Position numbers and translations under genes: made by a program | Part shown: piece after piece, positions 1-64,000 of the stretch | How positions within the stretch are numbered: position 1 is the first letter of the stretch | Layout of the letters: each line of letters begins with the position of its first letter | Source of the DNA: Narcine bancroftii | Lineage: Eukaryota | Direction of reading: 5' to 3' | DNA: 64,000 bases | NCBI RefSeq assembly: GCF_036971445.1 | Contig: NC_091470.1 | Location: forward strand, 152,892,001-152,956,000 | Notes under the pieces: model-generated | Seen by the model: only the letters and a program-made list of their open reading frames with translations | What the model was told of the DNA's origin: nothing | The model's database searches: none

Positions 1-140
1 TTCAATCTTAGTTATTGTTTGATACTGAATATCTTTGCTTCCTCGCCATTTTTTAAAAAGTTGTCACCAATATTTTTTCTACATGTAGATATTGGATGTA
101 GAGCTGCTGAATTAATTGCTTCCTCTTATTCCCTTGACAG

Positions 141-166
141 CACACAGGATTGATACCGATGGTTGA
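141..166 (+). CDS. DNAJC11: DNAJC11 terminal coding exon (partial gene; rest lies upstream of window)
   Basis: Pyrimidine tract + acceptor (cccttgacag|) then phase-1 exon encoding (x)HRIDTDG*, matching the vertebrate DNAJC11 C-terminus (SHRIDTDG*); tail-to-tail with THAP3 as in human synteny. Confidence 0.85.
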
Positions 167-2254
167 GGATGAGATGAGCAGTGATGTGGGTTTGGACCTG
201 AACAGAGATCAACTGCTAAACCTACTCTAAATTAAAGAGGGAATGCACATATTGTTTTTATGTATGTAGAATTTTTGTTCTTTTCTGTGTATAAAAGATG
301 AAAAAAATGCTTTTACAGATCACCAAATAAAACATTTGGCCATGGTTTTTCCATGTCATATTTGTCATTGGATGCTGTAACAGTCTGAAGTAATTCAGAC
401 ATTGCACAGCAATTCCTGTGGTCTGGAAAAAGTTTTTGTTTTAAGTCTATTTGATGTACAAAAAAATTAAAAATAAATCCAGACACTATTGCCATAATAA
501 AATTTCAGATTTAGTTTCTATTCTCCATTTGTGAATTTAGACTGTGAATAGCAGGTTATTTTAGCATGTGATCATATATGGTCTCCAATATCAGACTAGA
601 AAGGGCCTTGCTCTAAAAGTATACATATACTTTAAAAAGAATGTACAGTATTCTTTGCAGAAAAAAGTTGTTTTAAAATGGATTTCTTTGGTGACAAGGA
701 ATCCTTGCATTGTAATGGTCACCTGAAAGCTGTAAGACTCATTGGAGAATGATCCAGAGGTGAATTCTCTCCTTGGATAGTCTGAGATCCAGTGGATTCT
801 CTTGTATTAGCTGCTCTGATACCAGGTAGCCTCGGGTAGCTAAGGGGGTCAAACAAGAGCTAATTGTGCCTTTTAAAAGAGTAGGACATGCACTCACTTC
901 CTCAGTGTATACCCTCTCAAAGACAGATCTACAAATTCAACCAAAAACCTCAAATAAACTATTTGGCTAAGCCGTGAGATTACCAGTAACAACCTCAAAT
1001 CCACACATTATTTGTTTAGTTTATTTTCTTGATCCAATGGTGTCAATTTTGAGTTGAGAATGATCTCAGAGGACTCTCAATGCACTTGTACTCTGCCCAC
1101 TCATCATTAGCAGGATTTTTTTGTTAGAGTTTCTGGAAATTGATAGAGCAGGAATTCCACTTCCCCTGATCATGAGGGTTTGTTGTGACCAAATGTAGCC
1201 TTTCATGCCAAATAACAATGCTGAGATTGTCAATCAAATGTGGTGAACATGGAGGCCATACAGATTCTCTACCCTCCTGTAGTACCTGAAGCAGATCTTT
1301 TTTTCTGTTCAGGGTTTGACTTTTGATTTTCAAATCAGAGATATTAGAAATGAAAAGGCTTCTCATTTTATGTCTCCATTGTTTGCATCAAATACTCTCC
1401 AGTTTACTACACCATGTTAAATAAAGAGTAAAATTACAGTGCACTTCCCCAATAGGATGTTTTACACTTTTAACACTTTTGTGTCTTCCTTCATTAAAGC
1501 ATCAACTTGATTTGGCTCATGCTATTAGTAACAGTTTTGTAGACTCCTTAATAGGGGCTGTCGGAATTGTGCAGCCTTTAGACTGTATTAGCCTGGACCT
1601 AACAACTGTTATGTGCATGGTTTGGCCTAAATGATACTTAACTGCATCAAAATTGTGTTGCAATGCAACAGATACCAGCAATTATAACAATTGTGGTTAA
1701 GTCCAGCATTGCTAGCAGTCCATGACTTGACAAACAATGCAAATTTCTCTCTGGCTAAACAAAGAAAGTTTTCCAAGGGATTGCTGTGATGTATATAGAA
1801 TATGGGTGCTTGGAGCAAGTCCTCAGCAAACATTCAAGCAAAGAAGTTCATAATTTGGCATTGAGATGTCTCTGCAAAAGACAGTAAAACCAGGAAAGTA
1901 TGTATGTCACCTTGCATTTTGAAAGGTCAGACTTATAATCCCAAACTGGCAACTAGTATGTTACAGTTACAAATTGTGACAATCAATTGCCAGAATTCTT
2001 TACAAATCAATTACAGAGATGTTTCCAGGGACGAGCAAGACAATATGACAGGTTTCAACATTGTCACAGTTTGTAACAAGGTCAATCTCCCTCAGCAGTA
2101 TCATTTCTAGATTATGTTGACTGTCTATCCTTCAAACATCATTTTTTGCAGTTTGCACCAATGTGGAGATTTAGTGAACAATCCATTCACTCTGTTCTTC
2201 GTTTCTTCACCCTCCATATACACTCCACCCCCACCCCCCCCCCCCCCCCCGGGT

Positions 2255-2575
2255 TTAATTTATACAGTCCTGTAGGTGGGCGATGTCTGTGAGGGCCACC
2301 TCACTGGGCGTTGACTGACTCTTTGCTCTCAGGTTCTCCAATTCCTCCTTGACTGCTTGCCATTTCCTCACCATTCTCCTCATTTCCTCCTGCTTCACCT
2401 TCAGCCGCCTCCGCAGCTTCTCATTCTTTTCAAGGGCAGCAAATAGTCTCCTCTTCATCATGCCCAGGTTGGTGGCTGCATATGTGTGATCTGCACTGCC
2501 TTTAGAGGAAATCTCTTCAGTGTGGGTTGCCAGGGGTCGTTTCTTCTCTGCTCCACACTGCACTGGTTCGGGCAC
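2255..2575 (-). CDS. THAP3: THAP3 coding exon 4 (HCF-1-binding DHTY motif + coiled coil, stop)
   Basis: Acceptor ttctactctcag|GTG; VPEPVQ...SADHTYAA...LFAALEKNEKLRRRLK...CIN*; DHxY motif followed by coiled coil is typical of THAP proteins. Confidence 0.85.
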   Translation of the reverse strand: MPEPVQCGAEKKRPLATHTEEISSKGSADHTYAATNLGMMKRRLFAALEKNEKLRRRLKVKQEEMRRMVRKWQAVKEELENLRAKSQSTPSEVALTDIAHLQDCIN

Positions 2576-3210
2576 CTGAGAGTAGAAATTCATGATGACT
2601 CAACAGTAATAAATTGATAGGGTAAGCACAGGTCAAAAGGGTAGATCACATCACCCTATTTGTGAGACCAAACCCTTCTGCAAATGCAACTGAGCAAGTC
2701 AGTTTTCATTTGAACATTAACAGCCATAAAGTTTATAACTGCACTCTTATAGATTTGCATGCTATAAATGTCCACATTTAAAATGAACAATTGCTTATAT
2801 TTGACAGTGTTATTAAACCATTTAAGATTTATATATTTTCACTAATTTCAAAGTTTTCTGATGCAGTGTCTTAAATGGCCTATTTATTACTGTAAGAAAA
2901 GCTGTTCTTGCTCACCAGTTTGCATTGAAGCTCTTTCATCCGAGAACAAATATAAATCAGGAAATGTGTCGCTTCCAATGAGAAGGCAGATGGGACCTCA
3001 ATTTAAAAATTTTACTCAAAAACTGGCACTACCAATAGAGCAGTACTGTACTGCATGAAAGGATAACTTTAACTCAGATGAATGTGTTACCCACTGAGTC
3101 ACAGGAAAATATCAAGTTTCCCCAAAGGAGGGAGCATTCTGTTTCCCACCACTCCCCTCTCAAATGCTCAACCATTCAGGTTTAATGTGCTTTGACTTTC
3201 AAATACCCAC

Positions 3211-3306
3211 CATTTCAGGCATTTCTTCGGCAATTTCAGTCTTAACAACCTCAGTCTTTGTAGCTTCACTGATTATTTTCAGCTTTTTCCTTGCACGATG
3301 TCTCTG
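3211..3306 (-). CDS. THAP3: THAP3 coding exon 3 (linker)
   Basis: tttcccag|CAG...GAAATG|gtgggt; 96 nt, phase 0/0, open: QRHRARKKLKIISEATKTEVVKTEIAEEMPEM; NAGNAG acceptor allows alternative start at 3303. Confidence 0.7.
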
Positions 3307-3750
3307 CTGGGAAATGAACAGAAGTTATGGACCATAACTTTAGAATGGGTTGAAGAAAGGTCCTCTTCATAATGTGTAAAAATGATGACTGGCTGAGGGA
3401 CTGACTCCACAATCAATGATAATCCACCAGCACTTTGTCCAAGCACCCATGAGTCTCAATATTATTTTTTGAATTCTATAACAATCTGCCAATATGGTTG
3501 AACTGAGATAGAACATCTCATGCATTGTTTGTACAGTGATAGAGATTTAACAGAACGTCTGCATGGCACAAGGAAAACCTTCTCATTTTGGATCAAGTAC
3601 TTCGAGTCAAACCTCTAACTTTGTTCTCAATGAAGATCTCAAAATCAAACCTTTTTTTTCCCCCCCACACTTAGCCATCGAACTAACATATAAATTTCCT
3701 ATGCACCAGAGTACAATCTTAATGGAAGCTTTCAAACCATCTATTTAGAT

Positions 3751-4428
3751 TAGTGGTTCTCAACCTTTTTCGGTGGTCTAAGGCCCACCTGGCGTCCAGC
3801 CTAGTATGCCCTCTAGTGGCATAACATAGGAAAACACTAATTTTATTGCAATTTACAAAGGGTTGATTTCCAAACAATTATCATACATAAATACAGTGTG
3901 TTAATTTATGTTTAATTTATTTCTATGGTGTCAGGATGTTTCCTTGAACATTAAAGTTTATTCATTTGCTCCCAACTGCCAAGTAAACTTGTAACATACC
4001 CTCTAGACAAGCAATCCCATCTAAGGTAAATTTTCAATGAAAATTTTTGCAAAAATTATTTATAACTAATTTTAGAGGAGAAATATATAGGCGCAAAATA
4101 TAACCTTTAAGCAGGCGCCTCTTGAGTCTTGACTGAAGTGAAGAACAACAGGCAGAAAGAAGACAGAAAATACACTTCTGAATCTGGCTTGTGTGGAGGA
4201 CTGATAGGAACTGTGACTTAGTGCTGAGCGCTAAGATGCTTATATTGAGAGCCAGCCAGATGATCTCACTGACCTCAGTAGCAGATTGTTCACCACCCCA
4301 ACCAAGGTTACCTGGGAGGACTGAGACATGATATCAGACCTACCCTGACCTCAGTGGGTTGGGAAGTTTCCATGGCCCACATGGAAACATGCTATGGTAG
4401 ACCATGGCCCCCTGGTTGGGAATCACTG
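3751..4428. mobile_element. Non-autonomous hAT (Charlie-like) DNA element
   Basis: Termini tagtggttctcaacc ... ggttgggaatcactg; flanks atttagat / gtctagat resemble a decayed 8-bp NTCTAGAN TSD. Confidence 0.65.
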
Positions 4429-4751
4429 GTCTAGATTAAAACCTGAGATGCAGAGAAGGCTAGTGTCAACTATCCTGTTTAACTCTTGATGCCTTTGCAC
4501 TCTCACACCTCAACAAGTGGTGAATTTATGAAAAGCCTTTTATGCCTCAAATCAATTTGTAAGACCATTCTACATACATTTCACAATATCATATAACTTA
4601 TTATGCCAAGTTAAGAGAGAGATTTTAATGAATATCTTAAAGGAGAATGAAGAGTCAGTACAAATTCCACAGGTTCGATTTTGAGGCATGGCTGCGAAAA
4701 TTGCAACAGTTAAAATCCACAATACCTAGAGGCCAGAATAGAATTAAGTAC

Positions 4752-4944
4752 CTTCACATTATCTGGGTAGTGGAAGACTGTTGGCACAGCATTATAATTC
4801 AGATTTTTTCTGTTCCCCCATGTGTTAAAACACTCTGGTTTGAAGTGGTCCGAGCAAATGACTGTGTGTCGATTGGGTTTGAATTCAGCTCTTCCTACAT
4901 TGTTCATCCACCTTTTCAACAGGTCTGGCTTGCTGAATGGAAAC
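4752..4944 (-). CDS. THAP3: THAP3 coding exon 2 (THAP zinc-finger domain, C-terminal part)
   Basis: ttacttag|G TTT CCA...GTG AAG|gtactt; FPFSKPDLLKRWMNNVGRAEFKPNRHTVICSDHFKPECFNTWGNRKNLNYNAVPTVF, C2CH THAP signature with AVPTVF box; GNRKNL is THAP3-like. Confidence 0.93.
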
Positions 4945-5147
4945 CTAAGTAATTGGAAAAGATTACCTATGAATGAAAGTCTGTCTTTTCAACAGCAGAT
5001 TGAATTCCCCTTACATTATTCAATCTCACATAAACAGTGAATGACCCCCTCCCCCCACTTTGCCCACCATTACTTGGCCCTATGTATCTCCTTTTCCAAC
5101 CACCAACCCTGTCTGAATACTAATATCCTGTCTCCTTCCAGCTAAAT

Positions 5148-5487
5148 CAATGGGTTTTCAAACGTTTTTTTTTCCATTCACATTCACGTGCTTTGTGATT
5201 AGTAAGGGATTGCTTAAGGTAGTACGTGAGTGGAAAGAAAAAGTTTGAAAACCACTGTTTTAATCGTACCTAATTGACTTATTACATGCATGGTTTCATA
5301 ACTCCAAAGGAAATCGGCCAATGACAATTTTTTTCAAGCAAAATATTTCAGTAACAATTGGGTCTAGAGCAGTGTTTCTCAACTTTCCCTTCCCACTGAC
5401 ATACTACTATCCCTTACTAAGAGCACCTATGGCATAAGGATTACTTAAAGTGGTATGTAAATGGAAAGAAAAAGTTTGAAAACACTG
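5148..5487. mobile_element. Composite hAT-type MITE (two short units plus spacer)
   Basis: Perfect 8-bp TSD agctaaat at 5140-5147 and 5488-5495; TIR-like ends caatgggttttcaaac / gtttgaaaacactg; internal TIRs near 5244-5257 and 5370-5384. Confidence 0.75.
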
Positions 5488-5556
5488 AGCTAAATCATTG
5501 CATTATTTTAATATATTGATTGATTGGTCATTTATACCACTGGTTATCAACTCTAT

Positions 5557-5975
5557 ATGAATGATGCCCTTTTCTAAAGATTATCTCTAACAAATAAAGT
5601 ACTTGTCTCTGTAGTTTAACAGTAATTTTACACGTTATGAATAAAATGATTATCATTTATATTTGCAAAATTATCAATCTGTATTTCTGACAGATTTACT
5701 TACCTGTGTCAGGTGAATTATCTTACATGAATGTGCTGCAATATCTTTGCACAATTTTAATTTATGCCAATGATCTCAGTACCACATGAATGATGCCCTT
5801 TTCTAGAGATTATCTCTAACAAATGAAGTACTTGTTTCTAATGTATTATTGTAGTTTAACAGTAATTTTAAACTTCATGAATAAAATAATTATCATGTGT
5901 ATATGCAAAACTATTAATGTGTATTCCTGACACCTATCAGGTGTGATGTGCTGGTGCTCGAGTATCTTTGCACAC
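5557..5975. repeat. Diverged tandem duplication (~230-bp period, 2 copies) in THAP3 intron 1
   Basis: atgaatgatgcccttttcta.agattatctctaacaaat...atctttgcaca occurs from 5557 and again from 5786. Confidence 0.8.
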
Positions 5976-6181
5976 GGATGTATTAGTTTTTAAAAGTGGT
6001 TCGAAAGTACATTTGCCTGCTGATTGTTAATATTCCAGATCTTTGATAAATTTACCTATGACAGGTAAGTTATTGGTTCCCAAATCCGCTGCTGAGAATT
6101 AAATATCTGTAAATTGGACATCATTTGTTGTATTTAACGCCTTCTGTGGTCGATCTTTTGCTGAGCCCCTGCTCCGTTTAC

Positions 6182-6255
6182 CTGTGGAAGGTGAGCTCCT
6201 TGTTCTTGCTGCTGTACCTGTTGGTACAGTTGTAGGCAGCGCACGACTTGGGCAT
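6182..6255 (-). CDS. THAP3: THAP3 coding exon 1
   Basis: ATG at 6255; MPKSCAAYNCTNRYSSKNKELTFH(R)|gtaaac; 74 nt, phase 2, joins exon 2 in frame. Confidence 0.93.
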
Positions 6256-6800
6256 GTCCCAGTGGCAGCCCCGCTCTTGCCCTCCACAATAATGGCGGCC
6301 GACCGGCAACACCCGCCTCGCCGCCACCCCTCACAGCAAAATGGCGCCGCCGCTCTCACCCGCCCATCAAACGGCACGAAGGCAGCATCAGGATTTTTTT
6401 AAAATGACCCTCCACCCCTCTCCCTGGCCGAGACTTTCCGAATCGACCGAAGAAAATATAACCACACCTTTAAATGTCCCTCGCCTCAGAAAGAGCTCGG
6501 GTTTTTTTTAACGGTGGGGGCAGGAGCTTTCTCGGTGACGGCAAAGGGGACGTCGTGCGTGATGACATCGGAGCCCGAGTGGGGACAAGCTGGCCGCTCC
6601 GGTGGAATCCTTACCGGAAAGTTTTGGTTAATCTGGTAAAAAGAAAAATTCCCCTCGATTTTGGTTAATCTGGTATTTGATTGCTCAGTTTGAAAGAACG
6701 TCTGACGTGGCGAAAGGCTACAGAGATGTGGAAGGGTGTGAGTGACGGGCCGAAAGGTGGTCGCCAGACACTCGCTGTCCTTCCCTCACGCCTCGTGGTC
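6256..6800 (-). promoter_or_regulatory. THAP3 CpG-rich promoter / 5' UTR
   Basis: CpG-dense; YY1-like GCCATT motifs (~6291-6300, ~6338-6348), ETS-like ccggaa (~6614), CRE-like tgacgt (~6703). Confidence 0.6.
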
Positions 6801-7906
6801 ATGGCAAAACCCTCCTGCAACAACCTGGCAGCATTTGCCACCCATTCTGCTTATTCCTCAGGCCACATATCCTCGCCTCCGATAGCCACTGAAAAGACCT
6901 GCTGAGTTACTACAGATTTTTCGTGGCTCACCCAGCAATTATTATCCATCACCTGCATTGGTGGTGAGACTGCAAATCTGCCCCCCGTGCCCAACAGGGA
7001 CATTTGTTTAATGCTGTGAGGGGGGCAATGATAGAGCAGTTTTCTTGTATTAAATAGGAGAAACAAAAAGAAAATTCACAGCAGGGCAGTCAGCAACTGT
7101 TGTCGCCCCCAACTGTGAATGATGATGGTCAGAAATTAAACATGAACCTGTCTTTACTGACAAGAGCTGCAATTATTCCTAAGCATCTCCTAGTTTTGGC
7201 CTCTTTCTCATTCCCCCCCCCCCCATATTGCCTTTTCCCCAACTGATTGTTTTTCCCTGCCTCCTTTCGCAGAGCCAAAAATCAATTCTCAGCTCTTCTG
7301 GTCATCTCCAATTACACCCTTCGTGACCTGGACTCATCACCTCACCAGCCTTGTCCCTGTTCTTTATTCCTTGAAGACCTGAAACATCAGTAATACATCT
7401 TTACCTTTTATGGATGCTGCAAGACCAGCTGAGTTCCTTTAGCATTTTACTCTAATCACAGCATCTTACAGACTTTTTTTTCAGCAATTCTTTCCACTTA
7501 TCAATGCTCAAGCATTAATTGGAATATAAACCATCTATTAATAAATGTAAAGGTTATGAAAATATTTAAGTACTTATGAAAACAAAAATTGGTGAGGTAT
7601 TTTGACAAAGGTGACACTAACTCACATTTTTGTGGTCAGGCCAAAAGAGGTGGGATTGAGGAAAGAACATTTGTAGATGATGACGTACTTACGAAGGAGA
7701 ACCTGAGGTAGAAGCTATTTATCATTCAACATCTAACTGTTCCCTACCTGATCTTGGGCTTGGGTGTAAAATGGTGAGAATTTTGGTCAGGATCAGCCCC
7801 TTATACCATTGGTTTGATTTCCTTTGTATGGCATGAGAAAGTGGGGGGGGGGGGAAAGAAAAAAAATCACAACAGGTTCATCAATTAAAATACCAATAGT
7901 TAAATC

Positions 7907-7912
7907 TTTATT
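7907..7912 (-). terminator. Probable PHF13 polyadenylation signal
   Basis: AATAAA on minus strand (second one at 7961-7966) followed by U/GU-rich tract; implies ~2.6-kb 3' UTR. Confidence 0.55.
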
Positions 7913-10510
7913 TACAAAATAACTTCCGATATACACGTACAAAGTTTCACAGAAACAAGGTTTATTTTTGTTCCGCTTTGATAAATTGTTCATGGAGACA
8001 TTTCAACATTTCCTGCAAGATCACTGCACAGTGTCCCCAAATCAGAAATTTGTTCAGCCCTGCATGACAATTTACTGCAGATATTCTCATTGGGAGCAAG
8101 AGCTGCACAAATCCTTGTAAAGTCACAATGCTGCTTAATTAACATCACCCTCATCCTCAGTAAGTTAAATGAGGGCAAGTATTCCTCCAGTCAAATAGGT
8201 TTTGATTACATACCAATGAACATTTTACAATATTGTTTTATTTCAGTTTGCTAGATTTCTGGTACCCTCTTTAATTAAAACTGTATACAGATGTTAGATA
8301 AGGATTTTTACTCCTAAAAGCATCAACTTCCTTTGAACCAGGAAATAGTCACCAGGGTACAGCTGGCCTTTCCAGTTATTGTTCACATCTCAAGCCTTGG
8401 TAGCATGTGGGGTGAATTCATTATCTCTGGTTCACACACTGAAGCCCAACCATCTTTGCTCATTGTGCAACCATTGCAAACATTAACTTTAGATGTCAAA
8501 AGTTAAGAATCTTGGTCAATGTTTGATGAGATCTTTTACATTCAACCCAATGAATATAGGCTCATAACCCAAATCTTTTTCTCACCTCCCAATCCTTCCT
8601 ATGGGGGAAAACAAAAATTGATGAGGTACTTTGACAAAGGAGACTTACCAGCCCACATTTTTCTTGTCAGGAAAAAAGAGGTGGGATTGGGGAAAGAACA
8701 TTTGGAGAAGAAGTCATATTACTCTTGTATATATTAATGTAAGATGGGTTGATTGTCAGACACTTTAATACTCACTTTATCTTTAACTGTATCTTCTCAT
8801 TGTTATATTTTGGCTAGTTTAGAAAAATGGTTAAAATAGAAAGAGATAGAAGATCTGATTGGGAAGAAAGTGGCGCATGGAATAAAGTCAGTCTCATTTC
8901 ACATATTTTCCCTTTAAACAAAAATGGGCAAAACTTCTGCACTTTAATTCTGATAAAATTCAGTATGGACCTCTTTCCTGTCAGTGACTTCACTGGAGTC
9001 AGGATTGAGAAGATCTAAAATGGCAAATATCCGTAGGATAAAACACTGAGATTAAAAATACACACAATATTTTTATGGCAATATTCATTTTACAGTATAC
9101 AGACGGAAGGGTGCACACGAAAGACAATCCCCTTCGGGTATTTTGAAGTACAGAATAAAAAGATGAAGGCAAGGGAACCGCATAAATAGATGGTGATTTC
9201 CTTCTCACAAAGTTTCAGTTTGGCTTTCATTCCAATATAGAACCTAAAAGACAATAAACAGTCGATTTTTTTTTTTAAATGTAACATATCTGAGTGGAAA
9301 TCCTTTCTGCCCAGACCTTTCAGCAGCTAAAATAGGACCAGCAACTTAAGTTGATGCAAAGATGAGATTTAATTCAACAATAGTTTTAAAACCTGGCTCT
9401 TAAGATTTTATTTTCTTCTCACATCAAGTATGATTTTAATCACCAAACTTTACCCATTTCAAACCATGTAGTCTTTCCAAAATAGAAATATTCTTGAAAA
9501 AGCATAGAAATTGCTTTCACGATTCCAAATCTTTTTAAAACATTATCAATCATACCTGTAGTTAATGAACCCAGTATGTTCAAGACTTCCTTACCCATTG
9601 GTCACTGAATTTTACCACAGTTATCTAACTTTGGATACTGATTATTTAGAGCAGGTGGATTTTAACTAAATGCATTTTTTTTTTTTTAAAAATGCAGTTG
9701 GGGGAGAATGAATAATTCTAAATAATTTCTCTTGTATTAAAGCTGTCAAATACTGGAAATATGAGAAACAAAAATAATTTATAAAATTCTAGAAATACAC
9801 AGCCTGGCAATCATCACCTGTGAAGAAAGAGGTTGTGGCACCAACTGTGTATGATGGTCAGAAATTAAACATAAACCTGCCTTTACTAACTTCAATAGGA
9901 CAGAACTGCAGTGTATCATAGTATCTGGTTTTATTGCACTATTAAATGCCAGGCCACCAGTTATATTTAATACTTATTTTTCCACTTTGACAAATTTAGA
10001 GGTTTTTTTTTTTAAGGCTTTGTATATTGCACTGGGTCCCTTTTATTTACTTGAGACTCTTCTCACCAAAAGGACTGAAGAGAAAGGAAGAAGGGAACGA
10101 TGAATGAAGAATGTTTCCATCCTTGCTTTCTTATGTGGATTTTGGCCTTTTATCATTTTATCTTGTTTGGGGCCAGGATTGATCACCAATGGGAGGGTCA
10201 AAAGGAAAAGGAATACAGTAATCAGTACATGTGCCCATACCTCCCAAACCGTTCATTCTCAATGTCCAAGTTCCATTGTGCTGGATTAACCAAGACTATC
10301 ATTGATTTAAGTCCTGATCTCACAAGGTCTAAATTAGAGATCACAAGGGTGAACAGAAAGACAATCAAAAAAAGCAGACAATTTTTGCAAGAATGGGTTG
10401 AAGTCTCCAAGCAAGTCTAAATCAGTCTCTTTCGTCTTAAAAAAGGCTTTTTCTGCCCAATCATTTCAAATTCTCTTTTCTCTCCCAGATGTAAAACAAA
10501 CCAGGAACCC

Positions 10511-10737
10511 TCAATCAAGGAAATGCTTCCTGCAACCGGTCCGGGATCGGTTTGATCGTCGAATATCACATTTTGAATCTCGGCACCTTTGACAGACATA
10601 CACCTCTGGGACATTGGACTTGCGGATTTTGGCACAGGACAGATGAATCCAGGTACCACACTCATTACACTCTATCATTGGCCGACCAGCGAATGGCTTC
10701 ATGCAGTAACACGTCACCAGGTCCCAGGAATCATCAT
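10511..10737 (-). CDS. PHF13: PHF13 exon 4 (PHD finger, stop)
   Basis: cag|AT GAT GAT TCC TGG; [56 protein letters not shown]...FLD*; C4HC3 PHD nearly identical to vertebrate PHF13. Confidence 0.95.
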
Positions 10738-12392
10738 CTGTTCAGGAAGAACTTTCAAAAGTTAATCACCACTCGGATAACAACATTTTGCATATCTACA
10801 TCAGTTTTCACAAGGTCAGTAATTCCTGAAGTGCTTGACAGCAGTTTGAGTTGCATTTGTTCATTTGATGTACACAAGTACAGTATTTACTTGTGCTTTG
10901 CAAAATTTTATTATAACCATGGTAATAATCAGGTAAGTTTCATTGGTTAAGGGATAAATATTAACCAAAATAGGACACTTTTCTTCAAAATAACAGCTAC
11001 TTTTTTTTTAAAAAGACACCCAACAAACAAACGAGACCTCAGTTTGACACCATCTCATTTGGAAGATCTCACTTCTAACACCGTACGTTCCCCACTATTG
11101 GCACTTGTCGCAAAGGAGTCTAGATCTTTTGTTCAGGTTTATGAAGTGGGCTTCAACATTGAGACAAATGTTACAAATGCACTGTATTGGGTCTTCCACG
11201 ATATTCGGTTGCAGAGGTGAGGCACGAAAGACAAGCAAGGAAGTTTGAACTTCAGATACATTTAGAACCAAATAATATGCAGTTAAATAGCATCATGTGA
11301 GCAAAACAAAGTTTGACTTCATTTTAAAGTCGTATATTCACCAGTGCCCAAAGACGTCAACATTTCAGTCCAAACTCGGCAGAACTTGTTAGACTGCTCC
11401 CACTTTTCTGATGAGACATGACGCATTTTGAACTGGGTTGAGATGGCTACTGACATGTCACAGAGAGCAAGAGGTAATCCTATTGTTCAGATTGATCATG
11501 ATGGGACATAAAGTTGACATAAATACCAGATTTTAGGCATTACAAACTGTGTCAAGTCTTTTTAAAAGGCTTATTATCCACTTTGGTTCTGTAACCTTGA
11601 ATATCCTGACCTACAATTTGTTGGTTTATTGGACTTTGTTTTATATCTTTTGCACGAATGTCTGCAGATCATACCTGAACACCAGTTTGAATGTCAAGGT
11701 TGTGCTCCCGTGTACGAGGCTCTTTCATCTTCAAGTAGATCAAATCTTTTGTCATCTTGAATACTTTGAACAAGTCACATACTCTCAATAATTATAATCC
11801 CTTTTAACATCATAGAGCCAAAAAATATCCAACTGAAGTCTGCCCAATAACCCTCATGAAGAAATGGCTTTAGTGTCTCAATCTGTCATTAGAATTTGTT
11901 GATCTTCACCAAAATGGCCAGGGTTAAAATTAATCTTGGTATCAATTGGGGAACAAAGTGATTACTCATGTGCCCTCTGCCAGAAGGTGTGTGCAAAATT
12001 AGAATTACAATACAATTTCCCCATGTAATCTTAAATGCCTGGTCACACTCATTTCGATTTGCAAATTTAAAAAAGGATTGGAAGAGTTGATATATTCCAA
12101 TAATAGAATTAAGCCTTATCAATGGTCAAAAAGATTTGAACAGGGCTCTCCACGAAGAGATTTATAAACTCTGAACACATTTAGCTTTTGCGGGAATTTA
12201 ACTCCTGAATTCGCTGCAAGCAGCAGGGATTTACAAGTCAGTGAGCTTTGTATCCCATTTACACTTTTGTGATTGTAAAGTATTTGCCAAAAGAACAGCC
12301 TCCAGATAAAAGCAACACGTGCTGTCACTAGTTGCTTGGAAGTTTATGACATACACAATGGACAACTGAACTATTCCAGCCACAAAAATCAT

Positions 12393-13400
12393 GTCCCAAG
12401 ATTACCAGACCCTTGCTAGTGTCCCAAGATTACCAGACCCTTGCTAGTGTCCCAAGATTACCAGACCCTTGCTAGTGTCCCAAGATTACCAGACCCTTGC
12501 TAGTGTCCCAAGATTACCAGACCCTTGCTAGTGTCCCAAGATTACCAGACCCTTGCTAGTGTCCCAAGATTACCAGACCCTTGCTAGTGTCCCAAGATTA
12601 CCAGACCCTTGCTAGTGTCCCAAGATTACCAGACCCTTGCTAGTGTCCCAAGATTACCAGACCCTTGCTAGTGTCCCAAGATTACCAGACCCTTGCTAGT
12701 GTCCCAAGATTACCAGACCCTTGCTAGTGTCCCAAGATTACCAGACCCTTGCTAGTGTCCCAAGATTACCAGACCCTTGCTAGTGTCCCAAGATTACCAG
12801 ACCCTTGCTAGTGTCCCAAGATTACCAGACCCTTGCTAGTGTCCCAAGATTACCAGACCCTTGCTAGTGTCCCAAGATTACCAGACCCTTGCTAGTGTCC
12901 CAAGATTACCAGACCCTTGCTAGTGTCCCAAGATTACCAGACCCTTGCTAGTGTCCCAAGATTACCAGACCCTTGCTAGTGTCCCAAGATTACCAGACCC
13001 TTGCTAGTGTCCCAAGATTACCAGACCCTTGCTAGTGTCCCAAGATTACCAGACCCTTGCTAGTGTCCCAAGATTACCAGACCCTTGCTAGTGTCCCAAG
13101 ATTACCAGACCCTTGCTAGTGTCCCAAGATTACCAGACCCTTGCTAGTGTCCCAAGATTACCAGACCCTTGCTAGTGTCCCAAGATTACCAGACCCTTGC
13201 TAGTGTCCCAAGATTACCAGACCCTTGCTAGTGTCCCAAGATTACCAGACCCTTGCTAGTGTCCCAAGATTACCAGACCCTTGCTAGTGTCCCAAGATTA
13301 CCAGACCCTTGCTAGTGTCCCAAGATTACCAGACCCTTGCTAGTGTCCCAAGATTACCAGACCCTTGCTAGTGTCCCAAGATTACCAGACCCTTGCTAGT
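12393..13400. repeat. Perfect minisatellite, 28-bp unit x 36
   Basis: gtcccaagattaccagacccttgctagt repeated without visible variation, 1008 bp, PHF13 intron 3. Confidence 0.97.
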
Positions 13401-13818
13401 TCGACAATTTAAAGAGGTCAGAAGAATCACTAGTTCCGTCAATTCAAAGCTGCCTTTTGTAGGGATGGTTAAAGGTTTGCAACTTATACCAGCCAATATA
13501 GCCCTCTCCTAAAATTGATGGTTCTATATTTGTTACTCATTATGGTGGTTAATGGTTTGATAATATTACCACTCATTGATGAAACTTCTCACAGCATGTC
13601 ACTCTTTTTGATGATTACATGGGTCACTCATGACTGATTTGTGTTACCTCAAATGAGGACAATTAACCCAGCACACACAAGTCAAACCATAAACATTCTT
13701 TGTCTGCAACCCTCAGTCTCACATCAAAGTAAATTTATCAGCTAAGGACACCCAGAATCTGTAACATCATTTAAGCAAGGCACCCGGTAACTATTTGACA
13801 TTTCTAATGTTCACTCAC

Positions 13819-14434
13819 CAGAATCTACCATGATGTCCTCGTCATTGCCCGTTGTATCCACATCCCTGAATACAACCTGCTTTCCCTGACGGAAAACAGT
13901 TCGATGTCTTTCCACTTTTTCACCTTTTCTCGTCTCGTTTGTTGCTTCTGTTGCAGTGACAGGCACAAAACAGCTGTCCTGGTCTTCATTTGGGAAGTCC
14001 GTGGGGGGCTCGGGGGCAAGAGACTCTGGGGCAATGGTTTCTGTGATAACAGGGGCTGGTGAGGCATCCACTTCCTCATGATCAGTGAATTTTGGTTTGG
14101 ACTCTGGATCTGGGTTAGGTGATTCCTGCTTGACCGTTTCCTTGATGTGTGGTTCTTCTATCCTTAGGTCCCCCTCTTTTGTCCTCATCTTGTGCTTCCT
14201 CTTCATCTTGTCAGGCTTCCTACGATTGAAGGCCGGCAGCAGGAAGCCACCAGATTTGTGATGCTTCAGAAATGAGTAACGTTTGCCTCGCTTGAAACCT
14301 GTTAAAGTTTTCCTGCGTTTAACCTTGGAACGAACGGACAACGGAAGGTCATTGTAGCGAAGATCCCAGGACTCACTGTCTGCTGTGCTCCCAGTGCTGT
14401 TGGGAGGACTGGAGCTGGTCCGTAGAGGTAAATC
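13819..14434 (-). CDS. PHF13: PHF13 exon 3
   Basis: cttcag|GAT TTA CCT...GAT TCT G|gtgagt; DLPLRTSSSPPNSTGSTADSESWD...VFRQGKQVVFRDVDTTGNDEDIMVDS; 616 nt, phase 0/1. Confidence 0.92.
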
Positions 14435-15029
14435 CTGAAGAGGCAAAAGACCAGACATCTCATCACATCAGGGCAGATAAATAATAGTCTGTACAGCTTA
14501 GTGGGAAGAACCCTCATCTCAAGGTCAGAAAGTAGCAAGTTTAACTCCACTCAAAACTGTTGAGCACATAATATGGGCTAAGTTGGGAAGGGGGTGTATC
14601 AGTCCTCTAACTTAAGGTCATATATTTGAAGGCAATTATCCAAGGATTAGTGACCCCCTCGATCAAAAATATAACTTTTTGGTACAGCCTCCACCCTCTC
14701 TACCTTTGTGGCTTCCAATTAAAATATTACCCTGATGTGGGAGGGGGTATAGTGTGTGACAGAAGGGAAGGGTCCAACAGACAAGAAAAGAAAGAGGGAA
14801 TTAGTGAGTGGAAAGGGAGCAAACAAGTGATAGGGGGGGGAAGGTGGGGGGGGTTGACAAAAGTGGAGGACTGAGCAAGAGGGAACAGAAGTTGAGCAAG
14901 GACAGGGGGTATAGTTATCATGTTGGAACAGGGAGGGAATTGGGAAAGAGGGAAAGAAAGAAGATGGTGGTGGTGCTGAGAGGGGTTGGGAGGGGAGGAA
15001 GGAAGGCAGATCTGCCTTAACGCCACTTT

Positions 15030-15440
15030 CCTACCTCAATATCCCTTAATTCCCCTTACATTCTGAAATATGTGTCTGCATAGAATCAATGTTTGAGCCT
15101 TTACAGCTCTCCAAGCTGTGCCATTCCCAAGATCCATCACTTTCCTGATGAAAGAAAAACCACCTCATTTTAGACCTGCTTACTTTGAGACGATGAGTTT
15201 TAATTCCAGCCTCCCCAACCACAGGAAATAACCTCCACATTGTGTATCCTCTTGAGTGCAGTAAAAGTTTTTCAATGAACTCACCTTTCATTCTTCTAAA
15301 CTCCAGAGACCTGACCCTACTCCATTTCTCTGCACTGCCATCGCAGGAATCAGCCTGACAAATTTTTGCTGTTTTCTCACATAAAAAGGGTATCAAATCT
15401 TGCACACACTACTCTAGATGTGGTCTCACCGAGCTGTACA
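15030..15440 (-). mobile_element. Degenerate CR1 LINE 3' fragment
   Basis: Minus-strand residues like SLEFRRMKG...LFPVVGE...HRLKV and cacactactctagatgtggtctcacc typical of CR1 RT C-terminus; boundaries approximate. Confidence 0.6.
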
Positions 15441-15474
15441 TAAATAGTAAAAAAAAACAGTTAATTAAACTCAC

Positions 15475-15576
15475 TTCCTGAGGGCAAGGGATGTATCCAG
15501 CATAAACCAACACAAAAGTGCAGAATTTGTTAAAATCTTCCACCGTTCTGCTCCTCTTATCAGCTGGGGAATAATC
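15475..15576 (-). CDS. PHF13: PHF13 exon 2
   Basis: cttctgcag|GAT...CAG GAA|gtgagt; [34 protein letters not shown], the conserved PHF13/PHF23 N-terminal motif; 102 nt. Confidence 0.95.
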
Positions 15577-17476
15577 CTGCAGAAGATGCAGAAAGAGAGA
15601 TGGATGGAGGTAAGAACTGAATTACGCAACACTAATTCACTGGCATTCTAGAACAAAAACCGATCTACTTGAAGAACTGGGCAGATCCTACAGCTCAGTG
15701 GGAGAAAAAGGATTGTGGATGTTGCAGGTTGAGACATTTCATTGAGACTTGAAGGGGTTTGCCTGTAACATCCACAATATCACTCCCCCCCCCCACCACA
15801 TTGATGTTTCTTGACCAAAGTACCAGTCTTTCATCTCACTTTTCAGTGGCAATCTGAGTGTGTATTGGTCGGCATCTTAACACATTTGTAATTATTCTTG
15901 TCTGTATTTTCGTTGTTTCATTAATAGTCCAAATGTTCAGCATCAACTCAAGATTCAATTTATTGTCTTGTAATAAAAATAGTGCAATATTACACGGAAT
16001 TTCTTTTCCTCTGCCTTAAGGCAGACAGATTTTGTCTTCGACAGTAATTGCCTGAGGCATCTCCAACAGTCAGAGAAAGAAGCAAACAAAAAGTCCCCGA
16101 GTGTCCGTGAATTCGCCTCCAGCCCTTCTGCAGCCACGCAGAGTCCAGTGCAAACCATCAGCAGCCCGAGCTAGAGTTTAAAAAATGTTTTACAAAATCA
16201 GCGTGGCGGTGGCATGCAAACTCTCCCTTGACCACAAGAATCTACTGTTGGATAAAGTTTTCAAACTGATTTCAGTTCAATGTGGAATGGATTAAGTACG
16301 AGTGCCTCCAGGACTTTTTCTGTCCAGTCCACGTTTTGCAGAAATCTGGGCAGAATTTTTAAACTCAGCGAGTTCATCGTAAAAAAAATAGGATCAGGTG
16401 GTTGTAATGGATAAAGAAAATTGAGAAACTGTTTCCACTGTGCGATGGGGAGAGCAGCAGCTCTTGGTGTAAAACGAACGGCACCTTGCGACATCAACCC
16501 GATGAGACCTCAGGCACCCAGAGTCCAGAATGACTCCGCTTTCAGGGGCACCGCGTTGTGTGTCATTAACGGGGAAGTGCCAACTTCACAGGAGAGACGC
16601 GCTCGATTCCCCCACTTGTGAAACCGAACTCGCTCTGAACAGTGGGGACAGACGGCGCCACGGGCTTGAAGCAGCGCTGCTGTGGCCGGCTTTCGCTTCC
16701 ATCGTGCAAATGGCATTTTGAATTCTTCCCTTGGGCTGACCTGCTCATTGTTCCCACCCAGTTGGAGACATTTCACTCGCTGGCAATTAAATCCATGCGA
16801 GTCCATCTTTCCTTGTCCCCGGACCAAGAAGCCGATTCATTCTTGAATGTTTCATGCCATTTATTAAATAGAGGGACACCGCCGCACGGATGGAACAATG
16901 CATTCAAGTCAGGACATTCTGGCATTGGTAAAATTACTGGTGACGGGCGGGGCGCCGCTGCAAGCCGGGGCCGAGGGGGAAGAAGCGGAGGTCAGTGGAT
17001 GCGCCGACCCGTCACGAGGAAAATAAAGATGAATATTTTCAAAAAGGAGGGAAAGGCAAGAAGAGGGGAGGGTCCGAGGCAAGATGGCGAATATTCATTA
17101 GTTTAAAAAATCAGGGACTGGCGATCTCCGAGCAATAGACATGGCCATTTGAAGGCAGGGAATTCAAAAGGGGAACGTTCCCCCTTCTTTAACCTGTCTC
17201 CCAGTGCAGGCGAGCGGCAGTGAAGGCGGTGGGCGACACGTTATTGTCAATCCATCTGCTCCGATTAATAAGGGGTTTAAATATATATGCAAATCAACAA
17301 GATGGCGCAAGTCGCTATACTCTACTCTGAACCCTCTGGGTTGAAATTGATCCGGCTGTCGACGGAAACCGACAAGAAATCAGCATTTGAAGTGGATTTT
17401 CTACATACAATGTCTTTTTGAATCGAGAAAAATCAATGTTACACAGATCCCTCAACCTTCCACCCCCGGCTCTTAC

Positions 17477-17512
17477 CTCCGAGTCGAAAGTTGAAGGCGA
17501 TTCAGAATCCAT
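17477..17512 (-). CDS. PHF13: PHF13 exon 1 (start)
   Basis: ATG at 17512, MDSESPSTFDSE|gtaaga; 36 nt, phase 0; resembles human MDSDS... start. Confidence 0.85.
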
Positions 17513-18799
17513 CTGTAAAAATCACAAAACAAAAGACCACATAATCACCGATGTTCCCTCCACTGACGAGGCTTGCGGGAGAGAAACAGATTGTCCTGCC
17601 AAGAGGCGAAGGAGTTCAGGGTTTGGGGGAGAATCGCCATGGAGGACGAGGCGGAGGCGGGGAGGAGGAGAAGGAGGCAGATTACGCTGCAAACTTTCCC
17701 GAATTTCCCCAACCTTTTTTCCCCTCCCGTTTTATTCCCACATGCATCAAGTCGAATATGAAACAGAAATGTAATCGCTTTGGGAGCATTTCGAAAGCCT
17801 AATCGTTCGCAAGGCAACGAGTCCCGAATGGCGTGGAGCGCTGGGCAGAATCTTACACTAGAAACCTTCCCATTTCAACACAGGAAAGTGTTTGCCCGCG
17901 ATTAAAATACAAGAGGACGAGCTCCGAATCCTCCAAATCGATGGAGCCGTTTCTCCAGTCAATGGACACGAGATAAACGCTGAACGCGCCTTTAAATTAA
18001 TGCAAGCTACCCCCGCCCGATAATATCCACGACTAAAGCGTGGCTTTTTGCCCACGATTTCCCCAAAATAAAGCTTCAATCAAAGGAAGAAAGAAAAGTT
18101 TCAAATCGTTTTCACATAGCAGGCTTAAAAAAGGGGGGGAAAAAAATCAGAATCTGGAACCCACCTTGGAAAGATTCCCTGGCGGAGCGATTTGTTGTAT
18201 GTGAATAAAAAGATTTCCCACATTCGAGGCTGTGACGGTATCCTTGCAAAATGTAATCGGATTCTGAAGAAGAAAATTATAATTAAAAATAAATGGATAC
18301 CTTTCTCCTGTCCGAATGATACAATGTAACAAAATCCTGATGTCAACCCTTAATCTTCATGCAAATGAAGTTCCTGCCATTCGATTCCTAGTTTTGGGGG
18401 GGGGGGGGAGCGATTGGGAAATATCCACTAATTTGTCTCATTTCACTCTCTGAAACGGAGGACCTTCATAAAAATATATAAATTACACTACAACAAATAT
18501 TTGTCTCAATCACCATCCTCGTTGTCAAACGAAGTTTTGGAGAAGTGCACGTCTCTCCTTCGCCATTACCCCCCCTCCCTCCCTTGGCTTATGTTCGTGT
18601 CCCGACCAACCCCCAGAAATAGTTGCAAACTGGAATTTGGAATAAGTTTTTTTTACCCTTATCTCCAAATTTACTTCTAAAGTACAAGGAGGTGGAGGGG
18701 GGGTGGGTGGGGTTGCGAGGTTAGTCGGCTGGCTGTTGGGTTAATCTTTCCAATAAGTGGCGCTGATTTTACACTTCGCCTTCTACGTCGTTTCTCGGG

Positions 18800-18927
18800 A
18801 CTCCCTCTGTTGTTGCAGGGGCGGAGCGGAGGAGAGAAGAAATCCCAGACGACCGGCCCGTGTCAGTTTCATCATCTTTTCAGTCTCCCCCATGTTCGCC
18901 CTCCAGCATTGTAGCCAACGCCTCCAG
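18800..18927 (+). other. Candidate non-coding first exon of KLHL21
   Basis: Strong donor CAG|gtaagc at 18927/18928 at the edge of the CpG island; first KLHL21 coding exon starts with an acceptor (31653), so an upstream exon is needed. 5' boundary unknown. Confidence 0.5.
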
Positions 18928-19619
18928 GTAAGCCGAGCAAGTGATGATCCTGCCGTTCCAGGTTCCCTGGCGCTCAGCGCACAGAAATGGTTTGAAAATT
19001 GTGCTTATTTTTCAGAAAGATTATGGAGTCGTTTTGTTTTCGTTTTATATTATCAATCCTGTCACGGGGAGGTTGATGTTTTCTCTGTGGAGCTGTAATT
19101 TCCACGTGCTGGAGAGAGAGTGAAGGGGTGTTTCTGGTGTCTTCAATCCCACAAATCTCTCATTCACTATCCCTTGAATGTACGTGTAGGCTGTTTCTGG
19201 CTTCCATCTAACCAGTCTTTACAAAAGTCGCGATGTTTGTTTATTAGCTTTTAATTCGAAAAATACTTCCAAAGGAATAGAGTTGTTACTGTGTTTTTGG
19301 TTGGTTTGTCTGTTCGAATATAATCGAGGTGCTGGGGTTTATATCTATTGAATACCCGGGCATAGGTTGTAGGCCTGGGGGGTTGGGAGTCAAATAATTT
19401 AAAGTAGTGGGTGGTAAGTCTTCCGAGTATGGAATTTTTTTTTGTTTTAAGGTACTGTAGTTACTGCACGCTTGGCGGTTATTCGGTCCATCGAGCCTAA
19501 AAAGGTTCAATCCAGCCAGTGTCACACCCTGAGTTCTTTCCTGTAAGTTATTTTCATTTAGCATTCTCTGGCTCTCATTTTAAAGTTGCAATTGATCATC
19601 ACCCCACTTCTACTTTATT

Positions 19620-20260
19620 TCCAGCTTCTTACCGCTTCCTTTATTTAGTTCGTTTACCAATTGTTGTCATTTAAATGTCTTCCTCCCCCACACGCGCATT
19701 CTGGAGCCCTCCCACACTGGGAACAAATTCTCTCCGTCGACTGTCTGCATACTTCACGGTTTTAAATGCCTCGATCAGATCTCCTTTCAACGATCAGTGT
19801 TCCAAGGGGTTAGTCCCTTCATTTGCCGTCTTTGCACATGACTAAGGACCCCCAAACCCAAAATAATTTTCGCAAATCTCTTCTCCAAAGTATGGTGGAC
19901 AAAGCTGGATAAGTTGCTGATTACCACACTCTTAGGAAGGTCTAACAGAACTTCCTTACTATTGTATGTTACCTCTATTTATAAAACCTAGAATCCGTAT
20001 ACTATGCCACATTCAACATTCTTCTGCCCCTTTTAGAACTATGCCTCTTCTCATTTGTCCCACTGACATACAACACCACATTTGTCAGCGTTAAATAATA
20101 TTCTCTTATTCTCCTAGACAGTCTTGCATAGTATTATGTTATCCTCATAATTTGCAATGCCTTGAAAATTTGTATCATCAAATTTGGAAATGATACCCAG
20201 TGCAATTAAATCACATAGTTACAAATTTAAATAAAAATGTAGTGGTCCTCATACTGACCT
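19620..20260 (-). mobile_element. Old CR1 LINE fragment
   Basis: Decayed CR1-like RT 3' region (cagatctcctttcaac, caccacatttgtcagcgttaaa, tttgtatcatcaaattt); approximate. Confidence 0.45.
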
Positions 20261-23179
20261 GGGGTTGGTTTGGGAGGGGTTGCAATTCTTTTCAGCAAAA
20301 GAGAGGAAGACGTAAAGCTGAAAAGTACAGTCAGTTAGCTTACGTCTGACGTGGGAAAAGTTTTGGAAACTATTGATAAAAACATGGCAGACCAGTTAAA
20401 AAAAAAATAAGGCAATCTGGCAAATACAAAAACACAAAACCTGTGGATACTGGAATCTTGAAACTCAAAGAGTCAGGCTCCAAACTATACCTTCATAATA
20501 GCACATATCAAAGGTGATTTCTGGAAATAAGAACATGTGATAGAAGAGGTTGTAACACACTGACTCACAACAAGTAGTAGGAATAAATTGATCCTTTGCT
20601 GGTTGGTGAAATGTAAAGGGCTCATTGTGGGGCATTGACTTACCAAATCTCTCAAATGATTTGAATATAGATCATTAATGTTCTGCCTCAGAATTTTTTC
20701 CATTGCCTTACTGTAAGGCTCGCAGGTCTGTAGTTGCTTTTTCTGCTGTTTTTCTTTCCTCTTTATTTTAAAAAACCTTTTTCATGTCTGAACTCGTGGT
20801 TTTTTTTATGTCCAATGAAAATTTCAGTCACAAGCAACATATAAAGCAAAAACTGTACTCATTTGGAATGTCTTGACATGCTCTCCCAACAACCGGAATT
20901 GGAGCCACAATTTGTTCTTTTATTTAGCTTGTTTATTGGCTCATTCTTTATTTAATTTATTCAACATTGTGTTCTTAAACTACAACAGATTTATATTTTG
21001 GCAGCTGAGAAGTGCATTATAATTTCTCAATCAATCCTTTTTCTTCCCCTGCCTCTGTCATATTTATTATTTATCAGAAGGCTAAAATTTCCAGATTGTT
21101 CTTTACCATTTGGATGCAAAGTACAAATGAAGAAGCCTTTTCAAATTCAATCAAAACATTACATGATATCCACAAAGTATCACTGGCCTCAAATGTACCT
21201 GTTGATATCACATGCTCCTTCCAGGGATATAACCAGGGGGGAGGAAGGGAACTGGAATTCACAATCCTCTTCTGCTTTCTCTTATCAGTTTGTGTAGAGC
21301 AACAGTGTCCAGATTTAAACCGTCCAGTGTATTGGAATAAGTTGAGCCAGACAGGTGATTGTCAGATGCCCATAAGAAATTCAGCTCTGTTATTTTTGTA
21401 TTGGTCCATCTTGAGTTGTTTTGATTTCATGTGCACACTTCCCTGACTGCAACAAGAATCTAATACCTGTGTGGCATGGCTGTACCTGTAGACTTTCATG
21501 TTTCACTCCACAATTAATTCATTTTGCCTATTTTTCAATGGGTTAATAGTTTTCACCATTGAAAATTTAATAAAATGTGCAGGCTGCTAATTCCATTGAT
21601 GACAGATAGGAAAATGTACTTTGGGGATGTGGAATTGAAACATCACCAACAGTTCATTACTATCTCTTGGGCAACTGTGAACAGTCAATAGCTGGTCTTG
21701 TCTCTGATACCTACCTTCCTAAAATGAATTTAGAAAATTATGCAGAGATTTCAGGTTCAGCGATATCCGTGCTCAGTTGGGGCAGTCGTTCTGGGATTGG
21801 GTGTAATAATAAGCTTAAAGGAGCAGAAAAGTGGTTGTTGAATGATTTTCAAGAAGATGCACCACAGTACAGTATTGGGTATAGGGTGAGGATGGGATTG
21901 AGGCATGGGTGTAACACCAGGTGTGGTGAAAAACAACTTGCATTTGTGCAGCATCTTTAACCTAAATTAAACGTAGCAGAGCTGTTCGTAAAGATAGTTA
22001 GCAAACAAAATTTGACATTGGAATTCAGTCAGCAAAGTATTGGGTTTAGACAGAGGAGGTTATTCAGAGAAGCCTGCTAAAGGCAAGACGTTCAAAGGTA
22101 AAGTACAGTAATTAAAATTTTATTGCCCTGACCCAGGTGTTTTGGACTAGCCATTTGTGGGGCTGTAAATGTCATGGATTGCTGGGGTCTTGAATAAAAA
22201 AAAATTAGTGAGGCGATTAAAAGCGTGGAGATAGCTCATCTTGCCATAATTTATGGCATTTTATTGAAGCAAATGATGCTCCATCAGGAATTGAGAGTGC
22301 TATTTAAATATGTAATTCTTCATTTAGTTTTGTGACACAAGTTGAAACCATCCTTTTAAGAAGACTGGGTATTAATGTGAGATATGTGAGTTTCTCACCA
22401 TTTTGCTGTCTGTGTGTGCATTGCCAGGATATGATGTCAGTAATTGTTTACTCTCTTGCATCTTTTTGAGATAAGTTTGGACAATATGTGGCCAGACTCT
22501 CCCATCATGGGAGTGGGATGGATGAGCCAAGTCTGATTCAGCCTTGTCCAAAAGCATACTGCCTATCTTGAAGGGGTTTACTCCTCCCTACGGCAAGGGT
22601 TACAGACTTGTCTCTCGTTCTGAATTTCGCCAGCTCAACACAGACTAAGACGTTGCTTGTCAGCGTAGTAAAAGTCACAGTTAACAGCTGTCTCAGAAAC
22701 AACTGTGTCTCCAAGAGCTTTTTGTGTGCAGGCAAAGGAAACAAATAAGGAACTTGTGCTTATTTTTGCCCCCTTTGTCCTGGAAAGGCAGCAACAATCT
22801 GAATTTCTATAATGCATTAGCTTCAGGCAGGATAATGGTGGATGGCAACAGGTTAAAATTGCTGGATGACAAGAATAGTCACACTTATCATGTGTGAGTA
22901 AATGTAAATTATTTTTCTTTAAAAAAAATTTTTGCCTCCCCTTTCCCCCTCCACCCCATTTTTTTGTTCAAGACCCCATGGGTCTCAGATTATTTTTTTC
23001 AACTGATTTTTTTTAATTTTTGCTTCATTTTTCTCTTTGACCCTTCTCCTGAAAATGACAGAACTTCAAGAGTAGCTCTGGTTCTAACTAGTTCCACGTT
23101 TGTAAATCTGCACTTTCCTGAAATGCATGCAGTTGGCAGTAATGTGGTAAAATGGATCAGTAAATTGCAAAAATGAAGA

Positions 23180-23975
23180 GAACACTAAAATTAGGGGTAC
23201 AGTGGACACCAAGGAAGGTGTTGAAAGCCCGCAGCTGGATCGAGAGTGGCTGGAAAAATGAACTGCAAAATGGTAGATGAAATTTCATGTGGTCAAGTGT
23301 GAGGTGTTGCACTTTAGGAGGAAAAACACAGTTAGAACTTGCACAATAAATGGTCGGGAACTGCAGAGTGCGGTAGAACCAAGGGATCTGGGAATACAGA
23401 TATGTAATTCTTTAAAAGTGGCACCTACAGGCAGAAGTAGACAGGGTCGTAAAGAGAGCTTTTGAAACATTAGTCTACATAAAGTACACGAGTTGAAATG
23501 CTATGCTGAAGTTGTAAAAGCCATTGGTGAGGTCAAATTTGGAGTATTGTGTGCAGATTTGATCACCTAAGTACAGGAAATACTGTATATCAATGAGATT
23601 TGAAAGAGCAGAGAAAATTCACAAGGATGTTGCCTGGACTTGAGGAGCTGAGTTACAGGAAAATATTGAATAGGTTCAGACTTTATTCCCTTTGGAGAAT
23701 GAGGGGAGATTTGGTAGAGGTATACAAAATTATGAACCTCGGAGCCTTTTGCACTGAGGTTAGGTGAGACAAGAACTAGACATGGATTATGGGTGAAAGG
23801 TGAAATGCTTGAGGGGAACACTTGGGGGAACTTCTTCACACAGAGGATGAGGAGAGTGTGGAACAAATTGCCAACAAAATTGGTGGATGCAGATTTGATT
23901 TTGACATTTGAGTAATTAGGATAGCTACATGGATAGTAGGGTATGGAGGGCAATTTTCCAGGTATAGATTGATGA
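23180..23975 (+). mobile_element. CR1 LINE 3' fragment
   Basis: MKFHVVKCEVLHFRRKN...RDLGIQICNSLK; LVRSNLEYCVQ-like motif; frameshifted. Confidence 0.8.
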
Positions 23976-24027
23976 AAAGTAAAACACAAAAGTCTGAGAC
24001 TTGGGGGAATAACAGTTAGACACAGAA

Positions 24028-24291
24028 CTTCTTCTTTGGCTTGGCTTCGCGGACGAAGATTTATGGAGGGGTAAATGTCCACGTCAGCTGCAGGCTCGTT
24101 TGTGGCTGACAAGTCCGATGCGGGACAGGCAGACACGGTTGCAGCGGCTGCAGGGGAAAATTGGTTGGTTGGGGTTGGGTGTTGGGTTTTTCCTCCTTTG
24201 CCTTTTGTCAGTGAGGTGGGCTCTGCGGTCTTCTTCAAAGGAGGTTGCTGCCCGCCAAACTGTGAGGCGCCAAGATGCACGGTTTGAGGCG
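24028..24291 (-). mobile_element. Young RTE-clade LINE 3' end
   Basis: Reverse complement near-identical to 39532-39795 (about 5 differences); ends in ccaagccaaagaagaag tail. Confidence 0.88.
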
Positions 24292-26074
24292 ATACTGAAG
24301 GGTTCTCTCCTGGTGTGGGGGGGGGGGGGAGTGTTCTATGGATACCTGAACCAACTTTGCAAGGCAAGGCAATGAATTGTGTTACTTACAGAACTGTTGT
24401 TTTGAGAAACTAAAGGGTGCAGGTTGGGGCAAGTTCCATTTCTCTTGTCTGGATTGAGGGAAGTAGTCTTAGAAAAGAAGTTTTCCAGGTAAAGGAGATT
24501 TTGGGGTGTTCTGATTTCAGGATGGAAGAAGGAATATGTGGGTTCTGCTCAATTGTAAGAGGTGAGGAAGAGCCAGAGTGAATTGTGGAGCTGTAGGAAG
24601 AAGTGTGTCCAATTTGCAATAAAGAATTTTGTCGGAGACCACAAGGCAATAGGTGGGGTAGGTTTAATGCTTCGATTTCAAACTTTTGGAAGTTTGTAGT
24701 TCATGGCCATCTGAGTGACATAGAGAGATCTTTGCTTTCTGATTTGCAGGTTTTTGATTAATAACAGTGTTTATTGAAATGGCATTTGGCTAAACGTGGA
24801 CACTGTATCCTTAGTGTAGATTGCCATCTCCCAACTGTTAAGTCTTCGGATCAAAGTATGTATAATTACTGTTCAGCTAAAAACAGAATTTGAGCATAAT
24901 GAAATTAAATTGGCCAAAAGATGACAATTTTAACCATTTATTAGAACGTACGGTTTTTCAGCAAACCAGAAACCGTCCACTATTTCCAAAGTTCAGTTGC
25001 CAAAAGCATTCCTCAATGCACAAACTCCGATTTTAAAACTGGTGAGCTTGTGCTGCCTTCACCCATTACGATCATATTGGGGCCATGTTCTGGGCAGGTA
25101 TGGGAGCTTAACACTGGATGTATGACAGGTCCATATTTCCTGCTGATTGACCTGAATAAATGTTTACATTTGGTCTTAGATGAACATAGTTGAGCAGAAG
25201 CTTAGATTTAATTTAATCTTGATAACACAAATGCACTGTTTCCGTGCATGGTACTTTGAAATTCAGTTTTGAGATCTGGGTGCAGTAGGGCAACATTCCT
25301 TGACCATCTTTAATTGCCCTTGAGAAGATTGATATCGTGTGGTGAATCAAATTGGCTGAAGACTGGCTTCTGTGGTGGTGGGATTTCCAATTATTGGCAG
25401 AGATCCTTTCTGAGATTTGTAAAGTTCAGTTGAAATGTGTATATTTTTTAAAAAAGGATTTGCACAATTTGTACTTCGTGGAGCAAAATGACCTATGATT
25501 TGATGTCAATATTTTCCATTAACAGAAAGAACATTTAGTTTGATCAGAAGGTCATTGAGAGGTGAACACTGGTCAGGAAGGACTCGTCCCACGGTTGAGG
25601 GAAGGTTTTGTGTGCACCTCAAAAGTCACCTGATTTGATGATACATTTTAACACTGACACAGGAGCCCAGCGTGTAGTAACAAAAGGTGTGAAATTGCTT
25701 TCCATTAAACTTGGCTGACATCAGCATTATTGCAAAAACATAAAATACTAAGGACATGTTACAAAATGCTTGTGACAAAGAATACGAACTTGCATTAAAT
25801 GCCACTTTAGTCTGACTGAACTGCATAGGATTAGAGCATTCCTGGCTTTGGAACTTTTGCTCCTTGCCCTTGTACAACTTCATGGTATTGTGTGTTATAA
25901 CCAGTTGCTTTAAAGTTTCTGGAATGGAAATGAGGGCAGTTTCTTTGTTCTGTGTAATTCTGTTTCTCTTTCTGAACAATTTGTGTCCAACTGGATCTGG
26001 CCATTAAAATGCAGTTTTCTGTGGTCTGTAGGATTTTTGTGCTTCTGCCATAGCCTTGAAAAGATGGTGCTCCT

Positions 26075-26780
26075 TGGAATCACAGAATACTACAGCACAG
26101 AAACAGGTCCTTCATCCCATCTAATCTGAGTTGTGAAGTTCTTCACCTTGCCTCATCGACCTACATCCAGGCCAACACCTTCCATCTCCCTCCGATCCAT
26201 ACACCAAGCCAATCTTCTCGAATATTGATATCGAACACACATCCACCACCTCTGCTGTTAGATCATTTCACACTCTCTCCACCATCTGAGTGAAGAAGTT
26301 CTCCTTTCACTATTATCCTGTCCTCTAGTTCTTATCTTACCCAACCTCCGTAGAAAAAGACTGCATTTACCCAAAGTATACTCTTCTTCATTTTGTGTAC
26401 ATCCATCAAATTTCCCCTCCTCCAACGCTTGAGGGAATCTAGAATGAGCCACTTTCAAAATAAGTGTTTGTCCATTTAAGACTGAGGCACAATATTTTTC
26501 TAAGGATCACGAATCTTTGGAATTTTCTTCCTGGGGAGGGTAGGAGTTGGAAGTATTGGAATATTTTTCATAAAAAGACAGAAATGCTGGAAGAACTCGG
26601 CAGGTCTCGTAGCATTCATACGAGGTGAAGATATATAACCGATATTTTGAGCCCTGCTTCAAGGTATGAGTAAAAAGCAGACAGGCCTGCTTTTTAAGAC
26701 CGGTAGACAGATTCTTGATAAGCAAGAGGTTGAAAGGTTGAGCAGCCATAAATTTATTGAATGGTCGTAGCATCTAATGG
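26075..26780. mobile_element. Cluster of CR1 3' fragments (minus 26075-26425, plus 26440-26780) with embedded Penelope-derived short element (~26575-26690)
   Basis: CR1-type 3' motifs cacagaatactacagcacagaaacagg and ttattgaatgg...ctaatggcct; approximate. Confidence 0.5.
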
Positions 26781-26880
26781 CCTGAATATGCCCGAAATTG
26801 TTTGATCTTGGAAGCCAAGTAGGCTCAGGCCTGGTCAGTACTTGGAGGGGAGGCTGCTTAGGTACACAAGGTGCTGTGAG
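26780..26880 (+). pseudogene. 5'-truncated 5S rRNA-derived sequence (pseudogene or SINE3-type head)
   Basis: cctgaatatgcccga...tgatcttggaagccaagtaggctcaggcctggtcagtacttggagggg aggctgcttagg...ggtgctgtgagg is collinear with 5S rRNA nt ~17-117 including the internal control region; many substitutions, no adjacent poly-T terminator. Confidence 0.8.
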
Positions 26881-27759
26881 GGGCGCTGGACAAAGTGGCA
26901 ACTCCCTGTTTTATGGTAGTCAAAAGTTAAAGAATTTCATGTATAGTATTACATGGCGATAATGGAACCTCTCTGAGAGTTGTCAATGTTGTAGGATCAA
27001 AGATCTACCATTAGGTGGCACGCCAATGAAGCTGTAGCTGTAATGCTCGTCATTTGCCAGTAGATGACTCTGTACTTGTCCTTGTGGCGCCGCCCCACGG
27101 GTGGCATGCGGTATTACAAGGTTAAATCTGGCACCGCCTAGGGACAGGAGTTGTAGCCATAATTGGAGGTTTTCTACTCATCTGCACCATAGAATTGGAT
27201 CCTTGCCGATCTGTTGACAATTCTGGAGTAAAACATGACACCATGGCCGCCCTTGCAGCCGAGCTCCCAACCGCGGATCTGAGCTCCTGACACCCCAACC
27301 ACTTGCCCATCCAAACTCCCAACTGTGGGTCCTCACCCCATCCGAACCCATGGCGTCCCAGCCGACTGCCCATCCGAATTCCTGGTGTTGTGGCCACGGA
27401 CTTAACGTCTGGTACCTGCCATCAGAGCTCCCGACACCTTGAACTATCCAGGAATTTCACAAGATCAAAAGTTTGACTCGTATAAAAGTTGACCCCTCTC
27501 CTTTTTTTTGGCTTGGTCCAAAAAATTCGACAATTATGAGTATATACAGAACTTACTGCAACAGACTGCATTCATTAGAAATCAATAACGAACAGTACCA
27601 GAAGTATTCAGCAGGTCATTTAGCATCCATGAAGGAGAAACCTCACAAACATTTCAGGTCAATGACTCCCATCAAAAATGGGAAGAAGAGTTAAGTTGCA
27701 AGAAGGTTCAGTGAATGTTTGAGACAGAGCACAACCCAATATTCTCAGAGTAACCATAA

Positions 27760-28225
27760 AAACAGAAATATAATGGCAGGACTGGGCCCTCAATAATATC
27801 CTGATTGATCTTCCATCTCAAAAGCTTTTTCTGCTCTTTCCCTGTATTCCTGGAAACCTTGAGAATTACGAGTAATTAAATATATTTAGTGATCTGGCCT
27901 TCATAGCCTTCTATCGAAGACGATTCTACATGATCACCACTTTCCAAGTGAACACATCTCTCTTCACCCACCCCCCCTTCCCTCCACTAGGTCTTGCCCC
28001 GTATCCTAAGACTGCAACCCTGGGTTTTGGACCACCCTGCTCTCATCCCCACAGCCAGGGGAATCGTCCCTCTGCATCCAGTCCATCTAGCCCTGAATTA
28101 GTATGTTGCAATGAGTTTTCCTCTTATTCCTCTAAACGAGTAATTACCAGCCCAGTTGACCCAATCTCTCACCATCCCAGGAATCAGTCTTGTAAACCTT
28201 TAGTACCCTTCCTTTCTTAGAAATG
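27760..28225 (-). mobile_element. Degenerate CR1 fragment
   Basis: CR1-like 3' end motifs (gattctacatgatcaccact, catcccaggaatcagtcttgtaaacct); approximate. Confidence 0.45.
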
Positions 28226-29149
28226 ACTAAAACTGATAAATCACCATCCAATTATTTGGAAGTCTCAACAGTTTGGCATCTGGTTCATGGTTGACATTTC
28301 TCACACTGCCTTGACATTCCCCTGCTTCCCTCACAAAGGGGGATAAAGAGCTAACATTTTGGGTTACTTCTTCAGAGCCTCGTGTCTGCTACGTGGCTCT
28401 GTTTAATTTTGTCTCTCCTTTTTTCGAAAAGCATGTCATTTATCAAAGCAATTGTCTTGTGCATTGGTCCATGATGAGCTGTTTGGGTTGCTTAAAGCCT
28501 TGAGTATTAATATTTAAAAAAACAACCTCAGCCCTTATATTAGCTCACATTCCTGGTGACAACTACATTACTCATGGCTGATATTAGTAACTGGATAAGT
28601 GGTGATCTGAGAGTGAGAGTGGCCTAATCCTGTGGGTAACTTTGTTGCGAGTGAAGAATCCAAATGAATTTGAAAACTGTTCCATTAAGAAACAAAAGTT
28701 TAGTCAAAGATTCTGAAAATGTATTTTGGTACATTATAGTTATGAATCTATAAGTCAATAAAGCCATGATAACATTTAATTGTTCATTAGCGACCAGTCA
28801 TTACTTACAGGCATCGATCTCTGTAAATAATTCAATCCCACGCTCATCCATTGATACTTGATTGCTTTTTGAGAAGATCACTGCATAGTGATCAGATGCC
28901 ACAATCCTGGCTTATTTTGTTTTAAATGTACTTATGAGATCTGAGGCCAGTTTAATCTCTGAGAACTCTCCAACCAGATGACATTAACATAGACTTAAAT
29001 AAGTCCCTGATTGAGTAAGCAGTGGTGGGGTGGGGTGGGGGGGGGAGAAGCTCTATAAATGGAACCATCCCCCCTCACCCTGCTTGCTGGTAAAGAATCT
29101 CAGGGTTGTGTGTGATGTCATGTATAAGAAGAATCATAAATCTGAATTA

Positions 29150-29360
29150 CCTCCTTCCTTTGGGTCCGTGTTCCTCTCCATCTCCCCCATCCCCCCCACC
29201 ACCCCCACCCCCTCCACCCATCATGTTGTTTGAGCACCTGCCTACATTTTGTCATACCTTGATGAAGGGCACAAGCCTGAAACATTGGTTATGTCCCTGT
29301 ATCTTTGCACCTGTAAGGTACACTGTTTGACCTGCTGAGTTTCTGAGTAAAGTTTTTTGC
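29150..29360 (+). mobile_element. Penelope-derived short element with hammerhead-like motif (29253-29293)
   Basis: Pyrimidine tract, catacc-TTGATGA-agggc acaa gcct-GAAA-catt-ggttatg, then gacctgctgagtttct tail shared with many copies in the window. Confidence 0.6.
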
Positions 29361-30699
29361 TGATTTAAAGAAAAAACAGCATTATGTTTTTAGTCTCCTT
29401 TTCTTGGCCTGGCCCTGCTATTGGACACAAAACAGTGAGAGAAGCTTGGATTATACAATGTGGAGAGCTCAGAACCCCAATGTTATGGACCACTTGTCCA
29501 TGATCGTCCAATACATGAGCAAAAACATTTCTTGTTGACCCAGGAATTCTGCCTTATGATTTAATACATCTCAAGGTCATTCACATTGCACAGTTCAATT
29601 TACAGACTGATCTATTTTTGGGTTGCCGATTCTTTTGGTTTCATACCAATCGACATTTTGGCTCCTGACTGGGGAATATAAGATCTGGATTCATCTATGA
29701 TGTAGACCAGCTGAGATCAAAAAGTTAGTAGTGTTCTACCAACTGTTAAAATAATAGTGTTACTTTGAAGGCCATCAGTTCAATATCTCACCTTTTTTGT
29801 TGGAGCAGAAATAGACTATTCAGTTCATTGAGTCTTCCCTGCCACTCAATCATGAACTGTTCCATTTTTTCCACTCAGCCTCACAGCCTGGGCTTCTCCC
29901 CATGACCTTTGATGCCCTGGCTCATTGGATAAGTGCACAGGTGATGTTCCTCAGGGAACAGGGGCATTGAGTCTGCTGCACCAGTTAATAAATTGACACC
30001 ATACCTCTGCATGCCCACCTACCTATGGTAACCATGCATTGTCTTGCTTGTCAATTATCCATCTACCTCAGCCTGAAAGCCATTTATTTGCCCTTGAGTC
30101 ATGGAGCCACATGATGAGTAAGTCATGGAGCAAAGACACAGGCCCTTTAGTACCTGTGTTCACATCAACCATTAAGTTCCTATCCATACTAATCCTGATT
30201 CATAGCTTTAGTTTGCTTGTGATTCAAATGTTTACACTTTAAGTGCTGTGAGAATTCCTGCCCCCGTCACCCATTGGACTGTGCATTCCAGACCCTAAAC
30301 GCTCCTCTAAACCATTTACTGCCTCCCCTAAATCCATGCTCTTTAATATCAGATACCTCTGGAGTTGTAATCTACACCATCTAGGCCCCTCCCTCAGTCT
30401 TTTTCACCCCAAGGAAAACAAACCAGCTTCTCATCATGAGATATATTTTGGCATATTGTGGTAACTTTTTTTATATGATTATATTTGGTGTATTTTGCAC
30501 ACTGCAGCAAATGAGAATTTCATTGTGCATTAGGACAATAAACTCTCATGTTCGTACTCAAACTGACAAAAGTTTTGTTTTGCCACACCACTTTTCAGGA
30601 AGATGAGGTTAGTTTGGTGGGGAGAGAGATTGGGATGAATGGCCTTAAAAGTTCAGTGGCATTAAAACTGTGTGACTCTGCTTGTTACTGGATGAGATT

Positions 30700-31320
30700 T
30701 TCTTCAAAGCTCTGCACCTGAACTGGAAGCACATGGAGAGCATACTCAAGGCTCCAGACTAGGTTCTCAACTGACAGTACCAAGGATGTGCTGCATTTGG
30801 AGAGTTGCCAACTTTCTGAAGAGCTTTTTAAAGAGAGGTTATGGTTGATCAACTAGCTTGAATCTCTTGGCATTCTCCCAGACGAACACCTGCAAAAAAG
30901 AAAAAGGGAAGTGTACTGTGACCACATCCCTGAGGGATCCACTTGGTATTATTGTTCGGGCACCAACAATCCAAGTGTTAAAGTATTGCTTAAAAAGAAC
31001 TTGGGAGGTCCTGATGAGCTACATAGTCAATTATGTACTTTTGAAATGTGGTAGCCAAAGATCCAAAAATAATTAAGGATCAGATCATCTATTTTTGGAG
31101 TTTGATTTTGGGATGAATGAATATTGGTCGGAATGCCAGGGAGAATTTTGTTCTTCTTGAAATACTGTGGGGAAATGTCACATCCACTTGAGAGGCATGG
31201 TTTTATATGACACTGGCTTTCTCCCTCATTATACGCTTGGGTGTTGACTGGGATCTTTCTGCTCGATACAGGGGTGGAGCTGAAACCCACAGCCTGAGGC
31301 AGGATTAATATGACTGAACA
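30700..31320. mobile_element. Two old Deu-domain-like SINE remnants (plus ~30700-31030, minus ~31075-31320); similar remnants at ~10930-11160 and ~35540-35700
   Basis: Motifs resembling the DeuSINE core (gtgctgcatttggagagttgcc...; ctccctca...ggtgttgactggg...gggtggagctgaaacccacagcc); recognised by eye only. Confidence 0.4.
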
Positions 31321-31677
31321 ACGAAGAGAAATTATAACTTTGAACTTAAAACCTGTGAGCCCAATAGGTCTACAGGGGTGGAAGTGCTCCACACATGCTT
31401 CTTATTATTCTGGAGGGGATGGGGTGCAGAAGGGTGTAATGACGGCGTTGTGTAACTGACCTAGGGGTATTGGGTTGTTGACAAGTTTCAGCGGGCCAAT
31501 TTTCAATCCAATGAATGCACACAGTGTCAGAATGATTTACAAGTTCCAACTGGCGCAGTTGCTGGTAAATATAATGCACCACACGAGTGAGTCATTTATA
31601 AAGCTGCTGAGGGCCCCTTTAATAACCTTGCTCTCTCTCTCTGACTTTTGCAGATGATTTGATCCCCAGCAGTCAGC

Positions 31678-32704
31678 ATGGACAGGCCGAGCATGTTAAC
31701 CCAGGCCTCGGTGTTGCCTTTCTTTGACCCGAGTCATGCCCTCAATATGCTTCAAGGCATCAACGAGCTGCGAGTGGAGCGCAAGTTTTTCGACATGACC
31801 CTTCGGGTGGATGGCCAGGATTTTCCATGTCACCGCACCGTGTTGGCAGCAGCCAGCCACTACTTCAAGGCCATGTTTGCGGGCCGGCTAAAGGAGAGCT
31901 ACGCTGAGTGTGTTGAGCTGCACGGGGTGAAGGCCGATATCCTGGGCCTGCTGCTTGATTTCTCCTACACTGGCCAGGTGACTGTCACCCAGGGTAACGT
32001 GGAGCCCCTGGCTCGAGCTGCCGACCTCTTCCAGTTCCACTCAGTGAAGGAAGCATGCTGTGCCTACTTGGAGCGGCAGCTGGATGTGACTAACTGCCTG
32101 GAGATCCAGGAGTTCGCCGAGGCCTACTCATGCAGGAGCCTGGCAGAGAGCGCCAAAAGCTACATCCTGCGCCACATAATTGAGCTGTCTGAGGAGAAGG
32201 AGTTTGTGGCGTTGCCCCAGCGCAGGATGCTGGAGTACCTGTCCGACGACCGGCTGCATGTCGACAAAGAGGAGGTTGCCTACCAGCTGGCCCTGCGCTG
32301 GGTCAAAGCTGATCCTAAACGCCGGCTGCGCTTCTGGCCCGAGCTCTTTGAGCATGTGCGCTTGCCCTTCATCCGCCGCTTCTACCTGCTGGCCTATGTG
32401 GAGAGCGACCCGCTTGTCTACTACTCCCCTTTCTGCCTCAAGCTCATCCACCAGGCCCGCGCCTTCCAATCCTCGGAGTATGATCGGCACGACTACCCAT
32501 GTGAGAGGATGAGGGCTCGCCCTTCTACCGGCCTGGCGGAGATCCTGGTGGTGGTGGGCGGCTGCGACAAGGACTGTGACGAGCTTGTAACAGTGGATTG
32601 CTTCAACCCACAAACTGGCCAGTGGAGATACCTTGCAGAGTTCCCAGATCACCTGGCTGGTGGCTACAGCATTACTGCCTTAGGCAACGACATCTATGTA
32701 ACTG
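31678..32704 (+). CDS. KLHL21: KLHL21 first coding exon (BTB, BACK, Kelch 1)
   Basis: Acceptor at 31653, ATG 31678; [15 protein letters not shown]...[12 protein letters not shown] (BTB), [29 protein letters not shown] (KLHL21-specific); ends ACT G|gcaagt (GC donor), 1027 nt, phase 1. Confidence 0.95.
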
Positions 32705-33655
32705 GCAAGTATTTGGGGTTTATATGTGGCCCAGTCCTGTCCCAAAAAGCCTCGTGGCTCATGAGGTACTTTACTGCTCTTTCCATGGAGCCTACTGCCG
32801 TTCCAATCAGCCTCTTTGACTTGCTGTCTATTCATTTCAATGAGGGTGCCTACATTTGTAGGCTTGGAGGATCATTTTTGTCCAGGTCTGATGACTGTAG
32901 GCCAGAATTATTGCACCTAGCTCTGAGGTCATTGGTTCTGTGCAATGACTTTGCATGGCACCATTTGATGGCATCTGGACAAAATTCTACCATGTACAAA
33001 GCTACAACAACTTACTATAGGGCCTGCCGTCAACTTGACCACAATCAGAGATTCTGAGTATTATCACCCCCCCCACCCCCCCTCCACCATCTTGGCTTTC
33101 AAATGAGAAGAAATTTGTTCTATCCTTTGGTGTGCTCCTGCACAGTAGAATATCCAAAACTCTCCAAGGTCAAAGTTCAGGCTGTAGATTGGGTTTGCTG
33201 ATTATCCCAGTTTTTAATCCACAGCCGAGGCTTCCCGAATCAACAAAAACCTCTTACAAATGGGCTGTTGTGCCTCAGCTGCATCTTTCAGAGAGTTTTT
33301 CCTATAGTCCCATTCCCAGGTTCCATTGGCTTTGAGATTTCCATGACCTAATGAATGGAGAAAAACCCCCTCCTTCATTGCTCCAATTTTCATGAAAGTA
33401 AAATCTCCGAGTCTATTTGTGGAGGTAATAGAAAAAAGTTCCATCATCAGAGATGGTTAAGGAGAGATCTAGTCACCATGTTTAAAACTTGTGGAAAGTT
33501 TTGGTGTAGTAGGTGACGTGAAACTTCTGCAAGTTGAGAGGGAATAGGACATGCAATAAGGAAAATGGCAAGTGAATCAGACTGAGATGAGAATTTTTTT
33601 GTTATACAGTGAGATATTCTGCTCCAAAATATGTTGTTTTCACAGTGGGGTCAGA

Positions 33656-33816
33656 GAGTGGTTCTCAACCTTTTTAATCCACTCACATACCACCATAAAT
33701 GATCCCTTACTAACACAGAGCATCTATGGGCTTACTAGCCATAGGTCTCTGTGGCTAATAAGGGATTACCCATGGTGGTAAGTGAACAGGGGGTAAAAAA
33801 TGGTTGAGAACCACTG
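33656..33816. mobile_element. hAT-type MITE inside a CR1 remnant (~33400-33900)
   Basis: TIRs gagtggttctcaacc / ggttgagaaccactg; same family as the units at 5148-5487; no clear TSD. Confidence 0.65.
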
Positions 33817-35280
33817 GAGGAGGGAGCACATGAAATGAAGGGGTGAAGGGAGGGGATAGCAGATTAGGGGGAGGTGGGAGAATGATTTCAAGCTGTGGGC
33901 AAAATTTAGTCAAGTAGATTAGTTGGTTGCTTTCACATTCTGGGCCCAGTGGCCTTCAACACTGCGCTGATATTCTAGCCTTGATTCACTCCAATCAAAT
34001 GGTATCTACTCCAAGGCCCTTGATTCTTTTAAACCCTTTAATTCTAATCAATACCAAGCCAAGGAAGACTTCCATACTTCTTCTGCTGCTGGGTTCCTTT
34101 ATGAACCAAATGAACAGAGGTTGACAAAATAAACACAAATGGAAGAAGCATCACCCTTGGTCATCAAAAGCTACTCTGGATTTTACAAAGGTGGTTGCAG
34201 ATGTTCTTTGGTGTTTAAACTGCTGCTCCTTAGATATTTTTCTAGATTCGCAAACAAGCAAACGTGTGATGTGCTCAAGACTAAACTTATCAGCAGGGAA
34301 ACTGAGGCAGACTTTAGGTGGACAGTTTTAAATATTTCTTGATAAAACTGTTCATTGACTCAGCTGACCCGCCTTCAGGGTTTGAAAAGTTTCAGTAGTG
34401 TTTATGATGGTTGAGCAATTTTAAAAGCACAGCCAAAGTGCCAGGATACATCATTTTGGACACAAGATCTAAAAAATATAATGAAATTTTTAGTCTTCTG
34501 TGAGAAGCATTTGCACAAGTTCCATCTGAATAATTCTGCTTCTACCAGTTTTTGAGGTATGCTATATCTCATGAGAGTTGGCACTCTAGTTATTTTCAGT
34601 TCTGTTCTAAACTTGTTTTCAAGATTCAAGTGCCAACTCTGAGACACAGGATAACATTGCTGGGAAATGCTGTCCTGCAATTTCTGTGATTACGGTGTTC
34701 ACTCCACATGCAGATCGTGCTGTTATGGTTTGAGCATGTGACTGTCTTAACTACGGAGAATACAGTTTATTTTTAGTCAGCAGGCAGCCGTGAGGCACGA
34801 GGTAAATCATCTTTCAAAGGTCTGCGTCAAATTGGCTTGATTTGTTCTCAACCAGAGTTCCTGCTGTTGGTGGTTTTTTGAACTTGGTGCCAACCACTGT
34901 GCTCCTAGACGTAATCAGGGAGTTCAGAGCATAGGGAGTTTCAGGAACCCCGATAAATAAGAGCAAGAATCACAGGGATGGATTTCGGAGAAGCTGGTTT
35001 GGTTACGATGTTTCCATAGTAATGTGTTCAGGCCAACACAGAAAGAAGGCAGTGGGATGGAGAATATTTCCTTCATCCCTTTGGGCAATCCCAAATGCTT
35101 TACACACACCTGGATATTTTTTCCAAGTGTAATTAAGGAGTTGTTGCGCTAATTTTTCACACGCTCCCACCCTGAATGATGTGATTTTTTTAAAAATTGG
35201 GCCTCAATATGCTGGCTGATTGCCAAGACACTGGTTAGACCTACTTTATTTTCAAGAAGGGATCTTCTGCCCAAGAAAGG

Positions 35281-35500
35281 GGCTGGCACGGTGAGTGTAG
35301 TGGTTATTGCAACGCTGTTACAATGCCAGTGATGGGTTTGAATCCCGTGCTATTTGTACATTTCAACCCCCCCCCCCCACCCCGTCTACGTGGGTTTCCT
35401 CCTACTCTTCAAAACGCACCAGGGCTGTAGATCAATTGGATGTAATTGGGCAGTACAGGCTCATCGGCTGAAAGGCCCTGTTGCCATGGTGTATGTTAAA
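35281..35500 (+). mobile_element. tRNA-derived (V-SINE-like) SINE
   Basis: A box (gtagtggtt), B box (gggtttgaatccc), core gtgggtttcctcc, tail aattgggcagtacaggctc; relatives at ~37400-37600 (-), ~44780-44990 (+), ~58810-59075 (+). Confidence 0.65.
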
Positions 35501-35739
35501 ATAATTTTTTTAAATTAAAAATGAGTTGGTCCTTATTTTCACACCTCCTCCTGAAGGCAGATCCTCTGACAGCGTAGCACACTCTCAGTATTATACTTGT
35601 GTGTCAACTTTGAGCCTTCCCAAATGAGACCAGTGCACAAGATCGGACTCCCATGGAGTGCCACCCACTGAGCCCCAGCTGATACATGGTCCTGGGATGA
35701 GACTGTCAGATCTTCATTGTGTTTACTTTTGCTTAATAG

Positions 35740-36145
35740 GTGGTTCTGATGGGACATCTTTGTACGACTGTGTGTGGCGATACAATTCCAGTGTGAATGA
35801 GTGGACTGAGGTTTCGCCCATGTTGCAGGCCCGTGAGTACCACAGTTCCGTGGTGCTCAAGGGGCACATTTACATCCTGGCTCACAACAGCTTGGAACGT
35901 TACGATCACTCTGCTGACAGCTGGGAGGCCCTGCAGCCAATGCCGTTTCCCATGGACAACTGTTCGAGCACGGCCTGTCGGGGCAAGTTGTACACCATCG
36001 GAACCCTTGCTGGCAAGGAATCAATGGCAATTCAGTGCTACGATCCTGAGACTGATTTGTGGAGTATGGTGATGTGTAGCTCATTGCCTTCATGGTCGTT
36101 TGTGCCAAAGACAGTGACTCTCAATGGATTAATATACTTTGTCCA
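35740..36145 (+). CDS. KLHL21: KLHL21 coding exon 2 (Kelch repeats)
   Basis: ttaatag|GT GGT TCT GAT; [36 protein letters not shown]...[10 protein letters not shown]|gtaagt; 406 nt. Confidence 0.95.
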
Positions 36146-37288
36146 GTAAGTTGGAACTGAATTGTACTGCGTTGGGCATGAGACATTGTAAATGGGTGGC
36201 AATTATTGATCACTGATGTCTGCTTCTTTTAAATATGTACCAGCCCTGCCTCTTTCATAGAAATGTTCTGCACAGCAGGACATCATGTAATCCATTGCAC
36301 CTTCTGCTCCCACCACACCTTCCAGCAATATCTTCCACATCTTGATTACTTGTCCTTGAATAAAAGTATGTCACTCCATGCTGCTCATCCTAGGGTAGAA
36401 ACAGACCTGCTGTTTCCGACACACAGCACGACACTGTACATAAACAAGCAAGTCTGAGAGGGCCATAAGCAAGAAATTTCTGTTAAACAATCATGTTGCT
36501 TATTGCACAAATGCTGATTTGGATCAATGTTTTTTTCACCACCTTCCCATCTTCTGGGTTGGTTTCAGTTAGACAAGCGTGGGTTTGAATGTGCACAAGC
36601 AGGGGTATTGGGTTTTGAATTGTGAGGAGTGGGCACTGGGAATGTGGAATTACACCCAAGCCTGATCTCCATATTGGAAGGTGCATCTGAAGAAGTGTTT
36701 ACCCTTGCCTTGAGATCACTGTATTGAGACCAGTTGACACCACCTGGGCAGATCATAGATAGCCTGAATATGTAGAACGTCCTGCATTTACTGATTGGGA
36801 GAACAGCTCTCAATTAGTGCCTCTTAAACTAAAAGATAGAAGTTTTAAAGTTATTCAAAATGTTTCAACATGAATAAATTTGATTCCTAATTTCAATACT
36901 AAGATTTGTTGTTATGAACATGATAATGGATATTGCATTTCATGATTAATTGAAGCCCAAAGTTTGTTCTGAGCCAATATTAATCCCTCAACAAACATCA
37001 CTAACTTGGTTTAATTATACTATTGGTGGAAACTTCTTGAGAGCAATTGGCTGCTACATTAATGTCTCTATTTTGCAACTATGTTCTATTAAGTGGTATT
37101 CTTAAGAATGTGGAAAGTGCCAAATAAATCCAAGATCTGGAAGGCTAAGAACAAGTTTGTGTTGGATAGTTTCTTATTTGGGTTGTATATACGTGGACAC
37201 TCATTCTATGGGAATGGTACTCGTGTAGATTTGGGGATCTTGGCTGATTGTTAATTGTTTTTATTGAAGACTTTTATTTTCTCCTCAG

Positions 37289-37361
37289 GGATGATTCTCC
37301 AGAGATTGACGTGTATAACCCAACAAAGAATGAATGGGGCAAGATACCACCCATGAATCAG
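37289..37361 (+). CDS. KLHL21: KLHL21 coding exon 3
   Basis: ctcctcag|G GAT GAT...AAT CAG|gtacag; [24 protein letters not shown]; 73 nt. Confidence 0.93.
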
Positions 37362-37699
37362 GTACAGTTGGAGCAGGAGCCGGTGTGCAATGAAGTATTT
37401 ATTTAGACATACAGCGCAGTAACAGGCTATTTCGGCCCACAAGTCCATGCTGCTCAATTTACCCCTGGTACGATTTTGAACAGTAAGAGGAAGCCAGAGC
37501 CCCCGGAGAAAATCCACAGTCACGAGGACAACAAACTCCTTAATGACAGTGCGGATTCAAACCCAGTCTGATCCCGATCGCTAGCTATGCCCAACGTGTC
37601 ACCTGTATGTAGTGGCTGAATTATTGCAATTCCCTACATGTTTTGTGCAACTTTGCATTTCCTGTGTTGAACATGCTCAATCTTATTTTTTTTTCCCAG

Positions 37700-38011
37700 G
37701 TCCACGTTGGGGGAAGTGTGGCTGCTCTGGGGGAAAAGATGGTCGTCTCTGGGGGTTACGATAACACCTTTGAATTATCTGATGTAATTGAGGCCTTCGA
37801 CTTTCAGACTGGCTCCTGGAGCATTGTGGGCCATCTTCCCCAACCTACCTTCTGGCATGGGTCTGTCAGCATCTTCCGGCAGTTCATGCCCACTGCCCGG
37901 AACACCTTTGAAGGATCCACCAATGTCAACCATAACAATGAAATAAACAATCTAAACCTAGCCCGGTATCGAAGGCAGCTTCACAATGAAAACCTCCGCC
38001 ATTTGCACTGA
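37700..38011 (+). CDS. KLHL21: KLHL21 coding exon 4 (last Kelch repeat, stop)
   Basis: ttttcccag|GTC CAC; [34 protein letters not shown]...[14 protein letters not shown]...HLH*. Confidence 0.95.
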
Positions 38012-39167
38012 CCAGACTAGAAAGATGGCTATAGGACCCGTGCAGTGAAACCTGCTTTGACTCTCTCATACTAGCCGGCTGTTACCCATTTCCAAAATAT
38101 TACCATCAAGTTGTGAAATGCCTTTTGCCAGTTTGGTGATTGCCTCCCTTCTATTTTAAAATTGACCTAGATGCCACCATCAGCAGATGCAATTTGATTT
38201 TGCCTTGGCTTGCTTACATTAGCTGGTTCTTGTCTACCATTGGCTGCCAGCTTGATCAGTCTCTCAGGTCACTAAAAGTGGGGAGATGTGAAGTTTTGCA
38301 TTCCCAGACTTATGGCCCACTAATGTTTGTCATTCTGGGCATTGCAAAGAAAAAAAACCAGGACGGGAATGTGGTTAAAAATATATTTTTGTGATGACGT
38401 TTGAAGAAGTAATATTGGGGTGGTAGGACACTCAAGAGAATGGTAATATTCAAGTAAATCAGGATCTTTAATATTTGCGTTGAGTGAATGATGGTTTAGT
38501 GGAGAGATGTTAAGGGGATATAATGTCTTTCAAATAAGAAATAGTCTCAATAATCCTGATTCAGCAACATTTGCACCTTGAAACTAGAGCTTCAGCAGCA
38601 GACTGCAGGCTTTCCTTTTTCTTCTTCAGTCCAGCTTTCTGTAATGGCTAATGTTGTCATTGAGCTGTGGGATTGTTGGAGAAAGGAGCAGGAAACTGCA
38701 GCCACATTAGAACTTTGAAAATCTGCATTCTGATGGTTTGGAAATTTCAATGGTTTGGCATTTGCCTCAATGTACTAAAGTTGCTGGAAAATTTAATATT
38801 TCTGCTTCATTGTTTTCTTTAAAAATACTGTAACTGAAGTTACTTTTGAGTTACTAATTGGAATAGCATCCACTGGTCAGGAAAATGTACCAATGCAGCA
38901 CTGAAGTCCCAACTGTGCTGAATTAATAGAACTTTACTCTCATTTGGGAATGCTCTGCTCAAGGGGAGGCATAGGCATTGCGAGGTGAATGGCCACTGAC
39001 TGTGCAGTTTGATTCCATGAATGCAAAATGTAACATCTGGTTTGTTTTGTGGCATTGCAGATGCTATTGAAAAATGTGTTATATTTAATTTACAACACAT
39101 TTAACAGGTGCTGGACTCTTTTGTCATGCTGCATGTTGCAGTGAGGTTCTACTGTAGGTTTAAAACT

Positions 39168-39797
39168 CACCCACACTCCTGTTCGGCTCCGAATCATGGG
39201 TCCTCTACCGGCACCACCTACGGCTCCTAGAACGCTTCCACCAGCGTTGTCTCCGCTCCATCCTCAACATCCATTGGAGCGCTTACATCCCTAACGTCGA
39301 AGTACTCGAGATGGCAGAGGTCGACAGCATCAAGTCCACGCTGCTGAAGATCCAGCTGCGCTGGATGGGTCACGTCTCCAGAATGGAGGACCATCGCCTT
39401 CCCAAGATCGTGTTATATGGCGAGCTCTCCACTGGCCACCGTGACAGAGGTGCACCAAAGAAAAGGTACAAGGACTGCCTAAAGAAATCTCTTGGTGCCT
39501 GCCACATTGACCACCGGCAGTGGGCTGATAACGCCTCAAACCGTGCATCTTGGCGCCTCACAGTTTGGCGGGCAGCAACCTCCTTTGAAGAAGACCGCAG
39601 AGCCCACCTCACTGACAAAAGGCAAAGGAGGAAAAACCCAACACCCAACCCCAACCAACCAATTTTCCCCTGCAACCGCTGCAATCGTGTCTGCCTGTCC
39701 CGCATCGGACTTGTCAGCCACAAACGAGCCTGCAGCTGACGTGGACTTTTTACCCCCTCCATAAATCTTCGTCCGCGAAGCCAAGCCAAAGAAGAAA
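39168..39797 (+). mobile_element. Young 5'-truncated RTE-clade LINE in the probable KLHL21 3' UTR
   Basis: Uninterrupted frame PTLLFGSESW...RFHQRCLRSILNI...QLRWMGHVSRMEDHRLPKIVLYGEL...FPCNRCNRVCLSRIGLVSHKRACS* (RTE RT C-terminus + C2H2-like finger), short 3' UTR, ccaag/gaa tail. Confidence 0.9.
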
Positions 39798-40789
39798 GTA
39801 TGGAGGCAGGTGAGTGAGACTGAACACAGGTACATTTTGGGTACATTTGGTTTTGGCCTCATGCTGGAACTGTTGTAGAAGTTTTTGATATTTATTTGCT
39901 TGGAAGATGTGTGGCTGGCTTTTGAAAATGTCTTGCTGGAACACTTGACAAGGATTAAACTCAGGGTGGTCCTGAGAGTGGAAACCAAGAAAATCCAAAT
40001 TTCATCTCCTATCTGATGCCCTCAAAGACCGACTAGTTATTCAAAATTGAAAGGACAGATTTGGATTCATCTCTGATCTTTCATGACTGGTCAAATGATA
40101 AAGAGGGTGACCGAAGAACAAGTACCTTTTGAAGTGTTGTTATAATTGGGGGAATAATTTGCACACAAGATTTCACAAACATTAGATTGATAATGGGCAA
40201 TGAAATAAGTGGGCATGGTTGGTTGGATCTGTAACACCAGAAACCAGGGTGAACAGGAGCATCAACATTTTTAGGGATAGGGTTGTTTCCAATATGCTCT
40301 CAATTTCTGATTAGAGCACAAACTACAATTGATCCCCATCAACCAGAATTTGGAACTATCATTGCTACATTTTAAAGCCTGCATTTTGTTCTAAACAATT
40401 AGAGCTGCGTTTTCCCATAGCTGTGTGTGTGTATATATATATTATATATATATATTCTTTTTAAACTATTAATGCTGATTTGAGTGCATTGAGAGCTATG
40501 TTGCATTTGTGGAACAATATTTCAATGAAGACTCTTGATTTCATCCATTTTTCTTTAATATGAAGGAGAAGTGAATGAGTTCCAGACCGAAGGACCACTC
40601 AGCCCATTCAAGGTTTGATTGGGACTCCAAACAGATCTCAATGGATCCAATGGAACTTTGAAAGGACTGCCTGATGCATTTTAGGGCTGAACCTGATTAG
40701 ATTAAAATCTCGCAGCCCCAATCTATGAGCAAATCTCAATTTGTTTCAGAATTTAGAATTGGGGAAATCTCTCATTCAGATAGTCATGT

Positions 40790-41345
40790 GCTAATCACAC
40801 CCCCAGCACCTTCCCCTGTGCCTGCAGAAGGTGCAACACTTGCACCCCTCCTCCTTCACCATGGTCTAGGGCCCTAAACAGTCCTTTCAAGTGAAGCAAC
40901 ACTTCACTTGTATAGCTGCAGGACTGATACACTGTATGCTCTGTGGCATTCCCAACATTCCCAACAGACCAATGCAGATTGAGAGATCGCTTTGCTGAGC
41001 ATCTCCTTTCTGTCTGCAACAACAGCCACCTTCTAGTAGCCAACCATTTCAATTTCAAGTCACACTCGCATATCTGTCCATGTCCTAGTGTACTGTCCCA
41101 CCCTAACCACCCACAAATTGGAGGAACAACACGTTATTTACCATCTGGGCACTCTGACATCAGCAAAGACTTTTCTGCCTTCTACTAAACCTACTTGACT
41201 TCTCTTTTCCCCCATCCTGTCTTTCCAGTTCTCCCCTCACCCACTTAGCCAGCCATCCCTCCTCCCCATTTCTCCACCTATCACCTCCTGCCTTTGCCAC
41301 CCGACCCCCCGACTCTTCTACCTTGGTGAAGGCCTCAAGCCTGAA
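40790..41345 (+). mobile_element. Penelope-like element, degenerate GIY-YIG endonuclease region and 3' repeat
   Basis: TFPC..RRCNTC..GPKQSFQVKQHFTC..LIHC..CRLRDRFAEH..VANHFN motifs; ends in ttggtgaaggcctcaagcctgaaa. Confidence 0.75.
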
Positions 41346-42267
41346 AAAAAAATCTTAGACTTGTTGACTTTTAAATATTGGTGAGAAATTACCACAAGAT
41401 AATTAATGCAGTTGTCTTTCAAATTCTTGTAAGCTCAGAATTTCAAGCACTATTTCCTGCATTTTCAGTGTGTGTCCTTGAGGTGTAGTGACTTGTATGT
41501 ACATGCATTTTATTATTGAAGTTGCATTGTACAAATTCCATTAAATGTGTTTAGTCTGAAGGTTTGATTGTGTTTCACACTTAAACTTTAATGCCAACTT
41601 TATATTAGACTTTATCCCTTTAGTATGGGTTTTGAACAAGTTGGAAGGGTGTGACATTTTTTGTGAAGCACATGGTGTAGACCCAAAACTATTGCCAATT
41701 AAATACTTTGATAAATGAATGAATGCTAAATATTCACACTTATCTGCAGTAGTCCCTGTTTTCAGGGTACTTAATACAATGACAATTTTACAACAGTATC
41801 CCACTATCTCAATGAAACAAAAGCCATTATATTTTGGTATGAAAAATCTTGCTACATCAACCATAGTACGTTCCTTTTTGAATGGTGCAGTGAGCTCTAA
41901 GTGACCAGCAATCCATCCTAACAAGGATTGAAGTATTTCTGGTTGAAGACTGAGGGTCAGTGCAGATTTGGTCTCCTTCAAGTCCTACTGATTATCCAGG
42001 CTCAAATTCATAGCCTAAAATTACTTGGGAACTTGGTTGGGATTTACCCTAAAACTGAGAGGGAAGTGGAGAAAACTGTTTTTGTGTATAGTTGTCATGT
42101 AGAAAATTTATTCCTTAATAGCTTTACTTGAAACCTGCAAGAATTTAACAATTCATGCTGGAACTTGAACATGTATTCAGCTCCTAACACATAGTCCTCA
42201 TTTTATCACTTGAATTTGACACCTGAGTTTTGAAAATGTCTTAAATCTTAACCACAAACTCCTAAAG

Positions 42268-42273
42268 AATAAA
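42268..42273 (+). terminator. Probable KLHL21 polyadenylation signal
   Basis: AATAAA followed ~25 nt later by CA and a GU/U-rich element (cattgtgttgtcagtttttc). Confidence 0.5.
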
Positions 42274-42581
42274 CCTTGTGCACATTTTGCAAATGTACAA
42301 CATTGTGTTGTCAGTTTTTCTTTGAATCTGAAGTATTTTACTGGGAATATTTATTTTGCTGTCATTTAACTTCAAAATATCTTTAAAACTGCTGCTTTCT
42401 CACAGTTGCTTGGTTTATAACTTAAAAGCTTTGATGCCAAGGAAATAATACATGACTGCAACTTTTTTTAAATTATTTCCTAGCATTTTCTGTATTTCTG
42501 TACTTATGTTTGCTTCACGTTCTTATTCTGCAGTTCAAAGATCAAACCAGTAGATGGCAGCAATGTTCACTTGTGCTGTGA

Positions 42582-42753
42582 AAGTGAAGTCTGCAGATGC
42601 TGTGCTTGTAGTAAAAACACAAATGCTAGAGGGATCAAGATGAACAGCCTTCTTGATGAAGGGTTCAAGCCTGAAACGTCACCAATGGGAGGTTGCGAGA
42701 CCAGAGTTCCTCTAGCATTTGTGTTTCTATTACTTTCACGTGCTGCACACTTC
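42582..42753. mobile_element. Inverted-repeat Penelope-derived element with internal hammerhead-like core
   Basis: Arms gtagtaaaaacacaaatgctagagg / cctctagcatttgtgtttctattac around TTGATGA-agggttcaagcct-GAAA-cgtc. Confidence 0.6.
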
Positions 42754-43476
42754 AAAGGGTCACCAAACAACAAATTTCAGAATGAATTCCTAACATAACA
42801 CCTCAGTGGAAGGACTTATTCCTAATGCATTGGGATAATACTGTTGGGGAGTGAGAAAAAATAAAGGTGGCAAAAGGAAAGATATGGCTGCAAGTAACCA
42901 TAATGAAAATCATTGGTCACTTGTGTATACATTTTATTTGCACAGGACCAAATTACAAGAGCAGAAGAAAAGATAAAGCATCCATCTCAATGTTGGTTTA
43001 AAGACTATGTTGAGTATTTGGCTGATAGTTATCTCCCAACCCTACTAAGGTTCAGCTATTCTTGGGCAGTTTTAGGGATCTTGAGCACAAATGACTGCTG
43101 GTATTTTTTAATTTGAAACAGAAACCTTCATTTCCAAGTTGTACTTTCTAATCAATATAGGAAAAGCAATTTAAAAAATGCAATTTATTCTTATCACTGA
43201 ATGATCCTTTATTCAGGAGTTGTCTGTTCAGTGAGGACTGTTGGACAGGGATTGAGATCTTGCATTTTCACATGACACTTCCAATTGTGGAGAATCTCCT
43301 GAACTTTGAGGTTTTGGATTAAGGATTGAAAGGAAATTTATTACTGAAGAAACTGCTAATGTATTAAATTACTGAAAGAGCAAGGATGGCTGTCAGCAAA
43401 TGCTTAGAAATTCACATTTTATTTGCATTTTCTATAAAATCAATTTGAAGGGAATTTGTACTAGGGCAACAGGTTC

Positions 43477-43806
43477 TTATATCTCAACTATGGTAATCTC
43501 TTCTACACAAGTGTCCGGTCCACTGAGAGTTGGCATCACATTCTCTTCAGGGTGAAAGTTCCCATTATCCAAGAACTGCTGAGCAGAGAGGTCCCTGGTT
43601 TCTATGTTCTGACTGGTCAGCTCTTTTGCAGTTGTGACTGGAGGAGGTGGCAGCGCCTCATCATGCACACCAGTTGTCTGTGGAGCTGCACTTGCCTCTG
43701 TGTCACCCACATTTTCATTGGAAATTATAAGATTCCGAAGCCTTCGCTGACGGGGACTGTAGTTTTCCACTCGTCCGTGTATGTCCATGTGTCTCCTCAG
43801 GTGAGC
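43477..43806 (-). CDS. ZBTB48: ZBTB48 last exon (end of ZnF11, C-terminal arm, stop)
   Basis: ctag|GCT CAC; [26 protein letters not shown]...IVEI*, matching human [26 protein letters not shown]. Confidence 0.93.
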
Positions 43807-44655
43807 CTAGATTTGGGCAAAGTCAGTGCTCAGTGGCGCACCAAATAAACCTACACCATTTATGCCCTCAAGATAATTCATGGACAAAGACAGACCAGCG
43901 TGGAATCACAAAATGATCTTGGGTCAATAAATTAAAAGCTTAAGACAGACATGAAAAATTGAGATGGGTGGTCAACAGTACAAATAGAGAAGCAAAGGAA
44001 ACACGAGTTAAGGTTGGTGGAACACAGCTTGATGGAGGAAAATCAAGGTTGGCACACTAGGTTGAGAGAGGAAAGGAATTGAAATAAAAACAAAAAATTG
44101 CTGGAATCAATCAGCAGATCTGGTTTTTCAACCTGAAGATGCAAGTGATTTCCCTCAACTACAGATACTGCCTGAACAGTTTCTGATTTGCTCAAGTAGG
44201 GAACAAAAGTTCTGAGAAAGAAAATTCATCAAAAGTTCTTCATTTAAGATACTACCTTTTGTTGCTGTGTTGCTGCGTTTTGTGCTTTTGATTTTAGATC
44301 AGACATTCCTCGAAGGTCTGGAACACAATGCTGTTAACTTCTGTTTAGATCAATTCCAATGCATTATTAAATGCACACTGAAGTTAATTGTATTTAGTAT
44401 ACAGGACAGCCCAACCAACCTATGATTTACCCTTCACGTGAATATCTTTAACCCCCTCATGACCTTTGCTAACCTCCCATTATCTGAATTTGCCATAGAA
44501 TCTCCATTCAGGCTAAAAAATGTATCTGTCAGTAGTTTCACTTGTGTCTCAGTGCTTGGCTCTTCCCCCACACAACATGATCACCTCTCCAGCTGAATGC
44601 TGGAATGAACAATTCTGCTGATTTACAAAATCCTCAGCCATTGGAGGAGGCTCAC

Positions 44656-44744
44656 CTGTCGAGTGAATTTGTAGCCACATTCACTGCACTCAAATTTCCT
44701 CACCCCTTTGTGCCTTCCGACATGAACACGCAATTGATCAATGG
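44656..44744 (-). CDS. ZBTB48: ZBTB48 exon (ZnF10/11)
   Basis: ttccag|CC ATT...CGA CAG|gtgagc; [30 protein letters not shown]; 89 nt. Confidence 0.93.
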
Positions 44745-45229
44745 CTGGAACAAAGGAACAGAACACTTTAGTTATTGTGTGGCCGGCACGGTTGGCGCCA
44801 TGCGATTGGGACCGGGGTTCAAATCCCACGCTGTCTGTAAGGACTTTGAACGATCTCCCCATGTCTGTGTGGGTTTTCCAATGGGGGCTGCGATATCCTC
44901 CCACCAGGAGTGTAGATTAATTGGGTATAAATTTGGTGGCACGGACTCATGGGCCACAATCGTGCTGTTTGCCTAAATTTAATTTAAATTTAAACTGAGT
45001 ATTGCCACTGACCTACCACCTTTATTAAGATCAACTTTCCTACCAGCAAAATTCCTTTCCAGAAGTAGGAGGATATAAAATTAAAATTAATAAATATAAA
45101 ATTCTTCTATAGGGGTCATGAGACTTCAGTACCTCATCATGCCTGGATGCAAGAGAATGCCACATCATAGAATGGTTGGCAAGGGGCTTTGTGATAAATT
45201 TTCTCTCATATTACTGGATTTGGATAAGT

Positions 45230-45490
45230 AAAAACACAAGGCTGGAGAAACTCAGCAGGTCAAACAGTACTTTATAAAGCAGAGATAAAGATACATCACC
45301 AACGTTTCAGGCTTGTGCCCATCAATGTACGAGCAAAATGTAGGCAGGCATCCAAACTCAGGCACTCAAGCCCAAAACATTGGTATGTACCTCTATCTTT
45401 TTTTAATATAAATACTTGCTTGACCTGCTGAGTTTCTCCAGCATTGTGTCTTCAACCATGGTATTTGTAGACTTTGGTGTTTTACTTGCT
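45230..45490. mobile_element. Inverted-repeat Penelope-derived short element
   Basis: gctggagaaactcagcaggtcaa ... ttgacctgctgagtttctccagc arms; decayed hammerhead-like cores at ~45301-45325 (-) and ~45360-45385 (+). Confidence 0.6.
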
Positions 45491-45834
45491 GGATTGGGAG
45501 TTCTTATTCTGCCATTAATTTAATTTTCCTTTGAATTATTTGAACCAAGAGCAGTGCAGCAAAGGCTGCCACTCCAAAGTGACAAGTTTTGGAGTTGGTG
45601 ACAAATAGAATCCATCGAGTGGGCAATAACACTGGTGGTTGGTTACGTTGAGGTAGGGAATACAGATTAAAAGCAGAACAAGTTATTGTCCGTTTGGTGT
45701 TAATGTCAACCTATGTTCAAGGCTGAACCTATGAACCTATTCATGGGGATAGGGAAGGGGTGGAAAGTCAGGACAAGACTATAGCTCATTTTAAAGAGGT
45801 AAAAGCTTATTAATCATTGCACAACCAACTTTAC

Positions 45835-45999
45835 CTTTAAAGGTCTTCCCACAGATGTTGCAATCATGCGGCCGACCTTCCTGGTGCTTGCTCGCCATGT
45901 GACGATGAAGAGGGCCCCTCTCTGTGAACCTTCGGCTGCATATCTCACAACCAAATGGCCTTTCACCCGTGTGAGTCCTGTTGTGTTTGTCCAGACTCG
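45835..45999 (-). CDS. ZBTB48: ZBTB48 exon (C2H2 fingers)
   Basis: caccag|CG AGT...TTT AAA G|gtaaag; [55 protein letters not shown]; 165 nt. Confidence 0.94.
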
Positions 46000-46175
46000 C
46001 TGGTGCCAAACAATGTTAGAAAGCCCAGGTCTCAGTACATTACAAAATATGTCTGTTGTAGCCATTTTTAAATTTCAGGTTTTATCCTATCAGTTGCTAC
46101 TTCTATCTTAAACATCACACGCCACTCCTCGGCCAATCTTAATTCACATGCTCTTTCTTCAATGTGTTCTAGATA

Positions 46176-46798
46176 CAGTAAAACCCCTGCTATCTGGCAC
46201 CTATGGACATTGGTAGATGCTGAGTAAGTGTATTTTCCAGTTACAATGCCTAACTAATGTATCTAAATTAAGAATAAACAGTTGAAATATTATACTGACA
46301 CTGAACAAACTTCATTTGCATGAATACAAAAACCTTAAAGCATTTTACTTTATTTTCAGTCACGTTTTTTGAAAAACATTTCAGTCACTGCATCAGCAGG
46401 TTCCTCCCCTTCCATAGAGCCACCCGAAACACTAACAATAACAATATAGATAATTAACTCCCCCTGCTCCAGGTTTACAGATAAAGCCTCTGACCAAGGC
46501 AACTCACTAAGAGAGATAACACTAAGAGCCACCCCAAAGTCAAACGGCATCTACCAGTTCTTCAGCCATTTTATTCAAACACAACTTTATTCAAACAATT
46601 GCTACAAGCAAAGCACTCTCTGCTGGCTGAATATTTGCTCCTCAACAAAGGTTTGTGTGTTTCTTTAGAGAATGTTTACGATTCCAAACTTACGTATTTT
46701 TTTAATCTATTACTTTATACTTATTATTTTTTTTTTAATGTATTTTTCTTGATTTATTTTTCCGGTTGCTTGAATTACAAATACCAGAGGTTTTACTG
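46176..46798. mobile_element. Tc1/mariner (Tigger-like) non-autonomous element
   Basis: TA|cagtaaaacccctgctat ... ataccagaggttttactg|TA: TIRs with TA TSD. Confidence 0.8.
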
Positions 46799-47881
46799 TA
46801 TTCAGATTTGACTTGCTATTTTAGCAAAATCAATCCCTCTGATGGCGAAAAAAGTGAATTCCCTGCAATTTAATGTCAGGGACAATGTCTGCCCCTAGTT
46901 ACCAGGGGGTGAAAGATGACATTCATCCAAAACAGAAATAATTGATATATTTAGGGCCAGGACTTCTGTATCCCATATAGACAAGGAGAGTAGTTCTCTC
47001 CCAAAAAGATCATTTAGTAAGCAGAAAGACTAAACACCCTTTATGATCATTTTTAATGGTACTGGTCATTCAACTGTGGACAGCACATCACAGCCTAATC
47101 TCTAATGATCATTAGTAACTGTGGGAGCAGAAATCTTCTCTCCTGATCACTTTTCAGCTTTTTATTCTTGTGCCCTCCCACTCGTATTCACCTCTTTCCT
47201 GTGGGACTGTTCTCCTCCCTTCCCTCCCCCCCCCCCCCTCCCCACAATCTTTCTATTAAGGCACCTTCCTGCTTCTTACCTCAATGAAGGGCTCAGGCCC
47301 AAAATTTTGCTACTTAAAGAATACTGCGCATCTTGCTGAGTTTCTCCAGCATTTTCTTGATTAACTCCTGGCTGACCTCACTTCATCCCACTCTCCCCTC
47401 CCTACCATGTCCCATTCCTTCCTTCTTTCCCTTCCCTCTCCCCATCATTTCTTCCTCCAGCTCGCCATTCTCTTCCCTTCCTCATTCCTTTCAAGTACAT
47501 CTTCCTCGACCCTCCTGCCACTTTCACATCACCTCCTAGCTTTTATCCCATTCTTTCCCCTCCACCTCTATTAACCTGTCAACCTCTACTTCTCCCACAT
47601 CTTTTTGTTCGTCAGCCAATTTCTTCCTATTCCTGCAGGGTTTTGACCCGAAGCATGGACAAGCTGTCCATGAATGCTGCCTGACCTGCTGTGTTCCTCC
47701 ACCTTGTTGTGGTTCTCCTTCCCAATTCAGCCCTGTTGATGACTGCACCTAAAAATAAGTCAGAGTCCCGCCAACTCAAATGGGTCTTGGAGTGACAGGA
47801 CTATAATTGCCTCAACTCTGTAGTGACTTCCTCCATTAAGGAGGCCAAGGTAAATAATCAAGGCTCAGAGGAAGTACTCAC

Positions 47882-48018
47882 CTTGGATCCTGAACGTTTT
47901 TCCACATAAATGACATTGGAAAGGTTTCTCGCCTGTGTGTGTCCGCAAATGGACATTCAAATTGCCTTTCTGGGTGAAACCACGGTCACAGAATTCACAA
48001 ATATATGGACGCTCGTTC
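47882..48018 (-). CDS. ZBTB48: ZBTB48 exon (C2H2 fingers)
   Basis: ttgcag|G AAC GAG...ATC CAA G|gtgagt; [45 protein letters not shown]; 137 nt. Confidence 0.94.
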
Positions 48019-48092
48019 CTGCAACAGTGGTGCAGAAATAAAGAGAATCTTATCCCTCTTCCTTTTTCCTTCTCAAATTGGAACCAATGTCT

Positions 48093-49320
48093 ATAGAAAT
48101 CATAGAAAACTACAGCCCAAAAAACAGGCCATTCGGCCCTTTAGTCTGTGCCAAAACATCATTCCTCTAGTCCCACTGACCTGCACCCATTCAATAACCT
48201 TCCAGACCACTTGCATCCATGTATCTATCCAATTTATTCTTAAAATTTCAGTGAGCCTGCATTTACAACATCAGATGGCAGCTCATTCCAACTCCCACCA
48301 CTCCGAGTGAACATGTTTTCCCTAATGTTACCCCTAAACCTTTCTCCCCAAAGCCATGTCCCCTTTTATTTATCTCTCCCAATTTGTGGAAAGAGCCTAC
48401 TCTCATTTACTCCATCTATTCCCCTCATAATTTTGTAAACCTCCATCAAATCTCCCTCATTTATCTACGCTCTAAGGAAAAAAGTCTCCAGCTGTTTAAT
48501 CTTTCCCTGTAACTCAACTCCTGAAGACCCGGCAACATCCTAGTAAATCATCTCTGCACTCTTGTGATCTTACTGATAGCCTTACTATAGTTTAGCTACT
48601 TTGATTAATGAAGGCCAAGATGCCAACAGCTCTCTTTACAACCCTGTCTACATGTGATACCACTTTCAGGGAATTATGTATCTGTATTCCCAGACCCCTT
48701 TGTTCCTCCGCACTGAGGTGCCCTACCATTTACAATGGATGTCCAACCTTGGTTAGTCTTTCCAAAATGCACACTTATCTACATTAAATTCCATCTGCAA
48801 TTTTCTGGCCCATTTTTGCCAGTTGGTCTACATCCCTCTGAAAACTTTGAAAGCCTTCCTCACTGTCCACAACGTCTCCAATCTTAGAGTCATCAGCAAA
48901 CTTGCTGATCTAATTTATCATCCAAATCATTGATATAGACAACAAACAACAATGGCCCCAACACCGATCCCTGAGATACACCACTAATCACAGGCCTCCA
49001 GTCTGAGAAGCAATCATCCACTATGTTTTCTCCCACACATCCAATTTTGAATCCATTTTACAACCTCTCCATAGATACCCAGGGTCTGAACTAACCTCCC
49101 TTGTGGGATCTTGTCAAAGGTCTTTAACTAAAGTCTATGTAGACAACATCCTCAGCCTTTCCTTCATTTACTTTCTTGGTAACCTCCTCAAAAAGCTCAA
49201 TAAGATTTGTTAAACAAGACCGATTGCACACAAAGCCATGCCGACTCTCCTTAATCAGCCCTTGGCTGTCCAAATACTTGTCGAGTCTATCTCTCAGAAC
49301 ACCTTCCAATAATTTACCCT
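48093..49320 (-). mobile_element. CR1 LINE, 5'-truncated, degenerate RT
   Basis: LIKESRHGFVCNRSCLTNLIELFEEVTKKVNEGKAEDVVYIDFS (CR1 RT), GVSQGSVLGP-like motif, ttctatga tail. Confidence 0.85.
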
Positions 49321-50420
49321 CTATCTGGCTTCCTTCAAATTGCTGTGTTTGGTGTGTGCTGTGTATAATTTACTGCCTTTCTTATAACAATGACCACATT
49401 GGATGCAAAACATTTTTAGAAGAATCCAACATTTGTGAAACATACATCAAAAATAATTGGTTGTATATTTTGCAGCCGAGTTTCATTTAAATTGTTATTC
49501 TGTGTAGCTTGAGGTTGTGGACAGCAGCCATTTATCCCTTTCCTGAACTCAATAAATAAGAGGCACAGATGTCCAACAGAAAAAGTGGGGAAACAAGCTT
49601 TAGAGAGAAATGGACTATTGACAGTTCAGATTTGTGTAGCCTTGTTCCAGCTCTCTGAAAGAGCTTCCAAAATGGCTCACATCCTCTATCTCTTCAAAAA
49701 CCTGCCAAATTCACCACTGCTTCCATCACTTTCAGGGTGTGCATCCCAGACCCACTGCATAACCCCTTTCTGGTTCTTTTGGGAATATACCTTTAATTGG
49801 AGATGCACTGCAATTTCAAAGCACTATTTTTTCCAATAAAACTGACAGTTCTGAAGAAATTGCACCAGAGCTTGCAGTTATTGCTGAGGTGTGTCAGTGA
49901 TATTTTGCTGCTCTTCTTTCCACATAGCACCACTGGAAACATAACAATAAACCTTCACTTTTTCCAAATATTTCAAAAGAACACATTTACTGTTGAGAAT
50001 ATACATTTAAGGAGGGAAGTCACGTGATGGAGTAGTGGCTGGTCGGGTGGAAACAACCCTCTCCAGAGAAAATAAAAAAAAGTGTAAAAAAACAGAGCTC
50101 AATAAACATAAAATACAGGAAGAGAAAGATAAAGTTAAAGAGAAAGAAGATGGCACCCAAAAGAAAAAAAAAACAGAAAAGGGAAGAAGGAAAATCACTG
50201 GAGAAGAAAGAAGAAGGCCTTATCTGCACGTCGGAGCAGAGAGCCACCAAGGAGAGGAGTGGCCTATCACCAGTGTTGGTGAGTCCCCAGAGGAGCAGTG
50301 TCCTCCAGACTGGCAGACCTCAAAAATGGCTTTCAGAGTCAAGAAGAGGTGCGCAACTGCACATGCGTGAAGAGTTGCGCATCCTCAGTGCGCAAGTAAA
50401 AGAAAAGGTTAACGCCGACA

Positions 50421-50823
50421 GGAGCGGCCAGCTGCGGAGCGGCCAGCTGCGGAGCGGCCAGCTGCGGAGCGGCCAGCTGCGGAGCGGCCAGCTGCGGAGC
50501 GGCCAGCTGCGGAGCGGCCAGCTGCGGAGCGGCCAGCTGCGGAGCGGCCAGCTGCGGAGCGGCCAGCTGCGGAGCGGCCAGCTGCGGAGCGGCCAGCTGC
50601 GGAGCGGCCAGCTGCGGAGCGGCCAGCTGCGGAGCGGCCAGCTGCGGAGCGGCCAGCTGCGGAGCGGCCAGCTGCGGAGCGGCCAGCTGCGGAGCGGCCA
50701 GCTGCGGAGCGGCCAGCTGCGGAGCGGCCAGCTGCGGAGCGGCCAGCTGCGGAGCGGCCAGCTGCGGAGCGGCCAGCTGCGGAGCGGCCAGCTGCGGAGC
50801 GGCCAGCTGCGGAGCGGCCAGCT
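50421..50823. repeat. Perfect minisatellite, 15-bp unit x ~27
   Basis: ggagcggccagctgc repeated; in frame within old ORF1 as (RSGQL)27. Confidence 0.97.
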
Positions 50824-50916
50824 AAGAGACGCCCAGTATCGGGGCATTCGGCTGGGGGAACCAAACAAGAAAGAAGAGTGGTGAGAATGAAAGGCTGGAA
50901 AAGGGTGAGCGGCAGC

Positions 50917-51100
50917 AGGTCGGCCGCGCCGCAGGGGGCCCAGCAGCGGGTCGGCCGCGCCGCAGGGGGCCCAGCAGCGGGTCGGCCGCGCCGCAGGGGG
51001 CCCAGCAGCGGGTCGGCCGCGCCGCAGGGGGCCCAGCAGCGGGTCGGCCGCGCCGCAGGGGGCCCAGCAGCGGGTCGGCCGCGCCGCAGGGGGCCCAGCA
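50917..51100. repeat. GC-rich minisatellite, 31-bp unit x ~6
   Basis: gggtcggccgcgccgcagggggcccagcagc repeated. Confidence 0.95.
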
Positions 51101-51544
51101 GGAAAGAAGAAGGTAAAATAAAAGGACAAAGTTTAGATAAAGCCTTTTTCGAAGAACAAATGAGGTCATTAAAAGAATGGCTATCATTTGAAATTAGTTC
51201 AATCAAAAGAAAAATGAAAAGAGCTGAAGACAGAATGCAAAGCTTAGAGTTGGTCATAAGTGAAATAAGGAAAAGAGTAGAAAATGAGGAGGAACGAGAA
51301 GCTGCTGTAGAAATGGAGATAAATTATTTAAGAGGGAATTTGGAAGAGAGCGAAAAAAAAATTAAAGAGACACAAGATTGATTGTCACAAAAAATTGACG
51401 TATTGGAAAACTACAGAAGGCGAAACAACATAAATATAATGAGCCTGAAAGAAGGCAAAGAAGGGTCAGATATGAAGGAATTTATAAAAGGATGGATCCT
51501 GAAGGTGCTGGGAAAGACAGACACACATGAAGAAATAGAAATAG

Positions 51545-53967
51545 GGAGGAGGAGTCACGTGATGGAGTAGTGGCCGGACGGTGAACTCCAGCCCTCTCCA
51601 GAAAAGTCGGGAAAAACAAGAGAAAACACAAAGGCACAGAAATAAAAGTTACAGAAAAGTGAGTATAAAGGTGGAAAGAAGATGGCGACAAAAAAAGAAA
51701 AGTCGAAAGCAACGGTAAGAAGAGAGGAAGAGAAGACAAAGGAGGAAAAAGGTGAAGGCCTTACCTGTCCGAAGAGGCCCGATGCGGAGAGAGAAACCCG
51801 CTCCCTCAGGTCGGTAAATAATGGACTACAAAAATGGCTCGCAGAGCCAAACAAAAGTGCGCAACCGCGCATGCGCGAAGTTTCGCGCATGCGCGATGCG
51901 AATGAAAAAAAACACACCGACGGGAGGGGGGACCAGCTGGGGAGTCGATCTCCACAGCCGGCAACGACAGCTGCAGAACACCTGCAGCAAGAAGAGACCA
52001 CAGAAGACAATAGAAACAAGATAGAAGAGGAGGAAAGGGCAACAAAGAAACAACAGATGGAAGAGGAAGAGTATGGTGAAATAGAAGAAGAAAAGAGAGG
52101 CAAGGTAAAGGATATACTTGCTCTTATTAGAGGATACATGGAATCATTTAAAGAATGGCAAACACAGGAATTTAAGGATTTAAGAAAAAGAATAAACAAC
52201 ACAGAGGAGAAAATAATTAAAATGGAGATGACCTTAACAGAAATGGGAAAAAAAATGGACAAGATGGAAGAGCGGGCAGTAGCAGCAGAAATGGAGGTAG
52301 AAGACTTAAAAAAGAAATTGGAGAAATCTAATAAAAAAACTAAAGAGACACAAGAACTACTAGCTCAAAAAATAGATACAATGGAAAACCATAACAGAAG
52401 AAATAACATAAAGATAGTGGGCCTTAAGGAAGATGAAGAAGGCAAGAATATGAGGGAGTTTATAAAAGAGTGGATCCCTAAGACCCTAGGATGTCCAGAA
52501 CTACAGCATGAAATGGAAATAGAAAGGGCACATAGAGTATTGGCCTCTAAACCACAACCACAACAAAAACCAAGATCTATTGTAGTAAAATTCCTAAGAT
52601 ATACTACAAGAGAAAAGGTACTGGAGAAGACAATGGAAAAAGTAAGAGAGGGCAACAAACCACTGGAGTATAAAGGGCAAAAAATCTTCATTTATCCAGA
52701 TATAAGTTTTGAACTCCTAAAGAAGAGAAAAGAGTTCAATACAGCAAAGGCGATTTTATGGAAGAAAGGGTATAAATTTATACTAAAGCATCCAGCGGTA
52801 TTGAAAATATTTATTCCAGGACAGCAAAACAGACTATTCTCGGATCCAGAAGAAGCACGAAAATTTGCAGAACAATTACAAAAATAGACTGAGGGAGGAA
52901 GACGGGTAATGAGAGTTAAAATGATCACGACTGATATGTATGTGGGTAAAGACAAAAATAGACTGAGGGATGAAGACGGGTAATGAGAGTAAAAATGATC
53001 ACGATTGATATGTATGCAGGTAAAGAGGTATAAGAGTGAATAGAGACAATGAGCATACATGAATGTATCTGTACTTAGAGGAAAATATAGATAGTATAGA
53101 CAAGAATTAATAAGGGAAGGTAATGGAATAGAGAGAATAAGGAGGGAATTAAAAGAGGGACCTTTGTGACATATGAAAAGTGAAATCTTTTCTGGGGGAG
53201 GCGGGGTGGGGGGAAATAGCGGTCACTGCACAATCAGCTGACGCTTGCGAGTGGATTCGCAAATCCAAATGGAGAGGGGAGATGTGGTTGTCCGACAAGG
53301 GATAAAGGACAACTCAGGAGGTGAAGGGGAGATTGGGGATAAATAAGATAGAAATAGGAGAATAAGGAAAATGTTAGATGTTGTAGGAATGTTGTCTTAT
53401 AAAGAGTTGAAAATAAGAAAACAGAAATGGAAAAGGAGGAAAGGTAATGATGGAAAAACGGAAAGAGAAGATAAACAAAATATAAAAGGGCTACGCTGAA
53501 CTATATGTCTTTAAATATTAATGGAATACATAACCAAATTAAAAGGAAGAAACTACCAAATTTAAATGAATAAATGTATTCCATTAGAAAAAAATAACAT
53601 ATTGGTTAAGAAATAATATTGAAATATTCGAACAAGTATAGGAGCCTTACATTAAATACAATAGCGAAAACCTACCGGGGACAAACATTACCTAAGTTGA
53701 TGGAAGGAGAAGGAAAGAAAAGAATGGACTCAGTAGAATTTCTGGTGTAATTTTGTTGAATGACAACATTGCCTGACTGGATTAATGCAACCTAGATTGT
53801 ATACCTAAAATGGATGAGAGGGGGGGGTGGGGGGGTGGTTTGGGAGGAAAGGGGGGGGGGAGAAAAAGTCACTGTATATGTGTGAAAAGAAATAGTGTAT
53901 ATCATGGCTAATGTGATTTATGGTGTGAAAAATAAAAAAAATTATTAAAAAAAAAAAAAAAAAAAAA
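51545..53967 (+). mobile_element. Young full-length ORF1-only (half-L1/HAL1-like) retroelement, ~2.4 kb
   Basis: 12-bp TSD aaatagaaatag (51533-51544, 53968-53979); 5' UTR, intact ORF1, spacer, ORF2 N-stub + C-stub, G-rich 3' UTR, AATAAA at 53931, pure poly(A). Confidence 0.92.
51682..52887 (+). CDS. L1-type ORF1p (coiled coil, RRM, CTD; Transposase_22-like), 401 aa, intact
   Basis: ENHNRRNNIKIVGLKE, EIERAHR, PRSIVVKFLRY, IFIYPDIS...KRKEFN, HPAVLKI: canonical vertebrate L1 ORF1p motifs. Confidence 0.92.
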   Translation: MATKKEKSKATVRREEEKTKEEKGEGLTCPKRPDAERETRSLRSVNNGLQKWLAEPNKSAQPRMREVSRMRDANEKKHTDGRGDQLGSRSPQPATTAAEHLQQEETTEDNRNKIEEEERATKKQQMEEEEYGEIEEEKRGKVKDILALIRGYMESFKEWQTQEFKDLRKRINNTEEKIIKMEMTLTEMGKKMDKMEERAVAAEMEVEDLKKKLEKSNKKTKETQELLAQKIDTMENHNRRNNIKIVGLKEDEEGKNMREFIKEWIPKTLGCPELQHEMEIERAHRVLASKPQPQQKPRSIVVKFLRYTTREKVLEKTMEKVREGNKPLEYKGQKIFIYPDISFELLKKRKEFNTAKAILWKKGYKFILKHPAVLKIFIPGQQNRLFSDPEEARKFAEQLQK

Positions 53968-55159
53968 AAATAGAAATAGAAAGGGCACGTAGAGCGCTAG
54001 TACCAAAACCGCCACCAAATCAAAAACCAAGATCCATATTGGTAAAATTTCTAAGATATACGACAATAGAAAACATACTGGAGCAGGCAAGAAAGAAGAT
54101 TAGAGAAGACAACAATCCATTGGAATACAAGGGACAAAAATTATTTTTTTACCCAGACATAAACTTCGAGCTTTTAAAGAAGAGGAAGGAATTCAACACG
54201 GTGAAAACAATCTTATGGAAGAAAGGGTATAACTTTATATTAAGACATCCAGCAGTACTCAAAATATTCATTCTTGAGGAATGGAATAGACTGTTCTCGG
54301 ACCCAAAGAAAGCCCAAGAATTTGCCGAACATTTGCAGGACAGGAGAAGAGAGGAGGAGGAGTGACAAGAAGGAAGACCGGCAAGAAAATATACAAAAAT
54401 ATAAAGATAATGTATATATAAAGATTTAAAGATGGATAAGAGAAGGGGAAGAAGGGAAAAAAGAGATAAAGCTTTGTTACAAGTATAGGAAAATAGTGTT
54501 CTCTGGGGGTGAGAATAATGGTCACTGCGAAATCGGTTGATGCTTGCGAGTAAGTTTGCAAACTGAATGGAAAGGGGAGTTGTGATTGCCGTCAATGGAC
54601 AGGAGGCAATCCAGGAGAGGAGGTTCATTTGGGGTTAAAGGGTTATTGCTTGTTGCTTAAAAAACAGTAATGGAAAAAAAGGGGATGGAGGAGGTGAAGA
54701 GGCAGAAAAGAAATGAAAATAAAGATATAAGATGGCCACGTTGGACCATATAACTATAAACATTAATGGAATATATAACCAAGTTTAAGCGTATCCCATT
54801 GGAGAAAAAAAAAATCACATATAATTTAAAACACAAAGTTACAATGTTTGAAAAAAACCTGGGAACCATATATGGAACATAACAGAAAGAGCAGGCCTCG
54901 GACCACCACCACCTAAAATGATAAGAAGATAAATGCGATCGGATTTAATTTGAATAAGTAAATGATACGTCTTTTTTGTTTGTATTCCTTTTGTATAAAG
55001 ATATTGTTTTATTGTATTTTATATGTCCCATATTTACTGTTTTTGGAGGGGGGTGAAAATGAGAAAATGTCACTGAATATTTAAAGATCATAAATAAAGA
55101 ATTACAACAAAAAATAAAATGTACATTTAAGGAAGCAAAAGTTTTGAACCTGCCTTGGA

Positions 55160-55450
55160 GTTGAATCTTGTGCATTGCACAAAAGTGCTGAATAAACTTA
55201 GCAGATCGTGCAGCATCTCTAAGAAGAAAATGCATCCAACGTTTTGGGCCTTAGCCCTTCATCAAGACATGAACAAAAAGAAGGCTGAAGAGTAGGCCCA
55301 AATAAAAAAGGTGGGGGGGGGGAAGGAGGAGGGAGGAAGGGGCAGGAGTACAGGCTAACAAGGAAGAAGTCATCGGTGAATATCAGTGGGAAGGTTGAAG
55401 AGAAAAAAAGCTGAGAAGTGATAGCTGGAGGAAAGACAAAGGGATAGGGT
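55160..55450 (-). mobile_element. Penelope-derived short element with decayed hammerhead-like motif
   Basis: Minus strand catgtc-TTGATGA-agggctaaggccc-aaaa-cgtt-ggatg at 55233-55271 plus purine/pyrimidine tract. Confidence 0.55.
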
Positions 55451-56065
55451 GACTTGATTCTTGTCTGTTTTTCCTCCCAAATCACATGCAGCGGACCATA
55501 CCTGCTTCTTCTTTGAGTAGTGTGTGGAATAGTTTTAGAGTATCAGCCAGTTAGCTCATCGGGGGGAGGGGGTTGGTGGACAGATGGATAGATAGGGGAG
55601 AGAGGGGGTTAGTGGACAGGGGAAACTTGGGAGCATGAATGAGTGAGCAATTTCTATGTTCACTAGTGAATCTTTTGTTTTGAAAGGAAAACAACCAAAT
55701 TCAGTCACAAGCTAGTCATTTGAACAAGCCAATTTTTGAATACCAGCAATGATTTTAACATGTTAATAAGTAAAGAAGAAAAATGCCTTTCTATCCATTT
55801 AAATCACTAAGTCTTCAACTTTGCACAACCAATTTTGTGCCAGGAGTGCTCTAGACCTGTTTTCCAGGTAAATGGAGACATTGATTTTTACAGGAATTGT
55901 ACAGTATTTTATTTTCCAGTGTATTACAGTTGATAGTTAAAAATCAAACTATTGGCTCATTTATAGATTTCAATATTTGATTCTCCAAGCTCCCAATATT
56001 TTATGTTACAGAAATTAAATGCTTTCCTAATTTCATAATTGTTAGCTACTATACACATACTGTAC

Positions 56066-56220
56066 CTGTGCTTGGATTTTATGTGCATCTGTAGGCCATG
56101 GCGGGTAGAAGCTCTGTGACCACACTCCTCACACACAAACATCTTCTCTCCCTGGTGTTTGGACAATTCATGGTGATGCAAGTCGTTGCGGGAGAGGAAA
56201 CATTTGGAACAAGCAGAGCA
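56066..56220 (-). CDS. ZBTB48: ZBTB48 exon (C2H2 fingers)
   Basis: tttatag|TGC...CAC AG|gtacag; [51 protein letters not shown](R); 155 nt. Confidence 0.94.
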
Positions 56221-57489
56221 CTATAAATCAAGATGCACTGGACATTAGTTATTTACCATCTTGTAATTGCATTACCAAAGAGGAAGTGAATCACATTGGG
56301 TTACTGTCTTATAGATACCAAATGCAAGACAGAGCATAAGAAACTGACAGGTATCAATGCATGCTGAGTCAAAGCAAGCAGCTATCCAACGGCTGAGGAC
56401 AAAGGCATATTCTGCATAAAATCAAAAACCAAGCAACCAAAATCCTTTTCAACTAGCCCAATTATGTGCCCAGTTGTGTAACTTTTTAAACCAAAGATCA
56501 CTTGATCAGAATCAGGCACCCAGGGTTCGAGCATTAAAACCAATTTTAACCTCTCACATTCTTCTTGGCTGCTACTTGCTAAATCAACATGAACCAAATA
56601 TTGAATCTGGCAGGAGATGCAAATACAAACTGAACCATTGATAATCTCTGCTAATCCTTTAAAATATTATAGACCTCTTCTCCTTGGGGACCCATCTCAT
56701 TTCATCATTTAAAACCAGAGAGCCTGTAGCTGCAGAAAGAAGTTGCTCCAGCACGCTCTGTAGCAACCAAAACTTTTTCATTAACACCTCCCAAATTCAA
56801 TACATACCAATGTTTAAAGAATGCAAGGGCAAATGAATCGGAAGCCGCATGAGCTCCATATTTCTCTGTAAGTTACAAATAACCCTAATTGGAATTGGTC
56901 CTTTGTGGTTTACCCAACACCAGTATGGAAGCACCTTCACCAAGCAAAGGTTTAAGGCGGCTCCTCATCAACCCTTCAAAAACAATTGGGTGAGGAATAA
57001 ATGATGATTTCCCAGCCATACCCATTTCTCCAGAATTTTTTATTTTTTTTAAAAAGGACCCTGATTAAAAAAAGATAATTGCCTTCACCCACTGCCTTCC
57101 TCCAACAGTTCTACCTGTGTAAAATACAAAATCTGAAGTAATAAATTTAAAAAATAAGTCTTGGAACAGTCTTTCTTGACACCAGTCCACATTATTAGGT
57201 CTTTTATGAATCCATCAGTCACAATGTCAACTTGCATGCCATCATGTAGCATGTAAAAATGGGGATGACTGAGAAGGAATCTCCATAGCCTCTCGATTGA
57301 TAGTCAAAGGCTTTTACAAAGTTTAAAAAAAAATGCAATATATACTAGCTGATGTTACTCTCTCTGTTTTCCTTCGAGTTATCACATCAAAGATGCTGTT
57401 CCACAACATGGACAGCAATTCAGAGAGCTAATAGCACGTGATGGTTGAATATGACCTTGTGATTACTTTCATGGAGGTAGACAGCAGGA

Positions 57490-57800
57490 ACATCATTGAC
57501 TTTTCTGGTTTCTGCTAACCTGCTCTCCCCCCACCTCCCCCTCTCTATTCACCCAGCCATTCCGCCTCCCCTTCCTTGCTTCTGTACTCTCCCTCCCTTC
57601 TCCACCTATTACCTCTTTCCTATGCGACCACGCCTCCCCCTACTCTTTTATTTGGACACCTGCCAACATTTTCCCATACCTTGATAAAGGGCTCAAGCCC
57701 GAAAAGCTGGTTCTGTACTTTCACCTTTGCTATATAAAGGACACTGTTTGAGCTGCTGAGTTTCTTCAGCATTGTTTTTACTTCAACCACGGTGCTTTAC
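57490..57800 (+). mobile_element. Penelope 3' remnant with hammerhead-like motif (~57675-57715)
   Basis: cattgacttttctggtttctgctaa, pyrimidine tract, catacc-TTGATAA-agggctcaagccc-GAAA-agct-ggt, tail gagctgctgagtttc. Confidence 0.55.
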
Positions 57801-59159
57801 TTTTGACAGCAGGAATATCCTTCAGTAGTCACCGCAATTAGGTTTGCCTCCTTTTTGATCACAAGGATAATATCATCAAGATCCAACTGGGACGTCCACC
57901 CCTTGTCCTTTCTGGGAGAAGAGACCGACTTTGTCTGAGGCTGCTCTCAATTTTGGAATTTAAGAAGGATACCATTTTCTCTGGAGTCCTTGTTTTTTCT
58001 GATAACATCGTGCTCTCTTCAACTTCTTGTTGGTCTGGGATGGTGGAGATTCTGAACAGGATAATATGCCTTGGCCTCCTTCCAACAGGAGACAATTACC
58101 TCACTGGCCTCAATAAACTCTACTCCTTTCTTGAATCTCTGCAAATCATTCCATTTCAGTTATTGAGCTGTTGCACTCAGATGATGTGCACTTCACAGTC
58201 ATGTTCCAAGCCATTATTGACTCATTCAACAAAACAAAAGGCAAAGTGGGCCTTAAATATCTATCTATTGGCTTTCACCACCCAACATCTATCCAAACAA
58301 TAAAGATCCATGCCAAGACAATGGAAACTGTGAATGACTTTCTTTTCTCAGAAGCCATTTCTCAGCAAATGCAAATATTAATTACGGAATTTAACATTGC
58401 CAACAAATAGTTTGAAAGCCTTAGCTAACCAAAGGTGAAGATCCCAAACCCAGCCCTCAGCTCCTGGTCTATTAGGTGGCAGTGAGCCTGACTTCCCCTA
58501 AAATTTGGACCATTTGCAGAAGGCTCCTGAAGGATATCACAAACACCACTTCTAGAAAAAGCCTCCAAATCCACTGGCGTTAACTATGTCCTCGTCAGCC
58601 TGCTCCAATGGGAAGGAAGAAGGGTGAGAGGGGAAGGACGACTTCATTCATGTGCCTAACACCATAATTCCAAGACAAGAACTCTATTTTGAATTTTATC
58701 ACAGGTGGACCTTGGCAAAAGAATAAAGCAAACAATTCTGAAATGTTCTCAAATGTTCCTTGAATTTAAAAATCTACATCAATTTGTGGCAGTCTCTAGT
58801 CTATGACCGCTCACAATAGGTGTAGTTGGTAGAGCTACTTATTGCCCGACAGGTTCAATCCTGAGCTGTGGAGTTTTCCTGTTATCCACATGGCAGTACA
58901 ACTTTCCCTGAGGGCTCAGGTTTTCTTCCACATCCTACAGTTGTCTAGGTTGGTTGGCTAATTGGCCATTGTAAACTGTGCCTCCATGTGGGTGAGTAAT
59001 AATGTCTCGGCAAAGATGAAGGGAATGTTGGAATAGTAAAATGGGATAGCATAACGGATGCTGGATAGTCAACCTGGTGGGCTGTAGGACTCCACAGAGA
59101 AGGATGGCACTGAGAATTTGGGAAGGCATCAAAAGCACCAAAAATAGTAGAAGCCTCAT

Positions 59160-59760
59160 AAGCGGCATTCATCCAGTGATCATTAAGGGGTCAGAGGTAG
59201 AGTAAATGTAAATTCTTGGAGGATCTTTCTTGGACACAACGCACCAATGGCATCATGAAGAAAGCATGTCAAAAAATAACGTTCATGTTTATGGTTAATT
59301 GTTGAATATGTCATATATTATTTGTTTTTTGAACGAATAAATAAAGTTTTTTAAAAAAATGAAGAAAGCATGTCAACACCTCTACTTCCTCAGAAGTTTG
59401 TGGAGGTTTGGTATTACATTGAAAACCATGGCAAATTTCTAGAGTTGTGGTGGGAAGTGGTTGACCAGCTGCATCACGATCTGGTATGGGGACACCGATA
59501 CCCCTGAGTGTGAAGCCCTCCCAAAGGTAGCGGACACAACCCAGGACATCACAGGTAAAACCTTCCACACAATCGAGAACATCTATAGGGAAAGATGCCA
59601 TCGGAGAATAACAACAATCATCAAGGATCCACACCACCAGTGAACATTCTGTTCCTGCTGTTGGTATCAGGAAAGAGGTCTAGGTGGCACAAGGCTCGCA
59701 CCACCAGGTTCAGGAACAGCTGCTACCCCTCCACCATCAGATTCCTCAACAACCTTATAA
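59160..59760 (+). mobile_element. Rex1/Babar-type LINE 3' fragment
   Basis: KKACQHLYFLRSL, SCITIWYG, IYRERC..IIKDPHH, SGKR...ARTTRFRNSCYPSTIRFLN motifs. Confidence 0.75.
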
Positions 59761-59993
59761 CCAACAAATTTGGACTGGGATATAGTTCTGCCCATTTTGA
59801 TCCTACAGCTTTTACACCTTTCTTACCATCTTATTCATCCATTTTTCATCATCTTACACACTTCCAACCCCTTCATCTCATGATGAAGCAATTTCAAGTT
59901 TGCCTACATGAACATCACCAGAAACCCAAAACGTAGGACTGCCAGATGATACTCTAGTGAGAGAATGTAATACTAAACATGTGTATTTCTCAC

Positions 59994-60080
59994 CGGGAAT
60001 GGTTTTGGTGCTCCGTGGCATTTGATCATATGACTCTGCATATCTTTTTTCTGCATGAACTGCTGAGGACACGATGGGCA
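59994..60080 (-). CDS. ZBTB48: ZBTB48 exon (C2H2 finger)
   Basis: ccctttcag|TGC...TTC CCG|gtgaga; [29 protein letters not shown]; 87 nt. Confidence 0.93.
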
Positions 60081-60273
60081 CTGAAAGGGTTAAAACATAC
60101 AGAAAATCATAATTACAAGGAAGTGTGTAATTTGTAATAAAAACTTTTTTTTTTAATTCCCTCCAAAATCAGGACTGACAGTCAAGGATTAAAACACAAA
60201 AATCTGTAGACACTGTGGTTGAATTAAAAACACACTGCTGGGGAAACTCAGCAGATTAAACAGTGTCCTTTAT

Positions 60274-60455
60274 CTTCTTTCTTTGGCTTGGCTTCGCGGA
60301 TGAAGATTTATGGAGGGGAAATGTCCACGTCAGCTGCAGGCTCGTTTGTGGCTGACAACTCCGATGCGGGACAGGCAGGCACAGTTGCAGCGGTTGCAAG
60401 GGAAAATTGGTTGGTTGGGGTTGGGTGTTGGATTTTTCCTCCTTTGTCTGACAAA
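60274..60455 (-). mobile_element. Short RTE 3' fragment inserted into a Penelope-derived element
   Basis: Same family as 39168-39797; 12-bp TSD agtgtcctttat at 60262-60273 and 60456-60467. Confidence 0.85.
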
Positions 60456-60689
60456 AGTGTCCTTTATATAGCAACGGGCTTGAGCCCTTTATTAAGGTAT
60501 GGAAAAATATCACCAGGTGTCTGAATAAAGTAGGGGGTCAGTGGGGGAAGCATGGTCGCAAAGGCAGGAAATAATAGGTGGAGAAGAGAGGGAGGGGACA
60601 CCAACAAGCAAGGGAGGTGTGATAGCTGAGTGTCTTGGAGAGTGCCTGCAGAATTTTCAGAATCAGAATTCTTTTGATTTTTAGGTGGC

Positions 60690-61570
60690 AGACTGATCGA
60701 TCATAAAAGTCCACATCGAGGGGGTCAGAAGTGGAGAGGGTGAAGAACTTAAAGTTCCTGAGTGTCAACATCTCAAAGGATCTGCCCTGTGGCCTCCATA
60801 TCGTTATAATCATAAAGAAGGTTCAACAGCGGCTACACTTCGTGAGGAGTTTGAGGAGATTCAGTCTGTCACCAAAGACTCAAAAATTTCTATAGGTGTA
60901 CCATGGAGAGCATTCTGTCTGGTTGCATCACTGTCTGGTTGCATCACTGTCTGGTTGCATCACTGTCTGGTTGCATCACTGTCTGGTTGCATCACTGTCT
61001 GGTTGCATCACTGTCTGGTTGCATCACTGTCTGGTTGCATCACTGTCTGGTTGCATCACTGTCTGGTTGCATCACTGTCTGGTTGCATCACTGTCTGGTT
61101 GCATCACTGTCTGGTTGCATCACTGTCTGGTTGCATCACTGTCTGGTTGCATCACTGTCTGGTTGCATCACTGTCTGGTTGCATCACTGTCTGGTTGCAT
61201 CACTGTCTGGTTGCATCACTGTCTGGTTGCATCACTGTCTGGTTGCATCACTGTCTGGTTGCATCACTGTCTGGTTGCATCACTGTCTGGTTGCATCACT
61301 GTCTGGTTGCATCACTGTCTGGTTGCATCACTGTCTGGTATGGATGTGTCAATGTACAGGATAGGAACAGGTGACAGTGGGTTGTAAATTTGGCCAGTAC
61401 CATCATAGGTATTAGTATTCATTCCCTTAAGGTGTCTTAAGAAAGCACCACTCAGGCCATGCCCTCTCCACACTGCTACCATCAGGGAGGAGGTACAGGA
61501 GGAACATGAGCACCCAGCAGCACAAGGACAGCTTCTTCCCTTCTGCCATCACATTTCTGAATGGACAACG
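60690..61570 (+). mobile_element. Rex1/Babar-type LINE 3' fragment containing an expanded minisatellite
   Basis: VERVKNLKFL, KKVQQRLHFVRSLRRF, MESILSGCITVWYG, LLPSGRRYR, KDSFFPSAITFLN. Confidence 0.78.
60915..61339. repeat. Perfect minisatellite, 16-bp unit x 26.5
   Basis: ctgtctggttgcatca repeated without variation. Confidence 0.97.
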
Positions 61571-61964
61571 AACCACAGACATTACCTGGCTTTCTCCTAT
61601 TTTCTTGCACCATTTATTTTTTAATGTAATTAATAGCAATATGCGGCAAAACAACAAATTTTGTGAAATGTTCATGACAAGGGAAAGGAACAAGTGAATT
61701 AAATTTGGTTTAGTAACAGGAAGCAAAGAAAAATTATCAACTTAAATTCTCGGGGCCAGAACACTGTTTTTATTTTGGCTCCAAGGAACTCAGTTGGATG
61801 TTGTTTGCTTTGTGCAGATACCTCAAAGATTTAGAATCAAACTTATTTCCACATGCTCATCACCTAACCCTGCTTTCTACACCTAATTGTAGTTCTAAAC
61901 GCTAAGTCATTGAGATCAGTTAATTCAGTACAAATCAGACAACAGCAAGCATCACCATACATAC

Positions 61965-62057
61965 CTTGAAGGGCATTTCACCTGTGTGAGATACCAAGTG
62001 GTTTCTTAGCTCAATCCTTCCTTTAAATGTCTGGTTGCACTCAGGACAGGTGTAAAT
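61965..62057 (-). CDS. ZBTB48: ZBTB48 exon (C2H2 finger); upstream exons including BTB lie beyond the window
   Basis: cctgtag|ATT...TTC AAG|gtatgt; [31 protein letters not shown]; 93 nt. Confidence 0.93.
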
Positions 62058-62142
62058 CTACAGGACAGTAAAACATTTTTTTTAAAAATCACCATCAGAA
62101 TTATACCTGTTTAAAGAAAGATGTTGAAGAGGCCAGCTATAT

Positions 62143-64000
62143 GGAGGAGTCACGTGATGGAGTAGTGGCCGGACGGTGAACTCCAGCCCTCTCCAGAAAA
62201 GTCGGGAAAAACAAAAGAAAACACAAAGGCACAGAAATAAAAGTTACAGAAAAGTGAGTATAAAGGTGGAAAGAAGATGGCGACAAAAAAAGAAAAATCG
62301 AAAGCAACGGTAAGAAGAGAGGAAGAGAAGACAAAGGAGGAAAAAGGTGAAGGCCTTACCTGTCCGAAGAGGCCCACTGCGGAGAGAGAAACCCGCTCCC
62401 TCAGGTCGGTAAATAATGGACTACAAAAATGGCTCGCAGAGCCGAGTAAAAGTGCGCAACCGCGCATGCGCGAAACTTCGCGCATGCGCGATGCGAATGA
62501 AAAAAAACACACCGACGGGAGGGGGGACCAGCTGGGGAGTCGATCTCCACAGCCGGCAACGACAGCTGCAGAACACCTGCAGCAAGAAGAGACCACAGAA
62601 GACAATAGAAACAAGAAAGAAGAGGAGGAAAGGGCAACAAAGAAACAACAGATGGTCAACCCAGAGGAAGAAGAAGAGGAAGAGGAAGAGTACAGTGAAA
62701 TAGAAGAAGAAAAGAAAGGCAAGGTAAAAGATATACTTGCTCTTATTAAAGGATACATGGAGTCATTTAAAGAATGGCAAACACAGGAATTTAAGGATTT
62801 AAGAAAAAGAATAAACAACACAGAAGAGAAAATAAATAAAATGGAGATGACCTTAACAGAAATGGGAAAGAAAATGGACAAGATGGAAGAGCGGGCAGTA
62901 GCAGCAGAAATGGAGGTAGAAGACTTAAAAAAGAAATTGGAGAAATCTAATAAAAAAACTAAAGAGACACAAGAACTACTAGCTCAAAAAATAGATACAA
63001 TGGAAAACCATAACAGAAGAAATAACATAAAGATAGTGGGCCTTAAGGAAGATGAAGAAGGCAAGAATATGAGGGAGTTTATAAAAGAGTGGATCCCTAA
63101 GACCCTAGGATGTCCAGAACTACAGCAAGAAATGGAAATAGAAAGGGCACATAGAGTATTGGCCTCTAAACCACAACCACAACAAAAACCAAGATCTATT
63201 GTAGTAAAATTCCTAAGATATACTACAAGGGAAAAGGTACTGGAGAAGACAATGGAAAAAGTAAGAGAGGGCAACAAACCACTGGAGTATAAAGGGCAAA
63301 AAATCTTCATTTATCCAGATATAAGTTTTGAACTCCTAAAGAAGAGAAAAGAGTTCAATACAGCAAAGGCGATTTTATGGAAGAAAGGGTATAAATTTAT
63401 ACTAAAGCATCCAGCGGTATTGAAAATATTTATTCCAGGACAACAAAACAGACTATTCTCGGATCCAGAAGAAGCACGAAAATTTGCAGAACAATTACAA
63501 AAATAGACTGAGGGAGGAAGACGGGTAATGAGAGTTAAAATGTTCACGATTGATATGTATGTGGGTAAAGACAAAAATAGACTGAGGGATGAAGACGGGT
63601 AATGAGAGTAAAAATGATCACGATTGATATGTATGCGGGTAAAGAGGTATAAGAGTGAATAGAGACAATGAGCATACATGAATGTATCTGTACTTAGAGG
63701 AAAATATAGATAGTATAGACAAGAATTAATAAGGGAAGGTAATGGAATAGAGAGAATAAGGAGGGAATTAAAAGAGTGACCTTTGTGACATATGAAAAGT
63801 GAAATCTTTTCTGGGGGAGGCGGGGTGGGGGGAAATAGCGGTCACTGCAAAATCAGTTGACGCTTGCGAGTGGATTCGCAAATCCAAATGGAGAGGGGAG
63901 ATGTGGTTGTCCGACAAGGGATAAAGGACAACTCAGGAGGTGAAGGGGAGATTGGGGATAAATAAGATAGAAATAGGAGAATAAGGAAAATGTTGGATGT
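62143..64000 (+). mobile_element. Second young copy of the ORF1-only L1-derived family (cut by window edge)
   Basis: Near-identical and collinear with 51548-53380; the ORF2 region is not visible. Confidence 0.88.
62277..63506 (+). CDS. L1-type ORF1p, 409 aa, intact
   Basis: 9 substitutions and one 8-aa indel relative to 51682-52887. Confidence 0.92.
   Translation: MATKKEKSKATVRREEEKTKEEKGEGLTCPKRPTAERETRSLRSVNNGLQKWLAEPSKSAQPRMRETSRMRDANEKKHTDGRGDQLGSRSPQPATTAAEHLQQEETTEDNRNKKEEEERATKKQQMVNPEEEEEEEEEYSEIEEEKKGKVKDILALIKGYMESFKEWQTQEFKDLRKRINNTEEKINKMEMTLTEMGKKMDKMEERAVAAEMEVEDLKKKLEKSNKKTKETQELLAQKIDTMENHNRRNNIKIVGLKEDEEGKNMREFIKEWIPKTLGCPELQQEMEIERAHRVLASKPQPQQKPRSIVVKFLRYTTREKVLEKTMEKVREGNKPLEYKGQKIFIYPDISFELLKKRKEFNTAKAILWKKGYKFILKHPAVLKIFIPGQQNRLFSDPEEARKFAEQLQK

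What the first reader, a model, noticed from the sequence alone, without database searches (positions are those of the whole stretch)
51545..53979. Recently active 'half-L1': intact ORF1 with ORF2 reduced to joined N- and C-terminal stubs
Seen: a complete 2.4-kb element bounded by a 12-bp TSD and pure poly(A), with intact 401-aa L1 ORF1. Where ORF2 should be there are only ~26 codons of endonuclease start (53487 AGG instead of ATG, then ATLNYMSLNINGIHNQIKRKKLPNL) joined to a decayed segment resembling the fish L1 ORF2 C-terminus (53566 MNKCIPLEK/ITYWLRNNIEIFEQV*EPYIKY). Known: L1 ORF2 is roughly 1200-1300 aa; ORF1-only HAL1 elements are described mainly from mammals and need ORF2p in trans. 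Inference: a non-autonomous family that supplies its own ORF1p and borrows EN/RT from an autonomous L1, recently mobile in a chondrichthyan; I do not know it to be described.
Basis: partly seen in the sequence, partly recalled or inferred. Interest (0 to 1): 0.8.

Follow-up and report, generated by a model that had tools for sequence, protein, structure and literature searches.

The report
Young half-LINE-1 family trading with parent
This 2.4-kb insert is one of about 3,000 copies of a young jumping-gene family that kept the first gene and both ends of a LINE-1 but lost its copying enzyme; it likely borrows that enzyme from intact LINE-1s in the same genome and appears to have passed a piece of its gene back to them.

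Summary
Observation confirmed, interpretation supported. The element is an exact internal deletion of a co-resident 6.0-kb L1 (94% identical; intact 407-aa ORF1 and 1,265-aa ORF2 copies exist): 3,590 nt of ORF2 are gone. The junction is not private: 1,228 exact matches, 3,077 with a looser pattern. Of 118 copies, 99 are full length, 93 have their own 10-21-bp TSD, and the target motif matches the parent's. Copies form one ladder-like lineage that is still very young. This is a HAL1-type element, a known kind, but I found no report outside mammals.

Whether its own ORF1p is needed is unresolved: stops are purged (p 0.01-0.04), amino acids weakly constrained. The scan noted ORF1-only elements in at least 5 other genomes, none here.

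The parts
51533..51544 (+). left target-site duplication
   Evidence: 12-mer found only here and at 53968 in the window
51545..51681 (+). 5' UTR, shared with the parent L1; presumed internal promoter (inferred)
   Evidence: 96-98% identical to four intact parent copies
51682..52887 (+). intact L1 ORF1, 401 aa (family norm 407 aa)
   Evidence: 94% nt identity to parent ORF1
51866..51895 (+). CpG-rich 13-bp-stem palindrome inside ORF1; recurrent deletions and loop inversions in half and full-length copies
   Evidence: fold z -5.4; variants listed
52878..53026 (+). two 74-bp tandem units spanning the ORF1 stop
   Evidence: unit number varies among copies
52888..53486 (+). inter-ORF spacer, fully retained
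   Evidence: 94-95% identical to parent
53487..53564 (+). ORF2 codons 1-26 (endonuclease start) with ATG changed to AGG
   Evidence: AGG in 113 of 118 copies, ATG in 1, 4 unreadable
53564..53565 (+). deletion junction: ORF2 nt 79-3668 (3,590 nt) missing, 1-nt microhomology, no GT-AG ends
   Evidence: 1,228 exact matches
53565..53695 (+). last 43 codons of ORF2, out of frame with the first stub, with a fixed stop at codon 1248
53696..53946 (+). 3' UTR with G-rich tract
   Evidence: 94-95% identical to parent
53947..53970 (+). poly(A) tail
53968..53979 (+). right target-site duplication
50014..55121 (+). older half-L1 of independent origin (family B) into whose ORF1 the element inserted; own junction near 54788, own 12-bp duplication at 50002-50013 and 55122-55133
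62143..64000 (+). second copy of the young family, running past the window end (to about 64570), 409-aa ORF1, 16-bp TSD, same junction
   Evidence: 97.1% identical; L050

Best explanation
A single 3,590-nt deletion in an L1 of this genome founded a family of about 3,000 ORF1-only copies that likely moves by borrowing endonuclease and reverse transcriptase from the intact parent L1, probably packages its RNA with its own ORF1 protein, and has swapped sequence patches with the parent, likely by template switching. Shown: the deletion, copy number, TSDs, tails, shared target motif, intact parent, successive subfamilies, mosaic copies. Inferred: transcription from the retained 5' UTR, translation of ORF1, capture of parent ORF2p at the poly(A) tail, target-primed reverse transcription, and the direction of the patch transfer (half to full-length). 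Being 2.4 kb instead of 6 kb, most new copies are full length and can become sources, which would offset the parent's preference for its own RNA.
For: Junction 1,228 exact and 3,077 loose matches, 97 of the first 100 of this type. 99 of 118 copies full length, 93 with a 10-21-bp TSD; target C61/A50/T71/C51|A78/A79 of 93, the same CATC|AA-like sites as in parent flanks (read by eye). Parent: 8,240 endonuclease-bearing matches, 2,076 exact for the youngest type; 4 of 20 fetched have both ORFs open; RT and EN domains. 98 half copies form one ladder clade (support 0.895), 8 with zero terminal branch. ORF2 stubs decayed on the trunk (start loss, stop, 6 replacement:0 silent fixed changes), ORF1 did not: 0 stops among 106 shared changes against 12 of 323 private ones, p 0.044; 0 stops among 57 shared variants, p 0.012. 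Mosaics: foreign alleles cluster in L163, L175 (p 0.0002), L042 (0.001), L069 (0.004); 35 marker matches, 29 of 30 checked run into ORF2, 8 of 12 fetched have both ORFs open.
Against: Amino-acid constraint on the half family's ORF1 is weak and no stronger in shared than in private changes (omega 0.67 vs 0.71; shared not different from neutral, p 0.17), against 14:14 replacement:silent on parent internal branches. None of the 11 oldest half copies has an open ORF1, and 8 share one 31-nt deletion at the palindrome. Recombination distorts the tree on which the branch counts rest. No transposition, transcription or protein was observed.
Confidence: 0.72

Rival explanations
1. Same trans-mobilised family, but ORF1 is a passenger: the RNA uses parent ORF1p and ORF2p, or needs only ORF2p as SINEs do, and ORF1 stays open through youth and repair by recombination with the parent.
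For: Shared omega 0.67, not separable from neutral; fixed half-branch changes 18 replacement:6 silent; 8 of 11 oldest copies share a frameshifting 31-nt deletion; parent patches do enter half copies.
Against: No stop or clade-defining frameshift among shared variants against 12 private stops and 31 private frameshifts; the 31-nt deletion lies between short direct repeats and recurs in old and young full-length L1s (L164, L178, L294, L297), so it looks like a post-insertion hotspot; two independent families both kept all of ORF1.
Confidence: 0.22
2. The junction is re-created again and again from parent RNA (splicing or a reverse-transcriptase jump), so the copies are dead-end products and not a self-propagating lineage.
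For: Two families break within about 25 nt of each other at both ends, which hints at a favoured region.
Against: Deleted segment starts CT and ends GA, not GT-AG; copies share family-specific changes absent from parents, AGG in 113 of 118, and fall in one clade with stepwise markers.
Confidence: 0.03
3. One-off post-insertion deletion or misassembly, or copies spread by segmental duplication.
For: Two copies (L057, L214) share the same TSD.
Against: More than 1,200 exact junction matches; unrelated flanks and individual TSDs in nearly all copies examined.
Confidence: 0.01

Closest known systems
HAL1 (half-L1) of mammals (PMC5753468, PMC5786205, PMC13756887, PMC8535693: passages read; Bao and Jurka 2010 not held)
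   Same: L1-derived, non-autonomous, encodes ORF1p only, keeps 5' and 3' ends, arose more than once; copies tend to keep the promoter (said of rat HAL1 in PMC8535693).
   Different: Cartilaginous fish; independent origin; very young, with intact parent copies 94% identical in the same genome; breakpoints resolved to the base; sequence exchange with the autonomous lineage, which I did not find reported for HAL1.
HeT-A (Drosophila) and Ag-Sponge (Anopheles), ORF1-only LINE derivatives (as listed in PMC5786205)
   Same: ORF1-coding bipartite non-autonomous LINEs that depend on an autonomous partner.
   Different: Jockey and CR1 clades; HeT-A is telomere-specific (recalled); this family is L1-clade and dispersed.
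Recombinant L1 families of mouse and rat (PMC3600994, passages read)
   Same: Mosaic L1s formed by exchange between lineages; RT strand switching between co-active elements is one proposed route.
   Different: The passages I read concern exchange between autonomous families; here one partner lacks ORF2 and is the likely donor.
Spliced or 3'-truncated L1 insertions (PMC4859970 passage; spliced forms recalled)
   Same: ORF1-containing insertions without functional ORF2.
   Different: No splice signals at the junction; true 3' end retained; self-propagating lineage.

Membership tests
HAL1-type (ORF1-only L1 derivative) | Derived from an L1-clade element | tested here: met
   94% identical to a parent whose ORF2 matches human L1 ORF2p, E 6.5e-184
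HAL1-type (ORF1-only L1 derivative) | Encodes ORF1p but no ORF2p | tested here: met
   ORF1 open in 52 of 70 young and 8 of 29 older full-length copies; ORF2 95% deleted, start lost
HAL1-type (ORF1-only L1 derivative) | Keeps the 5' and 3' ends of the parent | tested here: met
   5' UTR 96-98%, 3' UTR 94-95% identical
HAL1-type (ORF1-only L1 derivative) | Amplified as a unit by retrotransposition (many copies, TSD, poly(A)) | tested here: met
HAL1-type (ORF1-only L1 derivative) | Mobilised in trans by L1 ORF2p | not testable with these tools
   Implied by missing RT, intact parent and shared target motif; no assay
HAL1-type (ORF1-only L1 derivative) | Own ORF1p under selection or required | tested here: inconclusive
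   Stops purged, p 0.012-0.044; omega 0.67 not separable from neutral
Named mammalian HAL1 or Repbase/Dfam family | Sequence descent from, or match to, a catalogued family | not testable with these tools
   No repeat library on hand; the tree shows origin from this genome's own L1
Autonomous L1 | Intact ORF2 with EN and RT | tested here: not met
   the parent meets it
Spliced L1 retrocopy | GT-AG ends of the missing segment | tested here: not met
   CT...GA, or AC...AG when shifted by the 1-nt microhomology

The most novel reading that the evidence does not exclude
A still-active ORF1-only parasite of L1 acts as a relaxed-constraint test bed for ORF1 and feeds new variants back into the autonomous lineage: an ORF1 patch assembled stepwise in the half family now marks some of the youngest intact L1s in three backgrounds. 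Two independent families breaking at nearly the same ORF2 positions would point to cis signals in the ORF2 termini needed for trans mobilisation.
Probability: 0.4. Interest if true: 0.75.

Novelty: new member of a known kind. Interest (0 to 1): 0.55.

Why it matters
HAL1 elements are known from mammals, mostly as old fossils (recalled), so how an ORF1-only RNA gets round L1's cis preference, and whether its ORF1p matters, has been hard to test. Here intact half elements and intact parents 94% alike coexist, so a matched trans-complementation assay can be built from natural copies. It extends the kind to cartilaginous fish with two independent origins, and gives sequence evidence that a non-autonomous derivative exchanges ORF1 sequence with its helper.

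Tried and rejected
DNA search of the own genome with the junction region returned nothing, not even the window's own copy (common words are skipped), so patterns were used. Pfam PF03372 search gave mostly non-L1 endonucleases; 1 of 30 loci was a distant broken L1. Pfam at default threshold missed ORF1. No Rfam match in 49500-56000. The retained ORF2 stubs and 3' UTR pieces fold no better than shuffles (z +1.8, +1.2, +0.7, -1.2), so no RNA structure explains the convergent breakpoints. Sequencing runs: no RNA holder listed; four runs guessed to be RNA and four from other organism codes were contigs only, no listed piece bridged the junction by 31 letters on both sides and the tables were cut, so nothing is concluded on expression or species range. 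IQ-TREE failed on an option clash; the tree is FastTree. Scripts had bugs and are superseded by 40 and 50. L319 first looked like a reciprocal recombinant but is a 3'-truncated copy. The 3'-end pattern (8,069 matches; 13 of 30 half, 15 ORF2-bearing, 2 unclassified) misses several youngest parents, so it gives no clean ratio. Insertion polymorphism, Repbase/Dfam comparison, structure and complex prediction were not done. Bao and Jurka 2010 was not held; no supplements were read.

Full report
Observation. ORF1 matches human L1 ORF1p structures (2ykp, E 4.9e-13); Pfam gives only a sub-threshold hit. The closest named proteins are from batoid rays.

It is a family. A 42-nt junction string has 1,228 exact matches in the 3.33-Gb genome, reversed control 0. 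A looser two-part pattern has 3,077; of the first 100 listed, 97 are this junction and 3 a second type. Picked by ORF1 alone, 150 of 150 scored candidates were identical over aa 181-401 (best candidates only), and of 30 such loci 29 carry the junction, 1 ends earlier and none continues into ORF2 (5 of them overlap my junction sample). I examined 118 junction copies (the window copy, 80, 37; nearly all from one chromosome): 99 are full length, 93 have a detectable 10-21-bp TSD (median 16), ORF1 is 395 aa or more in 52 of 70 young and 8 of 29 older full-length copies, and the ORF2 start is AGG in 113, ATG in 1, unreadable in 4. Among 62 copies the median distance from the column majority is 0.46% (biased to young copies by selection).

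The parent exists. A pattern requiring the endonuclease to continue finds 8,240 places, graded from 70 to 96% identity to the element; the youngest type has 2,076 exact 42-mers. Of 20 fetched, 7 have an open 1,265-aa ORF2 and 4 have both frames open; ORF2 has EN and RT domains and matches human ORF2p. The half element equals the parent minus ORF2 nt 79-3668, 3,590 nt, with one base of microhomology and no splice ends; every retained part is 91-98% identical. Half-copy targets read C-A-T-C|A-A (counts 61, 50, 71, 51, 78, 79 of 93) and parent flanks show the same by eye, as expected if one endonuclease cut both.

History. A FastTree tree of 98 half and 17 full-length copies puts the half copies in one ladder-like clade (0.895), terminal branches falling from about 1% to zero (8 copies). 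Markers accumulate stepwise, so successive half copies served as sources while the parent lineage evolved beside them.

Is ORF1 needed? The ORF2 stubs decayed on the trunk: 6 replacement and 0 silent fixed changes, with start loss and a stop. ORF1 has 12 stops among 323 private changes and 0 among 106 shared (p 0.044), and 0 among 57 variants shared by 3 or more copies where the non-coding spectrum gives p 0.012 (palindrome codons 60-76 left out). There are 31 private frameshifts and 3 shared classes: a homopolymer slip in 4 scattered copies, loss of a 74-bp unit at the stop in 4, and a 31-nt deletion in 9. Against this: omega is 0.67 for shared and 0.71 for rare changes, and shared changes do not differ from neutral (p 0.17); only rare changes in the RRM-CTD part do (0.47, p 0.003). 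Parent internal branches show 14:14. None of the 11 oldest half copies has an open ORF1 and 8 share the 31-nt deletion; it lies between direct repeats of a strong palindrome and recurs in old and young full-length L1s, so I read it as a hotspot, but inheritance is not excluded. Verdict: the frame is probably kept open by selection, the protein sequence is loosely constrained.

Exchange with the parent. At 118 diagnostic columns, full-length L163 and L175 carry a cluster of half-type alleles at ORF1 codons 111-145 (p 0.0002 each), and half copies L042 and L069 carry parent-type clusters (p 0.001, 0.004). Some of these alleles are ancestral; the derived core is three bases at codons 137, 138 and 145, one silent, plus codon 114 in half of them. 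A pattern joining the half marker to a parent marker has 35 matches; 29 of 30 checked run into ORF2 with ATG, in three backgrounds (7, 8, 15 copies, counting the one 3'-truncated copy); 8 of 12 I picked from that list have both frames open. The marker occurs in 65 of 98 half copies with three successive states of codon 145, but in full-length copies only with the youngest state (29) or a one-step variant (1), which favours half-to-parent transfer. Direction and route (template switching or gene conversion) are inferred.

A second origin. The element interrupts the ORF1 of an older element at about 50014-55121, itself ORF1 plus ORF2 stubs. Its junction has 596 matches at up to one mismatch; 17 of 30 alignable copies lie 3.4-7.1% from the column majority, the other 13 being truncated or interrupted and dropped. 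It is 67-76% like the young family but 82-87% like an older L1, so it arose separately. Read by eye, it joins ORF2 nt about 54 to about 3675, against 78 to 3669. No fold signal explains this.

Known context. HAL1 is described as an ORF1-only non-autonomous L1 derivative that arose several times in mammals (PMC5753468, PMC13756887, PMC4859970, PMC4161310, PMC8535693; passages), with HeT-A and Ag-Sponge as analogues in other clades (PMC5786205, passages). Recombinant L1 families and strand switching are known in rodents (PMC3600994, passages). Searches (listings) showed no report of a chondrichthyan HAL1 or of HAL1-to-L1 exchange; subscription journals, Repbase and Dfam were not searchable and Bao and Jurka 2010 was not held. 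Earlier scan notes hold 13 ORF1-only findings in at least 5 other genomes, none for this sequence or genome.

Verdict. A real, young HAL1-type family of independent origin: a new member of a known kind, made more useful by the intact helper, the repeated origin and the exchange of ORF1 sequence. Interest 0.55.

Noticed in passing
window 50014-55121: Older, independently derived half-L1 (596 junction matches) hosting the element; its ORF1 carries 15-bp (50421-50823) and 31-bp (50912-51101) GC-rich tandem expansions.
   Followed up: partly
window 51866-51895 and all copies: A CpG palindrome in ORF1 whose 4-5-nt loop appears in both orientations and which suffers recurrent 18- and 31-nt deletions; younger half copies have a base change that removes one repeat needed for the 31-nt deletion and show it rarely.
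   Followed up: partly
L131-L160, L161-L180, L394-L405: This genome holds a graded, apparently single-lineage series of L1 subfamilies with thousands of endonuclease-bearing copies and many intact ones, a mammal-like pattern in a cartilaginous fish.
   Followed up: partly
flanks of 93 copies: Target motif CATC|AA rather than the TT|AAAA of human L1 (recalled).
   Followed up: partly
L321:226-2045: Parent-type copy with open 407-aa ORF1 that ends in the spacer without a poly(A) tail yet has a TSD: a tailless 3'-truncated insertion.
   Followed up: partly
L057 and L214: Two copies share the same 16-bp TSD: insertion at the same site of another repeat, or a duplication.
   Followed up: no
L270; one loose end in run X5: Junction variants close to the older family's, possibly subfamilies or further origins.
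   Followed up: no
window 12392-13400 and 60915-61339: Perfect tandem arrays, 36 x 28 bp and 26.6 x 16 bp, 100% matches.
   Followed up: no
P0002-P0004: Database gene models fuse or mislabel this ORF1 as FAM122B, GrpE-like or tRNA deaminase isoforms.
   Followed up: no
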